A stretch of DNA of 64,000 bases from a virus (Duplodnaviria > Caudoviricetes), in the IMG/VR virus record IMGVR_UViG_3300042291_001013; one strand, written 5' to 3'. Positions 1-64,000 of this stretch are shown here, piece after piece. Numbering within the stretch: position 1 is the stretch's first letter; each line of letters starts with the position of its first letter. The notes under the pieces were generated by a model. That model was not told the DNA's origin. It did no database searches and was given only the letters and a program-made list of their open reading frames with translations. Both the position numbers and the translations under genes were made by a program.

Positions 1-394
1 GTCTAAATGTGTTTATTGCGGGTGTGGGCAGTGTAATCTGATATCCTGTGCTGCCAAAGTTGGTAACCCCTGTAAAATCCACATACACATGTATATACAT
101 CAGCGGACCCATACGCACATAGGATGCTGTAGCAGTGCCGCCAGCAAATGTGCCTGATCCGTCAGTAAACTGCGGGTTGAATGTTGTGGTGCTGGTAACG
201 CCTGATCCGTATGCTACCAAATTTAGATTTCCATTGACGTTGCCTACATAGATATCTTGTGTGAGTTGGTTGACTACTAATTCGCTAGGGCGAGCAACAC
301 CATTGTAATTGCCAATGGTTTCTTGTGCGTTGTCCTTCATCACAGCACGGCTAATGCCTGTGATGTTGTCGTATGGTGGTGGTGGATTGGCCAT
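1..394 (-). CDS. Partial virion/tail-fibre-like protein (runs off the left edge; absent from the ORF track)
   Basis: Manual translation from ATG at 394: MANPPPPYDNITGISRAVMKDNAQETIGNYNGVARPSELVVNQLTQDIYVGNVNG...YVRMGPLMYIHVYVDFTG...ITLPTP, open to position 1. TAAATA box at 418-423 upstream. Confidence 0.7.
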   Translation of the reverse strand, partial: MANPPPPYDNITGISRAVMKDNAQETIGNYNGVARPSELVVNQLTQDIYVGNVNGNLNLVAYGSGVTSTTTFNPQFTDGSGTFAGGTATASYVRMGPLMYIHVYVDFTGVTNFGSTGYQITLPTPAINTFR

Positions 395-432
395 GATCTA
401 AATATTCCCCGTTGGAGTATTTAGCTACAGAT

Positions 433-813
433 TCAATAACCTTTGAAGGGCTTGAGTAGGCTCTGTCGATTTACTAATGCGGGCTCTAAGCTGTTGGGAG
501 TGCTTATCTGTACTTTTTTAACAGGCAAACCGGCCATTTTCAATGCGTAGTCAATTGCTGGCTCAACACCAGCATTGAATCCAGCAATCACAGCATCTTC
601 GCCAAATGCGGCTTCTGGTGTCCACTCGGGCATGTGGGGTATTGGATCTTGTGTGCCAGCATCACTTCTAGCACGGGCTATTGCCACACCCAGGCGATAT
701 ATTTGATAAGGATCACTAGACTTTACACCAGGCAATGTAAACACATGATTCATGGGATCTGCTTGCTCTGGCGGCAATGTTGCTTGTTCTGTAATAAACT
801 CACGGGCTCGCAT
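433..813 (-). CDS. Hypothetical protein, probable head-internal protein (paralogue of 813-1181)
   Basis: 126 aa; starts MRAREFITE, ends KPFKGY; sits in the late operon. Confidence 0.6.
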   Translation of the reverse strand: MRAREFITEQATLPPEQADPMNHVFTLPGVKSSDPYQIYRLGVAIARARSDAGTQDPIPHMPEWTPEAAFGEDAVIAGFNAGVEPAIDYALKMAGLPVKKVQISTPNSLEPALVNRQSLLKPFKGY

Positions 814-1181
814 TACTTGTAGCCCTTGAACGCCTGCACAGGGCTTGTGGTGTTTACTGCTGGATGTTCTTGTGAGTTAAGATCACCTTGATTTAAATCT
901 TCGTGATGGCTGCCCACTGCTTGATAGGCTTTCTTCAACATGTTCTGTTCTTCTGGAGTGTAAGGTGCCGCAATGTTGTTGCGTCCTGCCCATGACTCGC
1001 TATCTAGATCAGGAACAAATGTGCCATCTGTTGATGCCACGGCCATCATGATTCTGTTGAGTTCATACACACGGTCAGCAAACTGTTTGTCTCTAAACTT
1101 GTTGAGACCCACTGTGGCATTCTGATTGCGTTTGCTAATCTTGCCAACTGCTTCTTCTGCAATGAACTCTTGTGCTCGCAT
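813..1181 (-). CDS. Hypothetical protein, probable head-internal protein (paralogue of 433-813)
   Basis: Start moved to ATG 1181 (MRAQEFIAEE) because the track start at 1241 overlaps the upstream gene; ends QAFKGYK. Confidence 0.6.
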   Translation of the reverse strand: MRAQEFIAEEAVGKISKRNQNATVGLNKFRDKQFADRVYELNRIMMAVASTDGTFVPDLDSESWAGRNNIAAPYTPEEQNMLKKAYQAVGSHHEDLNQGDLNSQEHPAVNTTSPVQAFKGYK

Positions 1182-1183
1182 TG

Positions 1184-1483
1184 TTAGGGAGTGCTTCCAT
1201 ACCCAATCACTCCAGATTGCGCAGAACTTGCTGTGCCGCATGCGAGAGCAGTAAATGTGGTCCCAACTATGATAAGATAATTTCCTGCACCAACATAAAC
1301 GTAGTGTGTTGATCCAGCAGGAACTCTAACTACATTGGCATATAAATTGCCCACTGCATTAGCAGTACCTAGTGCAGTGGCAAAAACTTGATAGGTAACA
1401 TCATTAGTGACAGCGTTAAATTCTGCTTTGTCTGTTGTCCATAATACATTGCCCGCGGTGTTAACAACTTGAACGGCAGCCAT
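1184..1483 (-). CDS. Small beta-rich hypothetical virion protein
   Basis: 99 aa, Ala/Thr/Val-rich, tightly packed between neighbours. Confidence 0.55.
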   Translation of the reverse strand: MAAVQVVNTAGNVLWTTDKAEFNAVTNDVTYQVFATALGTANAVGNLYANVVRVPAGSTHYVYVGAGNYLIIVGTTFTALACGTASSAQSGVIGYGSTP

Positions 1484-1653
1484 TATTTGCTATCCTGATT
1501 GGGTTGAATCACCACAGGTTGAAACAACTCACGTGTTTGATGCAACACTCCAGGAATTTCCACTGGTTGTTGCTTGTACCCACTGGTAGCAGGACTGTGA
1601 GGGTTCTGCTGTGTGGTTGTGTTTAAATTTTCGTTGTAGGGTTTATATGTCAT
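1483..1653 (-). CDS. Small hypothetical protein (56 aa)
   Basis: Likely start ATG 1653 (MTYKPYNENL), 1 nt after the stop of 1655-3943; the longer track start overlaps that gene. Confidence 0.45.
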   Translation of the reverse strand: MTYKPYNENLNTTTQQNPHSPATSGYKQQPVEIPGVLHQTRELFQPVVIQPNQDSK

Positions 1654-1654
1654 A

Positions 1655-3943
1655 TTAGACTCCAGCCTGAACTTTATATTCTTTCCAAAGATTAGCGGTA
1701 GCAGCCAATATGCCTTCGTCCACTTTTTTCTCTTTGTCTTTTGCTTTTCCAAGGTCTTTTGAACCTTTTCCGTCTTGAGCGTAATCTGGAATGCCATCTT
1801 TGTTAGCATCGGGCTTCTTGGCTTCTTTAACGCCGGCCATTTCCATCATGCGCTTGATAGCATCTTCTTCTTCGGCAGCATAACTTTCTTGACGTTCTTC
1901 TTGGCTGGCCAATACTGGCACAGTTGATTGTCCAGTTGACTTGGGCTTGTTCAAGCCGCCTGAGTATTCAAAGTTATCTTCAGCTTGTTCAGTGTCTGTA
2001 GGATAGTCTGGAGCATTTTGATCTACAACATTGTCACCATAGGCTTCGTCCATTTCTTGATCGCCACATGAGCAGTCAGGGGTGCCGCAGCCACAAGCAG
2101 ACTGGTGCCCAGATCCGCCGTAGCCTTCATCGCCGCCGCCAAGTCCAGCGTTTTTCAACAGTGTACCCAGTTTCAATGCGTCATCGTCTGTGGCAGTTAC
2201 AGTAAGACTTTTGCCAGGACCGCCTTGAGCATCTGAATTCATGTTCATGCTGACATTCATGCTTTCGTTCAAACGGCTCATGCTTTCTTTGATCATGTTT
2301 TCCAAATCATGATTCATTGAATCATAAATGCCTTGACCAAAGCTAAAGCCACTTGACGCTGTGGGGGTTGATGTTCCGCCTGCTTCTTCAGTTTTTTCTT
2401 TCTTTTTGCCTTCAGGCTTTTTCTTTTCGGGCAAGCCTTTGTGCTTGGTGCTGGCAAAGTCTTCAGCATCTGATTTTTTCATTGTCTTGGCAACTTTACC
2501 AACTTCTTTGCTGGCAGGCTTTTCGCCTTTTTGTGCGGCATGTACCATGCCCATGAATCTTTGTTGCTTTTTGCTAGTTGCTTTTTCGTCAACTTGCTCA
2601 GCACCATCGGCTGCCTTGCTAACTTTGTAGCCAGCTTTCTTTAACATGGCCATAGCTTGTTTGATGTCATCGCTTTCGTCATCGCCTTCGTTGGTTTTCT
2701 TGCTTTGGAATGTGGTACGGTCAGCTTTGCGGCTCTTGGCAGTCACACGTTCCTGACGTGGACCATCTGTGCTCTTGGGACGACCACGACCACGTTTTTC
2801 TGCCTGAGCATCACCGGCGTCATCAGCGCCTACTGAGTTGCCTTGGTCATCAACTCTGCGAGTTACTTTACGGCCTGTAGAAGTGTGCTCAATATCATGC
2901 TTGTGGCCACGTTCAATTGATCCAACCTGAGGTTTTTCTGCACGTGGCTTCTTCCATGATGTAAACGGATTGTTATCATCATCTTCTTCAGTGGTTTCTT
3001 GCTTGCCGCCTTTGCGCAACATAGCAAAGTCATTGGCGTCTAGTTTGCCGTTGTTGTTCTTGTCTAATTTCTTTTGACCACCGCTGAGTGCGCCTTTCAT
3101 GGCTTCTGCAGCCACATCGCCTAGCATTTCATCAACTTCTTTTTTGGCGCCGGCAATCTTGTCAGCAAAAGTGATTTTGTTTGCAGGTGGTGCAAGTTTG
3201 GCAAATGACTTTTGTTTAGGTGTCATTGGTGCACCGGCTTCTGGCAAATTGGGTTCTGCGTGTGTTCCGTGTGCGTCTTTGATACTGCCTTTGAGGCTGG
3301 TGATTTGATTGCGAGAAGGCAAACCTTTTCTTGGTCCTTTTTCTACAGGACTGCCGCTGCCGCCGCGCCCAAAGCCCTTGCGTAGTGGATCGTTGTGGTC
3401 AAATTCGCTGCCGCCTATTTTGCGTTTTCTACCTTCATAGTCATCGGGTTTTGGATTATAATAGAGCTCATCGGCGTCAGGGCCGTAGGTGTAGTCTAGT
3501 GGTTCTACTGTGTACAATTTGTCTTTGTACTTGGGGTCACGGTATTTGGCAGCTTCGGTTGTTTTTTGTTCTGGCTTCTTGCCTGTTTGTGGCACACCCA
3601 TCTTGCGTTGCAGGTCACGGATCATGTCAGCATCGCTGCCGTGTCCAACTTTGTCTAGTATGGCGCCGCCAACTTTCTTGGCCATGCCGCCTGCTTTCTT
3701 TATCATGTCGCCCATGCCTTCGTCTACTTCAGTGTTATCGTACTTGTCATACTTGGCACGAACTGGATCCAACGATTTGCCTTCTCGGCCAGCTTTGGCC
3801 AAGGCTTCCATGCCCTCTTTGCCGTACTTCTCATAGCCCTTGGCCGCACGACTCATGTCACGTTCGTTCAATTGTTTGTGAGTCAGTTCTGGCGTGGCAC
3901 GAATGGTGTCGAGTTTTTTGTTTAGGTTGTAAAAAAATGTCAT
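1655..3943 (-). CDS. Large low-complexity charged protein, probable head-internal polyprotein
   Basis: 762 aa, K/E/G/D-rich; contains an AT-hook (KRGRGRPK), EF-hand-like DKNNNGKLDAND, a CGCGTPDCSC cluster and many x-x-E putative maturation sites. Confidence 0.65.
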   Translation of the reverse strand: MTFFYNLNKKLDTIRATPELTHKQLNERDMSRAAKGYEKYGKEGMEALAKAGREGKSLDPVRAKYDKYDNTEVDEGMGDMIKKAGGMAKKVGGAILDKVGHGSDADMIRDLQRKMGVPQTGKKPEQKTTEAAKYRDPKYKDKLYTVEPLDYTYGPDADELYYNPKPDDYEGRKRKIGGSEFDHNDPLRKGFGRGGSGSPVEKGPRKGLPSRNQITSLKGSIKDAHGTHAEPNLPEAGAPMTPKQKSFAKLAPPANKITFADKIAGAKKEVDEMLGDVAAEAMKGALSGGQKKLDKNNNGKLDANDFAMLRKGGKQETTEEDDDNNPFTSWKKPRAEKPQVGSIERGHKHDIEHTSTGRKVTRRVDDQGNSVGADDAGDAQAEKRGRGRPKSTDGPRQERVTAKSRKADRTTFQSKKTNEGDDESDDIKQAMAMLKKAGYKVSKAADGAEQVDEKATSKKQQRFMGMVHAAQKGEKPASKEVGKVAKTMKKSDAEDFASTKHKGLPEKKKPEGKKKEKTEEAGGTSTPTASSGFSFGQGIYDSMNHDLENMIKESMSRLNESMNVSMNMNSDAQGGPGKSLTVTATDDDALKLGTLLKNAGLGGGDEGYGGSGHQSACGCGTPDCSCGDQEMDEAYGDNVVDQNAPDYPTDTEQAEDNFEYSGGLNKPKSTGQSTVPVLASQEERQESYAAEEEDAIKRMMEMAGVKEAKKPDANKDGIPDYAQDGKGSKDLGKAKDKEKKVDEGILAATANLWKEYKVQAGV

Positions 3944-3948
3944 TTCAA

Positions 3949-4554
3949 TTATCCTCTAGGGTTTGCGCCAGTTGCTGGCTTGGGGGAACGCTTGATATTG
4001 GTCATTGGGCTCTTGTTGCCCATGGGCAATTCATTTGTGGTCTTGGCAGGAGGTGTCTTGCCCCCAGCCACAGTAAAATTGGTCTTGTATGCGTTTTTCA
4101 CAACTTCATGATCGTAAGGACCAGTTGCATAATCTTTCTTCAATGCTCGTTGTTCAGCATCGGGTGCAGGATAAGGAGAGTCTAACAAGTCTTTGTTTTG
4201 ATCTTCAATCTTGACAGATTCAGCGTCCATACTTTCTTCGTATGGAGTAGCCATCATCACAATACGATTTGGATCCAGCCCCAACAACTGTGCCAACTGT
4301 TTGATTTGTGGCTCAACAGCTGGGTACTTGAATTCCACATCCACTCTTGAAACTGCCTGGTTGGGAAATGCTGGAAAGTCTGGAATGACTTTGCGCACTG
4401 GTGTGCTTTTGGCATCGCCCATTTTGACAATGTCAAATTGTTGGCATTTGTCTCGTAGCTCTTTGAAGAAGCCTGCGGGAACGTCGCCAACCACTTTGAT
4501 GCGATAGTTGTATGTACGTTCGCTTTCTGCTAGGTATTTTGCAAATGGTTTCAT
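3949..4554 (-). CDS. Hypothetical protein, probably virion-associated
   Basis: 201 aa; N-terminus MKPFAKYLAE; TAAATA box at 4573-4578. Confidence 0.6.
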   Translation of the reverse strand: MKPFAKYLAESERTYNYRIKVVGDVPAGFFKELRDKCQQFDIVKMGDAKSTPVRKVIPDFPAFPNQAVSRVDVEFKYPAVEPQIKQLAQLLGLDPNRIVMMATPYEESMDAESVKIEDQNKDLLDSPYPAPDAEQRALKKDYATGPYDHEVVKNAYKTNFTVAGGKTPPAKTTNELPMGNKSPMTNIKRSPKPATGANPRG

Positions 4555-4575
4555 ATCTGGTATCCTGTTGTATAT

Positions 4576-5076
4576 TTATTCTTTTTGCGCTTTTTGGCCT
4601 TTGCCAATGATGCGCTCTAGTAGATCATTGCGACTCAATACCACGCCGTGCGCTGTTTGTGTGGCAGCTTCGGGGTCCTTGGCTTCAAGTGCCTGCTGTT
4701 GTTGATCCAACCGCATTTTTTTCATTTGTAAATCAATCATCTTGAGTTTTTTGTCTAGCTTGGCTGTTTTTGCTGTGATAGCATGCCCTAGCATATTGCT
4801 GGCAACACCAAAGATTTCGCTGGCAAATCTTGAATCCACTTGCATGCCAAGATCCATGAGATCTTTGTAGCTGGATTTTGCTAGATCACTCAGCTCGTCC
4901 ATTTCTGTATCAGTGGCATCTAGACCCTTGACAGCAGGTAATGCATTGTCTATTTTATCAATAGCGTCGTCTAGAGCTTGCAGGGTTTCTTTGTTGGTGG
5001 AAAGTGCAGGTAGAGCAAGGTCTACTTCTTCTTCAGTTGGGGGCAGGTCAAAAAGTTCTTCAAGTTTGCGAGTCAT
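4576..5076 (-). CDS. gp16: Terminase small subunit (T4 gp16-like)
   Basis: 166 aa helical protein (MTRKLEELFDL...LMDLGMQVDSRFASEIFGVA...KKLKMIDLQMKK), next to gp4. Confidence 0.6.
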   Translation of the reverse strand: MTRKLEELFDLPPTEEEVDLALPALSTNKETLQALDDAIDKIDNALPAVKGLDATDTEMDELSDLAKSSYKDLMDLGMQVDSRFASEIFGVASNMLGHAITAKTAKLDKKLKMIDLQMKKMRLDQQQQALEAKDPEAATQTAHGVVLSRNDLLERIIGKGQKAQKE

Positions 5077-5091
5077 GCCATATTTAGTGAC

Positions 5092-5523
5092 TCATGCTCG
5101 ACCGTTGTGGAACATTTGATCTTCTGTGATAACTCTAAATGCCAGGCCCTGGCGTTTGCACCATTTGGTTGCGGCCTGCCATTTGGCATAGTTAATAGCT
5201 ACCACAGCTCGATCACGGCTGTTCATTTTTGACTCAATTACACTTTGTTTTTTGGGTTTGATTTCGATCAGTTCAGCTCGCATGGTGTTGTTGCGAGTGC
5301 GGTAGGTGATCAAGAAGTCTGGCACGTATATGGTTTGTTTGCCAGTCAGCGGGTGTCTGTAGGGTATTTGCACTGCTTCGCTGGCCCACTGCAATATGTG
5401 ATCGTTATTGTCACAAAAACGCATGAAGCTCAGTTCCCAGCCACTGCGGAATCTAGGTTTGCCAGAGCCCACATACTTCTGGGGGTTCATTACATCATAA
5501 AACCCTTGTGCCCACTTGGCCAT
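5092..5523 (-). CDS. gp4: Head completion nuclease (T4 gp4, TnsA-like PD-(D/E)xK fold)
   Basis: NPQKYVG..PRFRSGWE..FM.FCD.N..ILQWASE...IPY..P..G....YVPDF...ELIEIKP. Confidence 0.85.
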   Translation of the reverse strand: MAKWAQGFYDVMNPQKYVGSGKPRFRSGWELSFMRFCDNNDHILQWASEAVQIPYRHPLTGKQTIYVPDFLITYRTRNNTMRAELIEIKPKKQSVIESKMNSRDRAVVAINYAKWQAATKWCKRQGLAFRVITEDQMFHNGRA

Positions 5524-5882
5524 TACTGCACCACATTTCTAGCCGCATAAAAATTTGGCGTAACTGGTACACCCACGCCCAGCAGTGTGGCTTTGTTGCG
5601 TATACTGTTGAGATAGTAGGCCAGATTAGCGTTAAGGCTCATGCCGTTGGCGCCAGAGAATCCTGCCAACAAATCCAAGGCAGGTATTTTGGTTTCGTCC
5701 GCTACTCTAAACAAGCTCACTGTGAAGTTGCCAGCGGCAGTTTTGTCAGTCATTTCTTGCAAAAAGAACGAATGTACAATGTCATACTCGTTGGCTGGTA
5801 TGTTGAGTTCATACTCGTAGAAACTGTCAAACACTCGTACTGTTTGATCAAGGTTGAAGTTGGTAAAATTAATGCTAGACAT
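5523..5882 (-). CDS. Hypothetical protein
   Basis: 119 aa with a perfect TATAAATA at 5895-5902 upstream. Confidence 0.6.
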   Translation of the reverse strand: MSSINFTNFNLDQTVRVFDSFYEYELNIPANEYDIVHSFFLQEMTDKTAAGNFTVSLFRVADETKIPALDLLAGFSGANGMSLNANLAYYLNSIRNKATLLGVGVPVTPNFYAARNVVQ

Positions 5883-5905
5883 AATACTGTGGAGTATTTA
5901 TAGCA

Positions 5906-7048
5906 TCAAGGATTGGTGGTTGGCCCATTGGGTGTTGGGAAGAACATACCATTGGGACGGCCTTGCATAGACTTCACTGCTCCAGGTATTGATCCTTTGA
6001 CAACGTCTGTGCCCAGTCGTGTGGCTTCCGAAGCCGCAATACTCTTGATGTTTTTGCCTTTGAATGTGTTGAACACTGTACCGGCCTTTTGTACAGCACC
6101 AATAGCACCCAGTGGTCCACCGCTTTGTAAGTCTTGCAAAATACCTGCTCCTGCGTCCAATAAACCACCTTGGCCCATGATTGTGGCATTGCTGCCTGGT
6201 CTTGAAATGGGACTCAACGTTGTATCATAGTGTGCAGGATCAGCAAAGCCTTGCACGTTGATATCTGGACGCTGGCTACCAATGGCGCCGGTGTAATATT
6301 TTACTGTTTCGTAGCTGAGTTGCATGGTGTTGGTCATAGTGCCACTACCTTGACTGTAGTCATATTGATCGTGCTGGAAACTAGATATCAACGGATTGAT
6401 CAACACATACTCAGCGTACTTGTGTTGATCCATGCCATAAATTCTGATGTCGCGAAAGAATGGTGGCTTGCCTGAATTGGTCAACAATGACGTATTGCCA
6501 TCATTAAAGGCTTCGCCAATGTAACCCCAGTCGCTGACTTGACGTTTGTCATCATAGATGTCTCGGGCGTTGTATCCAAAACCAGTTTGTCTGTTTGCGC
6601 TTGGTCCCATGCTGCCGTTTTGGCTGTTGGGTGAAAGATAATTTTGGCTTGGATCTTTGTAGTAGTAAGCATAGTAGTTGTACCACATGGTACGCACTAG
6701 GTCGCCTGAGTCATCGTGAAAAGTAATACTCACAGGATCATAGTTGATCTTGGTTTGTATTACACGTTTACGATTGTATTGGTTAAGCGTCTCAGTGGCT
6801 ATTGTGTACTTGGGAAGGTCAATTGTTTTTACCACAAGACTGACATTTTTAACACCGTCTGATCCCATGGCTGCTTTTAAAGTTGGGATCTCTTGATAGT
6901 TTAGTGTAAAGCTGACATGGAATAAAAACTTGTACCGTGGCTTGAGCTCAAACGAATTTGCGGTAAAGGTTTTGTTTGCGTGACGATAATCACGCAAACT
7001 GTCAACTGTGGTGAATCCCTTGAAGAATTCCTGGCCAAATGTTGGCAT
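5906..7048 (-). CDS. Tail-tube-fold paralogue (gp19/gp3/gp54 family) with Gly-rich C-terminal extension
   Basis: PRYKFLFHVSF...VKTIDLPKY...NQYNRKRVIQTKINYDPVSITFHDD; directly downstream of the tube gene. Confidence 0.65.
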   Translation of the reverse strand: MPTFGQEFFKGFTTVDSLRDYRHANKTFTANSFELKPRYKFLFHVSFTLNYQEIPTLKAAMGSDGVKNVSLVVKTIDLPKYTIATETLNQYNRKRVIQTKINYDPVSITFHDDSGDLVRTMWYNYYAYYYKDPSQNYLSPNSQNGSMGPSANRQTGFGYNARDIYDDKRQVSDWGYIGEAFNDGNTSLLTNSGKPPFFRDIRIYGMDQHKYAEYVLINPLISSFQHDQYDYSQGSGTMTNTMQLSYETVKYYTGAIGSQRPDINVQGFADPAHYDTTLSPISRPGSNATIMGQGGLLDAGAGILQDLQSGGPLGAIGAVQKAGTVFNTFKGKNIKSIAASEATRLGTDVVKGSIPGAVKSMQGRPNGMFFPTPNGPTTNP

Positions 7049-7059
7049 ATTAACCTGCC

Positions 7060-7686
7060 TTAGGTATTACCAATGCCCGCGCCTGTTACAACGTCACCAA
7101 GGGTTCTACCAATTTCTGTACCAACACCGCTACCGTTAGGTGACTGGTTGGCGTTATCGTAAGCAATGGTCAAGTTAACTGTGACTGCTTCGTTGCTACT
7201 GTAATTCAATTCACCGTAGTCTGCGCCTTTGAGGTAGCAGCCATACAGTTCCCAGGTTTCTAAAACCACTGGTTCTGAAGCTCCGTTGCCACCGTCAAGT
7301 ACCTGGATCTTGGTCAAGAATTTGTAGTCAATTCCTGATGACGCAGATGCCATTTCTAAAAAGTCCATTTGTTTCTGGAACTGTTCGCCTATCAACTTGG
7401 TCACACTGCCTGATGCATCATCTCTAATAGAGCAAGCAACGTCTGCCCAGGTATGACGTCCAGCCAGCTTTAGTGTGCTGTTATAGATAGGAATTGCAAT
7501 TTCTTCAAATGTCAAGTTTGGTCGAGCTACGCTGATAACCTGCTTGGTCAATTCTGTTGTGGGCTTTGATATGCCAAAGTTCTCAAAAAATACTCTAAAT
7601 CGATATTTGAGCTTGGGCATCAATAGGCCCTGGGTGGCTTGCCCTCCCAGTGGTACTGACATTTTGTTAAGTGATGCGCTTGCCAT
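7060..7686 (-). CDS. gp19: Tail tube protein
   Basis: 208 aa LLMPKLKYRFRV.F...W.DV.CSIRDD...ETWELYGCY...L.Y.S.EAVTVNLTIAYDNA; follows the sheath; SD AGGAGA and TAAATA upstream. Confidence 0.85.
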   Translation of the reverse strand: MASASLNKMSVPLGGQATQGLLMPKLKYRFRVFFENFGISKPTTELTKQVISVARPNLTFEEIAIPIYNSTLKLAGRHTWADVACSIRDDASGSVTKLIGEQFQKQMDFLEMASASSGIDYKFLTKIQVLDGGNGASEPVVLETWELYGCYLKGADYGELNYSSNEAVTVNLTIAYDNANQSPNGSGVGTEIGRTLGDVVTGAGIGNT

Positions 7687-7722
7687 TATTCGTTATCTCC
7701 TATATGTTTATTTACCTGAACT

Positions 7723-7744
7723 GGGGGCCGAAAAAACAGCCCCC
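7723..7744 (-). terminator. GC hairpin between sheath and tube genes (terminator or RNA-stabilising stem)
   Basis: GGGGGC/GCCCCC stem with a 10 nt loop; no clear U-tract. Confidence 0.4.
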
Positions 7745-7753
7745 ATTTCTCTA

Positions 7754-10700
7754 TTACGCTCCACCAGAGATCTCACCAGTGTTCTTGATGCGCAATGGAA
7801 TATAGATAAATTCCACCGCTTTCACTGGTTCTATGGCAATATCAACCCACAACTCATTGCGATCAATACGTGCTGGCGTGTTGTTGCTCAAGTCACAAAC
7901 CACTAGGTAGTCATAGATTGCACGTTTGGCAATCAAGTCAATCATCAAACTATTAACAGTGTTGGTGATTTCGTTACGAGTAATTTCATCGTTGGGCTCG
8001 AACAAGTACAACTTGCCAACTTCTTCCAATCGACCACGCAAGAATGCAACCAGTCGTGCCACGTTGATACGATCCAGTGCAGTGGTTGTGGTAGTAGTGG
8101 TTTTGTTACCAAAGTTAACAATACCCACACCTGGAATAAAGGTAATTGGGTTGATGTTACGCTCGTACAGTATATCACGAATGCTTTGGCTCACACCAAT
8201 CTGCTGGAATTCACCTGTAGTTGCTTCAATGTAACCAATTGCGCTAGCATTGTCAACCACACCACGACGTGTGCCTGCTGGTGCCAACCATGGATAGCTC
8301 ACTGCATCGCTACGCAGAATTGTGCGTACCATCATGTGACTTGGAGGTTGTACCACAGTGTTACCACTTAGGTCATTTGTTTGGCAACTTGGATAGAAAG
8401 CACCTGCATAGTTGCTGGTACTTGAGTTACCATCTTCAGTGATCAAGCCCAGACCATTGTTGTTGGTTGCCCACTCAACAAGGCTGTTGCCGTCTGCACC
8501 AAGACGCATTGGTGTGTCGGCCACAACAAACAGTGTGTTGTTACGCTCGTTACTCAATGCAATCATGTTTGGTGTCAACTCAGGATATGCAGGTGTTGCA
8601 ATGATGTTGAATCCGTTTTGTTCTTCACGTGCGGCAACTGAAGTGTCAACACCGCTCTTGAGAGCTCGCACAATCAATTGACGCTGTGCCAAGCGACCTG
8701 ACCACATGCTGCCATTGTCTTTGTTGCCACTGGCTGTGAGCCATGTGCTGGTAACTACAGGCAATGTATCATCAGGGTAATCTGTGGCATTAAAGTAATT
8801 GCTCTGGAAGCTCTTGACGTTGTAACCTGAGCGACGTGTGTTAAACAACAATACACCTTGTGGATACAGTGCAGGATCTGGAGCATCTAGATCCAAGTAG
8901 TCACTTGTGAGCAAACTTTCAATAGTTGGGTAAGCATCTGCTACAGGGTCTGTAGTTCCATTTGGTGCCCAACGAGCATCAGCAAACAACACACCACTTT
9001 GTGTGGTTTGGTCGCTGGTGTCAATTTCTACCCACTGATCAGTGCCACTTACTGGTTCCCAACGATAGAGTTTGGGATAGTTTTCCAAGTCGCTAGTGTC
9101 TATCCACAAATCGCCGTAGGCCAATGGTGACTCAGCTGTGTCATTTTGTGTGGTTGGTGCAGTTGCCGCAATAATTGGTCCACTAGCATTGGTCAAACTC
9201 AAGTCGTAACCACGAGCATCGTTGGTTACGTTTTGATAACCTTGCCAGGTTCCGTTGTCTTGAATCATGATATCTGCATCACTCACTGAGCTGTAGTACC
9301 ATAGACGACCGTCTGCTGGATCTTGATCCGGAGCAGTGTCGCTGGCTGTGTATGTAAACTGTGGTGTACCCACAAAGTTTGTCAGTACCACGCCGCCACT
9401 TACTTGTGTGTTGGGACGAACATACGGTGTTGCAGAAGTAAAACCAGCTGTGGTCACTGCTACGTCGCCTGCAGAGTTTACCAGGCTAATACTACCACCA
9501 GTGGCGTGTGTGAACACAATGTTACCAGCTGTGTTCACTGACGCACTGACGTTGGCAATACCTGCGGCGCTGACTGCGGCTAAGAAAGCACTTACAGTCT
9601 GGCCACCCAAGGTCACAGTTGCCGAAACACTAGTAGCAGTTCCTGGTTCAGTAGCTGCCATAGTAAATTGGTCACCGGTTACAAATGCATTTTCAGTTGA
9701 AGTAAATGCAGTAGTACCAGTAACAACTGTTTGGCCCAGAGCAATGCGCTCATAAATTTCAAAAGCCAATGTTACCAATGGTGTTGTTTGATAGAACAAT
9801 GCTCTTGGACTTGCATAGGTAGTTCCTACAGGAATATTTTTACCACCACCTGTGGGATCTAGCCCATAGATAGCGGCGCTATCGCCATTGTATACTGGGC
9901 AAGCCTGTTGCACCCAAGTTCCAAGAGCAGTGCTCCATGATTTAACAGCCAGGCTCATACCATTGTTGGCCACGCTTACGTTTTGCCACACAGAACCAGT
10001 TGGGCGGCCGCCGTCAGTGTCAGTTGTTCTCCAACGTGGAGCTTGGTAACTGTAGCCTGGGAAGTATTCTGGTGCCGCATATTCACCTGTGGTGATACCC
10101 AGGGCAGTCAACAAAGCCGCGCCGCTGTTTGGGCCTGGATCAACTGCAATCAAACCATTGTTTGTCAGTGATGAGCCGTCATTGGCTGCGGTGCTGTCAG
10201 CATAGAGATACAGCTGACCATTTACTGATCTAGCAAAAACGCCAGCAATAGCAGCCGCATTAATAACTGCAACAAAGCCAGCAACGGTATTTGTGGCACC
10301 AACTGTGACCAAGTTGTCATTGATGTATATGTTGGCACCAACAGTCAAGGTAGCCGGTGCGTTGGAGCCAGCCACTGTGGGCCAAGCCATTTTCCAGTCG
10401 TCATCACCGATCAGGACCCAGGTATTGTCATATTTCTTGTAATAACCTTGCAACACAGTGGTCACCGCAACTATAGCATAGTCACCAATGCTGCCAACAG
10501 ATGCAATAGGGGTTAGGTTGCCACCACTAAAGTTTGTGACTTCAGCGGTGTCAGTAATAATCAAAGGTACTTTGTTTTCAAAAACTGCTGTGGTTTGATT
10601 CCATTCAAAAATACCAAAACTTGAGTCAGCAGTATCAAGCCAGTATGTACCATTGGCTGCGTTGCCAACAGGGCGATTCAAGCTAGCAGTTAGTTCGCTA

Positions 10701-11047
10701 AGGTCAATATTGGCACGTTGCACATAGCAACGATTTGACACACCCAAGGCAGAGTATGCCGCAAGCAGGCCATATTCGTTGAGCTCGTAACCATTGATTG
10801 GTGTGCCAGTTGTGGTGTTGTAAAAGAACGGAACACCAAATGTGGCTGCCAAATCACGCTGGCTGGTGATCAAGTAAGTTTTATTTGCGTTTGCCGCAAG
10901 TGTACCGGCCGCAACAGTGATACCGTCACTAGATACTTTGTTCTGCGCTGTGGCAACCATAAAGTAAGGTACTGTGTTAACAGCTGAAGGTATGTATTGA
11001 CTTTCGTCAATTACTGTTACTTCTACGCCTGGAGATACTAGAGCCAT
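7754..11047 (-). CDS. gp18: Tail sheath protein (1097 aa, large inserted domains)
   Basis: Start moved to MALVSPGVEVTVIDES (ATG 11047, late box at 11073-11078). C-terminal sheath motifs YPWLAPAGTRRG, LYERNINPI, LDRINVARL, LFEPND..TR, IEPVKAVEFIYI. Confidence 0.95.
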   Translation of the reverse strand: MALVSPGVEVTVIDESQYIPSAVNTVPYFMVATAQNKVSSDGITVAAGTLAANANKTYLITSQRDLAATFGVPFFYNTTTGTPINGYELNEYGLLAAYSALGVSNRCYVQRANIDLSELTASLNRPVGNAANGTYWLDTADSSFGIFEWNQTTAVFENKVPLIITDTAEVTNFSGGNLTPIASVGSIGDYAIVAVTTVLQGYYKKYDNTWVLIGDDDWKMAWPTVAGSNAPATLTVGANIYINDNLVTVGATNTVAGFVAVINAAAIAGVFARSVNGQLYLYADSTAANDGSSLTNNGLIAVDPGPNSGAALLTALGITTGEYAAPEYFPGYSYQAPRWRTTDTDGGRPTGSVWQNVSVANNGMSLAVKSWSTALGTWVQQACPVYNGDSAAIYGLDPTGGGKNIPVGTTYASPRALFYQTTPLVTLAFEIYERIALGQTVVTGTTAFTSTENAFVTGDQFTMAATEPGTATSVSATVTLGGQTVSAFLAAVSAAGIANVSASVNTAGNIVFTHATGGSISLVNSAGDVAVTTAGFTSATPYVRPNTQVSGGVVLTNFVGTPQFTYTASDTAPDQDPADGRLWYYSSVSDADIMIQDNGTWQGYQNVTNDARGYDLSLTNASGPIIAATAPTTQNDTAESPLAYGDLWIDTSDLENYPKLYRWEPVSGTDQWVEIDTSDQTTQSGVLFADARWAPNGTTDPVADAYPTIESLLTSDYLDLDAPDPALYPQGVLLFNTRRSGYNVKSFQSNYFNATDYPDDTLPVVTSTWLTASGNKDNGSMWSGRLAQRQLIVRALKSGVDTSVAAREEQNGFNIIATPAYPELTPNMIALSNERNNTLFVVADTPMRLGADGNSLVEWATNNNGLGLITEDGNSSTSNYAGAFYPSCQTNDLSGNTVVQPPSHMMVRTILRSDAVSYPWLAPAGTRRGVVDNASAIGYIEATTGEFQQIGVSQSIRDILYERNINPITFIPGVGIVNFGNKTTTTTTTALDRINVARLVAFLRGRLEEVGKLYLFEPNDEITRNEITNTVNSLMIDLIAKRAIYDYLVVCDLSNNTPARIDRNELWVDIAIEPVKAVEFIYIPLRIKNTGEISGGA

Positions 11048-11143
11048 AATGAATTCCTTTTCAAGTTGTAGATATTTATTGGTAAATGCCAAAAATGGTG
11101 TTCTACGCCGCCCTTTAGCAAAGGTCCAGACACTAAATACACC

Positions 11144-11488
11144 ATGAGACCCATTTGTCAGGCCTGCAACCAACGCCCCTGTGCTGTGAACTACATCAAA
11201 GAAGATCGCACACACTATCGCAGTCGTTGCGAAACTTGTCAACGCAAGGGTCGCGGACTCAAGAAGAGGCAAGCCCGCTGGGAGCAAGCGGGCTATAAGA
11301 AAAAAATGCAGTGTGACCGTTGTGGCTTCAAGGCCAGGTATTCAGCACAGATGTTGGTGTATCATGCTGACGGTGATCTAAACAACGTGGCGCTGAAAAA
11401 TCTAAAATCAATCTGCAAAAACTGTGTGGAGGAAGTTGCTAGGAGTGACTTGCCGTGGCGTTTGGGAGATCTTGAACCAGACGCTTGA
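11144..11488 (+). CDS. Zinc-binding HNH-like protein
   Basis: CxxC pairs and VYHADGDLNN...NLKSICKNC; TAAATA at 11134-11139 just upstream. Confidence 0.6.
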   Translation: MRPICQACNQRPCAVNYIKEDRTHYRSRCETCQRKGRGLKKRQARWEQAGYKKKMQCDRCGFKARYSAQMLVYHADGDLNNVALKNLKSICKNCVEEVARSDLPWRLGDLEPDA

Positions 11489-12083
11489 TCTGTTGATAAA
11501 GGTGATCCAGGGTATCATTATTGTCAAGAATAGCATCAAACTTTGTACCTGCCCACGAACTTTCACTAGCGTGTATCCCTAGCGATTTGAGTTTTTCTGC
11601 GGCAAATATGTCTCCGTCATTGGCTTTACAGGCCATAATATACCAACTGGGTAACTCTCCACGACGCACCCAGATAATCATACCGCCTTGATTTTTTATG
11701 GCTTTGATTTCATTGGGAAAACGGCAATCGCTAATAACCACATCATCTTGGCTGTTACGTAATTTGTTTTCCAAACTGGCAATCCACATATCATCGTGAA
11801 AGCCCTGACGACACACTTCTGTACCCCAGTATTGTAGTATCCAGCGAGGTGTTAAATTAGGCATGTTCAAGCGTTCTGCCCACCAAGGATCTACTTGCTC
11901 ACGCCATTCACGAGCTTGTTTAGTGCGCCCTTCCAGCATGGTTCTGTCCCAACCAAACACATGTGCCACTGCATCTTTCAAACTGTTGGCAAAACTTTCT
12001 CTACGAAAGTGATGCAAATTCACAAGATAATCAGCTATGGTATCTTTGCCAGAACCAATAAAACCACAGATGCCAATGATCAT
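11439..12083 (-). CDS. gp1: Deoxynucleoside monophosphate kinase
   Basis: IIGICGFIGSGKDT P-loop, SFANSLKDAVA, TPRWILQYWGTEV.R, VVISDCRFPNE. Confidence 0.9.
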   Translation of the reverse strand: MIIGICGFIGSGKDTIADYLVNLHHFRRESFANSLKDAVAHVFGWDRTMLEGRTKQAREWREQVDPWWAERLNMPNLTPRWILQYWGTEVCRQGFHDDMWIASLENKLRNSQDDVVISDCRFPNEIKAIKNQGGMIIWVRRGELPSWYIMACKANDGDIFAAEKLKSLGIHASESSWAGTKFDAILDNNDTLDHLYQQIKRLVQDLPNATASHS

Positions 12084-12601
12084 GCCAGTTCCTTTATGTT
12101 GAAATATTTAAGAGTGTCTTGCAACAAGCCAATTTGTCTGCGGCAGTCTTCTAGTGCATGATGGCTTGTGGGCGGTTTTTCAAGTCCAGGCCATAGACTA
12201 AAAACTGTACGACTGTCCCGAACTGAATAGTACTGCCAAGGGATGGGCTTGTTGTAGCTTTTGTAAGCATGTTCTAGAATGGTCATGTCGTATGTGGGGC
12301 CTTGGGCCCAAATGCGCTTGGAGTGCCAAATCAGCCGGCCTAGCCCGTCCAGAGCCTGATCCAAAGGTATGCGCCCTTCTTCAGCAAAGGCTTCTGCTTG
12401 TGCTTCTTTTTGAGTGGCCCACCATTCAATTGTGCCTTGTTCAATTTTACGATTGGGCTGACTTTCAAGATCAACTCGAGCATAGTAAAACTTGTCAGGA
12501 TAATACCCATCGCTGAATGGGTTAAACGCCTGAGCGGCTATAGTAAGTATACAAGTTTCGGGGCCTGTTGCAAGGCCTTCCATGTCGATCATCAAGTCCA
12601 T
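12080..12601 (-). CDS. DEDDh 3'-5' exonuclease (Rv2179c/DexA-like)
   Basis: LMIDMEGL, WAQGPTYDMTIL, VRDSRT, HHALEDCRRQ. Confidence 0.8.
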   Translation of the reverse strand: MDLMIDMEGLATGPETCILTIAAQAFNPFSDGYYPDKFYYARVDLESQPNRKIEQGTIEWWATQKEAQAEAFAEEGRIPLDQALDGLGRLIWHSKRIWAQGPTYDMTILEHAYKSYNKPIPWQYYSVRDSRTVFSLWPGLEKPPTSHHALEDCRRQIGLLQDTLKYFNIKELA

Positions 12602-12606
12602 GTTGC

Positions 12607-12635
12607 ATTATAACACAGCTTGACAAGAATTGCAA
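12607..12635 (-). promoter_or_regulatory. Sigma70-type promoter, leaderless transcript for the exonuclease and dNMP kinase
   Basis: TTGCAA-N17-TATAAT with extended TG; the ATG is 5 nt after the -10 box. Confidence 0.7.
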
Positions 12636-12643
12636 TTTGTTTG

Positions 12644-13408
12644 TTAACCAATTACCCAGGTAAGTGGCTGACTTGCATCCACATACAGTTTGAGTTGCTC
12701 AATCAAGTCAGCCATGGCTTCTTTGGCTTCAGATTTCATTGCGGCACCGTTTAGCTGTCCGCCGCCTTGTGGGCCAGCAATTTGAGCAAACTTTTCACGA
12801 GCTTCACCAATAATCATCTTGGAATTGGCCACCATGTAGTCCTTGATCCACTGTGAAATTTGATAGTCAGCAAGCAGTTGGATTTCTGGCTTGAGTTGGT
12901 ACACCCACAACAACACAGATTCGCCAGTGCCTTTGGGATCACGGATCAATTGTAGTTTTTTTGTAACTGGATTCCAGGTATAGTTCATGTATGCGCCAAA
13001 CATGCGTCCAGCCAATTCCACATACTGTGAGTAGAAATCGTAAGTGGCAAGACCACCGGCTGTGTTGAAGTTCATGAGATAAACGTTGACTGACGCCTGG
13101 GCAAACGGATCAAAGTTGCTTGCAAACGGTCCAGTGCTGTTGCCAAAAGTTCTGCGGAATATTTGACGCACACTATGCACTTCTTGTGGCAGTGTGTAGA
13201 TGTTTTCGTCTTCAACCAACATCATAAAAATATAAGCTTCTTCATAAGCGGCATTGGCTCGCTGACGATAGGTACCTATAGTTTTTTGATACGCGGCTTC
13301 ATAGTGAGCAGGGTCCAACTCAAGATCAATGATTTGATCTGCCAGTTGGAGTTTTACGTACTCAATTAAGTTTTGTTTGGCTTGTGCCAGTGTGTTTTCG
13401 TCAGCCAT
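12644..13408 (-). CDS. gp13: Neck protein (head-tail adaptor)
   Basis: YVKLQLADQIIDLELDPAHYE...LPQEV.SVRQIF...WIKDY..A.SK.IIGEAREKF..I.GP.GG..LNG..MK.EA. Confidence 0.85.
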   Translation of the reverse strand: MADENTLAQAKQNLIEYVKLQLADQIIDLELDPAHYEAAYQKTIGTYRQRANAAYEEAYIFMMLVEDENIYTLPQEVHSVRQIFRRTFGNSTGPFASNFDPFAQASVNVYLMNFNTAGGLATYDFYSQYVELAGRMFGAYMNYTWNPVTKKLQLIRDPKGTGESVLLWVYQLKPEIQLLADYQISQWIKDYMVANSKMIIGEAREKFAQIAGPQGGGQLNGAAMKSEAKEAMADLIEQLKLYVDASQPLTWVIG

Positions 13409-13437
13409 AAAAGGGAAGCTCCGTTCCCCTTTATTTA
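13409..13437 (-). terminator. Intrinsic terminator with a late-promoter box at its 5' edge
   Basis: Minus strand TAAATA-AAGGGGAA-CGGAGC-TTCCC-TTTT-ATG. Confidence 0.55.
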
Positions 13438-14571
13438 CCAGCTCTTGAGCACTACAAGGTTCTCAGTGCCACGAGCATTCCATGCTGTTTCTGTGGTAGT
13501 TAGATCTTTAAATATCTTACGTGCCGCTGGCTTGCCTGCGGCTTGCACAGCTTTGATAACATCCTGTGGTTTACGCACAGTTTTTTGCATGGTATCCACA
13601 GTGCTAAATCCAATGATACTGTTGCTCTTAACAGTGAATGCCTGTGTGTGGCTGTCTGCAACAACATGGATCAACTTGCGTTTCTTGGTGTCATACAACC
13701 AAGCTTCTGTTTTGTCCACCAGACTTGCGGCTGGCAAGCCTTTGAGTTTGAGTTCCGCAAAGTCCACAATGTGCTTGAACTTTGCGGCACGTTTCTCTGG
13801 AGGTACTGCCTTTACTTTACGTGGCTTGCGTTCCACTTTCTTGATCTGCACATAAGCACCGCAGTCGTTGACCACAGCTTCGCAAAACTTGATCACATTG
13901 CGCAGTTGAATTTTGGAGAGATGACTGTAACCCTCCACCAGTTGTGCATCTTTGCCTTCTACCACACGCTCAAACTCTGTGAGCTTGCGTTTCCAAACAT
14001 CTGCAATAATACTAACCATTTGTGGTGCCACATTCATGCTTCGCAAAAGTGTAACAGGCTTGTAGTCAGCTGACATCTTGGCACCTGTCTCCAAAAAATC
14101 GTCAAACAAACCGTCAAGCTCGCCTATGCACTCATTTACTTTTTCACGCAGTCGGTCTTGAATGGTAATTCTTGGTGTGGCATCTTCCACCACTGCTTCG
14201 GGCGCAATTTCGTTTTGTTTGCTGTCTAGTATTTCGCGCAGTTGATTTTCTAACTTGAGCTGTTCTGTGTCATGCAGTTCCAAGCCCACCATGCTCATAC
14301 GGCACAACCAACCTGTGGTCAAGCGAATAGCTGAATCTGGAATACCTTTGAGCAGTCGCACATCTTCTTTGCGGTCATGTGTTTCTAGGTAGTTTACAAT
14401 CATGTCACGGGCATCTTTTTTGCCATAAAAATAATTGTACCAACTAAATGCATTACTCATTTTACTGATGCGAAAGTCAGTGGGCTGGATTTGCCAAGTT
14501 GGCTCCCCACCCAGAATGTTGGTGTCTGCGCTACGTGGATTAAGCATTTTAATTTTGAATGTGGTACTCAT
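13435..14571 (-). CDS. Hypothetical protein (378 aa, Lys-rich C-terminus)
   Basis: Long ORF co-oriented with 14580-14867 under a sigma70 promoter; no motif recognised. Confidence 0.7.
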   Translation of the reverse strand: MSTTFKIKMLNPRSADTNILGGEPTWQIQPTDFRISKMSNAFSWYNYFYGKKDARDMIVNYLETHDRKEDVRLLKGIPDSAIRLTTGWLCRMSMVGLELHDTEQLKLENQLREILDSKQNEIAPEAVVEDATPRITIQDRLREKVNECIGELDGLFDDFLETGAKMSADYKPVTLLRSMNVAPQMVSIIADVWKRKLTEFERVVEGKDAQLVEGYSHLSKIQLRNVIKFCEAVVNDCGAYVQIKKVERKPRKVKAVPPEKRAAKFKHIVDFAELKLKGLPAASLVDKTEAWLYDTKKRKLIHVVADSHTQAFTVKSNSIIGFSTVDTMQKTVRKPQDVIKAVQAAGKPAARKIFKDLTTTETAWNARGTENLVVLKSW

Positions 14572-14579
14572 GTGTTTCC

Positions 14580-14867
14580 TTACTTAGTTTTGGGCAAGTG
14601 CTTGACAGCGTCAAAAAGTCTAGCGGCACGTTTGACGTCAAAATTTTTGTGCTTGTACATCCAGGCTTTTTTGCGCTCTGCTGTTTCTAGTGCTTCTGCC
14701 AAGCGCCATTTAGTGTCAAAGTCCACTGTCATTATTATACGGCTCATATCCACAATGTCAAGAGCGTACTCTACCCATTTTTCTGTGGCTTTTATTTTGT
14801 CATAGGACTGTATAAATCCCTTGCCTTTTGGGCCCGTGTACTTTGTTAAAAAGTTAGCGGCTTTCAT
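14580..14867 (-). CDS. Hypothetical protein (95 aa)
   Basis: SD AGGAG at 14874-14878 and an upstream sigma70 promoter. Confidence 0.65.
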   Translation of the reverse strand: MKAANFLTKYTGPKGKGFIQSYDKIKATEKWVEYALDIVDMSRIIMTVDFDTKWRLAEALETAERKKAWMYKHKNFDVKRAARLFDAVKHLPKTK

Positions 14868-14895
14868 AACATACTCCTGGAGTGGTTAAGCATGT

Positions 14896-14924
14896 ATTAT
14901 AGCAGTTCTAGATTTATTGGTCAA
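14896..14924 (-). promoter_or_regulatory. Sigma70-type early promoter
   Basis: TTGACC-N17-TATAAT with extended TG. Confidence 0.75.
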
Positions 14925-14931
14925 CCGCCCA

Positions 14932-14937
14932 TAAATA
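14932..14937 (+). promoter_or_regulatory. Late (gp55) promoter for gp14-gp15-NUDIX, leaderless
   Basis: ATAAATA, 6 nt before ATG 14944, no SD. Confidence 0.65.
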
Positions 14938-14943
14938 CAAGCT

Positions 14944-16317
14944 ATGCCACGCCTAAGCCTTTATCGCCCCAATCGCACACGTGATTACCAATTTTTAGAC
15001 CGCACCATCAGTGAAATGTACACTGTGGGCGGGTTGGACATTTATGTCCACAAGTATTTGGGTCCACAGCCTGGGGGTGAGGACAGCGCCTTGAGTGGCA
15101 ACGGCGATGCTACACAGCCCATTTATGACGAGCTGAGCCCGTTAAATATTCAAGACCTGCTGTTGTTGGAAAACCGTGATCGTGTGTACGCTGATGATAT
15201 CTACATCATGCGTGGAGTTTACACCCACCAAGACGTGGACTTTGACCTAACACAGTTTGGCTTGTTCTTGAACAACGATACCTTGTTCATTACGTTTCAC
15301 TACAACGACATGATTGACTCCCTGGGTCGCAAGCTCATGAACGGCGACGTAATTGAAGTCACAAACTTGATTGATTATCATCCGCTTAATGCTGCCACTC
15401 CCAAGGCCTTGCCCAAGTACTATGTGATTCAAGACGCCAACTATGCAACAGAAGGCATGAGTCAGACTTGGATGCCACACACCTGGCGTGTTAAGGCTAC
15501 CCCACTCAACAATCAACAAGAATACAAGAGCATTCTTGACAAGCCTTTTGTGAGTGAAAATATCTGGGACAATGACAATTACTATCCCATGGGCTGGGTT
15601 GCAAATTATGGTGACGTTTACTACAAGACCATAAAAAATACCCCAGCTGGTATTGATATAACCAATACTGAATACTGGCAAGAATACACGCCACAAAGCA
15701 TCAGCGATGGCATGAGCACTCGCCCCAAAGACAATCAAATCAACGATGCTATACTACAACAAGCTGACGTTGAAGTTCCGCTTAGTGGTTACGAAACTGG
15801 CAGTTTCTATCTGATGTCTGACAATGCAATTGGACAAACTGGCAACCCAACATCTCTCACTACTGATGGTGCGCAAACTGTGGATGGCACTCAAGGCGGA
15901 ATGAGCGTGAGCCCAGATAGTTATATTTTGGGCTATTTGACTGGTAGTACTGTACCTCCAAATGGTTTGCCAGTAACCAGCGGTGTTACATTCCCTACTC
16001 AGGCCGTGGATGGAGACTACTGCTTGCGTTTGGATTATTTCCCCAATCGTTTGTTTAGATACAATGGTGCAGTTAGACGTTGGATCAAACAGGAGAGTGG
16101 AGTGCGAACAGATCTCAATAATGGGCCAGCCAACACAACTTTACGCTCAGGTTTTGTTAACAATACATACACAGTGAATACGCCAGACCTGGGTGCTATA
16201 CCTAGTCGTCAAAGTCTTAGCGATTTGCTCAAACCACGTGCTGACAATGGAGATCAAGGTGGACATCTAGATCCAGATCCAAGACCCGGCACACAACCTG
16301 GACAACAGAACACATAA
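14944..16317 (+). CDS. gp14: Neck protein (head closure)
   Basis: MPRLSLYRP....DYQFLDRTISE..TVGG.DIYVHKYLG...LLLENRDR.Y..DIY.MRG...FDL.QFGLFL.ND. Confidence 0.8.
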   Translation: MPRLSLYRPNRTRDYQFLDRTISEMYTVGGLDIYVHKYLGPQPGGEDSALSGNGDATQPIYDELSPLNIQDLLLLENRDRVYADDIYIMRGVYTHQDVDFDLTQFGLFLNNDTLFITFHYNDMIDSLGRKLMNGDVIEVTNLIDYHPLNAATPKALPKYYVIQDANYATEGMSQTWMPHTWRVKATPLNNQQEYKSILDKPFVSENIWDNDNYYPMGWVANYGDVYYKTIKNTPAGIDITNTEYWQEYTPQSISDGMSTRPKDNQINDAILQQADVEVPLSGYETGSFYLMSDNAIGQTGNPTSLTTDGAQTVDGTQGGMSVSPDSYILGYLTGSTVPPNGLPVTSGVTFPTQAVDGDYCLRLDYFPNRLFRYNGAVRRWIKQESGVRTDLNNGPANTTLRSGFVNNTYTVNTPDLGAIPSRQSLSDLLKPRADNGDQGGHLDPDPRPGTQPGQQNT

Positions 16318-17717
16318 TGCAACAATTTTTTTACGATGCCCAAATACGAAGATTCTTACTACAGTTCACAAGAATCATGAGTAACTTTCAAGTTGAGTAT
16401 GGCAACGAAACTGATGGTACAAACGCGGCTGCCTTGTTGCGGGTTCCAGTTCGCTACGGAGATTCAAGTCGTAATGCACAAACTGTGATTCAAAACAACT
16501 CTGCAAATCAGCTGCCGTCAACCCCCTTGATGACATTTTATATCACCTCGCTTGATTACGATCGCCCTAGAATGCAAGAGCCCTACTTTGTAAGCAAGGT
16601 CAATGTGCGTCAGCGCACATACGATTCTGCTACAGAAACATACGAAACCACGCAAGGCAATGCATTTACTGTTGAACGCCTGATGCCTGTGCCTTACAAG
16701 TTAGGTATAACTTTGGATATTTGGACTTCAAATACCAATCAAAAGTTTCAGTTACTGGAACAAATTTTGACGCTATTCAATCCCAGTTTAGAAGTACAAA
16801 GTACTGACAATTATCTTGACTGGACCAGTCTCAGCATGGTCGAACTTGAAAGTACTCAGTGGAGCTCACGCACTATTCCAGTGGGTGCCGACAATCCCAT
16901 TGACATTTGCACGTTGAAATTTACTCTGCCAATTTGGATCAGTAGTCCAGCCAAGGTCAAGAAGCTGGGCGTAGTAGAACGTGTGATCATGAGCATGTAT
17001 GATGCCCAAGGTGATTTAAATGAAGCTGTGACCAACAGTGATTTGTTGCTGGGCACTAGAGTTGTAATCACTCCTTATAACTGGGCTGTGGCGCTAATTG
17101 GTAATCAGTTGCAGGTTTTGCAACAAACCAGTCTTGTACAAGAACCCAGCAATGACGCACTGACTCCAACCACGGTCATATCTGACAGTCCGTTGTTGTG
17201 GCCTGCTGTGATTGATTTGTACGGGACTCTAAGACCGGGTATCAGTCAAATACGTCTTGAACAGCGCGATGGCACTGAAGTTATAGGCACAATTGCCCTC
17301 AATCCCAATGACAACAGATTGTTGATTTTTGATATTGACTTAGATACTGCGCCGCAAAACACCTTGGACCCAGTTGACGCTGTGATCAATCCCTTGACCA
17401 GCGGGCCGCAACAGGGTTTGGATTCAGCCCTGGACGGGCAAAGATACTTGCTGACTGAGGCCACCGGCAGTGGTACTGGCAGCAACGTGGCCACAGCTTG
17501 GCAAGGTGCCAACGGACGACCACTAATAGCCCAGGCCAATGACATTATTGAATATGCCAACAACTATTGGCAAGTGGTTTTTAGAGCCGACGGACAACCT
17601 GCAGAACAATATGTAACTAACATAACTACTGGTACACAGTATGAATGGAATGGTGAAGCATGGGTAAAAAGTTATCAAGGGGTGTATCCAGGGGGCCAGT
17701 GGAGCATAGTGCTTTAA
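16317..17717 (+). CDS. gp15: Tail terminator / sheath stabiliser with C-terminal extension
   Basis: QFFYD.QIRRF..QF.R....F.V...VPVRYG...P.M...I..L.YD..R...MPVPY.L...L.IWT.N..QK.QLLEQIL..FNP. Confidence 0.85.
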   Translation: MQQFFYDAQIRRFLLQFTRIMSNFQVEYGNETDGTNAAALLRVPVRYGDSSRNAQTVIQNNSANQLPSTPLMTFYITSLDYDRPRMQEPYFVSKVNVRQRTYDSATETYETTQGNAFTVERLMPVPYKLGITLDIWTSNTNQKFQLLEQILTLFNPSLEVQSTDNYLDWTSLSMVELESTQWSSRTIPVGADNPIDICTLKFTLPIWISSPAKVKKLGVVERVIMSMYDAQGDLNEAVTNSDLLLGTRVVITPYNWAVALIGNQLQVLQQTSLVQEPSNDALTPTTVISDSPLLWPAVIDLYGTLRPGISQIRLEQRDGTEVIGTIALNPNDNRLLIFDIDLDTAPQNTLDPVDAVINPLTSGPQQGLDSALDGQRYLLTEATGSGTGSNVATAWQGANGRPLIAQANDIIEYANNYWQVVFRADGQPAEQYVTNITTGTQYEWNGEAWVKSYQGVYPGGQWSIVL

Positions 17718-18133
17718 AGGCTGTAGGCGTTTGGTTTCGCAGCCAGCGCACCGATCGGTATCTTTATCTCTTACGTAATGATTCAAAACATCCCGGGGCC
17801 TGGGGCTTGCCTGGCGGCAAACTAGAGTCCGGGGAAACCTTGCTTGACGGTATGAAACGCGAGTGTATTGAAGAGCTTGGAATATTCCCTATGTTTCATA
17901 GACTGATTCCACTAGAAACATTTACCTCAGCAGACAGTTTGTTCGAATATCACACTTGGATTTGCTTGATAGCTGACGAATTCATGCCCACGCTAAACAA
18001 CGAGCACCTTGGCTATGCTTGGCTTGATTCAGGACATTTTCCCAAGCCCATGCATCCTGGCTTGTGGAACACTGTGAACATTGAAGCAGTGCAACACAAG
18101 ATCTTGTTGGTTGAACAAGATCTTGTTGGTTAG
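17660..18133 (+). CDS. NUDIX hydrolase (start uncertain, possibly GTG 17699)
   Basis: Nudix box GGKLESGETLLDGMKRECIEELG. Confidence 0.85.
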   Translation: MGKKLSRGVSRGPVEHSALKAVGVWFRSQRTDRYLYLLRNDSKHPGAWGLPGGKLESGETLLDGMKRECIEELGIFPMFHRLIPLETFTSADSLFEYHTWICLIADEFMPTLNNEHLGYAWLDSGHFPKPMHPGLWNTVNIEAVQHKILLVEQDLVG

Positions 18134-21100
18134 GCCTGACTCTCTTGGAACTGAATCTGTATGTCTGCGGTTGGGTTAACAATTGTTGACAACGCAGTAA
18201 CCTGAATTGCCAAGACCTCAGGACCGTCAGGATACGTGCCTTGTCCAGGGATAGCACTGGTACCAATTTGCTTGACTGATGACAAATCCAACAACCCAGA
18301 GTTTGTGGTTGACACTGGAATCGCAAACAGTCTTTCACCGCCACTCAATTCACTAACAATAGCAACCACAGTCAAGTTTAAATCGTTTGTGGTTGTTGAG
18401 CCGCCCAGGGAGGTTCCCAAGATCTTGAGTGTGTCGCCCACTGCATACCCAGTACCAGCTGTGGTCACAGTGATCTGTGTGTTCAAGTTTGAGTAAGTTG
18501 TTGTGCCAGTAGCAGACAATGTCACAGTAAGAATACCGCCTGACCCTGAGCTTGACACGTTGGTGGGAGTAATACCAGTAAAAGACGCCTGGCTAGAGCG
18601 ACTGGCTTTGGTACCTGATTTGGAGAAACCACCAGTTGACCCAAAGACTGAACCTACCAAACCACCTGTGGTTGACGCTGTGTAAATTGGCGCAACTGCA
18701 AACTGAGTAAAGCTAGGCTGGAAGCCGCCAGATATGTTGTTGAGACCAGTCCATTCTGTGTTGTAACTGTCCAAGTTGGCAGGATTCAAAATACCTTCAA
18801 TCAAGAAACGTGAGTTTGCCACTTGCAAGTTGATGATCAGTGAACTCAAGGCCAACTGCGCACGATTAATAAGATCACGCTGGCCCAAGTTACCAATAAT
18901 ACTGTTTGATACACTGGGACTCAATCGCATGGCAAATGGCACTGACTTGTTGCCTGATGTTGCTGGCATACCATAGTTGGTACGGTTAAATGTAAACTGA
19001 TAACCTGCGTCTTCGTCAAACCCGCCGTCCATGACAACTGCACTACCCCAATGGTTAACCACTGGTACACAAGTATTGCTGATCAAGATAACACCAGTGT
19101 TGTCAGCGTGACTCACAGCCGCACTGGATGTGTAACTGCGACTTTGACCCTCTGCCCACTGTTGGAACGTTGCCGCACGAGTAACACCAGTCAGAGTGTT
19201 TGCATTGTAATTTATCCCTGAGTACTTGATAATTTCACTTTCAATCATGCAAAACACAGGATATGTAACTGATGCGCCAGGGTAGTCTGTGGCATCACGT
19301 AGATAAATTGTTGTGTCGCTGTCACTCAACACACCATTAAGACTGGATATTGCAGTGTCGTTAGAAGCTTCATATCGTGCAGGCAAGTTACCTGAACGCA
19401 TGTATGCTTCGTTGTTGCGGTTGTTGTTGGTAATTTTATGTGCTGGAATAAACTCACCAAACTGTCCACGAACCATGTAGGTCACATAACCAGCACCGTA
19501 CCAGCTGTATTCGATCCCCAACATCTGCATTTTGCTTGGGTCAATTGTGAATCCAGATACTCCTGTGCCATCCAACGGGTCAACGTTGAAATCTTCTTGT
19601 CGAATACGTTGTTCAAGTCTCAGTGTCATTTTCACACGAGTCTGGTTGGTAACACCACGGTATGGTGGAACCACAGTCATACGCTGTTGACCAAGAATAC
19701 TTGTGACTGTGTGAGTCATACCTCTTATAACCACAATGTCACCTTGATTGAGCTGGTCCTGGAAGCGGCATGTGCCATCGCCAGTTACCAAGTTTGATCC
19801 TGCACCAACAGACACTAGGCCAGCAATCTGAAATGTACTTGACCGTTGTACTACGTTGAGTGACTGGCCGTCTTCTTCCCAGAACAAGCCATTTTGGTCG
19901 TCAAAAATACCAGCACGTATACTTGCGCCGTGCCAGGCAGTGATGTTGACCCGCGGTTGCTGTCCCAGGGTAGGGCTAGCACTGCTAAGAACATACTGTG
20001 CTTGTACCACAAAAGTCAAATCACTCGTGATTGTTGTTACCACATACCCAGAACCATCATACCCACCAGTAGTAACGCCAGAGATAGTGACTACTGCCCC
20101 AGGATTTAAGCCATGTTCAACATCAGTGGTAATTGAAATATTGCTGTTAACGTTTGTTCCGTCAGCTGATAATGCCGCAATGTCAAATGTTGGTTGCAAC
20201 ATGGTACCTGATGAGAACAAAATACCTTTACCAGATTGGTAACGAAAATACTTTTTAGTTTGACGGAATGCGGAAGCGCCGCGAGTTGGCGATCCGGCGC
20301 TCATGATAACACCGCCATCAAATGGTCTTGGCTGGAATGTTGCGTTACTGCGAATGTTGATTGTTCCGGCCAAACTGCCACTTACTACAGCACCAGTCTT
20401 GGCAGTGTAGGTGAATGTGGTTGTGCTGGGCACTGAGATCACAAAGAAACTGCCTTCAGCATATTCTTGGTTGGTACCTGAACTCAGGTTAACCATGATT
20501 GGGGTGCCTGGATTTAGTCCGTGTGCATAGGTGGTTGTTACTGTGATTGTGCTGGGGTTTGCACCGTCACTGACAATACTTGCAATATCCAAGTCAGCAC
20601 CAGTAAACGCAAATGCCTGTCGAACACTGGTGTCATTTTGATTCAGTGGATATCCTGCCGCAAGAGTTGGTGAACGCTTGGGGTAGAATGCAAAGTTGTT
20701 GTCGTTTGCATAGCTAACAAAGTTAACACCCTCAGTGTTGGAGTTTGTTGTGTTAAAAGTTGAACAGTAGTTGCCCGCGATCAGGCCGTGTGCGTCAGCG
20801 TTTACAGCCACTTGTGGAATGTTGGCATTGCCTGACGCAAAATACAAACCAGTCATGCGAATTAGTGGAGATCCTACGCCAGCACCAGTCAGTGCTGTGG
20901 TGTAAAATTGACCACGAGTCAGTGTTTGTGAGCCGTTGACTGCGGTGTTGATTGCACTCATGTTTACCAGCTCAACGTTGCTACTCAAACGCTGAAACAC
21001 AGTGCCTGTGGCAAATGCGTTTGCGGCTGGAATGTTATACCAACCACGTGTGAGTTGCAGTGTGGTACCATCTGTGACTTCAAATACCTGTGCAACTTCT

Positions 21101-22101
21101 AGTGTGCTTACAGGATAAATTGCATTGCCAATTGTGATGTTTGCGCCGGCACCATTGGTGTTGTTTGTTTGACGAGTCACTGTGAGCACGTTGGCAGAAA
21201 CGTTGGTAATTGCCATGGTTTCGTACACGTTTGGTGTATCAGTTTGAACAATGATATAGCTGCCGTCAAGAATACCTGCGGCGTTGGCACAGTTAACTGA
21301 GGTAGTTGCAGTGCTGGTAATGTTGGCCACAGCCAGAGTAGTACCGCCGCTGGCAGGACGGCCAATAAGGATAATGTTGTCACCAGCAGTTAATCCAGTT
21401 GTGCTGGCCACAGTAAATGTGCGTTCAGCTGAACTGCTAACGTTGGCTGTGAGATAATTGCTGACCAAAGCTGTGGTGTTGCCCACAGTTTGACTTACTA
21501 GCAAAGCAAAATCGGCAGCCACCCAAGCTGGTGTTCCAGGGTTTTGCAAGTTACATGCTGTGTCAATGTTGGATGTGATCAAATTGTCACCAGCCAACAT
21601 GCTGACATAACCGTTGGTTTGGATGTTTATATCAAGACCAATGTTTTCATAAAAGTTGGGAATTTGATTGGTTATTGCGGCATTTTGCCACTTGGTGTTT
21701 TGCAATCCATATTCAAAGTCAGCGTCAATCAAACTTTGTGGATTTGACACACGTTCGCGACCAATTGCGTCAAGACCAAATGCCCAGGCCTTGGTTATAA
21801 GTTCTTGGCTTTCAACATAAATTGCCAGTTTGTCTCCAGCAGCCATCAAGCTGGTATCAAATTCAAGTGTCAGAGTTGTTACACCGCCATAGGCATAGGG
21901 GAAATCTGTGGTTCCGCCTTGCCCGCTCCAGGCCACTGTACCGCCCTGTGTCTGCGCACCAAAGTTGTAGATGCTGATCTGATCGGTTGTGTTGTATACG
22001 GCCAAGAAGTCAGCAAGGTTGTAACGTCCCGGCACCTTGATGGTGCCTAGCCCTGAAGTACCAGGGCTAAAAACGTATTCGTATATTCTTTCTCGTGCCA
22101 T
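18130..22101 (-). CDS. Large multi-domain virion structural protein
   Basis: 1323 aa Thr/Gly/Ser/Asn-rich; repeated ITVTT..HGL..G..I.V beta-domains; VSNPQSLIDADFEYGLQ motif. Confidence 0.7.
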   Translation of the reverse strand: MARERIYEYVFSPGTSGLGTIKVPGRYNLADFLAVYNTTDQISIYNFGAQTQGGTVAWSGQGGTTDFPYAYGGVTTLTLEFDTSLMAAGDKLAIYVESQELITKAWAFGLDAIGRERVSNPQSLIDADFEYGLQNTKWQNAAITNQIPNFYENIGLDINIQTNGYVSMLAGDNLITSNIDTACNLQNPGTPAWVAADFALLVSQTVGNTTALVSNYLTANVSSSAERTFTVASTTGLTAGDNIILIGRPASGGTTLAVANITSTATTSVNCANAAGILDGSYIIVQTDTPNVYETMAITNVSANVLTVTRQTNNTNGAGANITIGNAIYPVSTLEVAQVFEVTDGTTLQLTRGWYNIPAANAFATGTVFQRLSSNVELVNMSAINTAVNGSQTLTRGQFYTTALTGAGVGSPLIRMTGLYFASGNANIPQVAVNADAHGLIAGNYCSTFNTTNSNTEGVNFVSYANDNNFAFYPKRSPTLAAGYPLNQNDTSVRQAFAFTGADLDIASIVSDGANPSTITVTTTYAHGLNPGTPIMVNLSSGTNQEYAEGSFFVISVPSTTTFTYTAKTGAVVSGSLAGTINIRSNATFQPRPFDGGVIMSAGSPTRGASAFRQTKKYFRYQSGKGILFSSGTMLQPTFDIAALSADGTNVNSNISITTDVEHGLNPGAVVTISGVTTGGYDGSGYVVTTITSDLTFVVQAQYVLSSASPTLGQQPRVNITAWHGASIRAGIFDDQNGLFWEEDGQSLNVVQRSSTFQIAGLVSVGAGSNLVTGDGTCRFQDQLNQGDIVVIRGMTHTVTSILGQQRMTVVPPYRGVTNQTRVKMTLRLEQRIRQEDFNVDPLDGTGVSGFTIDPSKMQMLGIEYSWYGAGYVTYMVRGQFGEFIPAHKITNNNRNNEAYMRSGNLPARYEASNDTAISSLNGVLSDSDTTIYLRDATDYPGASVTYPVFCMIESEIIKYSGINYNANTLTGVTRAATFQQWAEGQSRSYTSSAAVSHADNTGVILISNTCVPVVNHWGSAVVMDGGFDEDAGYQFTFNRTNYGMPATSGNKSVPFAMRLSPSVSNSIIGNLGQRDLINRAQLALSSLIINLQVANSRFLIEGILNPANLDSYNTEWTGLNNISGGFQPSFTQFAVAPIYTASTTGGLVGSVFGSTGGFSKSGTKASRSSQASFTGITPTNVSSSGSGGILTVTLSATGTTTYSNLNTQITVTTAGTGYAVGDTLKILGTSLGGSTTTNDLNLTVVAIVSELSGGERLFAIPVSTTNSGLLDLSSVKQIGTSAIPGQGTYPDGPEVLAIQVTALSTIVNPTADIQIQFQESQA

Positions 22102-22104
22102 TTG

Positions 22105-22497
22105 TTAAACTCCAAAAATTATTTGATTAGCGGTCAGCGTCGCTTGTGTGTCGTTACTGAATTTATTGTAACTGATTGTGCCCACAGCAATTTTGCTGTC
22201 AGTTACTGTGGCATCACTGGGTGTGCCGGTAAACAGAGTATCACCAAAAATCAATCCAAAAAACGCAGTGAGCGCGGCTGGCGGGCTAGCAAAACTGATA
22301 GTTGCTCCAGTGGTACTGAACTGCACGCCTGGGTTCAGCACTATGTAATTCAAACTTACCATCATTGAATACGATGTAGGCGGGGTAAATGCCACACCAT
22401 CAATAGTGATATTAAAAGTGGAGGTTGTACCATCAAAGGTCAAGTTGTCCATTTTTCTATACTGTCCAATCTGCGGTGTGTAACCTAAATAAGCCAT
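22105..22497 (-). CDS. Small tail/baseplate-associated protein
   Basis: MAYLGYTP...FDGTTSTF...VSLN..VLNPG..FS..G.TI.F.SPP, related to the N-terminus of 23202-26585. Confidence 0.6.
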   Translation of the reverse strand: MAYLGYTPQIGQYRKMDNLTFDGTTSTFNITIDGVAFTPPTSYSMMVSLNYIVLNPGVQFSTTGATISFASPPAALTAFFGLIFGDTLFTGTPSDATVTDSKIAVGTISYNKFSNDTQATLTANQIIFGV

Positions 22498-22506
22498 TTC
22501 GTTTCC

Positions 22507-23202
22507 TTATAATTTGCCAACAACAACTTCAATTACGCCGTTGGCACCATCAAAATCTTCCAGGGCCTTGCCCAGGATTGATCCTATTGCAGGAGTGGTA
22601 CATGCCTGTGCATGACCGTTACCAGCCGAGACCATCATGTCCCCTTTGTTTACTCGGCCAGTTACCTTAGTTGGTACTCGACCAGCCAAGGCCACAATTA
22701 CACCGTTTTCGTAATTTTGACCAGAATTCATTATGTGCGCTGGGTTGGTTGATACCACGCCTGCCACTTTTGCATCGCTGGATACTGCACTGATTGTTAC
22801 TTCGTTGTGTCCACCAAAGCTGACCACAGTACCAGGTTCGTAGTCAGCGTCAGCATGATAATATTCTGCCAAGTCAGCGTATTGTGCGCTGGTAGATTTA
22901 GCAAATACTGTGTTAAAATATATAGATGCATTGCCAATATTGCCCACGCCGTTGCCACCGGTATTTGTTAGACCATTCACTGCTACTGAGCCACTAGTAG
23001 CAATATTGCCGCCAGTGATGTTGCCCACTACGCTGAGTGTTGTGCTGCCAGTTATAGCACCGCTACTGGCAACAGTACTAGCTGATATATCGCCACCGTT
23101 GCTGGTGGTCACAGTCCAGGCACCAAGAGCAGTGGTATAAGTGTATACCACACCATTGACTGTTGCGGTTTGTCCGTTTGTTGGTGATACTGGAAATGCC
23201 AT
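22507..23202 (-). CDS. Short fibre protein with C-terminal intramolecular chaperone (peptidase G2/S74-like)
   Basis: AQYADLAEYY...YEPGTVV.FGG...AGVVSTNPA..MN...VALAGRVP.KV.G.V.KGD. Confidence 0.7.
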   Translation of the reverse strand: MAFPVSPTNGQTATVNGVVYTYTTALGAWTVTTSNGGDISASTVASSGAITGSTTLSVVGNITGGNIATSGSVAVNGLTNTGGNGVGNIGNASIYFNTVFAKSTSAQYADLAEYYHADADYEPGTVVSFGGHNEVTISAVSSDAKVAGVVSTNPAHIMNSGQNYENGVIVALAGRVPTKVTGRVNKGDMMVSAGNGHAQACTTPAIGSILGKALEDFDGANGVIEVVVGKL

Positions 23203-26200
23203 TATGTTCGTCCCACTGCTATTTCAATTGTTGCCACTTGATCTTCAAGTAGATCGGCTAGACTTTTGCCTACCACGCAACCTAACTCTGCTTTGGCAGG
23301 ATCAAATTTGCCAGCAATACCAGGTGCCACGTTAACCAATCTGTCTCCTTTGTTTACAGGACCTTGCACTCTACAAGGCACACGCCCTGCCAGAGCAACT
23401 GGTGTTCCGTTTTTCTGTCCACTATTCATCAAATAAGCAGGATCAGTAGAAACAACACCAGCTATGCGAGGGTCATGATCAATACTACTTACTGTGATTT
23501 CTTTGTTGCCGCCAAATACCACCACTGTACCTGGCTCGTAGTTGGCATCTGCTAGATAATTTTCTGCCAAGTCAGCGTACTGTGCTGTGGTTGCTTTGGC
23601 AAACACAGTGTTGAATGTTGTTGTAGCGTTACCAATGTTGCCAACACCGTTGGCACCAGAGTTAAACAAGTTGCTGACACTGATGTTGCCGCTGGTAAAG
23701 TTAAAACTTGCGGCTGTTACTGATCCTGTCACAGTCAAGTTGTTGTTGATTGCCAGGCTAGAAAGTGTGGTTGGGAAACTCTGATCAACCCACTGGTTAC
23801 CAGTACCGTCATAGATGTACAGGTATAACTTGTCTGAACTTGAATTATACCAGTTATCACCTGGAACAGCGTTTGTAGGAGCACTAGTGGATGTGGTCCA
23901 CTTGTAAACTCGTGTTCCACCTTGTATTAGGTTGCCGCCAGCAATGTTGCCTGACGCCGAGATCAATCCAGTTACATACTCACCTGTTGTAGCATACACA
24001 GCTACGTTAGCTGTACCACCAATGCCAATTGCAACGTTGCCGCCTGAGCTGACCACCCGCACATTTGATGTACCATTCTGAATACTTGTGGCATCAATGC
24101 CTGTAAGTTGGCTACCGTTACCCAGTACATATGCACCTTGAATGTTTGCAGTAGTTGTGACGTTTGCGGCACTGATTAATGAACTTATAACGTTGCCACT
24201 TAGACTTAGTCCTGCGGCATTCAAGTTGCCACCAGTAACGTTGCCTGTTGCGCTGAGTGTTGTGGCCTGAACCAAAGTAGTAATAACAGCATTACCAGCC
24301 AACACGTTGGCTGTGCCAATAGTTACGTTACCTGTGGCGCTGACCAATCCAGCTGTGTTGATATTGCCGCCGGTGATGTTGCCTGTGGCACTGATCAGTC
24401 CACCTGCACTCATTGCACCAGTAGTCACAATGTTACCACCCACAACGTTAGCAGTGGCACTGACTTGTCCAGTTGCCAGCACTGCGCCACCTGTGACGAT
24501 ATTGCCACCTGTGACATTGCCTACAGCACTGACTTGTGCGCCAGTTGTTAAATTGCCACCTATAATGTTGCCTGCGGCACTGAGTGCAGATCCGCTTATG
24601 TTGGCAATTCGCACCAGAGTGTTTGCTGTAAACGTTACGTTGCCGTTACCTGCGTCTGTGCCAAGCGTGATATTGGTGATAGAGTTTGCAACACCGTTGG
24701 TACCAATATTGATTGTTTTGACTCTATCGCTGGCCACCGCACCAGTAGCAATATTTGCGGCTTGGTTGGCAGTGCTTTGACCAATAGTGATTTGGCCAGT
24801 TTGTGATGCGCCACCAATGTTGATTACACCACTTGATTGGCTTTCACCAAGACTGATTGTTTGTGTTGTACCTGAAAAAGTTACATTACCACTAGCAATA
24901 AAATCTGTACTCTGTACCAGTCTGTTCGCCAGCACGTTACCAGCCATCACATTGCCGGCTGCACTGACGTTGGCTGTGGAGAATATGTTACCAGCCTGTA
25001 CATAGCTTGCGGTTTGAATTATGTTATTGCTGATTATATTGCTAACCACGTTGCCGCTCAGGCTAATACCCGTGGCATTTAGATAACTAATTGACAGGTT
25101 GCCTGTGGCAAACAATGCACCTGCTGTGGTAATATCTCCTGATGCACTGATAGTACCACCAGTTGTGAGATTACCACCTACACCAGCATCAACAGTTACA
25201 ATCACATTACTAGCGTTAACAACAGCGCCATAAATGTCTCCTGCGGCAGACACAAAACCACCAGTTTTGATATTTCCGCCTGTGATGTTACCACCAGCAG
25301 TTATCACAGTAGTGGCTATTAAATTACCGCCACTGACGTTGCCTGTAGCAATAACTCTACCACCTGTGATGACGTTGCCGCCCGAAACGTTGCCAGCACC
25401 AGTAACGTTGCCAGTAGCACTGAATTCGCCAGCTGTGCTGACGTTGCCTGCACTTAGGTTACCAGTTATAGTACCAACACCACTAACGTCTAAGTTTCCA
25501 GTTATTGCGTAACCAGTAGAACTGACCACAGCAATGGTAACACTGTTTACGTTGCTTATAATGTTGCCATTGATACTTGGAATGGTAACTTCTGTATTGG
25601 TGTTGAAAATTCTAGTTGGATTTGAGCTGATGCCAGTGAGACCTGCTCCGTTGCCCACAAAATATGCCCCATTGACATTTCCAGTGGCGCTGAGATTTGC
25701 CAGCACCAAGTCATTGAATTTAAAACTTGGATCAGTAGTATCAACTGTGGTTCCTGGCTTGACTGTTAGGTTGCCAAAAAGTTTGTACTTGGCATCAGTA
25801 ATGTCTCTAAAATAACCAGTGTATCTATTGGCTGCTCCGTCATAAAACTGTGATACAACACCAGTGTCATATGTGTCGCCAGGATTGGCGTTGGCCAAAA
25901 AGATAAACGGGTCTGTAACTTCCAAGCTATCAGTACCAGTTGTGGTAAATGTTCCGTTAACTGTAAAGTCGCCCACGCAGGTGATATCGCCGCCAACGTT
26001 GAGGTTACCCACAATGCCAGTACCGCCACCTACTTTTAACGCACCAGTTGTTACACTTGAGCTTTCAGTGTTTCCGTAGATTACTATGTTGTTGCCAACG
26101 TTTAAGTTACCGCCAAGGCCAATACCGCCCACAGTGGTAATGCCACCAGTTGTGGTGTTAACTGAAACTGCGTTGGCGTTAAACAAAGCACGATTTGCAC

Positions 26201-26585
26201 CCGAAACGGTGACTGCCAAGGTACCAGGGGCTGGCCAATACAAGCCAGTATTGTTTGCGGCCACACTGTACACACTGGGATTGCCAATTGTGCCTGCTCC
26301 AAATACTGTGGCTGTTAAATCTAGGGTATTGAGAGCGCCGCCACGATAGGTAATTGCAACGTTTTGATCACCAAGTGGCGGTGAAGTAACAAAAATAATT
26401 GAAGTATTGCCAGCTTCGTAATCAATAAACGGCACTTGCGGTACATTGCCCACAATAACATCAACGTCGCTGGCGCTGGCCACCGCACGATTCAATGTGT
26501 ATTGGGAAACAAAACCGTTTCCGCTTTCGAACTGTGTGCTGGTATTCAGCAGTTGTTCGTTGGGGGTAAGGCCGATATAACTCAT
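23202..26585 (-). CDS. Tail fibre protein with GN repeats and C-terminal chaperone domain
   Basis: 1127 aa; many ATGN(I/V)TGGN repeats; ADLAE...VALAGRVP domain. Confidence 0.75.
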   Translation of the reverse strand: MSYIGLTPNEQLLNTSTQFESGNGFVSQYTLNRAVASASDVDVIVGNVPQVPFIDYEAGNTSIIFVTSPPLGDQNVAITYRGGALNTLDLTATVFGAGTIGNPSVYSVAANNTGLYWPAPGTLAVTVSGANRALFNANAVSVNTTTGGITTVGGIGLGGNLNVGNNIVIYGNTESSSVTTGALKVGGGTGIVGNLNVGGDITCVGDFTVNGTFTTTGTDSLEVTDPFIFLANANPGDTYDTGVVSQFYDGAANRYTGYFRDITDAKYKLFGNLTVKPGTTVDTTDPSFKFNDLVLANLSATGNVNGAYFVGNGAGLTGISSNPTRIFNTNTEVTIPSINGNIISNVNSVTIAVVSSTGYAITGNLDVSGVGTITGNLSAGNVSTAGEFSATGNVTGAGNVSGGNVITGGRVIATGNVSGGNLIATTVITAGGNITGGNIKTGGFVSAAGDIYGAVVNASNVIVTVDAGVGGNLTTGGTISASGDITTAGALFATGNLSISYLNATGISLSGNVVSNIISNNIIQTASYVQAGNIFSTANVSAAGNVMAGNVLANRLVQSTDFIASGNVTFSGTTQTISLGESQSSGVINIGGASQTGQITIGQSTANQAANIATGAVASDRVKTINIGTNGVANSITNITLGTDAGNGNVTFTANTLVRIANISGSALSAAGNIIGGNLTTGAQVSAVGNVTGGNIVTGGAVLATGQVSATANVVGGNIVTTGAMSAGGLISATGNITGGNINTAGLVSATGNVTIGTANVLAGNAVITTLVQATTLSATGNVTGGNLNAAGLSLSGNVISSLISAANVTTTANIQGAYVLGNGSQLTGIDATSIQNGTSNVRVVSSGGNVAIGIGGTANVAVYATTGEYVTGLISASGNIAGGNLIQGGTRVYKWTTSTSAPTNAVPGDNWYNSSSDKLYLYIYDGTGNQWVDQSFPTTLSSLAINNNLTVTGSVTAASFNFTSGNISVSNLFNSGANGVGNIGNATTTFNTVFAKATTAQYADLAENYLADANYEPGTVVVFGGNKEITVSSIDHDPRIAGVVSTDPAYLMNSGQKNGTPVALAGRVPCRVQGPVNKGDRLVNVAPGIAGKFDPAKAELGCVVGKSLADLLEDQVATIEIAVGRT

Positions 26586-26920
26586 TATGTAATTTCCATA
26601 ATACTCAGAATAGCGTCAATACTTGAAGCCGCACTGCTTTGTACGTAAATTTTGTCGCCTGTTATCAAAACAATTTTTTGATCACCGCCAATTGGCACTA
26701 AACTTGCACCAGAGCTGATGGGAGCATTGGTCACAATTGAGGTGTTGGCAATACTGACATCATTTATAAAAACGTTTGCAGTAATTGCACTACCAGTAAG
26801 GTTGGTAATAGTCAGCCCCACTACCACCGCAGTTGTAGAGGCTTGCACGGTGTATCCTCCAACTTGTGTTGCTGTTGTTCCTACGCCTCTGCTGAGTTTT
26901 CTTGTAAAAGTATTTGCCAT
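26585..26920 (-). CDS. Small fibre-associated virion protein
   Basis: 111 aa all-beta pattern MANTF...YTV.A.TTAVV.GL.I.N...APIS.GASL...G.QKIVL..GD.I.V.S. Confidence 0.65.
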   Translation of the reverse strand: MANTFTRKLSRGVGTTATQVGGYTVQASTTAVVVGLTITNLTGSAITANVFINDVSIANTSIVTNAPISSGASLVPIGGDQKIVLITGDKIYVQSSAASSIDAILSIMEIT

Positions 26921-26923
26921 TTT

Positions 26924-29900
26924 TTATCCTAAAGCTATTGCCAATGCAGTTGCATCCGCCACTGTGGACACTGGGTTTCCAGCAATACTTATGCCTGTTG
27001 TAGCGGCTATATTATTGGCAGAAATGTTGCCAGTTGTGGTTATTCCAGTGGTCATATTCAATGCACTCACAACGTTGCCGCTTAGACTCAAGCCCGCGGC
27101 GTTTAGATTGCCACCAGTGATGTTGCCAGTAGCACTCAATTGTCCAGCAGTGTTGACGTTTCCGCCCCAAATGTTGCCAACAACACCTGCGCCGCCTGCC
27201 ACTTGAAGAGCGCCAGTAATTGTGCTTGACGCGGCTGTGGTTGCTTTGATATTGGCTATAGTGGTAATTTCCAATGTAGCAATATTACCAATACCTGCTG
27301 TAGTTAAGTTGCCACCAATGACATTTCCAACTATGCTGGCTAGACCAGCAGAGCGTATGTTGCCGCCAATGACGTTGGCAGTGGCGCTGATGTTTCCACT
27401 TGCGTTGATGTTGCCGCCTGTGACATTACCTGTTGCGCTTAGAGTAGCGCCTTGAATCAGTGCTACACTGATAACGTTGCCACCAGTGACATTGCCCACT
27501 GCTGATACTTGGCCAGCTGTGTTAACGTTAGCGCCTGTGATGTTGGCCACTGCGCTAACAGCCCCTAATCCATTGATATTGCCGCCAATTATGTTGCCCA
27601 CAACGCTGGCAATACCAGCTGTGTTGATGTTGCCGCCAATGATATTACCAGTTGCCACAACTTCAGCACCAGTAGTAAGATTGCCACCTGTGATGTTTGC
27701 AGTAGCAATAACAGTACCACCAGTCACAATGTTGCCACCTGATATGTTACCAGAACTGGTTAAAATATTGCCAACTGCTACCAACTGACCAGCAGATTCA
27801 ATATTTGCGGCATTGGTGCTGACAATCTTGCCACCCACTGTTAGAGCATTTGCAACATAGTCATATGTTAACCCGCTGTCAGCACTGATAGTGCCGTTTA
27901 AGTTAAACACCACTTGACTGTTTGAGCCTGGAGCACTTAGATTACCAACAATGTTACCAATAAAGTTTGGTGCAACAATGTTGCCAACGCTACTGATTCC
28001 ACCCGAACTACTAATGCCACCATTAGAAATTATGTTGCCGCCAGTGATATTTCCAGTTGCACTGATTGTGTTTCCAGTAGTGATTGAACCCGCGGCGCTG
28101 ACCAAGCCTAAAGTACGCAAGTTTCCGCCATCAATGTTACCAACCACTGAGAGCAGGCCTTGATCAATAATGTTACCACCAGTGATATTGCCCACAGCAC
28201 TTATTGTACCACTGGCAAATATTGTTAGACCACTGATTGTATTTGGCGTTATTAGATTTCCGCCTGTGACGTTGCCAATCGCTGATATAACATCAACGTC
28301 TAGTCTACCAGCTGTGACAAAGTTTGCGGCTGTGATGTTGCCTGTAGCACTGAGTGTGGTTCCAACTGTAACCCCTGATGTAACTGTAACATTACTGCTA
28401 ATAATGTTTGCCGCAGATACTATGTTGCCTGTGGCAGACATAAAGCCAGAATTCAAAATATTTGTGCTGTTTATGTTACCAGATGCAGTCAATGTACCTG
28501 TGTTGACTGCTCCAGTTACACTCAAGTTGGTACCTTGCAACAAAGATGTGGCAATCAAGTTGCCACCAGTGATATTACCTGTGGCACTGACCAAGCCTAC
28601 TGTGGTCAAATTTCCTACCAGCGCATTGCCCACAACGCTGGCAATACCAGCTGTGTTAATATTGCCGCCAATCACGTTGCCAGTTGCACTCACCACAACA
28701 CCGTTGACATTGCCGCCAATTACGTTACCAGATGCACTGAGTGTGCCACCTTGCACCAAATTGGTTGCAAACACGTTATTGCCAAATACATTGCCGGTGG
28801 CACTGATAATACCGCCGGTGTTGATGTTACCACCAATTACATTGCCAACAGAGCTGACCAATCCAGATGTGTTGATGTTTCCACCAATTACGTTGGCCAC
28901 AGCACTGACCGTTTGACCTTGTACCAAGCCCACCGCCAACAAATTGCCTCCAGCCACGTTGCCTGTCACGTTGAGTGGTGATACTACATTGCCACTTAGG
29001 CTCAGCCCAGTTGCGTTTAAGTTGCCACTAGTTATATTACCAACTGCACTGATATTGCCAGAAACAATATTTGCACCAGTGATCAGGTTACCACCAGTGA
29101 CGTTGCCTGTAACACTTACCGAAGTGCCTTCAATGTCGCCAACAACAAATGTTCCATAAGAGTTTACAGTGACAATTTCGTTGGCAATTGATACGTTGGC
29201 TGCCGCAAATAGTTTGCCAGTTGCGTCATTCCAACCAACAAAGGCTTGCTTTTCTGCGGTATCATAGTACCACATGTCAACACCGCGAGTTTTGCCATCA
29301 TCAACTGTGAGTGGGGTGTTGTTGGCTCCACGTCCCAGAGCAATGATTGGATCTTGTACTGCCAGGGTTTGTACGTTTACATAGGCAATATTGCCGTTGA
29401 CCGTTAAGTTACCATTGACCACAGCATTGCCTGTGGCATTGAATTCACCAGTTTGCAACAAACCAGTTGTGATCAAATTACCACCAGTGATGTTTGCAGT
29501 GGCACTGACTTGACCGGCTGTGGTTAAATTTCCACCAATGACATTGGCCACAGCACTTATTGTTTGTGTAGCTGTAATTGTTAAGGCGGCTGTAATTGTG
29601 TTGGCGCTGATGCTGTTGGCGCTGACCAGGCCAACAGTGTTGACGTTGCCGCCGCGGATGTTGCCTGTGACCAATAGCAAGCCAGTTGTATTAAGATTGC
29701 CGCCATTAACATTGGCAGTTGTAGTAACGTCGCCCAGTAATGATACCAAATTACCAGTGTATGTGGGCAAGTAGGCCTGCACGTTGGCATTGCTGTAAGT
29801 GCTTCCAGCACTGATACCAGTTAGCAAACTACCATTACCAATATAATAGTTGGCGCTGATGTTGGCTGTTGTGGTAACATTGCTTGTGGAGTTGATCTCA

Positions 29901-32900
29901 CTGAGTACGTTGCCACTCAGGCTCAAGCCTGCGGCATTCAAATTGCCACCAATGATATTACCAATTGCAGTGACCAAACCTGCTGTGGTTATGTTTCCAC
30001 CAGCAACGTTTGCTGTTGCACTAAGTGTTGTGGCAGAAATAACGTTGGCGCCAGTGATGTTACCGCCTGTACCAGTTGTGCTAATGTTACCACCAGTGAT
30101 ATTGCCTGTGGCACTAACAATTCCGCTGGTGTTAAGGTTGCCGCCAGTGATGTTGCTTGTTACGTTAAGAGCACTAACAACGTTACCACTCAGGCTCAAT
30201 CCTGTGGCATTCAAATTGCCACCAATTATGTTTCCAGTTGCAGTTATCAATCCTGCTGTGGTTATGTTCCCGCCCGTTACGTTACCAGTAGCACTTACAG
30301 TTACGCCTTGTACCAAGTCTGCGCTGGTTACGTTGCCGCCGCGCACATTGCCTGTAGCAAGTACGCCAGCGGTTGTGTTAACATTACCAGTTGCAGTTAC
30401 TAAACCAGCGGTGCTGATATTACCACCTGTGATGTTGCCAGTGGCGCTGATCAATCCAGTTACGTTGGCGCCAGTTCCAGCAAATGTAGCGATTGTGGTT
30501 CCAGCCACACCCACTGTGGTGTTGCCGCTGGCTGCCACACTAACGTTGGATGTACCATTTACTAACTGTGTTGGTGTAGTAACAATACCAGTTAGCAAAC
30601 TACCATTACCAATAAAGTAATTGCCGGTAACGTTACCTGTTGCTGTGATCAACCCAGCAGTTCTTAGATTTCCACCGGTGATGTTGCCAGTTGCTATGGC
30701 CTGGCCGCCAGTGATCAAGTTGCCACCAGTGACGTTGGCTATGGTTGTAACATCACCAGCCAAGGATACCAAATTGCCAGTGTATGTGGGCAAATAGGCC
30801 TGCACGTTGGCATTGCTGTAGGTGGCTGGCAATCCAGTCAGCAGACTACCATTGCCCAAAATGTATCCACCACTGATGTTGGCAGTGGTTGTGATGTTGG
30901 CCACAGTGTTGATAGCACTCACAACGTTGCCACTCAGACTCAGTCCAGTGGCATTCAAATTGCCACCGCCAATATTGCCAGTGACTGTTAAACTGCCCAG
31001 GGTACCCAGGCTTGTGATGTTTGTTTGAGCCGCAGTGGTCAGTGTACCCGTAATACTTGTACCCGACAAGTTGCCGCCACTGATGTTGCCAACAGCAAAG
31101 ATCAATCCTGATGCAACTAAATTAGCGCCGTTAACGTTGGCCAGAGTGTTTAGGTTACCGGTTGCAACTACCCAGCCAGCAGTGTTTAGATTGCCAGCAT
31201 CAACGTTGCCGCCAGCACTTACCAGTCCTGCGGTTCTTAAATTGCCACCTTGAATGTTGCCCAGCACTGTGAACAAGTTTGGTCCATCAGTGTTAAATGT
31301 CATACCAGCTACAGCGCCAGCATTGCCTTGATTGTTGTAAAGAACTTGTGTGTTTGATCCAGGAACAACCAAGTTACCTGTGATGTTACCTGCAAAGTTA
31401 CCAACAAAGTAACCTGCTGTTATGATGTTGCCTGAAGAACTTACAGTTCCTGTTGTTGTTAGATTGCCGCCTGCTACGTTGCCGCTGGCACTGAGTGTTG
31501 TGGCATTGAATCCACCAGTCAATGCCAAGTTACCACCAGCAATGTTGGCTGTGGTTGTGATATTACCAGTAGCAGTTACTTGCCCAGCAGTTTGAATATT
31601 TCCACCAATTACATTGCCAGTAGAGCTGACCAGACCTACGGTGTTAACATTACCACCGCCAATATTTCCAGTGACAGTCAATGCACCAAGAGTACCAACA
31701 CTTGTGATGTTTGTTTGGGCTGCTGTTGTTAGCGTACCAGTAATGCTTGTACCACTTAGATTGCCGCCTGTGATGTTGCCAATTGCACTAAGGTTACCAG
31801 ATGCACTTACTGTACCGCCGGTTACGAAATTACCACCAGTAACGTTACCAGTCGCAACAATCAATCCACCTGTAAAGAAGTTACCACCAGTAACATTCCC
31901 AGCAACACTTATGGTATTGCCATAAGTGATTTCCTTACTGGTAGCGTTGTAGAACATGACCTGGGCCGTGTTGGCCACATCATTTCTAACAGGAGCCACT
32001 GTGAATGTGTTGGCTGTGGTTTGATCTAAAATAGCGCCAGTGGCATTCAATATGATTGAATTGTTGGCCTGTAAATTGTTGCCGGCCTGATGACCAATAG
32101 CTACAGAAAACGTGCCTTGCCCATTAAGACCAGCGTAGGCTCCAAGAGCCACTGCACCAGCGCCTTGGCTGGTGCTGCCAGCTCGCAATCCAGCGGCCAA
32201 TGCTTGAGTGCCTTGTGAGTTTTGTCCAGCCGCGTAGCCAATCCCTATTGAATAGGCACCTTGTGAGTTTTGTCCAGCACTACCACCAAGAGCCACTGCA
32301 TCAGCACCTTGATTAGCAAATCCGGCAGCATCGCCAATGGCCGTAGCATAGGTGCCTTGGGCAGTATTGCCAGCAAGTCGACCAATGGCTATAGCGTTGC
32401 CAACAGTGTTTTTAATTGTTGCACCGTTTGTGAGTGTGATCACGCCAGTATTGACATTACCACCTGTGATGTTGCCTGTGGTCACTATTGTGTTTGACCC
32501 AAATGCGGCCAAGAATGTGGCCACTTGTGCATTGCCGTAAGTGGCCGGTAATCCTGTAAGTTGGCTACCATTACCAATAAAATATGCGCCACTAATATTG
32601 GCTGTGGTAATGATGTTTGCGGTTTCTGTGCCGCTGGCCAAATAAGTTGAAACATCAGCATTGCCGTAAGTGGCTGGCAAGCCGGTAAGCTGGCTACCAT
32701 TACCAATAAAATACTGACCAGCAATGTTACCTGCGGCAGAAACGTTGGCAGATGCGTTGATGTTTACTGCTACTGCATTGCCTGTGGCGCTGATTGTGGT
32801 ACCTTGTACCAAGGCAGAACTAATGACATTGCCACCAGTTACATTGCCAGCAGCCGAAACATTGGCCAATGCTGTGATATTATTACCAGTAACCAATGCA

Positions 32901-34267
32901 CTAGCAACAATATTGCCCTGAACACTGACCTGAGTTGGACTGATTTCAACAACACCAACCACACCGCTGATGTTGCCAACAATGTTGCCATTGGCCGCAG
33001 GAATGTTAAGTTCAGTTGTACCGTTTGAAATTTTTACTGCGGAACCAACGTTGGAGCTGGCAACGACCCCGGTCAAGCCAGCACCGTTACCAATAAAGAT
33101 GCCGCCTACTGAAACAATGTTGCCTGCGGCAGTCATTGCGCCGTTGCTGGTGATGTTGCCTACAATGGCATTGCCAGTAACAGACACAATACCTGTTAAT
33201 GACAAGTTGTTGCCTGACAAGTTGCCTGTGTAAGTAGGCAAGTATGCTTGTACGTTGGCGTTTGAATACTGTGCTGGTAAGCCAGTTAGCTGGCTACCGT
33301 TACCAATAATGTAAGCACCAGTAATGTTACCTGAAGTGGTTACAGGACCAGTTAGACTGACCAGATTACCAGTGTATGTGGGCAAGTAGGCCTGCACGTT
33401 GGCATTGCCGTAAGTGGCTGGTAAACCAGTTAGCTGGCTACCGTTACCAAGAATATAATTTCCAGTGACATTGCCTGTGGCAGAAACTGTTGAAACATTA
33501 ATGCCAGTAGGGGTAACCACCAATACATTGCTAGTTCCACCAATTGTGGCTGAAATATTTCCACTAGCAGCCGCAGTCATGTTGGTGGTACCGTTTACAA
33601 TGGCATTTGATGTGCCGCTGTAGGCCCCGTTACCACTTAGAACAAATGTTCCGCCCTGTTGGTTTGTGATAGTTACCGCAGTGGCATTGGATGTAATTGT
33701 TGAATTATTCAAGTACAGCGTGTTACCGCTTAGGTACAAGTCTTTCCAGGCCGCAGTTGCGCTACCTAGATTGTATGTTACGTTTGCCGCAGGCAGCAAA
33801 TTGCCCTTGAAAGTGGTATTGAAACGATTGAAAACTACTGTGTCACTGGTGCCTTGAATTGTAACTGTAGCATTGCTTGCATTAACTGCAATGTTGCTGG
33901 TTCCGTTGGCAATATACGGTGCGGCGGCCGCAACTACGCCTGTAAGCTGTGAACCATTACCCACAAAATATTGTGAATGAATAGTGTTTACGCGATAGTT
34001 GGCATCGCCAATGTTGAATACGCTGTCAATGCTGGGACGCATTGAACTGTTAAAAACTACGTTGCCAATACCGTTAGCTTGTAATATTAAGTTACCGTTG
34101 ATACCATTAATTGATATGGTATTGTTGGCGATAACAACATTGCTGTCAACCGGTCCCGCGGCGAAAATCTGGCTGAAATTGTTGTTTACGGCATCAAATG
34201 CCTGTCGCAACGGTTCACCAGTTCCATCATTGGCTGTTGCGCCAACGTCAATGATTTGTTGTGCCAT
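26924..34267 (-). CDS. Giant tail fibre/adhesin (2447 aa)
   Basis: N-terminal gp9/gp10-like attachment motif IDVGATANDGTGEPLRQAF..VN.NF; ~17 aa ATGNITGGNL repeats; nine GNG(S/A)xLTG motifs; seven 16 aa YadA-like A.AIG..AG...QG repeats; C-terminal ALAIALG. Confidence 0.8.
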   Translation of the reverse strand: MAQQIIDVGATANDGTGEPLRQAFDAVNNNFSQIFAAGPVDSNVVIANNTISINGINGNLILQANGIGNVVFNSSMRPSIDSVFNIGDANYRVNTIHSQYFVGNGSQLTGVVAAAAPYIANGTSNIAVNASNATVTIQGTSDTVVFNRFNTTFKGNLLPAANVTYNLGSATAAWKDLYLSGNTLYLNNSTITSNATAVTITNQQGGTFVLSGNGAYSGTSNAIVNGTTNMTAAASGNISATIGGTSNVLVVTPTGINVSTVSATGNVTGNYILGNGSQLTGLPATYGNANVQAYLPTYTGNLVSLTGPVTTSGNITGAYIIGNGSQLTGLPAQYSNANVQAYLPTYTGNLSGNNLSLTGIVSVTGNAIVGNITSNGAMTAAGNIVSVGGIFIGNGAGLTGVVASSNVGSAVKISNGTTELNIPAANGNIVGNISGVVGVVEISPTQVSVQGNIVASALVTGNNITALANVSAAGNVTGGNVISSALVQGTTISATGNAVAVNINASANVSAAGNIAGQYFIGNGSQLTGLPATYGNADVSTYLASGTETANIITTANISGAYFIGNGSQLTGLPATYGNAQVATFLAAFGSNTIVTTGNITGGNVNTGVITLTNGATIKNTVGNAIAIGRLAGNTAQGTYATAIGDAAGFANQGADAVALGGSAGQNSQGAYSIGIGYAAGQNSQGTQALAAGLRAGSTSQGAGAVALGAYAGLNGQGTFSVAIGHQAGNNLQANNSIILNATGAILDQTTANTFTVAPVRNDVANTAQVMFYNATSKEITYGNTISVAGNVTGGNFFTGGLIVATGNVTGGNFVTGGTVSASGNLSAIGNITGGNLSGTSITGTLTTAAQTNITSVGTLGALTVTGNIGGGNVNTVGLVSSTGNVIGGNIQTAGQVTATGNITTTANIAGGNLALTGGFNATTLSASGNVAGGNLTTTGTVSSSGNIITAGYFVGNFAGNITGNLVVPGSNTQVLYNNQGNAGAVAGMTFNTDGPNLFTVLGNIQGGNLRTAGLVSAGGNVDAGNLNTAGWVVATGNLNTLANVNGANLVASGLIFAVGNISGGNLSGTSITGTLTTAAQTNITSLGTLGSLTVTGNIGGGNLNATGLSLSGNVVSAINTVANITTTANISGGYILGNGSLLTGLPATYSNANVQAYLPTYTGNLVSLAGDVTTIANVTGGNLITGGQAIATGNITGGNLRTAGLITATGNVTGNYFIGNGSLLTGIVTTPTQLVNGTSNVSVAASGNTTVGVAGTTIATFAGTGANVTGLISATGNITGGNISTAGLVTATGNVNTTAGVLATGNVRGGNVTSADLVQGVTVSATGNVTGGNITTAGLITATGNIIGGNLNATGLSLSGNVVSALNVTSNITGGNLNTSGIVSATGNITGGNISTTGTGGNITGANVISATTLSATANVAGGNITTAGLVTAIGNIIGGNLNAAGLSLSGNVLSEINSTSNVTTTANISANYYIGNGSLLTGISAGSTYSNANVQAYLPTYTGNLVSLLGDVTTTANVNGGNLNTTGLLLVTGNIRGGNVNTVGLVSANSISANTITAALTITATQTISAVANVIGGNLTTAGQVSATANITGGNLITTGLLQTGEFNATGNAVVNGNLTVNGNIAYVNVQTLAVQDPIIALGRGANNTPLTVDDGKTRGVDMWYYDTAEKQAFVGWNDATGKLFAAANVSIANEIVTVNSYGTFVVGDIEGTSVSVTGNVTGGNLITGANIVSGNISAVGNITSGNLNATGLSLSGNVVSPLNVTGNVAGGNLLAVGLVQGQTVSAVANVIGGNINTSGLVSSVGNVIGGNINTGGIISATGNVFGNNVFATNLVQGGTLSASGNVIGGNVNGVVVSATGNVIGGNINTAGIASVVGNALVGNLTTVGLVSATGNITGGNLIATSLLQGTNLSVTGAVNTGTLTASGNINSTNILNSGFMSATGNIVSAANIISSNVTVTSGVTVGTTLSATGNITAANFVTAGRLDVDVISAIGNVTGGNLITPNTISGLTIFASGTISAVGNITGGNIIDQGLLSVVGNIDGGNLRTLGLVSAAGSITTGNTISATGNITGGNIISNGGISSSGGISSVGNIVAPNFIGNIVGNLSAPGSNSQVVFNLNGTISADSGLTYDYVANALTVGGKIVSTNAANIESAGQLVAVGNILTSSGNISGGNIVTGGTVIATANITGGNLTTGAEVVATGNIIGGNINTAGIASVVGNIIGGNINGLGAVSAVANITGANVNTAGQVSAVGNVTGGNVISVALIQGATLSATGNVTGGNINASGNISATANVIGGNIRSAGLASIVGNVIGGNLTTAGIGNIATLEITTIANIKATTAASSTITGALQVAGGAGVVGNIWGGNVNTAGQLSATGNITGGNLNAAGLSLSGNVVSALNMTTGITTTGNISANNIAATTGISIAGNPVSTVADATALAIALG

Positions 34268-34316
34268 AGATAATCAAGGTCCTCTGTGTATTTACCAGAA
34301 ACCCAGGATTAGAGTT

Positions 34317-35825
34317 TTAGCCAATTCTAGTATAGGTCAGGTGAGAGCCAGATGCAACTGTGACGTTTGCAAGGCTGGTTTGCGCTCGAAGAATCACAGT
34401 TGTGTTGGCAGTATGGTAGAATGTGCCGTTGATTCTTACCGCACGTTGCGCAGTTGTGGCAGCCATGGACTGTGTGGTTCCTGTGGTATCAGACGTGCTG
34501 GAAGTTGCAGCCGCCCAAGATGCGGCAGCACCAGTTTGAGATTCCACTGTGTAATTACAGCTTCCACTGGGGAAGTTTACGGAAAATGCAGTGGTGGTTG
34601 ATGATCCGTTGGTGGTAAGATACATTAAACTTTCAAACTTATAGGCTTGATTTGCCAATGCACTGAATTGCAGTACCCCAATGTTAGCCATGCTGGCTGA
34701 GCTAATGTCAAACGACGCACTCTGCCACACAATGTTTTCAACACCAATACCTGCACCGTAGCTGTTGCCAGAAACGTTGGCATTAGCTGTTCGTAATTCT
34801 AGTCCCAGCAAGTTGCCAGTTGCGCTGACATAGCCCTGTGTTACCAAGTTTCCGCCAGCATAAACGTTGCCAGTAGCACTCATTTTGTCGTTGCTGTTGA
34901 CGTTACCGCCTGTGACGTTACCGGTAGCTGAAAAACCAGCAGTTCCAGCAGTTGCGCCAGTTAAAATAACAATGTTGTTGGCTGTGACGTTGCCTGTGGC
35001 ACTTACTGCGCCCCCAGTAACCAAATTTCCACCAGTGATGTTGGCTGTGGCAGACACCTGCCCAGCTGTGGTCAAGTTACCCGGAGTCACGTTTCCAATC
35101 ACAGTTTCTGTTCCAGAAACATAAGTGTTTCCAGAAACTGCAAAAGTGTGTAGAGGTGCTGTGTTGGCCACACCCACGTTGCCTGAAGCACCAATGATTG
35201 CTAGCCTAGTTGTGTTTGATCCTGCATTGCTTTGGAACAAGATATTGGCGTTACCGTTGATGTCCGAGTAAACAGCACGGATTGCGGCAGTTACACGAGC
35301 TGTGGCACCAGTTGCATCGCTGGTGAACCACTCAACTGCACCAATATTGGCACCCACTGTGGTTATAACAGTATTTGCATCACTGAATCTAATAGTTCGA
35401 TCACTGGCTGCATCTGAAGTTTGGCTGAGCAAAATATTGCCGCCGGTGTTGATGTTTGCACCTGTGATGTTACCGGTTGCTGTGATCAACCCGGCTGTGA
35501 CTAGGTTGGCGCCAGTAATGTTACCTGTGACGCTGACCAATCCAGTTACAAACTGACCAGTTGTGGCAAATACTGCCACATTAGACGTACCGCCAATGGT
35601 AATATTGGCATTTCCATTTGCCACAGGAATAGCAATACTGCTAGTTCCATTAAAGAGGTTGTCACCCGAAATGTTACCTGACAATGTAGCGTTGCCTGAA
35701 ACACTGAGGTTTCCGTCGATGATCACTGTAGCGGTGTTGGCAGTCACACCCTGAATGGTAATTGTATCAGTGTTCCCAATAGTTGTAATGACGACGTTGC
35801 CAGCAACACGCTTGTAGATAGCCAT
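34317..35825 (-). CDS. Tail fibre-like protein (502 aa)
   Basis: Same GN repeat family; perfect TATAAATA at 35843-35850; SD AGGA. Confidence 0.7.
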   Translation of the reverse strand: MAIYKRVAGNVVITTIGNTDTITIQGVTANTATVIIDGNLSVSGNATLSGNISGDNLFNGTSSIAIPVANGNANITIGGTSNVAVFATTGQFVTGLVSVTGNITGANLVTAGLITATGNITGANINTGGNILLSQTSDAASDRTIRFSDANTVITTVGANIGAVEWFTSDATGATARVTAAIRAVYSDINGNANILFQSNAGSNTTRLAIIGASGNVGVANTAPLHTFAVSGNTYVSGTETVIGNVTPGNLTTAGQVSATANITGGNLVTGGAVSATGNVTANNIVILTGATAGTAGFSATGNVTGGNVNSNDKMSATGNVYAGGNLVTQGYVSATGNLLGLELRTANANVSGNSYGAGIGVENIVWQSASFDISSASMANIGVLQFSALANQAYKFESLMYLTTNGSSTTTAFSVNFPSGSCNYTVESQTGAAASWAAATSSTSDTTGTTQSMAATTAQRAVRINGTFYHTANTTVILRAQTSLANVTVASGSHLTYTRIG

Positions 35826-36413
35826 TTAGAGTTCCTTTGTGTTATTTATACGGTTTAAGAAGTCTTCCATGGGCATGTGAACCAAGTTTACAATACCCTG
35901 CAAGCTGGATAAATTTGCTGTGGTTTTTCCTTGAACTCTAAAAAATCCACATTTGGGAAAATCTTTCATGACTCGTTGCATCTGGCGTTCCCAATTGCCG
36001 GTGTATGTGGGGTTTGATGCGCTTTTTTTGTAAAATTCTGTGTCAGCATACACATTGTTGAACTTGCCTGTTTGAGTTGGACCCATGTCAAACCCAACAA
36101 GATAGATTGCTCTGTGTCCATCCAGCGCGGCTTGTCCCACAGCAATGGGTCCTGAGCTGTAGCCAAAATAGTCTTGAGCTATGCGTCTGGCGCCAGTATC
36201 GGGCAAGGGTTTTCTTGTGTAGTGTATGTGAGTTTGACTGTACCCATCTTGTTGGATACGCAAGCTAATGGGAGCATCAGTACTGATCAGCACATCTGGT
36301 TCAAACTCTTTGTAGATAGCGTTGCATCCGTAGACACGCCCGCAAGTTTTTAACACTGCTAAATCAACTTCTTTGCGGCTGATGCCGTTACCAAGTACAA
36401 ATGCTGGGCCCAT
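35826..36413 (-). CDS. MptE/Maf-like (DUF115) glycosyltransferase-related protein
   Basis: AFVLGNGISR...VYGCNAIY....PD.LISTD...SSGPIA...A..GH..IYLVGFDM. Confidence 0.6.
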   Translation of the reverse strand: MGPAFVLGNGISRKEVDLAVLKTCGRVYGCNAIYKEFEPDVLISTDAPISLRIQQDGYSQTHIHYTRKPLPDTGARRIAQDYFGYSSGPIAVGQAALDGHRAIYLVGFDMGPTQTGKFNNVYADTEFYKKSASNPTYTGNWERQMQRVMKDFPKCGFFRVQGKTTANLSSLQGIVNLVHMPMEDFLNRINNTKEL

Positions 36414-36444
36414 AAAAAATCCTCCCAGTATGTAGCTGGGAGGA
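36414..36444 (-). terminator. Intrinsic terminator whose 3' arm contains the SD of the next gene
   Basis: TCCTCCCAG-CTACATA-CTGGGAGGA-TTTTTT-ATG. Confidence 0.7.
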
Positions 36445-36461
36445 ATTGGTTACTTGATAAA

Positions 36462-37211
36462 TTAAGAAGTAACGTTCTGTATCAAAGCCACGTTGATAGT
36501 GGTTTGTGCAGTACCAGACTTGATAACTGAGCCTTCATCAGTAAAGAAGTTGGCCACTTGACGTGTGTCAGCAACAACTTCTGCCGCAGTGAATCCATTT
36601 CCGCCTTCAAAGCCCAACAAGAATTTGTTGGACAACTTGGAAATAAACACTTCAGATGAAGCGTCATCAATATAGCTGATGCTCATCAATCCCACTGTTG
36701 GGGTTGCAGAATTTGTCAAAACACACACACCTACAGAATTAACGGTACCCGAACCTGCTCCGCCAACTGAACTGGCAGTGAACACAGTGCCTACACCAAA
36801 GTTACCGGGTGCGCCAGCGGCTGTCCAATCAGTGGTGCCCACAGACACAATTTGATAAGCCTGGCCAACAACAAAACTTCCGTCGTTGACACCAGTAACA
36901 TCACCCACTAGATATTTGCGAGAACCTTTTTGACGGATGATATAGCCTTGTGCCACACCAATACCTGTGCCCGAAGGGTTGGCAATGTTAACAGTAACGT
37001 CAACACGTGGATTGGTTGCGCTTGGGGTATCTGTAGGGCCTGCGCCGCCAACAACACCAAGATATTGAGTGCCGTTTAGAGTTTGAACTGGGCTGTTAAA
37101 AACAGGATTTGTTAAACTGTTGAAGTTAGGATAGCCAAGATCCACGCCAACGGCTGCGCCGCTGTTGCCTGATCCAGTGCTTGATTTTTGTATTTTTAGA
37201 GGACGACCCAT
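36462..37211 (-). CDS. Hypothetical protein, probably an abundant virion (decoration) protein
   Basis: 249 aa Gly/Thr/Val-rich; strong SD AAGGAGA, own late promoter and terminator. Confidence 0.6.
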   Translation of the reverse strand: MGRPLKIQKSSTGSGNSGAAVGVDLGYPNFNSLTNPVFNSPVQTLNGTQYLGVVGGAGPTDTPSATNPRVDVTVNIANPSGTGIGVAQGYIIRQKGSRKYLVGDVTGVNDGSFVVGQAYQIVSVGTTDWTAAGAPGNFGVGTVFTASSVGGAGSGTVNSVGVCVLTNSATPTVGLMSISYIDDASSEVFISKLSNKFLLGFEGGNGFTAAEVVADTRQVANFFTDEGSVIKSGTAQTTINVALIQNVTS

Positions 37212-37297
37212 TTTGTTTTCTCCTTAAAGAAGTCCGATGCGAGTTCTAGTCGCTACGCTGTGGGTATTAGTCTCAGCATAAAACACCCTATTGTGTT
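37212..37297 (-). ncRNA. Candidate structured cis-regulatory 5' leader (pseudoknot plus hairpins)
   Basis: GGGUG/UACCC and AUGCUG/CAGCGU interleaved as an H-type pseudoknot; GCGA-CUAGAAC-UCGC hairpin; CUUCU/AGGAG hairpin over the SD. Confidence 0.45.
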
Positions 37298-37347
37298 GAC
37301 AAGTATTTAGCAAAAATGTAAAATAGCATAGCCTAGGAGCGTAAATA
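37296..37347. promoter_or_regulatory. Divergent promoter cluster: late box on - (37304-37309), sigma70 on + (37296-37324), late box on + (37342-37347)
   Basis: TTGACA-N17-TAAAAT overlapping CTAAATAC on the opposite strand; GTAAATA 5 nt before ATG 37353. Confidence 0.6.
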
Positions 37348-37352
37348 TCCCT

Positions 37353-38501
37353 ATGAATACTAACGAACTTATTGAAGCTGGCAACCAGCATCGTGCCAGT
37401 AACGAACCTGAAAAAGCCTTGCAATGTTATGCCATGGCCTTTGTGCAAGATCCTGACAGTGCGGCTGCGTTTAACAACTACGGAAACGTCATGCGTGAAA
37501 TGGGTCGCCCTGAAAGTGCTGTGCCGTTTTTACAGCATGCGGCTATTCTTGATCCCAAAAACGTCACAGCACATTTTAATCTTGCAGTGACTTATTTGCT
37601 CATGGGCGACTATCAACGTGGTTGGCCACAATACGAGCATCGTTGGGACTACGAGCACTTGGCTGGCACTGAGCCCAAGTTCTCACAACCTCGCTGGCGT
37701 GGCGAAGACATTCGAGACAAAACTATCTTGGTTGTGGGCGAACAAGGGCACGGGGACAACATACAGTTTTGCAGATTTATCTACAATCTGCATGCCATGG
37801 GTGCCCGAGTCAAACTGCAAGTAACCGACGGGATGATTCCATTGCTAAACACCAGCAACATCATGGAATGGGTTGGCGGGTACAACGATGACCCAGGTGA
37901 ATTTGACCTATGGGTTCCCATAATGAGTATCCCAGGTATCCTGGGAATTACCTTAGATAACTTGCCACCAATACAGAGTTATCTCAATGCGCTGCCTAAT
38001 CTTTCTCGAAACTGGCAGGAACGACTGGGGCCAAAACTTCGCATGCGTGTGGGCTTCTCCTGGAGTGGACGTAGAGACGCTTGGCTCAATCAACACAAAG
38101 GTGTGCCGTTCCCTGTGATACTGGAAATGATCAGAGCCAACCCTGAATACGAGTGGATCAACTTGCAAGTTGATGCTACTGATGACGAGGAGCTGGCCTT
38201 GAGTGATGCTGGTGTGACTCGTTATCCCGGAGCCATTACCAGCTTTGCTGACACAGCGGCCTTGATGATACACTTGGACGTGGTGATCAGTGTGGACACT
38301 GCTATCACACACTTGGCCGGTGCCCTGGGCAGACCAGCTTGGGTTATGCTCAATGCTTATGCCACTGACTGGCGTTGGTTACTCAAACGTGATGACAGTC
38401 CTTGGTACTCCAGTGCCAGACTGTTTAGACAGCCCCGGATAGGAGACTGGGAAAGTGTTACCAAGAAGATTGCTCAATATCTTTCATGGTTCAAAATTTA
38501 A
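37353..38501 (+). CDS. TPR-repeat GT-B glycosyltransferase (GT9-like)
   Basis: N-terminal TPRs (AAFNNYGNVMRE.G...A), then ILVVGEQGHGDNIQFCRF, VGFSWSG, DLVISVDT-like LDVVISVDTAITHLAGALG.P.WVML, DWRW. Confidence 0.85.
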   Translation: MNTNELIEAGNQHRASNEPEKALQCYAMAFVQDPDSAAAFNNYGNVMREMGRPESAVPFLQHAAILDPKNVTAHFNLAVTYLLMGDYQRGWPQYEHRWDYEHLAGTEPKFSQPRWRGEDIRDKTILVVGEQGHGDNIQFCRFIYNLHAMGARVKLQVTDGMIPLLNTSNIMEWVGGYNDDPGEFDLWVPIMSIPGILGITLDNLPPIQSYLNALPNLSRNWQERLGPKLRMRVGFSWSGRRDAWLNQHKGVPFPVILEMIRANPEYEWINLQVDATDDEELALSDAGVTRYPGAITSFADTAALMIHLDVVISVDTAITHLAGALGRPAWVMLNAYATDWRWLLKRDDSPWYSSARLFRQPRIGDWESVTKKIAQYLSWFKI

Positions 38502-38540
38502 TATGATACCGCTACGATAGGTCGTTAAACTACATTATCA

Positions 38541-38586
38541 GCCCCAGCTTCTCCTCGACTGACCGACATGGATGCTGGGGCTTTAT
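38541..38586. terminator. Extended hairpin between convergent glycosyltransferase genes
   Basis: GCCCCAGC/GCTGGGGC 8 bp stem with inner pairing, followed by TTTATT on +. Confidence 0.5.
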
Positions 38587-39566
38587 TATGGCCGCAGTTG
38601 ATCCATTTGATGCATGATGCGTTTTCTAAATTCTTCGCTGTGAAAATATTGTTTGTTGCGTTCAATTCTAGGCAACATTGCTTGGTAAGTGCCCATGATT
38701 GTGCCACTGCGAACCCACCAGTCAACAAAGCTAGCAATGCTTTCCAGTCTCATTTGACTGTCAGTTTCGCTGTCCCAACTCTGCCAAGGCACAATGTCTT
38801 CAAACATGTCCAGGCCAATATCTTTAAGAAACTTGTTTGTACCAGCACCACACACCATGATGGGTATTTGTCTAGCCACAAAAGGCTTGCAGGCTTTTTC
38901 AGTTAGATACACTTGATCCACACTGGTTTCAGTCACTAGGTTTACTGCGGTTTCATGATAGATTTTTAAATCTACACCAACATCATTGCGTGTGGTATCC
39001 GGATCTTCCCCAGGCAACAACAGTGGACAAGGATAGCTGTAGGGTTTGCTGCCAGATTCTAGTGTGGCAAAACTATAAGTTAGCATGGAGATTGTGTTGC
39101 GGCGATTAAACTCTGCCCACAACCAAGTTCGATGCCAGCGTGGACGATTGTTAAGACACATTATTTCTCGTATCTTGTTTGAGCCTGCATCAAAACTAAA
39201 TGCGTTCCACCACAGGTGATTGCGTAAACTAAATGCCCAAAGAAATATAGGAAAGAATATCACACCTGCCCTGGGCTGATAATAATACTCACAATTGTTG
39301 GTCAAAATTGGCCTAGCAGGATCTGTTTCTAAAATGTGCGTAGGGAACACATTATGAGTCACATCAACCACATGCTTCTTGATTGGGTGCTGATCGATCA
39401 ACTGTTGCAGACGTTGACTTTCTGTTTGATCACCACGTTCACGATAGAGTTCGTTACGCAACGGCAATGTTTCATTGTCCACAATCACCATGACATCATC
39501 ATGAAACCACTGAGTAAGATAGTTACGATTTGAGTAGTAGCACAGTAGATCAAGGTTGTGTATCAT
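38586..39566 (-). CDS. Glycosyltransferase-like protein (GT10/exostosin-like GT-B C-terminal motifs)
   Basis: MCLNNRPRWHR...VNLVTET....LTEK.CKPF...QIPIMV.G.G...FLKDIGLDMF. Confidence 0.55.
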   Translation of the reverse strand: MIHNLDLLCYYSNRNYLTQWFHDDVMVIVDNETLPLRNELYRERGDQTESQRLQQLIDQHPIKKHVVDVTHNVFPTHILETDPARPILTNNCEYYYQPRAGVIFFPIFLWAFSLRNHLWWNAFSFDAGSNKIREIMCLNNRPRWHRTWLWAEFNRRNTISMLTYSFATLESGSKPYSYPCPLLLPGEDPDTTRNDVGVDLKIYHETAVNLVTETSVDQVYLTEKACKPFVARQIPIMVCGAGTNKFLKDIGLDMFEDIVPWQSWDSETDSQMRLESIASFVDWWVRSGTIMGTYQAMLPRIERNKQYFHSEEFRKRIMHQMDQLRP

Positions 39567-39582
39567 GCGGAATACTTACCAA

Positions 39583-39610
39583 AGAAAAAGCCCCTTGCGG
39601 GGCTTTTCTT
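39583..39610 (-). terminator. Intrinsic terminator after the major capsid gene
   Basis: AAAAGCCCC-GCAA-GGGGCTTTTTCTTT (GNRA loop and U-tract). Confidence 0.9.
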
Positions 39611-39639
39611 CCTTCCCATCCCTGGGTTGGATTCTCGGA

Positions 39640-40842
39640 TTAGGAGAATGAAAGGTTAGACACAGCGATCTCGCCAACATAGTCACCAGCATTGCCGAAG
39701 CTAGATGCAGTGTTTGTCAACTCGATGTAACCATAACGTGTCATGAATGACACAACTGGTTCGAATGTGCTTGGATCCAACACAACGCCTGAAGACATCA
39801 AAGGAATGTATGGGCAGTAGAATGCTGGAGCGTCTGCTTCTGAAGAACCTTTGTAACCGACCAACACAGGTGTTGTGTCGCTTGCATAAGAGTCAACGAA
39901 CACACGCATTGCGCCGTTCAATGTACCAACAAACTTGGTGTTTGTAGGTGCTTCAAATGTACCTTCTGTAGTACGTGCAAATGCGCTAGTTGTAGCACTT
40001 TGCAATACTGTCAAGGCAGCTGAAGATACAACAGCGTAGTTACCAGCGCCACGACGTGTGCGTTGGGCGATCAAGTTAGCAACACGGTTGATCAGAACTG
40101 CCAATGCGGCGTGTTCGTCACCAACGAATGTAGCTGTACCTGAAACAGTAGCTTGGTTGTATGTGAACTCAGTAGATGCCAATGAGCGCAAGCTCAAAAG
40201 AATCTCTTGGTCAATTTCAGCGGTAATCTCTTGAGCAAGTGCAGCCATGATTTCTGCTTCAACGTCAATACCATGCATGGCTTGTGCGTCTTGTGCAGAT
40301 TCAAATGTCCAACGAGCTTGTAGCTTACGTGTGCGAGCTTCAACAGCTTGCTTCAAGATTTGCACAGAGATCTGACGACCGCCTGTACCTTCCATGGTAG
40401 CTGTAGCACCGCCAGTGTAGCCAGTTGCAGTAGCACCGGCAGCACCGCTAGGAACTGTAGAGTATGCTGTGGCAATCTTGAATGGGCTCAATGCTTCTTC
40501 ACCAGCTGTAACGCTTGTAGCGGCAGCTGAAGAGTCTGTCAAACTGTTGGCATAACGCACACGCAGAGTGTGGATTTGACCAACTGGGCCTGTCATGGGC
40601 TGAACGCCAACCAACTCGTTAGCAATAACGGTAGGCATAACACGACGGATAACTGGCAAAATCACACGGTTAAGTGTGGCAATGTTGCCAGCGGCTGTTG
40701 AACCAGAACTTGCGTTCTCTTTCAAATACTTGCGAGTGTTTTCTAAGATAACACCCATGCTGTTGCGCTTTGAGCCGTTCAGACCTTCAAGCAGAGCTTC
40801 TTTGGTCTCGCCCCAGCGACTTTCTAATAGTTCTTGTGACAT
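39640..40842 (-). CDS. gp23: Major capsid protein
   Basis: ELVGVQPMTGPVGQI..LR, LKQAVEARTRKLQARWTFE.AQD..AMHGID.EAE....LAQEI.AEIDQEI, FYCPYIPL, FMTRYG. Confidence 0.97.
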   Translation of the reverse strand: MSQELLESRWGETKEALLEGLNGSKRNSMGVILENTRKYLKENASSGSTAAGNIATLNRVILPVIRRVMPTVIANELVGVQPMTGPVGQIHTLRVRYANSLTDSSAAATSVTAGEEALSPFKIATAYSTVPSGAAGATATGYTGGATATMEGTGGRQISVQILKQAVEARTRKLQARWTFESAQDAQAMHGIDVEAEIMAALAQEITAEIDQEILLSLRSLASTEFTYNQATVSGTATFVGDEHAALAVLINRVANLIAQRTRRGAGNYAVVSSAALTVLQSATTSAFARTTEGTFEAPTNTKFVGTLNGAMRVFVDSYASDTTPVLVGYKGSSEADAPAFYCPYIPLMSSGVVLDPSTFEPVVSFMTRYGYIELTNTASSFGNAGDYVGEIAVSNLSFS

Positions 40843-40860
40843 TTAAGTCTCCTAAAAAAT

Positions 40861-41949
40861 TTATAGACCTGCCAGACGCTTGAGGTCGATCACATTACTG
40901 CGTTCTTCCGTAGCTGTACTGTTAACAGTTTTATTACCAGTTGCAACAGAAACTTGTTCGGTAATCACTTTGGTGGCTTTTACAGATCTGTCTTCTAACA
41001 CTGCTGGTAGATACTTTTCAAAAGCGTTTTTCAAACGGGTAGTTTGTACGCTTTCGAGCAAATTACGCATGACATCTGCTTTTTCCTTGTTTAAGGGAGC
41101 CAGCAACATTTCCAATGTGCTGTCACGCTCATTGGATTCTTTGATCATACGCAGTTCGCGTTCTTTTGACTCAACTACGACTTTCGCCTTTTCGGTGAGT
41201 TTAATGGCCTCGGCCAATTGTCCATCTTTAGATTCTAACTGTGCATACAGCTTACGAACTTCTGCTTTCTCATTGAGGTGAGTAGCACCAAATTCACTTG
41301 CGTATGCTTCAAAGATGCGACGACCAAAGTTGTTCTCACGAGCAACCTTGATATCTTCTTGTAACTGATTGAGCTCAGCCTTTAAATGACGGCTAACAGC
41401 TTGACTCATTTTCTCTGCACTTTCCTTAACGAAACGTGTCTTAAGAGTCTCAAGTTTTTCACGAGCTTCACGAACCAAGCGGACTTTTGTTTCCACTACG
41501 TCACGCTTGTCTGCGGCAAACTCTTGAATTTCACGAGCCAAAGCATGCACCATGAAGTTTTCTAGTTTTGCTAGACCTTCAGTGTGCATTTTACGATCCT
41601 TACGCAGTTCGCCAATTTCTTCTGCAAGTTTAGTAACCAAGAAGCCGTTAAACTTCTGTGCTGATTCTTTCATCTTGCTTTGGAACTTGACGCGATCTTC
41701 TGCCAGTGCTTGCTTTTCAGCGGCAACGGCGTGAATCTCTGCGGCTAGACCTTCTGTAACCATCTTATCTAAGGCTTCAACCATGACTGACTTGTCATGC
41801 TCATAGCGTTGTGCAAATTCCTCGCGGAGTTCTACACGGGCCTGTTCACGAGCTTCATTTAGCTTGGTTTCCCATGCTTCATTAATCTCTTGTCGAGTTT
41901 CCTCGGTGATCAGGTTACTATCAAGCAATGGTTTGATTGCATCTAACAT
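40861..41949 (-). CDS. gp22: Prohead core scaffolding protein
   Basis: 362 aa Glu/Lys/Ala coiled coil; ENNFGRRIFEA; lies between gp21 and gp23. Confidence 0.85.
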   Translation of the reverse strand: MLDAIKPLLDSNLITEETRQEINEAWETKLNEAREQARVELREEFAQRYEHDKSVMVEALDKMVTEGLAAEIHAVAAEKQALAEDRVKFQSKMKESAQKFNGFLVTKLAEEIGELRKDRKMHTEGLAKLENFMVHALAREIQEFAADKRDVVETKVRLVREAREKLETLKTRFVKESAEKMSQAVSRHLKAELNQLQEDIKVARENNFGRRIFEAYASEFGATHLNEKAEVRKLYAQLESKDGQLAEAIKLTEKAKVVVESKERELRMIKESNERDSTLEMLLAPLNKEKADVMRNLLESVQTTRLKNAFEKYLPAVLEDRSVKATKVITEQVSVATGNKTVNSTATEERSNVIDLKRLAGL

Positions 41950-41961
41950 GCCTGGTTCTCC

Positions 41962-42597
41962 TTATATTTTAAGATCCCGAATGAGTTTTACAACTTCATT
42001 CTTTAGGTATCTCTGTACCTTGCTGTCCTCGCCAGCTTCCCGAGCAATTTCAAGCAGTCTGTGACCATATTTCATGTTCATCATGCTTTCGTAAATTGCT
42101 TTGGGGTATGCATTAGGTGCACTGGGTTGGGCAACCACATCTATAGTAACTATTTCAAAGTCACTAACATGTCCTGTTCTATCGTCAACGTTGCCACTTC
42201 CGCGGCTTGAAACTCCCAATTTTACACCAGATGTCAACAGCGTCTTGATCAACTCACCCATGGGGGTTGGAAGAATCTTTAACTTGCCGCATCCAGTATC
42301 GCCATCCATCCACATACCTTCAACACTGTGGCACACACGGTCTAGATTAATCTTGAGATCATCAGGATGATCAACTTCACCTAAAACTGAGTTACCTTCT
42401 TTAATCTGTTGATTAATAGTGTTAACCGCTTTGCTGATTTCATGTAAGGGATATACCCGGTCATTTGCATTGCGCTTGTTGCCTTCAATGCAGATACCTT
42501 TGAGATAGAGATTCTTACCTTGCCCATCCGTGCTGGATTCTTCCAGCACCTGGATATTGGCTTGTGTAAAGGTAAGTTGTTCTCTTAGAGTTTTCAT
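41962..42597 (-). CDS. gp21: Prohead maturation protease
   Basis: LYLKGICI.G..RNAN.RVYP...LGEVDHP...KLGVSSRGSG...FE.VT.DVVAQPSAPNAY. Confidence 0.95.
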   Translation of the reverse strand: MKTLREQLTFTQANIQVLEESSTDGQGKNLYLKGICIEGNKRNANDRVYPLHEISKAVNTINQQIKEGNSVLGEVDHPDDLKINLDRVCHSVEGMWMDGDTGCGKLKILPTPMGELIKTLLTSGVKLGVSSRGSGNVDDRTGHVSDFEIVTIDVVAQPSAPNAYPKAIYESMMNMKYGHRLLEIAREAGEDSKVQRYLKNEVVKLIRDLKI

Positions 42598-42604
42598 TGA
42601 CTAA

Positions 42605-43432
42605 TTAACTCTTTGCCACTGGGCTTCTGTTGTTTTGTCCGCTGGCTTGACCAAGTTGTGGCTTGGTAGCTGGCTTTGGACTTTGTGTGCCTTGAGCTGG
42701 TGTGTTACCAACTTTGCCAATCAGATCTTTTGTGTTGTTGCTGTAGGCTGGAGTGTCATGTCTGCCACCCATTTCGCCACCAGCGTGTACTGGCTTGACT
42801 GAGTTGCCAATTGGGCCTTTAGCACCTGCGTTAGCGGCTACAGTAGACTTCTTGTTGACACCGCCTTCTTCAGAAGTCACTGGCTTTGGGGCTGATTTTA
42901 GTGTTACAGCTTCCATCATGCCCATTTCTTCAGTGTCGTCCATTTCAATAGCGTCGCCGCCTTCTTCAGGACCAAAACCGTCGCCGTCGCCCATGTCATC
43001 ACCACCGCCCATTAGGTCTTCAAATTCGGCCATCAACTGGTCCAATTTGTCTTCCAAATTCATGATGTCGTCTTTGGATGCTGGCTCTGAACCGCCCATG
43101 TCGTCACCGCCCATGTCGTCACCGCCCATGTCGTCTCCGCCCATGTCGTCGCCACCTTCGTCGTCGCCACCAAAGTCTTCTTCGCCTTCCATGCTCATGT
43201 CTTGCTGTTCTTCAGCTTCAACATCATCAATCAGGTTATCGGCAGCATCACCGCCCATGTCGCCTTCTTCGATGTCTTCGTCGGCGCCTTCTTCGATTTC
43301 CTCAGCTTCTTCTTGCATGAGGTTTTCGTAAATCTCGCGTGACTTTTCTACAACAATGTCATGGAAAAGTTCTTTGGCTTTCGCCTCTTCATCATTAATC
43401 ACGTATTCGATTAATTGTTCAAATCTATTCAT
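42605..43432 (-). CDS. Acidic prohead core protein (positional gp67/gp68 analogue)
   Basis: 275 aa with DDMGG tandem repeats; between portal and protease. Confidence 0.6.
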   Translation of the reverse strand: MNRFEQLIEYVINDEEAKAKELFHDIVVEKSREIYENLMQEEAEEIEEGADEDIEEGDMGGDAADNLIDDVEAEEQQDMSMEGEEDFGGDDEGGDDMGGDDMGGDDMGGDDMGGSEPASKDDIMNLEDKLDQLMAEFEDLMGGGDDMGDGDGFGPEEGGDAIEMDDTEEMGMMEAVTLKSAPKPVTSEEGGVNKKSTVAANAGAKGPIGNSVKPVHAGGEMGGRHDTPAYSNNTKDLIGKVGNTPAQGTQSPKPATKPQLGQASGQNNRSPVAKS

Positions 43433-43525
43433 AGAAAACTCCTATAGGTAAAGTATGTGTTTATTTACCCAGTAGGAGAAAAAGCAGTGGTTTAAGGTGT
43501 GAAAAAGGCGAATATTTAGAATTTA

Positions 43526-43744
43526 TTACGCAGGCGGGGCAGGTGCGGGTGCATACTGCTGACGCACCAATTTTAATTTTTCTTTGTACTCAACAGTACG
43601 GACGTCGTTCATTTTGCGCAACTTGTTGAGTTGGCGCAGTGTAAGATGCGTTTTACGCAAATCGCCTAGTTGTGTTTGGCTGTTGTCGTTGTCAAGATCC
43701 TGATAGGCGCCAGGTTCTTTGTGCCAAAACTCGTTGAGTATCAT
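43526..43744 (-). CDS. Small prohead-associated protein
   Basis: 72 aa, N-terminus MILNE; TATAAATA at 43750-43757, 5 nt upstream. Confidence 0.6.
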   Translation of the reverse strand: MILNEFWHKEPGAYQDLDNDNSQTQLGDLRKTHLTLRQLNKLRKMNDVRTVEYKEKLKLVRQQYAPAPAPPA

Positions 43745-43752
43745 ATCAATAT

Positions 43753-45525
43753 TTATACAGCTGGCGGTGCCGCGCCAGGTGCGGCTCCAGGTGCTACACC
43801 AGCTACTTCAGCTGATCCAGGCATTGCACCAGCTGGCTCCATTTGTGACATTTCTTCACCAGTTTCAACGTCTGCCTCTAGGCCGCCGGGGGTTATGCCC
43901 ACACTGCGCAGATCTTGACCTTGAGTGGTTTGCATGTCAGGCTGGTCTCGCTCTTCGCGCCACATTTGTTCGTTTTCTTTGATTTCTTCTTCGGTCAATC
44001 CCAAGAAGCGTTCCAGCATAAAGCGTTTGCTCATGTACGGCAACGGTTCCATTTGCATGAATGCTTGAATTCTTGTGTTGTCTAGCTCGCTTTGACGATA
44101 GCTGGCAAAGTTTTGTGGAGCATTGAACTTGATTGAAAACAGGCCAGAGTCAATGTTGAACCCGCGCCACTTCAAGAACATCTTGAATTCGTCGTCTAGT
44201 TTTTGTGCAATCAACGCTTGTAAACGTTCACAATACTGGTTGAATCTGTACTCTTGTATCAGTGCTGTGCCTACTTTTCCGTCGCTCATGGCACGGTCTG
44301 AGTCGTCAGGACCAGTGGGCAAATAGCTTGAAGGCACACGCAGGCCACGAGCCATTTTGTTGTTGAAATACTTTAAATCGTCAATTTCGCCTAGGTTCTG
44401 GCCACCAGGCAGTGTTTCAACACTGCTTCCGCGACCGTCTTGTCCTTGGGGAAAGAAATAGTCTTCGTTGATGCTGAGTGGATTGTAGCTGGCATCCATC
44501 ATGTTGGTACCACCACCTGTTATTGTGGGAATACGTCGCTGATGCATTTCATTTTTTACACGTTCCACAAACTGCATGGCCAAGTGTGATGGCATGTTGC
44601 CCACGTCAATCTTGAAGATTCGTCGTTCTGGAGCACGTTGTACACGATAGATCAGCACAGCATCTTCCAGCAGTTCTTTTTGCTTGAATACTTTGTAAAT
44701 TTGCTCTAGTACACTGCGTCCAAATGGCCAAAACACGTCCAGGCCTTCGTTCAAGCTCATGTGTATCACGTGCTTGGCATCCAGGCAAGTTTCGTTCATG
44801 GCAGTCATAAAGCGACTGTTGCCCACACCACCACCTGTGCCACCGTTGGGCATGGTGTAGTTTGCGGCACCTGAAATTGACCCTGTAACCGGATTGGTCA
44901 TGTAGTCTGTGGTGGTCTTAGCAGCCACAGTCATGTTTTGGAAGTTGGGGTTGATGTCACGAATCACATACTGCTCAGGACGCTTGCCTTCGCTTTCGTT
45001 TACAATCACTCTAGCAACCTTGGTCATGTCTACCCAGTACATTTCAAATGTTTCTGGATCACGCACAAACACTTGATCACCGTACTTGATGGTGTTGCGG
45101 AACAGTTTGAATATGCGCTGATCCAGTTTGTTCAGTTTGACCCACTGCTGTAACTGTTTCTTGATAATGTCAATCTCGTGATCAGTGGGTTTGTCTTTGT
45201 AGTCTACGTCAAATGGCGTACCATTTGACTCATTCATTTGTGTAGAGAACTCAGCAATGATGTCTAGGCAAGCATTGATTTCTGAGTCCATGTCCATGTT
45301 TTCGTACTGATTATAACGTTCAACACGATTGGGATGGCCTGAGTACACTTCGGGCAGTCGGCTAGCATAGTTACGAAACACAAAGTCAGCTTGTGTTGCT
45401 TGCCCGTCGTTCTTTTCAAACCCTGGCAGGCCATAGCTGTTTCGTCCGTTGATAGGACTCATCACACCTGAAGTGTCTGCTACTTTAAAATACTTTTTCC
45501 AGCCGGGTTTATTTTGATCTGCCAT
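43753..45525 (-). CDS. gp20: Portal protein
   Basis: LLEDAVLIYRVQRAPERRIFKIDVGNMP...QF, EDYFFP...GRGSSVETLPGGQNLGEIDDLKYFNNK..RGL.VP.S. Confidence 0.97.
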   Translation of the reverse strand: MADQNKPGWKKYFKVADTSGVMSPINGRNSYGLPGFEKNDGQATQADFVFRNYASRLPEVYSGHPNRVERYNQYENMDMDSEINACLDIIAEFSTQMNESNGTPFDVDYKDKPTDHEIDIIKKQLQQWVKLNKLDQRIFKLFRNTIKYGDQVFVRDPETFEMYWVDMTKVARVIVNESEGKRPEQYVIRDINPNFQNMTVAAKTTTDYMTNPVTGSISGAANYTMPNGGTGGGVGNSRFMTAMNETCLDAKHVIHMSLNEGLDVFWPFGRSVLEQIYKVFKQKELLEDAVLIYRVQRAPERRIFKIDVGNMPSHLAMQFVERVKNEMHQRRIPTITGGGTNMMDASYNPLSINEDYFFPQGQDGRGSSVETLPGGQNLGEIDDLKYFNNKMARGLRVPSSYLPTGPDDSDRAMSDGKVGTALIQEYRFNQYCERLQALIAQKLDDEFKMFLKWRGFNIDSGLFSIKFNAPQNFASYRQSELDNTRIQAFMQMEPLPYMSKRFMLERFLGLTEEEIKENEQMWREERDQPDMQTTQGQDLRSVGITPGGLEADVETGEEMSQMEPAGAMPGSAEVAGVAPGAAPGAAPPAV

Positions 45526-45544
45526 AGTCTATTATTTACCGTGA

Positions 45545-54085: not shown

Positions 54086-55832
54086 CCGTATTGTAGCTGG
54101 TAAACCCGTTTTCTTTGATAACCTTGAGAATGTTCTCCACACGACCGGCCAGCTCGTCTCTGTGACTCACAAGCCAAATACTCTTGTGACGCTCACGACT
54201 CATCTTCTTCAGCAGGCCCAAAGCATTCTCCACGCCCTGTGTGTCCAAGCCGTTGTCAATGAGTTCATCAATGAACAACAGATTAATAGGACTGTACAAA
54301 CTTTCCCACACGTCACGGAATGCCCAGCTCATGCTGAGAATCAGTCGGTTACGTTCGCCTCGACTTAAATTATCAAAGTCTAGCTCACGGCCCAGTTCTT
54401 CAATGCTCACAGTAAGGTCGTTCATGAATTTAACTGTGTGCGGTAATCCAATTCTATCCAAGTAGTGTGTGAGCCGCTGATTGAGATAGCTCAAGTTTTG
54501 ATCAATAATTTTCTTACGAACAAAACTGTCTTTGGATGTTAGCAGTTTGAGCAAGAAGTCTTGATGTTCTTGCAATCTAGTTAGCTCATTCAAATGATCG
54601 TAACTTACAACCTGCAGAGCTTGTCCCTGCATGTCAGAAATCTGTTCAGTGTAAGGGTCAGTTTCACTGCGACGAGCTTCCAAACTAGTGCGAAGTGTGC
54701 TCAAGGTATTGCGATGATTTAATGCATCTTCCAAGGTGTCATAAAACACCGTGGGTGCTGTGCCCAACGCACCCACCTGTGTCAACATGTCTTGGTGTCC
54801 TTGACGCTGTGTGTCGTTGGCCAAAAGTTGTAAAGCAGTTTCTTTTACTAGATCTTCTTTGGCTTGTTTGAGTTCATCTTGTTTGTTGTCATGCAAGTCC
54901 TGACCACAACTATGGCACTTGTGATCGTCTAGTGCTGTAATCTCAGTTCGGAGTTTGTCCAACAGTTTTTGTTGTTTGACATCATCAGCATCTATCTGAC
55001 GGATATAACGAGTAGCATCATCTATGGCTTTTTTCCGTACATGGAATGCTTCTAAATCTCTGTGCGCTTGTACTTCAACGTCAATGTCAATGTGTTCAAG
55101 GTCAGCTATGGCTTGTTCAAAATTCGCACAGTCTTCATTTTGTTTTTTAACCCACAAGGTTTGACGTTTGCGTAGACTTTCAATTTGTTCTTCAATTCGC
55201 TTGTTGGCTTCTTGTGTGGCTCGAATACGCATTTCTTCTTGCGCAATGCCATCTTTAGTTTGACGATTGAGTTCTTTGATACGATCAGCTTTTTCACTCA
55301 GCAATGTAATGCCCAGCAACTGTTCAATGATCACACGTTGTTCATTGGCCTTTAAACTGAGAAACGGCGGAGTGTAAGTGTTCAAGCCTACAATGTGTTG
55401 AAACATGTCATGGCTCATACCAAGCATGCGTTCAATCTCGTCTTGTGTTTCTCTTGAATCACCTTGTGCTTCGTCAGTGGCTGTTTTTTCTTGATTGTTT
55501 ACATAAAATCTCAGCACATTGGGTTTGCGTCCACGTTCAATACGATAGGAAATGCTGTTAACGTCAAGATCAACACTGACTAGCATGCCCTTGGCGTTGG
55601 TTTTGTTTACCAAGTTGTCTTTGCGAATGTTGCTTAATGCCTGTCCAAACAAGGCATAACTTAACGCATTGATGATTGTGGTTTTGCCTGTGCCATTGCG
55701 CGAGCCGTCACCACCAAGGTCTAAGTTTTCGCCTAGAACAAGTGTAAGGTCTGTGCGATCAAAGTCAACACCTTGCGTAGCATTGCCCACGCTCATGAAA
55801 TTTCGAACAGTTAAGTTTTTAATTTGAATCAT
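54069..55832 (-). CDS. gp46: Recombination ATPase (Rad50/SbcC-like)
   Basis: NFMSVGN, Walker A RNGTGKTT, CHSCGQ zinc hook, LSRGE signature, LLFIDE. Confidence 0.95.
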   Translation of the reverse strand: MIQIKNLTVRNFMSVGNATQGVDFDRTDLTLVLGENLDLGGDGSRNGTGKTTIINALSYALFGQALSNIRKDNLVNKTNAKGMLVSVDLDVNSISYRIERGRKPNVLRFYVNNQEKTATDEAQGDSRETQDEIERMLGMSHDMFQHIVGLNTYTPPFLSLKANEQRVIIEQLLGITLLSEKADRIKELNRQTKDGIAQEEMRIRATQEANKRIEEQIESLRKRQTLWVKKQNEDCANFEQAIADLEHIDIDVEVQAHRDLEAFHVRKKAIDDATRYIRQIDADDVKQQKLLDKLRTEITALDDHKCHSCGQDLHDNKQDELKQAKEDLVKETALQLLANDTQRQGHQDMLTQVGALGTAPTVFYDTLEDALNHRNTLSTLRTSLEARRSETDPYTEQISDMQGQALQVVSYDHLNELTRLQEHQDFLLKLLTSKDSFVRKKIIDQNLSYLNQRLTHYLDRIGLPHTVKFMNDLTVSIEELGRELDFDNLSRGERNRLILSMSWAFRDVWESLYSPINLLFIDELIDNGLDTQGVENALGLLKKMSRERHKSIWLVSHRDELAGRVENILKVIKENGFTSYNTDVELA

Positions 55833-56845
55833 AGAGTCTGGTAAATTTTCAATAGTAGTTTGTTGTCGTAGAATTCTGATTCAATGTTGGTAATCTGATC
55901 AGTGACAATTTGATCTACTGATTCAAATTTAACTTCGCCAGGAGCCATGTCTGTGTCAACGCCAGATGACTTGTTTGGTATTAGTGACATTTCTCTCAGC
56001 GCATAGTCCTTGACAAAAGTTTCTTTAATGAAGTTTGCTTCTTCGTAGCTGATCTCAATGTCTAGATTAACACGCACATGCATCTTGGGTTGAAGAAGCT
56101 TTTGAGCATTGTCAATAAGAGTTGCAAGCCCGTAAACTCTGTAAGTGGGCTGATCAGGCCAGGCATGATATACTGGATCTTGTCCCCACTCCAGTACAGT
56201 AAGTCCACGTTCGTCATCACCAGCGTCGGCATAGTTGTGTGGAAAGCAGTTGCCAATGTAGGTAATGTTCTTTTTGGTTTGACGTTTGTGAAAGTGTCCA
56301 GTGAACACATGCCCAAAACCCCCAAGGTCTTCTCTGCGAATCTCACCATGATCCGGCATCTCTACCATGGCATTCATCAAATAGCCAGGCAGTTCAAAAT
56401 GCCCAAACAAGTAATCACCTTTTAGTTTGGCCAGGCGTTTGTGATCATCGCCGCACAACCAAGGAGCAATAGTAACATTGCCGTCGCTAAACCAATCGTT
56501 ACATATAGTAACATTGGGAAGATGTCGTGCCCACTCCACACTTTGTATATCACGTTTATCCCGATAATACAAATCGTGATTACCAGGAATGAAATACACA
56601 CGTTCAAAATTAGCATTCATGTGCTCCAGTGCTCGTAAGCTGTAGTTTAGAGTGACAATATTTAGGCTGGCCCGATTGTTGTGCCAGTCGCCCAGGAACA
56701 AGCAGGTCTCACAACCTTCAGATCGGGCCTTGGCAGTTGCCCACTTGACAAAGTTTAGGCAATCCTCATTGTGTTGAACGCTGTTGCTTTTTAGACCAAA
56801 GTGGATGTCGGTGAAGATCGCGGCTTTACGAAATAGATTTGTCAT
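55829..56845 (-). CDS. gp47: Recombination nuclease (Mre11/SbcD-like)
   Basis: FTDIHFG, LGDWH, PGNHD, GHFE, TGHFH metallophosphoesterase motifs. Confidence 0.95.
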   Translation of the reverse strand: MTNLFRKAAIFTDIHFGLKSNSVQHNEDCLNFVKWATAKARSEGCETCLFLGDWHNNRASLNIVTLNYSLRALEHMNANFERVYFIPGNHDLYYRDKRDIQSVEWARHLPNVTICNDWFSDGNVTIAPWLCGDDHKRLAKLKGDYLFGHFELPGYLMNAMVEMPDHGEIRREDLGGFGHVFTGHFHKRQTKKNITYIGNCFPHNYADAGDDERGLTVLEWGQDPVYHAWPDQPTYRVYGLATLIDNAQKLLQPKMHVRVNLDIEISYEEANFIKETFVKDYALREMSLIPNKSSGVDTDMAPGEVKFESVDQIVTDQITNIESEFYDNKLLLKIYQTL

Positions 56846-56851
56846 TGATAT

Positions 56852-56880
56852 AGTTTAACAGATAAAACAAACAATCGCAA
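56852..56880 (-). promoter_or_regulatory. Sigma70-type promoter for gp47-gp46, leaderless
   Basis: TTGCGA-N17-TAAACT with extended TG, 6 nt before ATG 56845. Confidence 0.55.
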
Positions 56881-56890
56881 CGTATTTGGT

Positions 56891-58426
56891 TTAATTAAAT
56901 CCCATAGCATCAGCTATTTCTGGATGGACCCGGGCAAAGTTTTCGCCCCTTATGTTATCTACCAATTTGATGTTTTTAACAAAATCTTGACCGTCGCTCT
57001 GCAACAAGGAATTTTTAACCACATCTAATACAAAATTCAATCGTTGTTGATGAATTTCTGGTAAACCAGAATTGGCCAAACGATTAATTACCAGTTGTTT
57101 TGCTCGGGGGGTTAGCCGTCTAATACACATCCAGGATGGGGTCTGTAGTATGTTGTAAAAGTAATCATCAATACCTTGACTTAACAACCATTGTATCAGT
57201 TCTGGAAGATACAGCACGTTTTGCACATTTACTGTGATTGATATGCCCATAGTTAGACCAGTATTAGACATGAATTTTTTAAGATTGTTTTGTAGTTGAT
57301 CCCATGTGGCGCCTGACCGTTGATACTCAAACCTTTGATCAATGTCGTCAATGCTCATGGTTATAGTCAATCGATGAAATTGATTAGCACGATCGAACAC
57401 GTCATGATACTGTGTGCCATTTGTTACAAATTCAAAAATGCAATCTTTACTAAGATTGTTATCAATAAGATATTGCATAAATTCTAGGTTCTCTTTGATC
57501 ATCAAAGGCTCACCGCCGAGAAATTCAAAATTGCGTAGTTGCGGGATTGCCTTGATTTGGTCAAAGAACATTCCACGATGTTTTTTCCAATTGTTGTTGA
57601 TTAACATTGTATACACTGGATTGTTTTTGTACTCTTCAGAGTTATTGGCAAGTTTTTCTGTGGCAATAGAACTGCTGAAATCTTCGCTACAAATTCTACA
57701 TTTGAGATTACAAAGGTTGCCAAGATGACCGCCAATGAATCCAATATTATGATCTGAATCAGACTCCCAATCAATGTGACCCCAAATATTTTGTAATTTA
57801 AATCTAGTGAGTTGACGTTTACTCAACCCACCACTGTTTTCAATAGAGGTACACTTGGAACAACCTGATGGTACCTTGCCCTGTCTAAATTCTTCTCTCA
57901 GGGAATTCATGTGTTTGCTATTAACAATTTCTTTTATTGTATGCTGGCGTATGTTAAAATCTTGATTGTTGTTGTCTCTGAGATTGCCTGAAAATTCACA
58001 ACATAGCTGTGTAGTTCCGTCGGGTAACACATGAATTCCACTCCAGGCATGAGCACACATGTGATTGTTGTTGTTAAACATTGGCCTGGCTGTTTCAACT
58101 GTGTTGTGCTTGTTACCTTGAGCTTGCTGTACTACCCTAATAGGTTCAACCAAAGATTCAAAATATTCCTGGGTCTCAGATTGATTGGTAATCACAGAAA
58201 CAAAATACGGAGATATGTCAATGTATTGCAGTACGTTAACAATATGATCCAGCGTGGATCTTTGTACAGGAGAAAAATTATAAAAAATAAACCGATCTTC
58301 GCTGTTGTAAACCGGCTTATAGTGAGGGATCAACTCTTTGTACAAAGTAGAACTTGGCTGGTGTTCTAAATCTTCAATCCATACTACAGCTATTTCGTTG
58401 TAAGTACCGGCCATTGTGTTAGTCAT
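56891..58426 (-). CDS. Radical SAM protein with N-terminal SPASM-like domain
   Basis: C..AW...H...DG..QLCC (SPASM-like) preceding LGNLCNLKCRIC and FLGGEP, TNGT. Confidence 0.85.
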   Translation of the reverse strand: MTNTMAGTYNEIAVVWIEDLEHQPSSTLYKELIPHYKPVYNSEDRFIFYNFSPVQRSTLDHIVNVLQYIDISPYFVSVITNQSETQEYFESLVEPIRVVQQAQGNKHNTVETARPMFNNNNHMCAHAWSGIHVLPDGTTQLCCEFSGNLRDNNNQDFNIRQHTIKEIVNSKHMNSLREEFRQGKVPSGCSKCTSIENSGGLSKRQLTRFKLQNIWGHIDWESDSDHNIGFIGGHLGNLCNLKCRICSEDFSSSIATEKLANNSEEYKNNPVYTMLINNNWKKHRGMFFDQIKAIPQLRNFEFLGGEPLMIKENLEFMQYLIDNNLSKDCIFEFVTNGTQYHDVFDRANQFHRLTITMSIDDIDQRFEYQRSGATWDQLQNNLKKFMSNTGLTMGISITVNVQNVLYLPELIQWLLSQGIDDYFYNILQTPSWMCIRRLTPRAKQLVINRLANSGLPEIHQQRLNFVLDVVKNSLLQSDGQDFVKNIKLVDNIRGENFARVHPEIADAMGFN

Positions 58427-59321
58427 TTGTGTCTAAACTGCTTGTAACCGTTCCGCTCATGGCCGCCATTGAATGTTTGCCAGAGTTCTGTCTGGTCCAT
58501 GAAGGATTCAGTCCGTTCATTTCCAGAATGTCATCACGGATGTTTTGATTTTTCTTTTCAATGTTCAAGATACGAGTAAAGCTATTAGTGATAGCGGCAG
58601 TATAATACGCAAAAGGGTTCTGCGATTTTGACTCGTCAAATTGCAATCCAATTTGGCTGAGCTGTAACAGGGCCTGTCCCCGCATTTCTTCGTTGTATGT
58701 GTATCCACGCCAGTTACTCCTTGTAGCATATCTTTCGCACAGTTTCATAAACATCATGGCCAGCTTGCGGGTCATGTTGCCATGTTCTCTACTGAACTCA
58801 CCAGTTTGTAAATCGCCTTTCCAGTGACTACGTCCCACAATAAACGGGACTTTATCTTTGTCTAAGCGATAGTGTTCAAATGGGGGGAAATTTAATCGCA
58901 CATGATTCATGTCCAGCACAGGCTCTTCAACCAGGTCAGCCAGTGGATCATCTTCTGTAGCGTCATCTAGATCTAGAATGTCTTCTAGTTTTCTGCGCTT
59001 GGCCTCGGCCTTGGTAATTTTTTTAGGCGCCTTGGGAATATGATCCCAGCAAGTGATACGAAACACAATGTCTGCGTTGGGTATTTTTTTGGGGTCTACT
59101 ATGGTACCTTCACGCTTGAGTCGGTCAGCACGATTGCGACGTGCTTCGGCCACAGTGCGTTGATTGATTTTGTCCAGGCTGGGTAAAATCATATCATACT
59201 GATGATCTAGTTCTCGATCCTGGTACCAACAGTATGTGTTTTTGCTGTGATGTATTTCTTTTAAGATATCTCTGTTGTTGAGATAGTTCACGCGAGGTGC
59301 AGTTTTTGGCAATAAAGTCAT
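58419..59321 (-). CDS. gp55: Late transcription sigma factor
   Basis: NYLNNRD.L.EI...LCERYATRSNWRGYTYNEEM...QFDE.KSQNPFAYYT.AI.NSF.R.L..EKK. Confidence 0.9.
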   Translation of the reverse strand: MTLLPKTAPRVNYLNNRDILKEIHHSKNTYCWYQDRELDHQYDMILPSLDKINQRTVAEARRNRADRLKREGTIVDPKKIPNADIVFRITCWDHIPKAPKKITKAEAKRRKLEDILDLDDATEDDPLADLVEEPVLDMNHVRLNFPPFEHYRLDKDKVPFIVGRSHWKGDLQTGEFSREHGNMTRKLAMMFMKLCERYATRSNWRGYTYNEEMRGQALLQLSQIGLQFDESKSQNPFAYYTAAITNSFTRILNIEKKNQNIRDDILEMNGLNPSWTRQNSGKHSMAAMSGTVTSSLDTND

Positions 59322-59344
59322 GGTTGACTGTGTCTCCTAATGTG

Positions 59345-59377
59345 TACTTATTGTAGCAGAAAAACAACATTTGTCAA
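59345..59377 (-). promoter_or_regulatory. Sigma70 promoter overlapped by a late-type box upstream of gp55
   Basis: TTGACA-N16-TACAAT (59372-59377 and 59350-59355) running into TAAGTA (59345-59350); SD AGGAGA. Confidence 0.6.
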
Positions 59378-59435
59378 CCTTTTTGTTAAACTACGCCGAA
59401 AAAGATTGGGTTAAATAAGGTATAGGAACACAATC

Positions 59436-62400
59436 ATGGCACAGGGATACGATCCAGCAAAAGCGGCAGAAGTAAACAGACTTATAGCACAAGGACAAAC
59501 TCCTCGCGATGCCTTGGCACAGGCTGGTATCACTCAAGAAGAATTTGGCAACTACAACTATGATACTGAAACCAGTGTGCTTGGGCCGCAAAATGGGCCG
59601 CCCAGTAACGAACAATCAGTTAGTCCAGCTAGCGATCCCAGTCAATTTCCTGCATATGATGATGATGGCAATCTACAACCGGGCTTTGCCATCAATGATG
59701 AAAACGGCGAGCCATACTATCGTGGCTACCCGTCACAGGATGTGACAAATCAGCCAGTTAATCCGGCCTTTGATCCCAGTCAATTTCCTGCATATGATGA
59801 TGACGGCAACCTACAACCAGGATTTGCCATCAATGACGAAACAGGTGGCACATACTATCGTGGCCTAGGCCCACTGACACAACAGACTTCAGGCTTTGAT
59901 CCAAATTTTAATGAGTTTGGGGGATTAGATGAAGCCATTGCCGCTCAACAAAATGCAACACCAATTAACAATCCCTACTATGGATTAACTCCCACACAAT
60001 TGCAAGACCTTGGTGGAGCAGATCCTACAGATCCGTACATACGTGCTAGACTAGGTATTCCTCAATTGCCAGGATCCACGCTATTTGCCACTGGCGGATT
60101 TGGCACAATCAAAACTGGGGTTCCTTTGATTGACACAGCACTGGGCATTGTGGGAGGTATTGCTGGCGGTATTGGTTCAGTGTTTAGTAATTTTGCATCT
60201 GCCATTGGTGGATTGTTTGGGCCCAAGCCCACAGCATCAACTACTGCGGCCACTACAGGTCTGGGATTTGCGGCATTGGCGGTACCAGTTGTAACACCGC
60301 CCAAGACAGACACACCTTTGCCAACCACAGCAGATCCCAGTCAGTTTCCAGCATATGATGATGATGGCAACCTACAACCGGGCTTTGCTATCAATGACGA
60401 AAACGGCGAACCATACTATCGTGGCTTCCCTAGTCAAGACGCTCAGGACACTCCAGTCAACCCTGCCAGCGATCCCAGCCAGTTCCCTGCATATGATGAT
60501 GATGGTAATTTGCAACCTGGTTTTGCTATCAATGACGAAAACGGCGGTACCTATTATCGTGGCTTTGAAAGAAACACAGACCAACCACTGAGTGTTACCG
60601 CGGATCCCAGCCAATTTCCGGCATATGATGACGATGGCAATCTACAACCTGGCTTTGCTATCAATGACGAAAACGGCGAACCATACTATCAAGGGTTTGA
60701 ACGCAATACTGATCGACCTCTAAGCCCAACAGCAGACCCCAGTCAGTTTCCGGCATATGACGATGATGGCAACCTACAACCTGGCTTTGCTATCAATGAC
60801 GAAAACGGCGAACCATACTATCAAGGATTTGAACGCAGTTACGACGTGCCGTTCAACCCAGACGAAGATCCGTTTGAACAATCCCGTTATGAAGCTGAAC
60901 TGGCATACAATGCTCAAGAGCCGTACGAGTTTGGGGCCGCCAACATCAATGATCCGTATTATGGATTGTCACCAGACCAGTTACAGGCTCTAGGTGGTGC
61001 AGACCCTACTGACCCTTACATACGTGCTAGATTAGGTATACCTCAGTTACCAGGCGAGACACTGATGGCTACCCCGGGGTTTGGCACAATCAAAACTGGC
61101 ATACCATTAATTGACAATGCATTGAGTTTCCTTGGCGGCCTATTTGGCAGCCCAACTCCGCCCCCTACACCTGCGGCTGTTCCAGTAGCACCCACTACGG
61201 ATCCCAGTCAGTTCCCTGCATATGATGATGACGGCAATCTACAACCTGGCTTTGCCATCAACGAAGAAAACGGCGAACCTTACTATCAAGGGTTTGACAA
61301 AAACACAGATCAGCCAGTTAACCCTGCTAGTGACCCCAGCCAGTTCCCGGCATATGATGATGACGGCAACCTACAACCAGGCTTTGCCATCAATGATGAA
61401 AACGGCGAGCCATACTATCGCGGTTTTGAAAGAAACACAGACCAGCCAGTTAATCCTGCCAGCGACCCCAGCCAATTCCCTGCCTATGACGATGATGGCA
61501 ATCTACAACCGGGATTTGCTATCAACGAAGAAACTGGCGAAACATATTTCCAAGGTGTGGGTCCTGCTACAGGCACAGATTCAACAACACTAAGCGCAGA
61601 ACAAGCGGATGCGTTCTACAATGGAACTGGTACTCCAACTGCCGCACAACAAGCAGAAACCAATGCAAAAACCGCAGCCGATGCGGCAGCATTGTATCCA
61701 GGAACAGATAACACAAACTTAAAGAACATCAACGAAGCATCAGGAGCCATTGCACAAAACGAAGCTGGCATTGCCAACGCTCAAAGTATCATTGATCAAA
61801 ACAATGCTGAACTAGCAGATCCTGATATCAGCGACGAACGCAGAGCAGAGTTAGAAGCCAACAATGCCGCTCAAGAAAACTATATTAGACTAGCAGAAGA
61901 TAATACTGCTGAAAATGAGTTAGTGATTGAATCCAATGCAGACGCATTTGCGGCAGGTGGTGGCGACCCTGACAGTGGGCAAAGCCCCGATGAAGTTGCG
62001 GCTTTGGAAGATCCTGGCCTACAAGAAAATGTATTTGATCCTGGCGAAACAGTTAATGCCAACGGTGAATCAGTGTTTGATCCTGAAAATGTTGAGCCTA
62101 ATTCAGATCCGTTTGAGCAAGCAAGATTTGAAGCAGAACTTGCGGCTGAGGTGCCTGTTGAAGACATTGTGTTAACTCCAGACGAACAAGCAGCCGCGGA
62201 TGATCCGTTTGAACAACGTCGTCTTGAACTTGAGCAAGAAGCAAATCGTGAAGAGTTGGCCATGGAAGCCACAGATGTTGAGCCCGGGCTGTTTACAGGC
62301 CAGACTGATGAGTTTGGCGGTGTAGATGAAGCAGTGGCTATAGAACAAGCTGACATTGACACACGCAATGATCCTGCGTTGTCTGAAGAAGAAATTCAAG

Positions 62401-63449
62401 CTGAACTTGATCGAGCTGTTGAAAACAATGATGCCGAAGACGTTGAACCCAGTCCAATTGATGTAGATGCTGAAATAGAAAGAGCCGCAGCCGAAGGTGC
62501 TGAACAATATGAAGCCACAGACGTTAATTCAAGTGATGACGAAGGATTGCCAAAAGAAGGTGGTGGAGATCTTGCTAATGAACGTGATGATGCTGCCGCA
62601 GTTGATGCCGCATCTCAAAATGCCACAGTGGCCAAGGCCAAAGAACAAGCAACACTGCAAGCAAGATACAAACAGCCAGGCGTGACAGATTGGCGTGTGC
62701 GTTTGGTCTTGGCCGAGAACAGCGATTATCTTTACAATTCAGACGATGCTGACATTTTAAAACCTTTGAAAGGCAGTAACGGGGTGATATTCCCTTACAC
62801 TCCAAACATCACCACGTCATACACGGCCAATTATGAGCAATACAATCTCATACACTCAAACTATCGTGGCTTGTTCTACAAGAACAGTAACGTGGGTGAT
62901 GTACAAATTCGCGGAACGTTCACAGCACAAGACACACAAGAAGCACAGTACCTGTTGTCAGTAATACACTTTTTTAGATCAGTTACCAAAATGTTCTATG
63001 GCAAAGATGCACAACGTGGTACGCCACCACCCTTGGTATATCTAGTGGGCTACGGTGATTGGCAGTTCTCTGGACATCCTTGTGTGGTAGGATCTTTTAA
63101 TTACAATTTGCCCAATGAAGTGGACTACATACGTGCCAGCAGTCCCAACAATTACGGAACCAGTTTGTTTAATCGCAGAACTCCAGTGGCATCCAATTCA
63201 GGTGGCACAAACTACAGCGGAGCCATTAGATTGGCCAATGCACTGTTGCCACAAGGCGCACTACCACAAGTACCATCGCCAGGGCCTTTACCACAAGCAG
63301 TTTCCAACACTAATAGAGCATCATACGTACCAACCAAAATGGAAATTGACATCACATTGATACCAGTGCAAACACGCGAACAAGTTAGCAAGCAGTTTAG
63401 CCTCAAGGCATTTGCCAATGGTAATCTGCTCAAAGGAGGTTATTGGTAA
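59436..63449 (+). CDS. Baseplate tail-tube-initiator-like protein (gp48/gp54-type C-terminal domain) with ~1080 aa acidic repeat extension
   Basis: C-terminal DWRVRL...GVIFPYTP.I...Y.A.Y......HSNY....Y..S....I...FT.Q...EA.Y.L...HF.RS.TKM.YG...GTPPP; TAAATA at 59412-59417. Confidence 0.7.
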   Translation: MAQGYDPAKAAEVNRLIAQGQTPRDALAQAGITQEEFGNYNYDTETSVLGPQNGPPSNEQSVSPASDPSQFPAYDDDGNLQPGFAINDENGEPYYRGYPSQDVTNQPVNPAFDPSQFPAYDDDGNLQPGFAINDETGGTYYRGLGPLTQQTSGFDPNFNEFGGLDEAIAAQQNATPINNPYYGLTPTQLQDLGGADPTDPYIRARLGIPQLPGSTLFATGGFGTIKTGVPLIDTALGIVGGIAGGIGSVFSNFASAIGGLFGPKPTASTTAATTGLGFAALAVPVVTPPKTDTPLPTTADPSQFPAYDDDGNLQPGFAINDENGEPYYRGFPSQDAQDTPVNPASDPSQFPAYDDDGNLQPGFAINDENGGTYYRGFERNTDQPLSVTADPSQFPAYDDDGNLQPGFAINDENGEPYYQGFERNTDRPLSPTADPSQFPAYDDDGNLQPGFAINDENGEPYYQGFERSYDVPFNPDEDPFEQSRYEAELAYNAQEPYEFGAANINDPYYGLSPDQLQALGGADPTDPYIRARLGIPQLPGETLMATPGFGTIKTGIPLIDNALSFLGGLFGSPTPPPTPAAVPVAPTTDPSQFPAYDDDGNLQPGFAINEENGEPYYQGFDKNTDQPVNPASDPSQFPAYDDDGNLQPGFAINDENGEPYYRGFERNTDQPVNPASDPSQFPAYDDDGNLQPGFAINEETGETYFQGVGPATGTDSTTLSAEQADAFYNGTGTPTAAQQAETNAKTAADAAALYPGTDNTNLKNINEASGAIAQNEAGIANAQSIIDQNNAELADPDISDERRAELEANNAAQENYIRLAEDNTAENELVIESNADAFAAGGGDPDSGQSPDEVAALEDPGLQENVFDPGETVNANGESVFDPENVEPNSDPFEQARFEAELAAEVPVEDIVLTPDEQAAADDPFEQRRLELEQEANREELAMEATDVEPGLFTGQTDEFGGVDEAVAIEQADIDTRNDPALSEEEIQAELDRAVENNDAEDVEPSPIDVDAEIERAAAEGAEQYEATDVNSSDDEGLPKEGGGDLANERDDAAAVDAASQNATVAKAKEQATLQARYKQPGVTDWRVRLVLAENSDYLYNSDDADILKPLKGSNGVIFPYTPNITTSYTANYEQYNLIHSNYRGLFYKNSNVGDVQIRGTFTAQDTQEAQYLLSVIHFFRSVTKMFYGKDAQRGTPPPLVYLVGYGDWQFSGHPCVVGSFNYNLPNEVDYIRASSPNNYGTSLFNRRTPVASNSGGTNYSGAIRLANALLPQGALPQVPSPGPLPQAVSNTNRASYVPTKMEIDITLIPVQTREQVSKQFSLKAFANGNLLKGGYW
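59634..61560 (+). repeat. Coding repeat array: nine A units (DPSQFPAYDDDGNLQPGFAIN(D/E)E..G..Y) and two B units
   Basis: A units start at 59634, 59772, 60333, 60471, 60603, 60735, 61200, 61332, 61464; B units at 59964 and 60945; order AABAAAABAAA. Confidence 0.95.
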
Positions 63450-63748
63450 TGGCTGAATACTCATCAACCAGTCCCTATTATCAAACGGGCTACAGTCAAT
63501 TCTTTTTAGATGTCATGGTCAATAGACCCATACCCAAAGAAGATGATGACCTAACATTTACTATCAACCAAACTTATCAGTACAGACCTGATATGTTGGC
63601 TTATGACCTGTATCAAACTTCCACGTTGTGGTGGGTGTTTTATCAACGCAATCCCAACACACTGCAAGCACCGCCCTTGGACTTTACTGTGGGCAAAATA
63701 ATTTATTTGCCAAAAATTTCAACGCTGAAAACAGCACTGGGATTCTAA
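63449..63748 (+). CDS. gp53: Baseplate wedge LysM-like protein
   Basis: YQYRPDMLAYDLY....LWWVF..RN; SD AAAGGAGG; start moved to ATG 63449. Confidence 0.7.
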   Translation: MAEYSSTSPYYQTGYSQFFLDVMVNRPIPKEDDDLTFTINQTYQYRPDMLAYDLYQTSTLWWVFYQRNPNTLQAPPLDFTVGKIIYLPKISTLKTALGF

Positions 63749-63751
63749 CAC

Positions 63752-64000
63752 ATGGCTAGAACTGTTGCAGAAATAGAAGCAGAAATTGCCAAGCTTCAGG
63801 CAGAATTTGATGCGGTGCAAGCAGCCGCAAGAGCTTCTGGTGATATTAATAGTCCTCTTCTAAACACAAGAGAACAATTAAGAGCTCAAATAGCTCAACT
63901 TCGACGTGAGTTAAGAACCGCAGTTGCACAAGAAAATGGCACACAACCTCAACCTCCTGCCACTGCCAGCCAAACTGCACAAGACGATGGTAGTCAAGGT
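63752..64000 (+). CDS. Partial ORF running off the right edge (coiled-coil N-terminus; next baseplate gene)
   Basis: ATG 63752: MARTVAEIEAEIAKLQAEFDAVQAAARASG..., open to the end of the window. Confidence 0.6.
   Translation, partial: MARTVAEIEAEIAKLQAEFDAVQAAARASGDINSPLLNTREQLRAQIAQLRRELRTAVAQENGTQPQPPATASQTAQDDGSQG

Follow-up and report, generated by a model that had tools for sequence, protein, structure and literature searches.

A probable start-codon pseudoknot in the freshwater-2 leader of a jumbo-phage virion-protein gene

The leader RNA described here is, with practical certainty, a member of the freshwater-2 family (Rfam RF02980), and covariation among about 200 relatives makes it highly probable that the loop of its second hairpin pairs with the start codon region of the following gene. 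We analyzed it within a 64,000-nucleotide stretch of DNA (IMG/VR record IMGVR_UViG_3300042291_001013), hereafter the window, which is part of the genome of an uncultured T4-like jumbo phage. In a cmscan search, positions 37209..37298 of the minus strand matched the full freshwater-2 model (positions 1-84) with 67.8 bits against a gathering cut-off of 49.9 (E 3.5e-8), and a permissive Rfam scan of 37150-37360 yielded nothing else of weight beside it. An initial annotation, made from the letters alone, had given the sequence and coordinates of the leader correctly, on the minus strand ahead of the open reading frame 36462-37211. It had taken the RNA to be unassigned, which the Infernal scan it proposed shows to be wrong. 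Its description of a cis-acting structured leader with a pseudoknot is supported by the relatives, though the pseudoknot is a different one; RF02980 itself carries the Rfam type Cis-reg.

The locus is a further, ordinary member of a catalogued RNA family whose function is unexplained. The motif was reportedly first described by Weinberg et al. in 2017. It is not named in the main text of PMC5737381, and a literature search, whose coverage mostly lay outside subscription papers and the original supplement with its drawing, returned no paper naming freshwater-2 RNA or RF02980 and none on a phage start-codon pseudoknot of this motif. What we add to freshwater-2 is the proposed loop-to-start pseudoknot, the link to late promoters and the single regulated protein family. 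A motif catalogued without a function would thereby gain a concrete mechanism, in which an RNA loop follows a Gly2 to Ala2 change in the protein, and the RNA becomes linked with late promoters and with a single, unnamed family of virion proteins in T4-like jumbo phages. The features referred to below, all on the minus strand, are as follows.

37304..37309 (-): T4-type late promoter box TAAATA (present upstream in 200 of the 202 freshwater-2 copies with full flank)
37209..37298 (-): freshwater-2 RNA motif, RF02980 (cmscan; the only strong match locally)
37282..37297 (-): P1, variable 5' hairpin, arms 37297-37293 and 37286-37282 (100% paired)
37254..37280 (-): P2, 7 bp, first stem of the pseudoknot, arms 37280-37274 and 37260-37254 (100% paired)
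37261..37265 (-): predicted 5' strand of the pseudoknot, ACCCA, at the 3' end of the P2 loop and abutting the 3' arm of P2 (covaries with codon 2)
37239..37253 (-): P3, 4 bp (3 in some copies), directly after P2 (double changes)
37249-37243 (-): P3 loop CUAGAAC, 7 conserved nt (78 of 89 protein-selected copies)
37220..37225 (-): Shine-Dalgarno sequence AAGGAG, in the long connecting loop of the pseudoknot (sequence)
37206..37210 (-): predicted 3' strand of the pseudoknot, UGGGU, formed by the last two bases of AUG and codon 2 (complementarity to the loop)
36462..37211 (-): 249-aa protein of an unnamed jumbo-phage virion-protein family (HMM core; PA5oct homologue)
58419..59321 (-): late sigma factor, gp55-like, the likely reader of TAAATA (PHROG 12791, E 7e-76; PHROG 234)

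Hairpins and start-codon pairing

Judged by comparison of relatives, the conserved fold consists of three hairpins (P1, P2 and P3) and a pseudoknot between the P2 loop and the start codon region. We tested the pairing of the stems in 36 leaders gathered via the encoded protein, and P1, P2 and P3 were each paired in 100% of them, with double changes. In P1, an A-U pair is replaced by G-C in 15 of the 36 leaders; some distant copies, such as L088, L154 and L188, are without this hairpin. P2 is near-invariant in sequence and carries double changes in 18 of the 36, its variable pair being G-C in 81, A-U in 59 and U-A in 41 of 190 leaders. P3 shows double changes at three of its four pairs. Within the P3 loop, U2, A5 and A6 occur in 89 of 89 copies, bases that the search pattern itself required. 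The leader ends with the Shine-Dalgarno sequence at 37225-37220 and the ATG at 37211, and the linker from P3 to the ATG measures 14-29 nt across 190 leaders. Single-sequence folding gave an unremarkable energy (z about -1); the structure is beyond chance, the support being comparative, through the Rfam match and the compensatory changes, rather than energetic.

As an observation on the P3 loop, its pattern N-U-R-R-A-A-N (37243-37249, minus strand) recalls a tRNA T-loop or U-turn, with the first base usually C and not U. A pairing of this loop with a UUC in the linker was dropped, as it is absent from many copies. A hairpin predicted in the near clade between the Shine-Dalgarno sequence and codons 3 and 4 was likewise rejected; it is invariant there, and impossible in genes starting with Ala-Arg-Ala or Ala-Arg-Ser.

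All stems named in the initial annotation can be drawn in this single sequence, and the covariation test in the leaders of homologues, which it had suggested, separates them. Its AUGCUG/CAGCGU stem is P2 and its GCGA/UCGC hairpin is P3, both paired in every one of the 36 leaders with compensatory changes. Its pseudoknot stem GGGUG/UACCC is not conserved: only 59% of cells were paired among the 36 relatives, with at most one double change, the outer pair formed in 9 of 36 leaders, and the 5' strand overlaps the 3' arm of P1, a hairpin the annotation had missed. The CUUCU/AGGAG hairpin over the Shine-Dalgarno sequence is kept in the near clade, but shows no double change and is found in only 84 of 190 leaders. 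The pseudoknot supported by the relatives uses the same loop bases (ACCC) as the discarded stem, but with a different partner, the start codon and codon 2. Its stem abuts P2 and leaves P3 and the Shine-Dalgarno sequence in a long loop, which is ordinary H-type geometry. Pseudoknots are never displayed in cmscan output, and the freshwater-2 model stops at the AUG, so that the varying +5 base (and +4 to +6 in general) lies outside it.

The case for the start-codon pseudoknot comes from changes in codon 2. The open reading frame after nearly every freshwater-2 copy begins M-G/A-R. At its 3' end, the P2 loop mostly reads CCCA, or this word with a C-to-U replacement; CCCA is complementary to UGGG of the AUG and a Gly codon. 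With Ala (GC-) in place of Gly (GG-) at codon 2, the loop acquires the matching G: in the pooled set, 42 of 51 Ala-start copies have it, compared to 4 of 157 others. Counted by clusters at 30% protein identity, the matching G is present in 10 of 11 Ala clusters and in 0 of 16 Gly clusters (p 1.3e-6). Comparisons of nearest relatives gave 20:0 in favour with one tie, many of these pairs being weak matches. A strict tree test left only 7 supported independent pairs, 5.0 in the same and 0.7 in the opposite direction (median p 0.22); with such poor alignment of the proteins between subfamilies, the pairs are few and significance is not reached.

Selecting copies by one partner and scoring the other led to the same pattern. 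Among copies picked only by their AUG-GC start, a G-containing loop was present in 15 of 24 Ala-start types versus 1 of 69 Gly-start types. Conversely, copies picked only by loop sequence had an AUG-GC start in 13 of 14 cases from metagenomes and in 11 of 14 and 10 of 10 from viral sets (which overlap and include new lineages), against a base rate of 3 in 107 unselected copies. Cognate duplexes of loop and start scored better than all 10,000 permutations, and the complementarity of the loop along the mRNA peaks at the AUG. When leaders were picked by protein alone, 89 of 93 carried the motif, and 85 of these 89 can form at least four contiguous loop-to-start pairs. Pairing occurs in two registers, GCCA with UGGC and, in one clade, UCC/GGA, which changes to AGC/GCU, a double change. 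One genome holds tandem paralogues 1.7 kb apart (L336 and L337), each with its own freshwater-2 leader and each leader matching its own start (UGCCA/AUG-GCA and ACCCA/AUG-GGU). C-to-U variants of the loop still pair with G, and since G-U pairs are strand-specific and the partner is a start codon, we rejected a DNA-level element.

There are exceptions: the compensating G is missing from nine Ala-start copies, a mismatching G is present in three distinct Gly-start copies, and L395 has no usable loop. In all genuine copies among 43 matches, position +4 is a G. As MGRP is also kept in family genes that lack the motif, conservation of AUG-GG alone is no evidence for pairing; the N-terminus appears to be fixed at the protein level, with the RNA loop following it, and the argument is carried by covariation, not by conservation. 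The pairing offers a compensatory test that involves a single base pair.

A likeness to TPP riboswitches (RF00059) had led to the proposal that GGGUG/UACCC is half of a TPP aptamer, sensing HMP or TPP. The likeness is truly present at the level of a few short words in this one sequence, and GGGUG/UACCC equals its competitors in local stability, so that in this lineage it might occur as a minor alternative fold. As a conserved feature, however, the model is already refuted by the comparisons, and we give it almost no credence. In addition to its poor conservation, the stem competes with the covarying P1 and with the start-codon stem, and its third loop of 1 nt makes a poor H-type geometry. Only 5 of 190 leaders contain all four TPP-like words; CUGAGA is present in 22 and UGAGA in 29, the last within a variable loop. 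The likeness appears where the variable pair of P2 is by chance U-A. The Rfam scan of 37150-37360 found no TPP match at E<=10. Unlike TPP riboswitches, the leader has no P4/P5 pyrophosphate arm, no three-way junction and no thiamine gene behind it, its consensus fold being a row of side-by-side hairpins. In TPP aptamers, a conserved UGAGA after P3 forms the pocket for the pyrimidine ring (PMC2258182); this element is not conserved in the leaders.

The regulated gene and its late promoter

The 249-aa protein encoded at 36462..37211 has a basic N-terminus (MGRP-), a β-rich core of about 110 aa and variable inserts. HMM comparisons show that the proteins downstream of freshwater-2, which range from 117 to more than 500 aa, share this core. 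Homologues occur in PA5oct, Atu_ph07 and Phosso, and the one in PA5oct is annotated as structural by ESI-MS/MS, in support of the earlier suggestion that the leader precedes a virion gene. The 249-aa protein had no Pfam or PHROG match and a poor predicted fold as a whole (pLDDT 43), whereas the minimal, 117-aa member of the family was predicted with confidence (pLDDT 91). This core model had no significant match in the PDB (best Z 3.9, to an SH3/Tudor-like half), which by itself does not establish a novel fold, and none to any RNA-binding protein; in BFVD, it matched only proteins of jumbo phages and uncultured phages. The core of this virion-protein family has no close solved structure. It is not basic overall.

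All freshwater-2 copies precede this one family, and in each of five large genomes a single motif lies beside a single family gene. Two of the downstream proteins (L207 and L217) align poorly with the core; they have no Gly-start relative in BLAST, their loop is not compensated, and the leader has possibly been captured by another gene. Three tandem copies (L437, L446 and L449) are without a leader. The homologues in PA5oct, Atu_ph07 and Phosso have short leaders without freshwater-2, yet keep MGRP, as do four motif-less metagenomic family genes. RF02980 had no match above cut-off in Vibrio 2.275.O, Phosso, PA5oct and Serratia BF, and blastn of the leader against cultured phages yielded short Shine-Dalgarno-type matches only. 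As cultured phages carry the gene without the motif, the protein family can do without freshwater-2. Short words complementary to AUG-GG lie near the gene start in PA5oct, Atu_ph07 and Phosso (L376, L377 and L378) and may be due to chance; the one in Atu_ph07 shares bases with the beginning of the late box and would be carried only by longer read-through transcripts.

The window encodes a Gp23 capsid protein, tail tube, sheath and head-closure proteins, and the late sigma factor. A search for RegA returned no match anywhere, controls included. Its closest cultured capsid proteins, at 62-66% identity, are those of Vibrio 2.275.O, Sinorhizobium Phosso, Pseudomonas PA5oct and Serratia BF, and the protein of 36462..37211 was found also on a 361-kb contig. 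The TAAATA box just upstream, together with the gp55-like sigma gene, marks the RNA as a T4-type late transcript leader with a predicted start. We presume this start to be at about 37298, just before P1, from the offset of T4 late promoters. The distance from TAAATA to the ATG is 92 nt here, versus 4-29 nt for the nearest box of 13 other box-bearing genes of the window, which for late leaders bears out the earlier remark that this is the longest leader.

Possible modes of action

The leading idea is that of an autoregulatory protein-binding site, one of the two options raised in the initial annotation. On sequence evidence, we lean towards freshwater-2 being a translational operator, in which a protein stabilizes the pseudoknot and represses synthesis of the virion protein. 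Analogy suggests, more tentatively, that this protein may be the product of the gene itself. The comparisons bring out the hairpins, the loop-to-start pairing and the fixed place between a late promoter and one gene family; stabilization by a protein and entrapment of the 30S subunit would be added to these. The phage late sigma factor would start the mRNA just after TAAATA and the leader would fold into P1, P2 and P3. Pairing of the P2 loop, through its 3' end, with the start codon and codon 2 would then create an H-type pseudoknot that stacks on P2 and holds P3 and the Shine-Dalgarno sequence in its long loop. The start-codon stem of 4-5 bp, weak alone, would be stabilized by a protein reading the near-invariant P2 and the P3 loop. 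The 30S subunit could then bind the Shine-Dalgarno sequence but not engage the AUG, an entrapment as in E. coli rpsO/S15. Free, unassembled virion protein would be the most economical ligand and would repress its own synthesis. A bound partner is suggested because P2 and the P3 loop are conserved beyond the needs of pairing and the start-codon stem is short; with the motif tied to a single structural gene, the simplest logic is feedback by product that has not been assembled. If autoregulation is true, it would reveal a way for such phages to keep an accessory virion protein in step with the capsid supply, and would provide a compact RNA-protein switch.

Against the operator reading stand a protein core that is neither basic overall nor significantly similar in fold to an RNA-binding protein, the cultured phages that carry the gene without the motif, the non-significant tree test, and the uncompensated or mismatching copies together with L395. 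Several known systems can be compared. In T4 gene 32, a leader pseudoknot located upstream nucleates cooperative coating by the single-strand-binding protein. Freshwater-2 shares the setting with it, a pseudoknot in a leader of a T4-like phage that is linked to control of translation; unlike there, the pairing involves the start codon and the gene is structural. In E. coli rpsO, S15 stabilizes a pseudoknot and traps the 30S subunit, according to the model of autogenous entrapment (PMC3985624). As in that operator (PMC3985624), a leader loop pairs at or past the start codon, joining leader and early coding bases with the Shine-Dalgarno sequence in an extensive connecting loop, a likeness that we derive from covariation with an underpowered tree test. 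Unlike in rpsO, the loop here contains the extra hairpin P3, the pairing covers the AUG itself and the gene encodes a virion protein; the permissive Rfam scan of 37150-37360 gave no match to a ribosomal-protein leader. Compared to freshwater-2 as catalogued, the leader has the same three hairpins, conserved P2 and P3 loop, and Shine-Dalgarno sequence and AUG at the 3' end. A phage assembly protein that regulates its own translation has a precedent in the scaffolding protein of P22 (10.1101/2022.12.13.520362).

The same pseudoknot could also work without any trans-acting ligand, as a built-in rate setter or mRNA stabilizer, with P1 shielding the 5' end and the start-codon stem fixing or delaying translation relative to the major capsid genes. 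All structural evidence fits this as well, and the complementary words that we noticed by eye in the three motif-less cultured phages would agree with it, chance matches though they may be; since the sequence of P2 and of the P3 loop is kept more strictly than base pairing alone demands, a sign of recognition or tertiary contacts, we regard this reading as rather unlikely. Conservation of this kind, in a compact core with a pseudoknot over the initiation site, would suit a riboswitch in which the P2-P3 core is the binding site for a small molecule or ion signalling the state of the infected cell. Binding would fix the loop on the start codon, with the loop-to-start pseudoknot as the expression platform, as in compact pseudoknot riboswitches. 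The resemblance of the P3 loop, inferred from its pattern, to a U-turn or T-loop-type element (motif description in PMC2258182) is in line with this, and the output of a virion surface protein would then be tuned to the state of the infected cell. Every copy, however, precedes one virion-protein family and not a metabolic or transport gene, and the motif is read late in infection, which makes a riboswitch very improbable in our judgment.

Finally, the fold might activate translation, the pseudoknot or a bound factor presenting the Shine-Dalgarno sequence in the loop, recruiting the 30S subunit and raising the yield of an abundant virion protein. The Shine-Dalgarno sequence does lie outside the conserved helices, and a reference listed in PMC3985624 states in its title that the rpsO pseudoknot is required not only for regulation but also for efficient initiation. 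Here, the AUG itself lies within the conserved pairing, which must open before initiation, so that we consider activation improbable.

Surrounding genes

The regulated gene is flanked by a TPR and glycosyltransferase-9-like gene (37353-38501, plus strand) and by a weakly sialyltransferase-like gene (35826-36413, minus strand), which may form a virion glycosylation module. The gene starting at 37353 is divergent from the freshwater-2 leader, and the TPR gene is upstream in several near relatives too. At the ATGs at 5076, 14944, 37353, 43744 and 45525, TAAATA lies only 4-7 nt upstream, and these genes are probably read from leaderless mRNAs. Elsewhere in the window, at 51602-51738 on the minus strand, there is a Polynucleobacter-1 RNA (RF01718, 118 bits) that starts right at the stop codon of a GIY-YIG gene (51739-52173).
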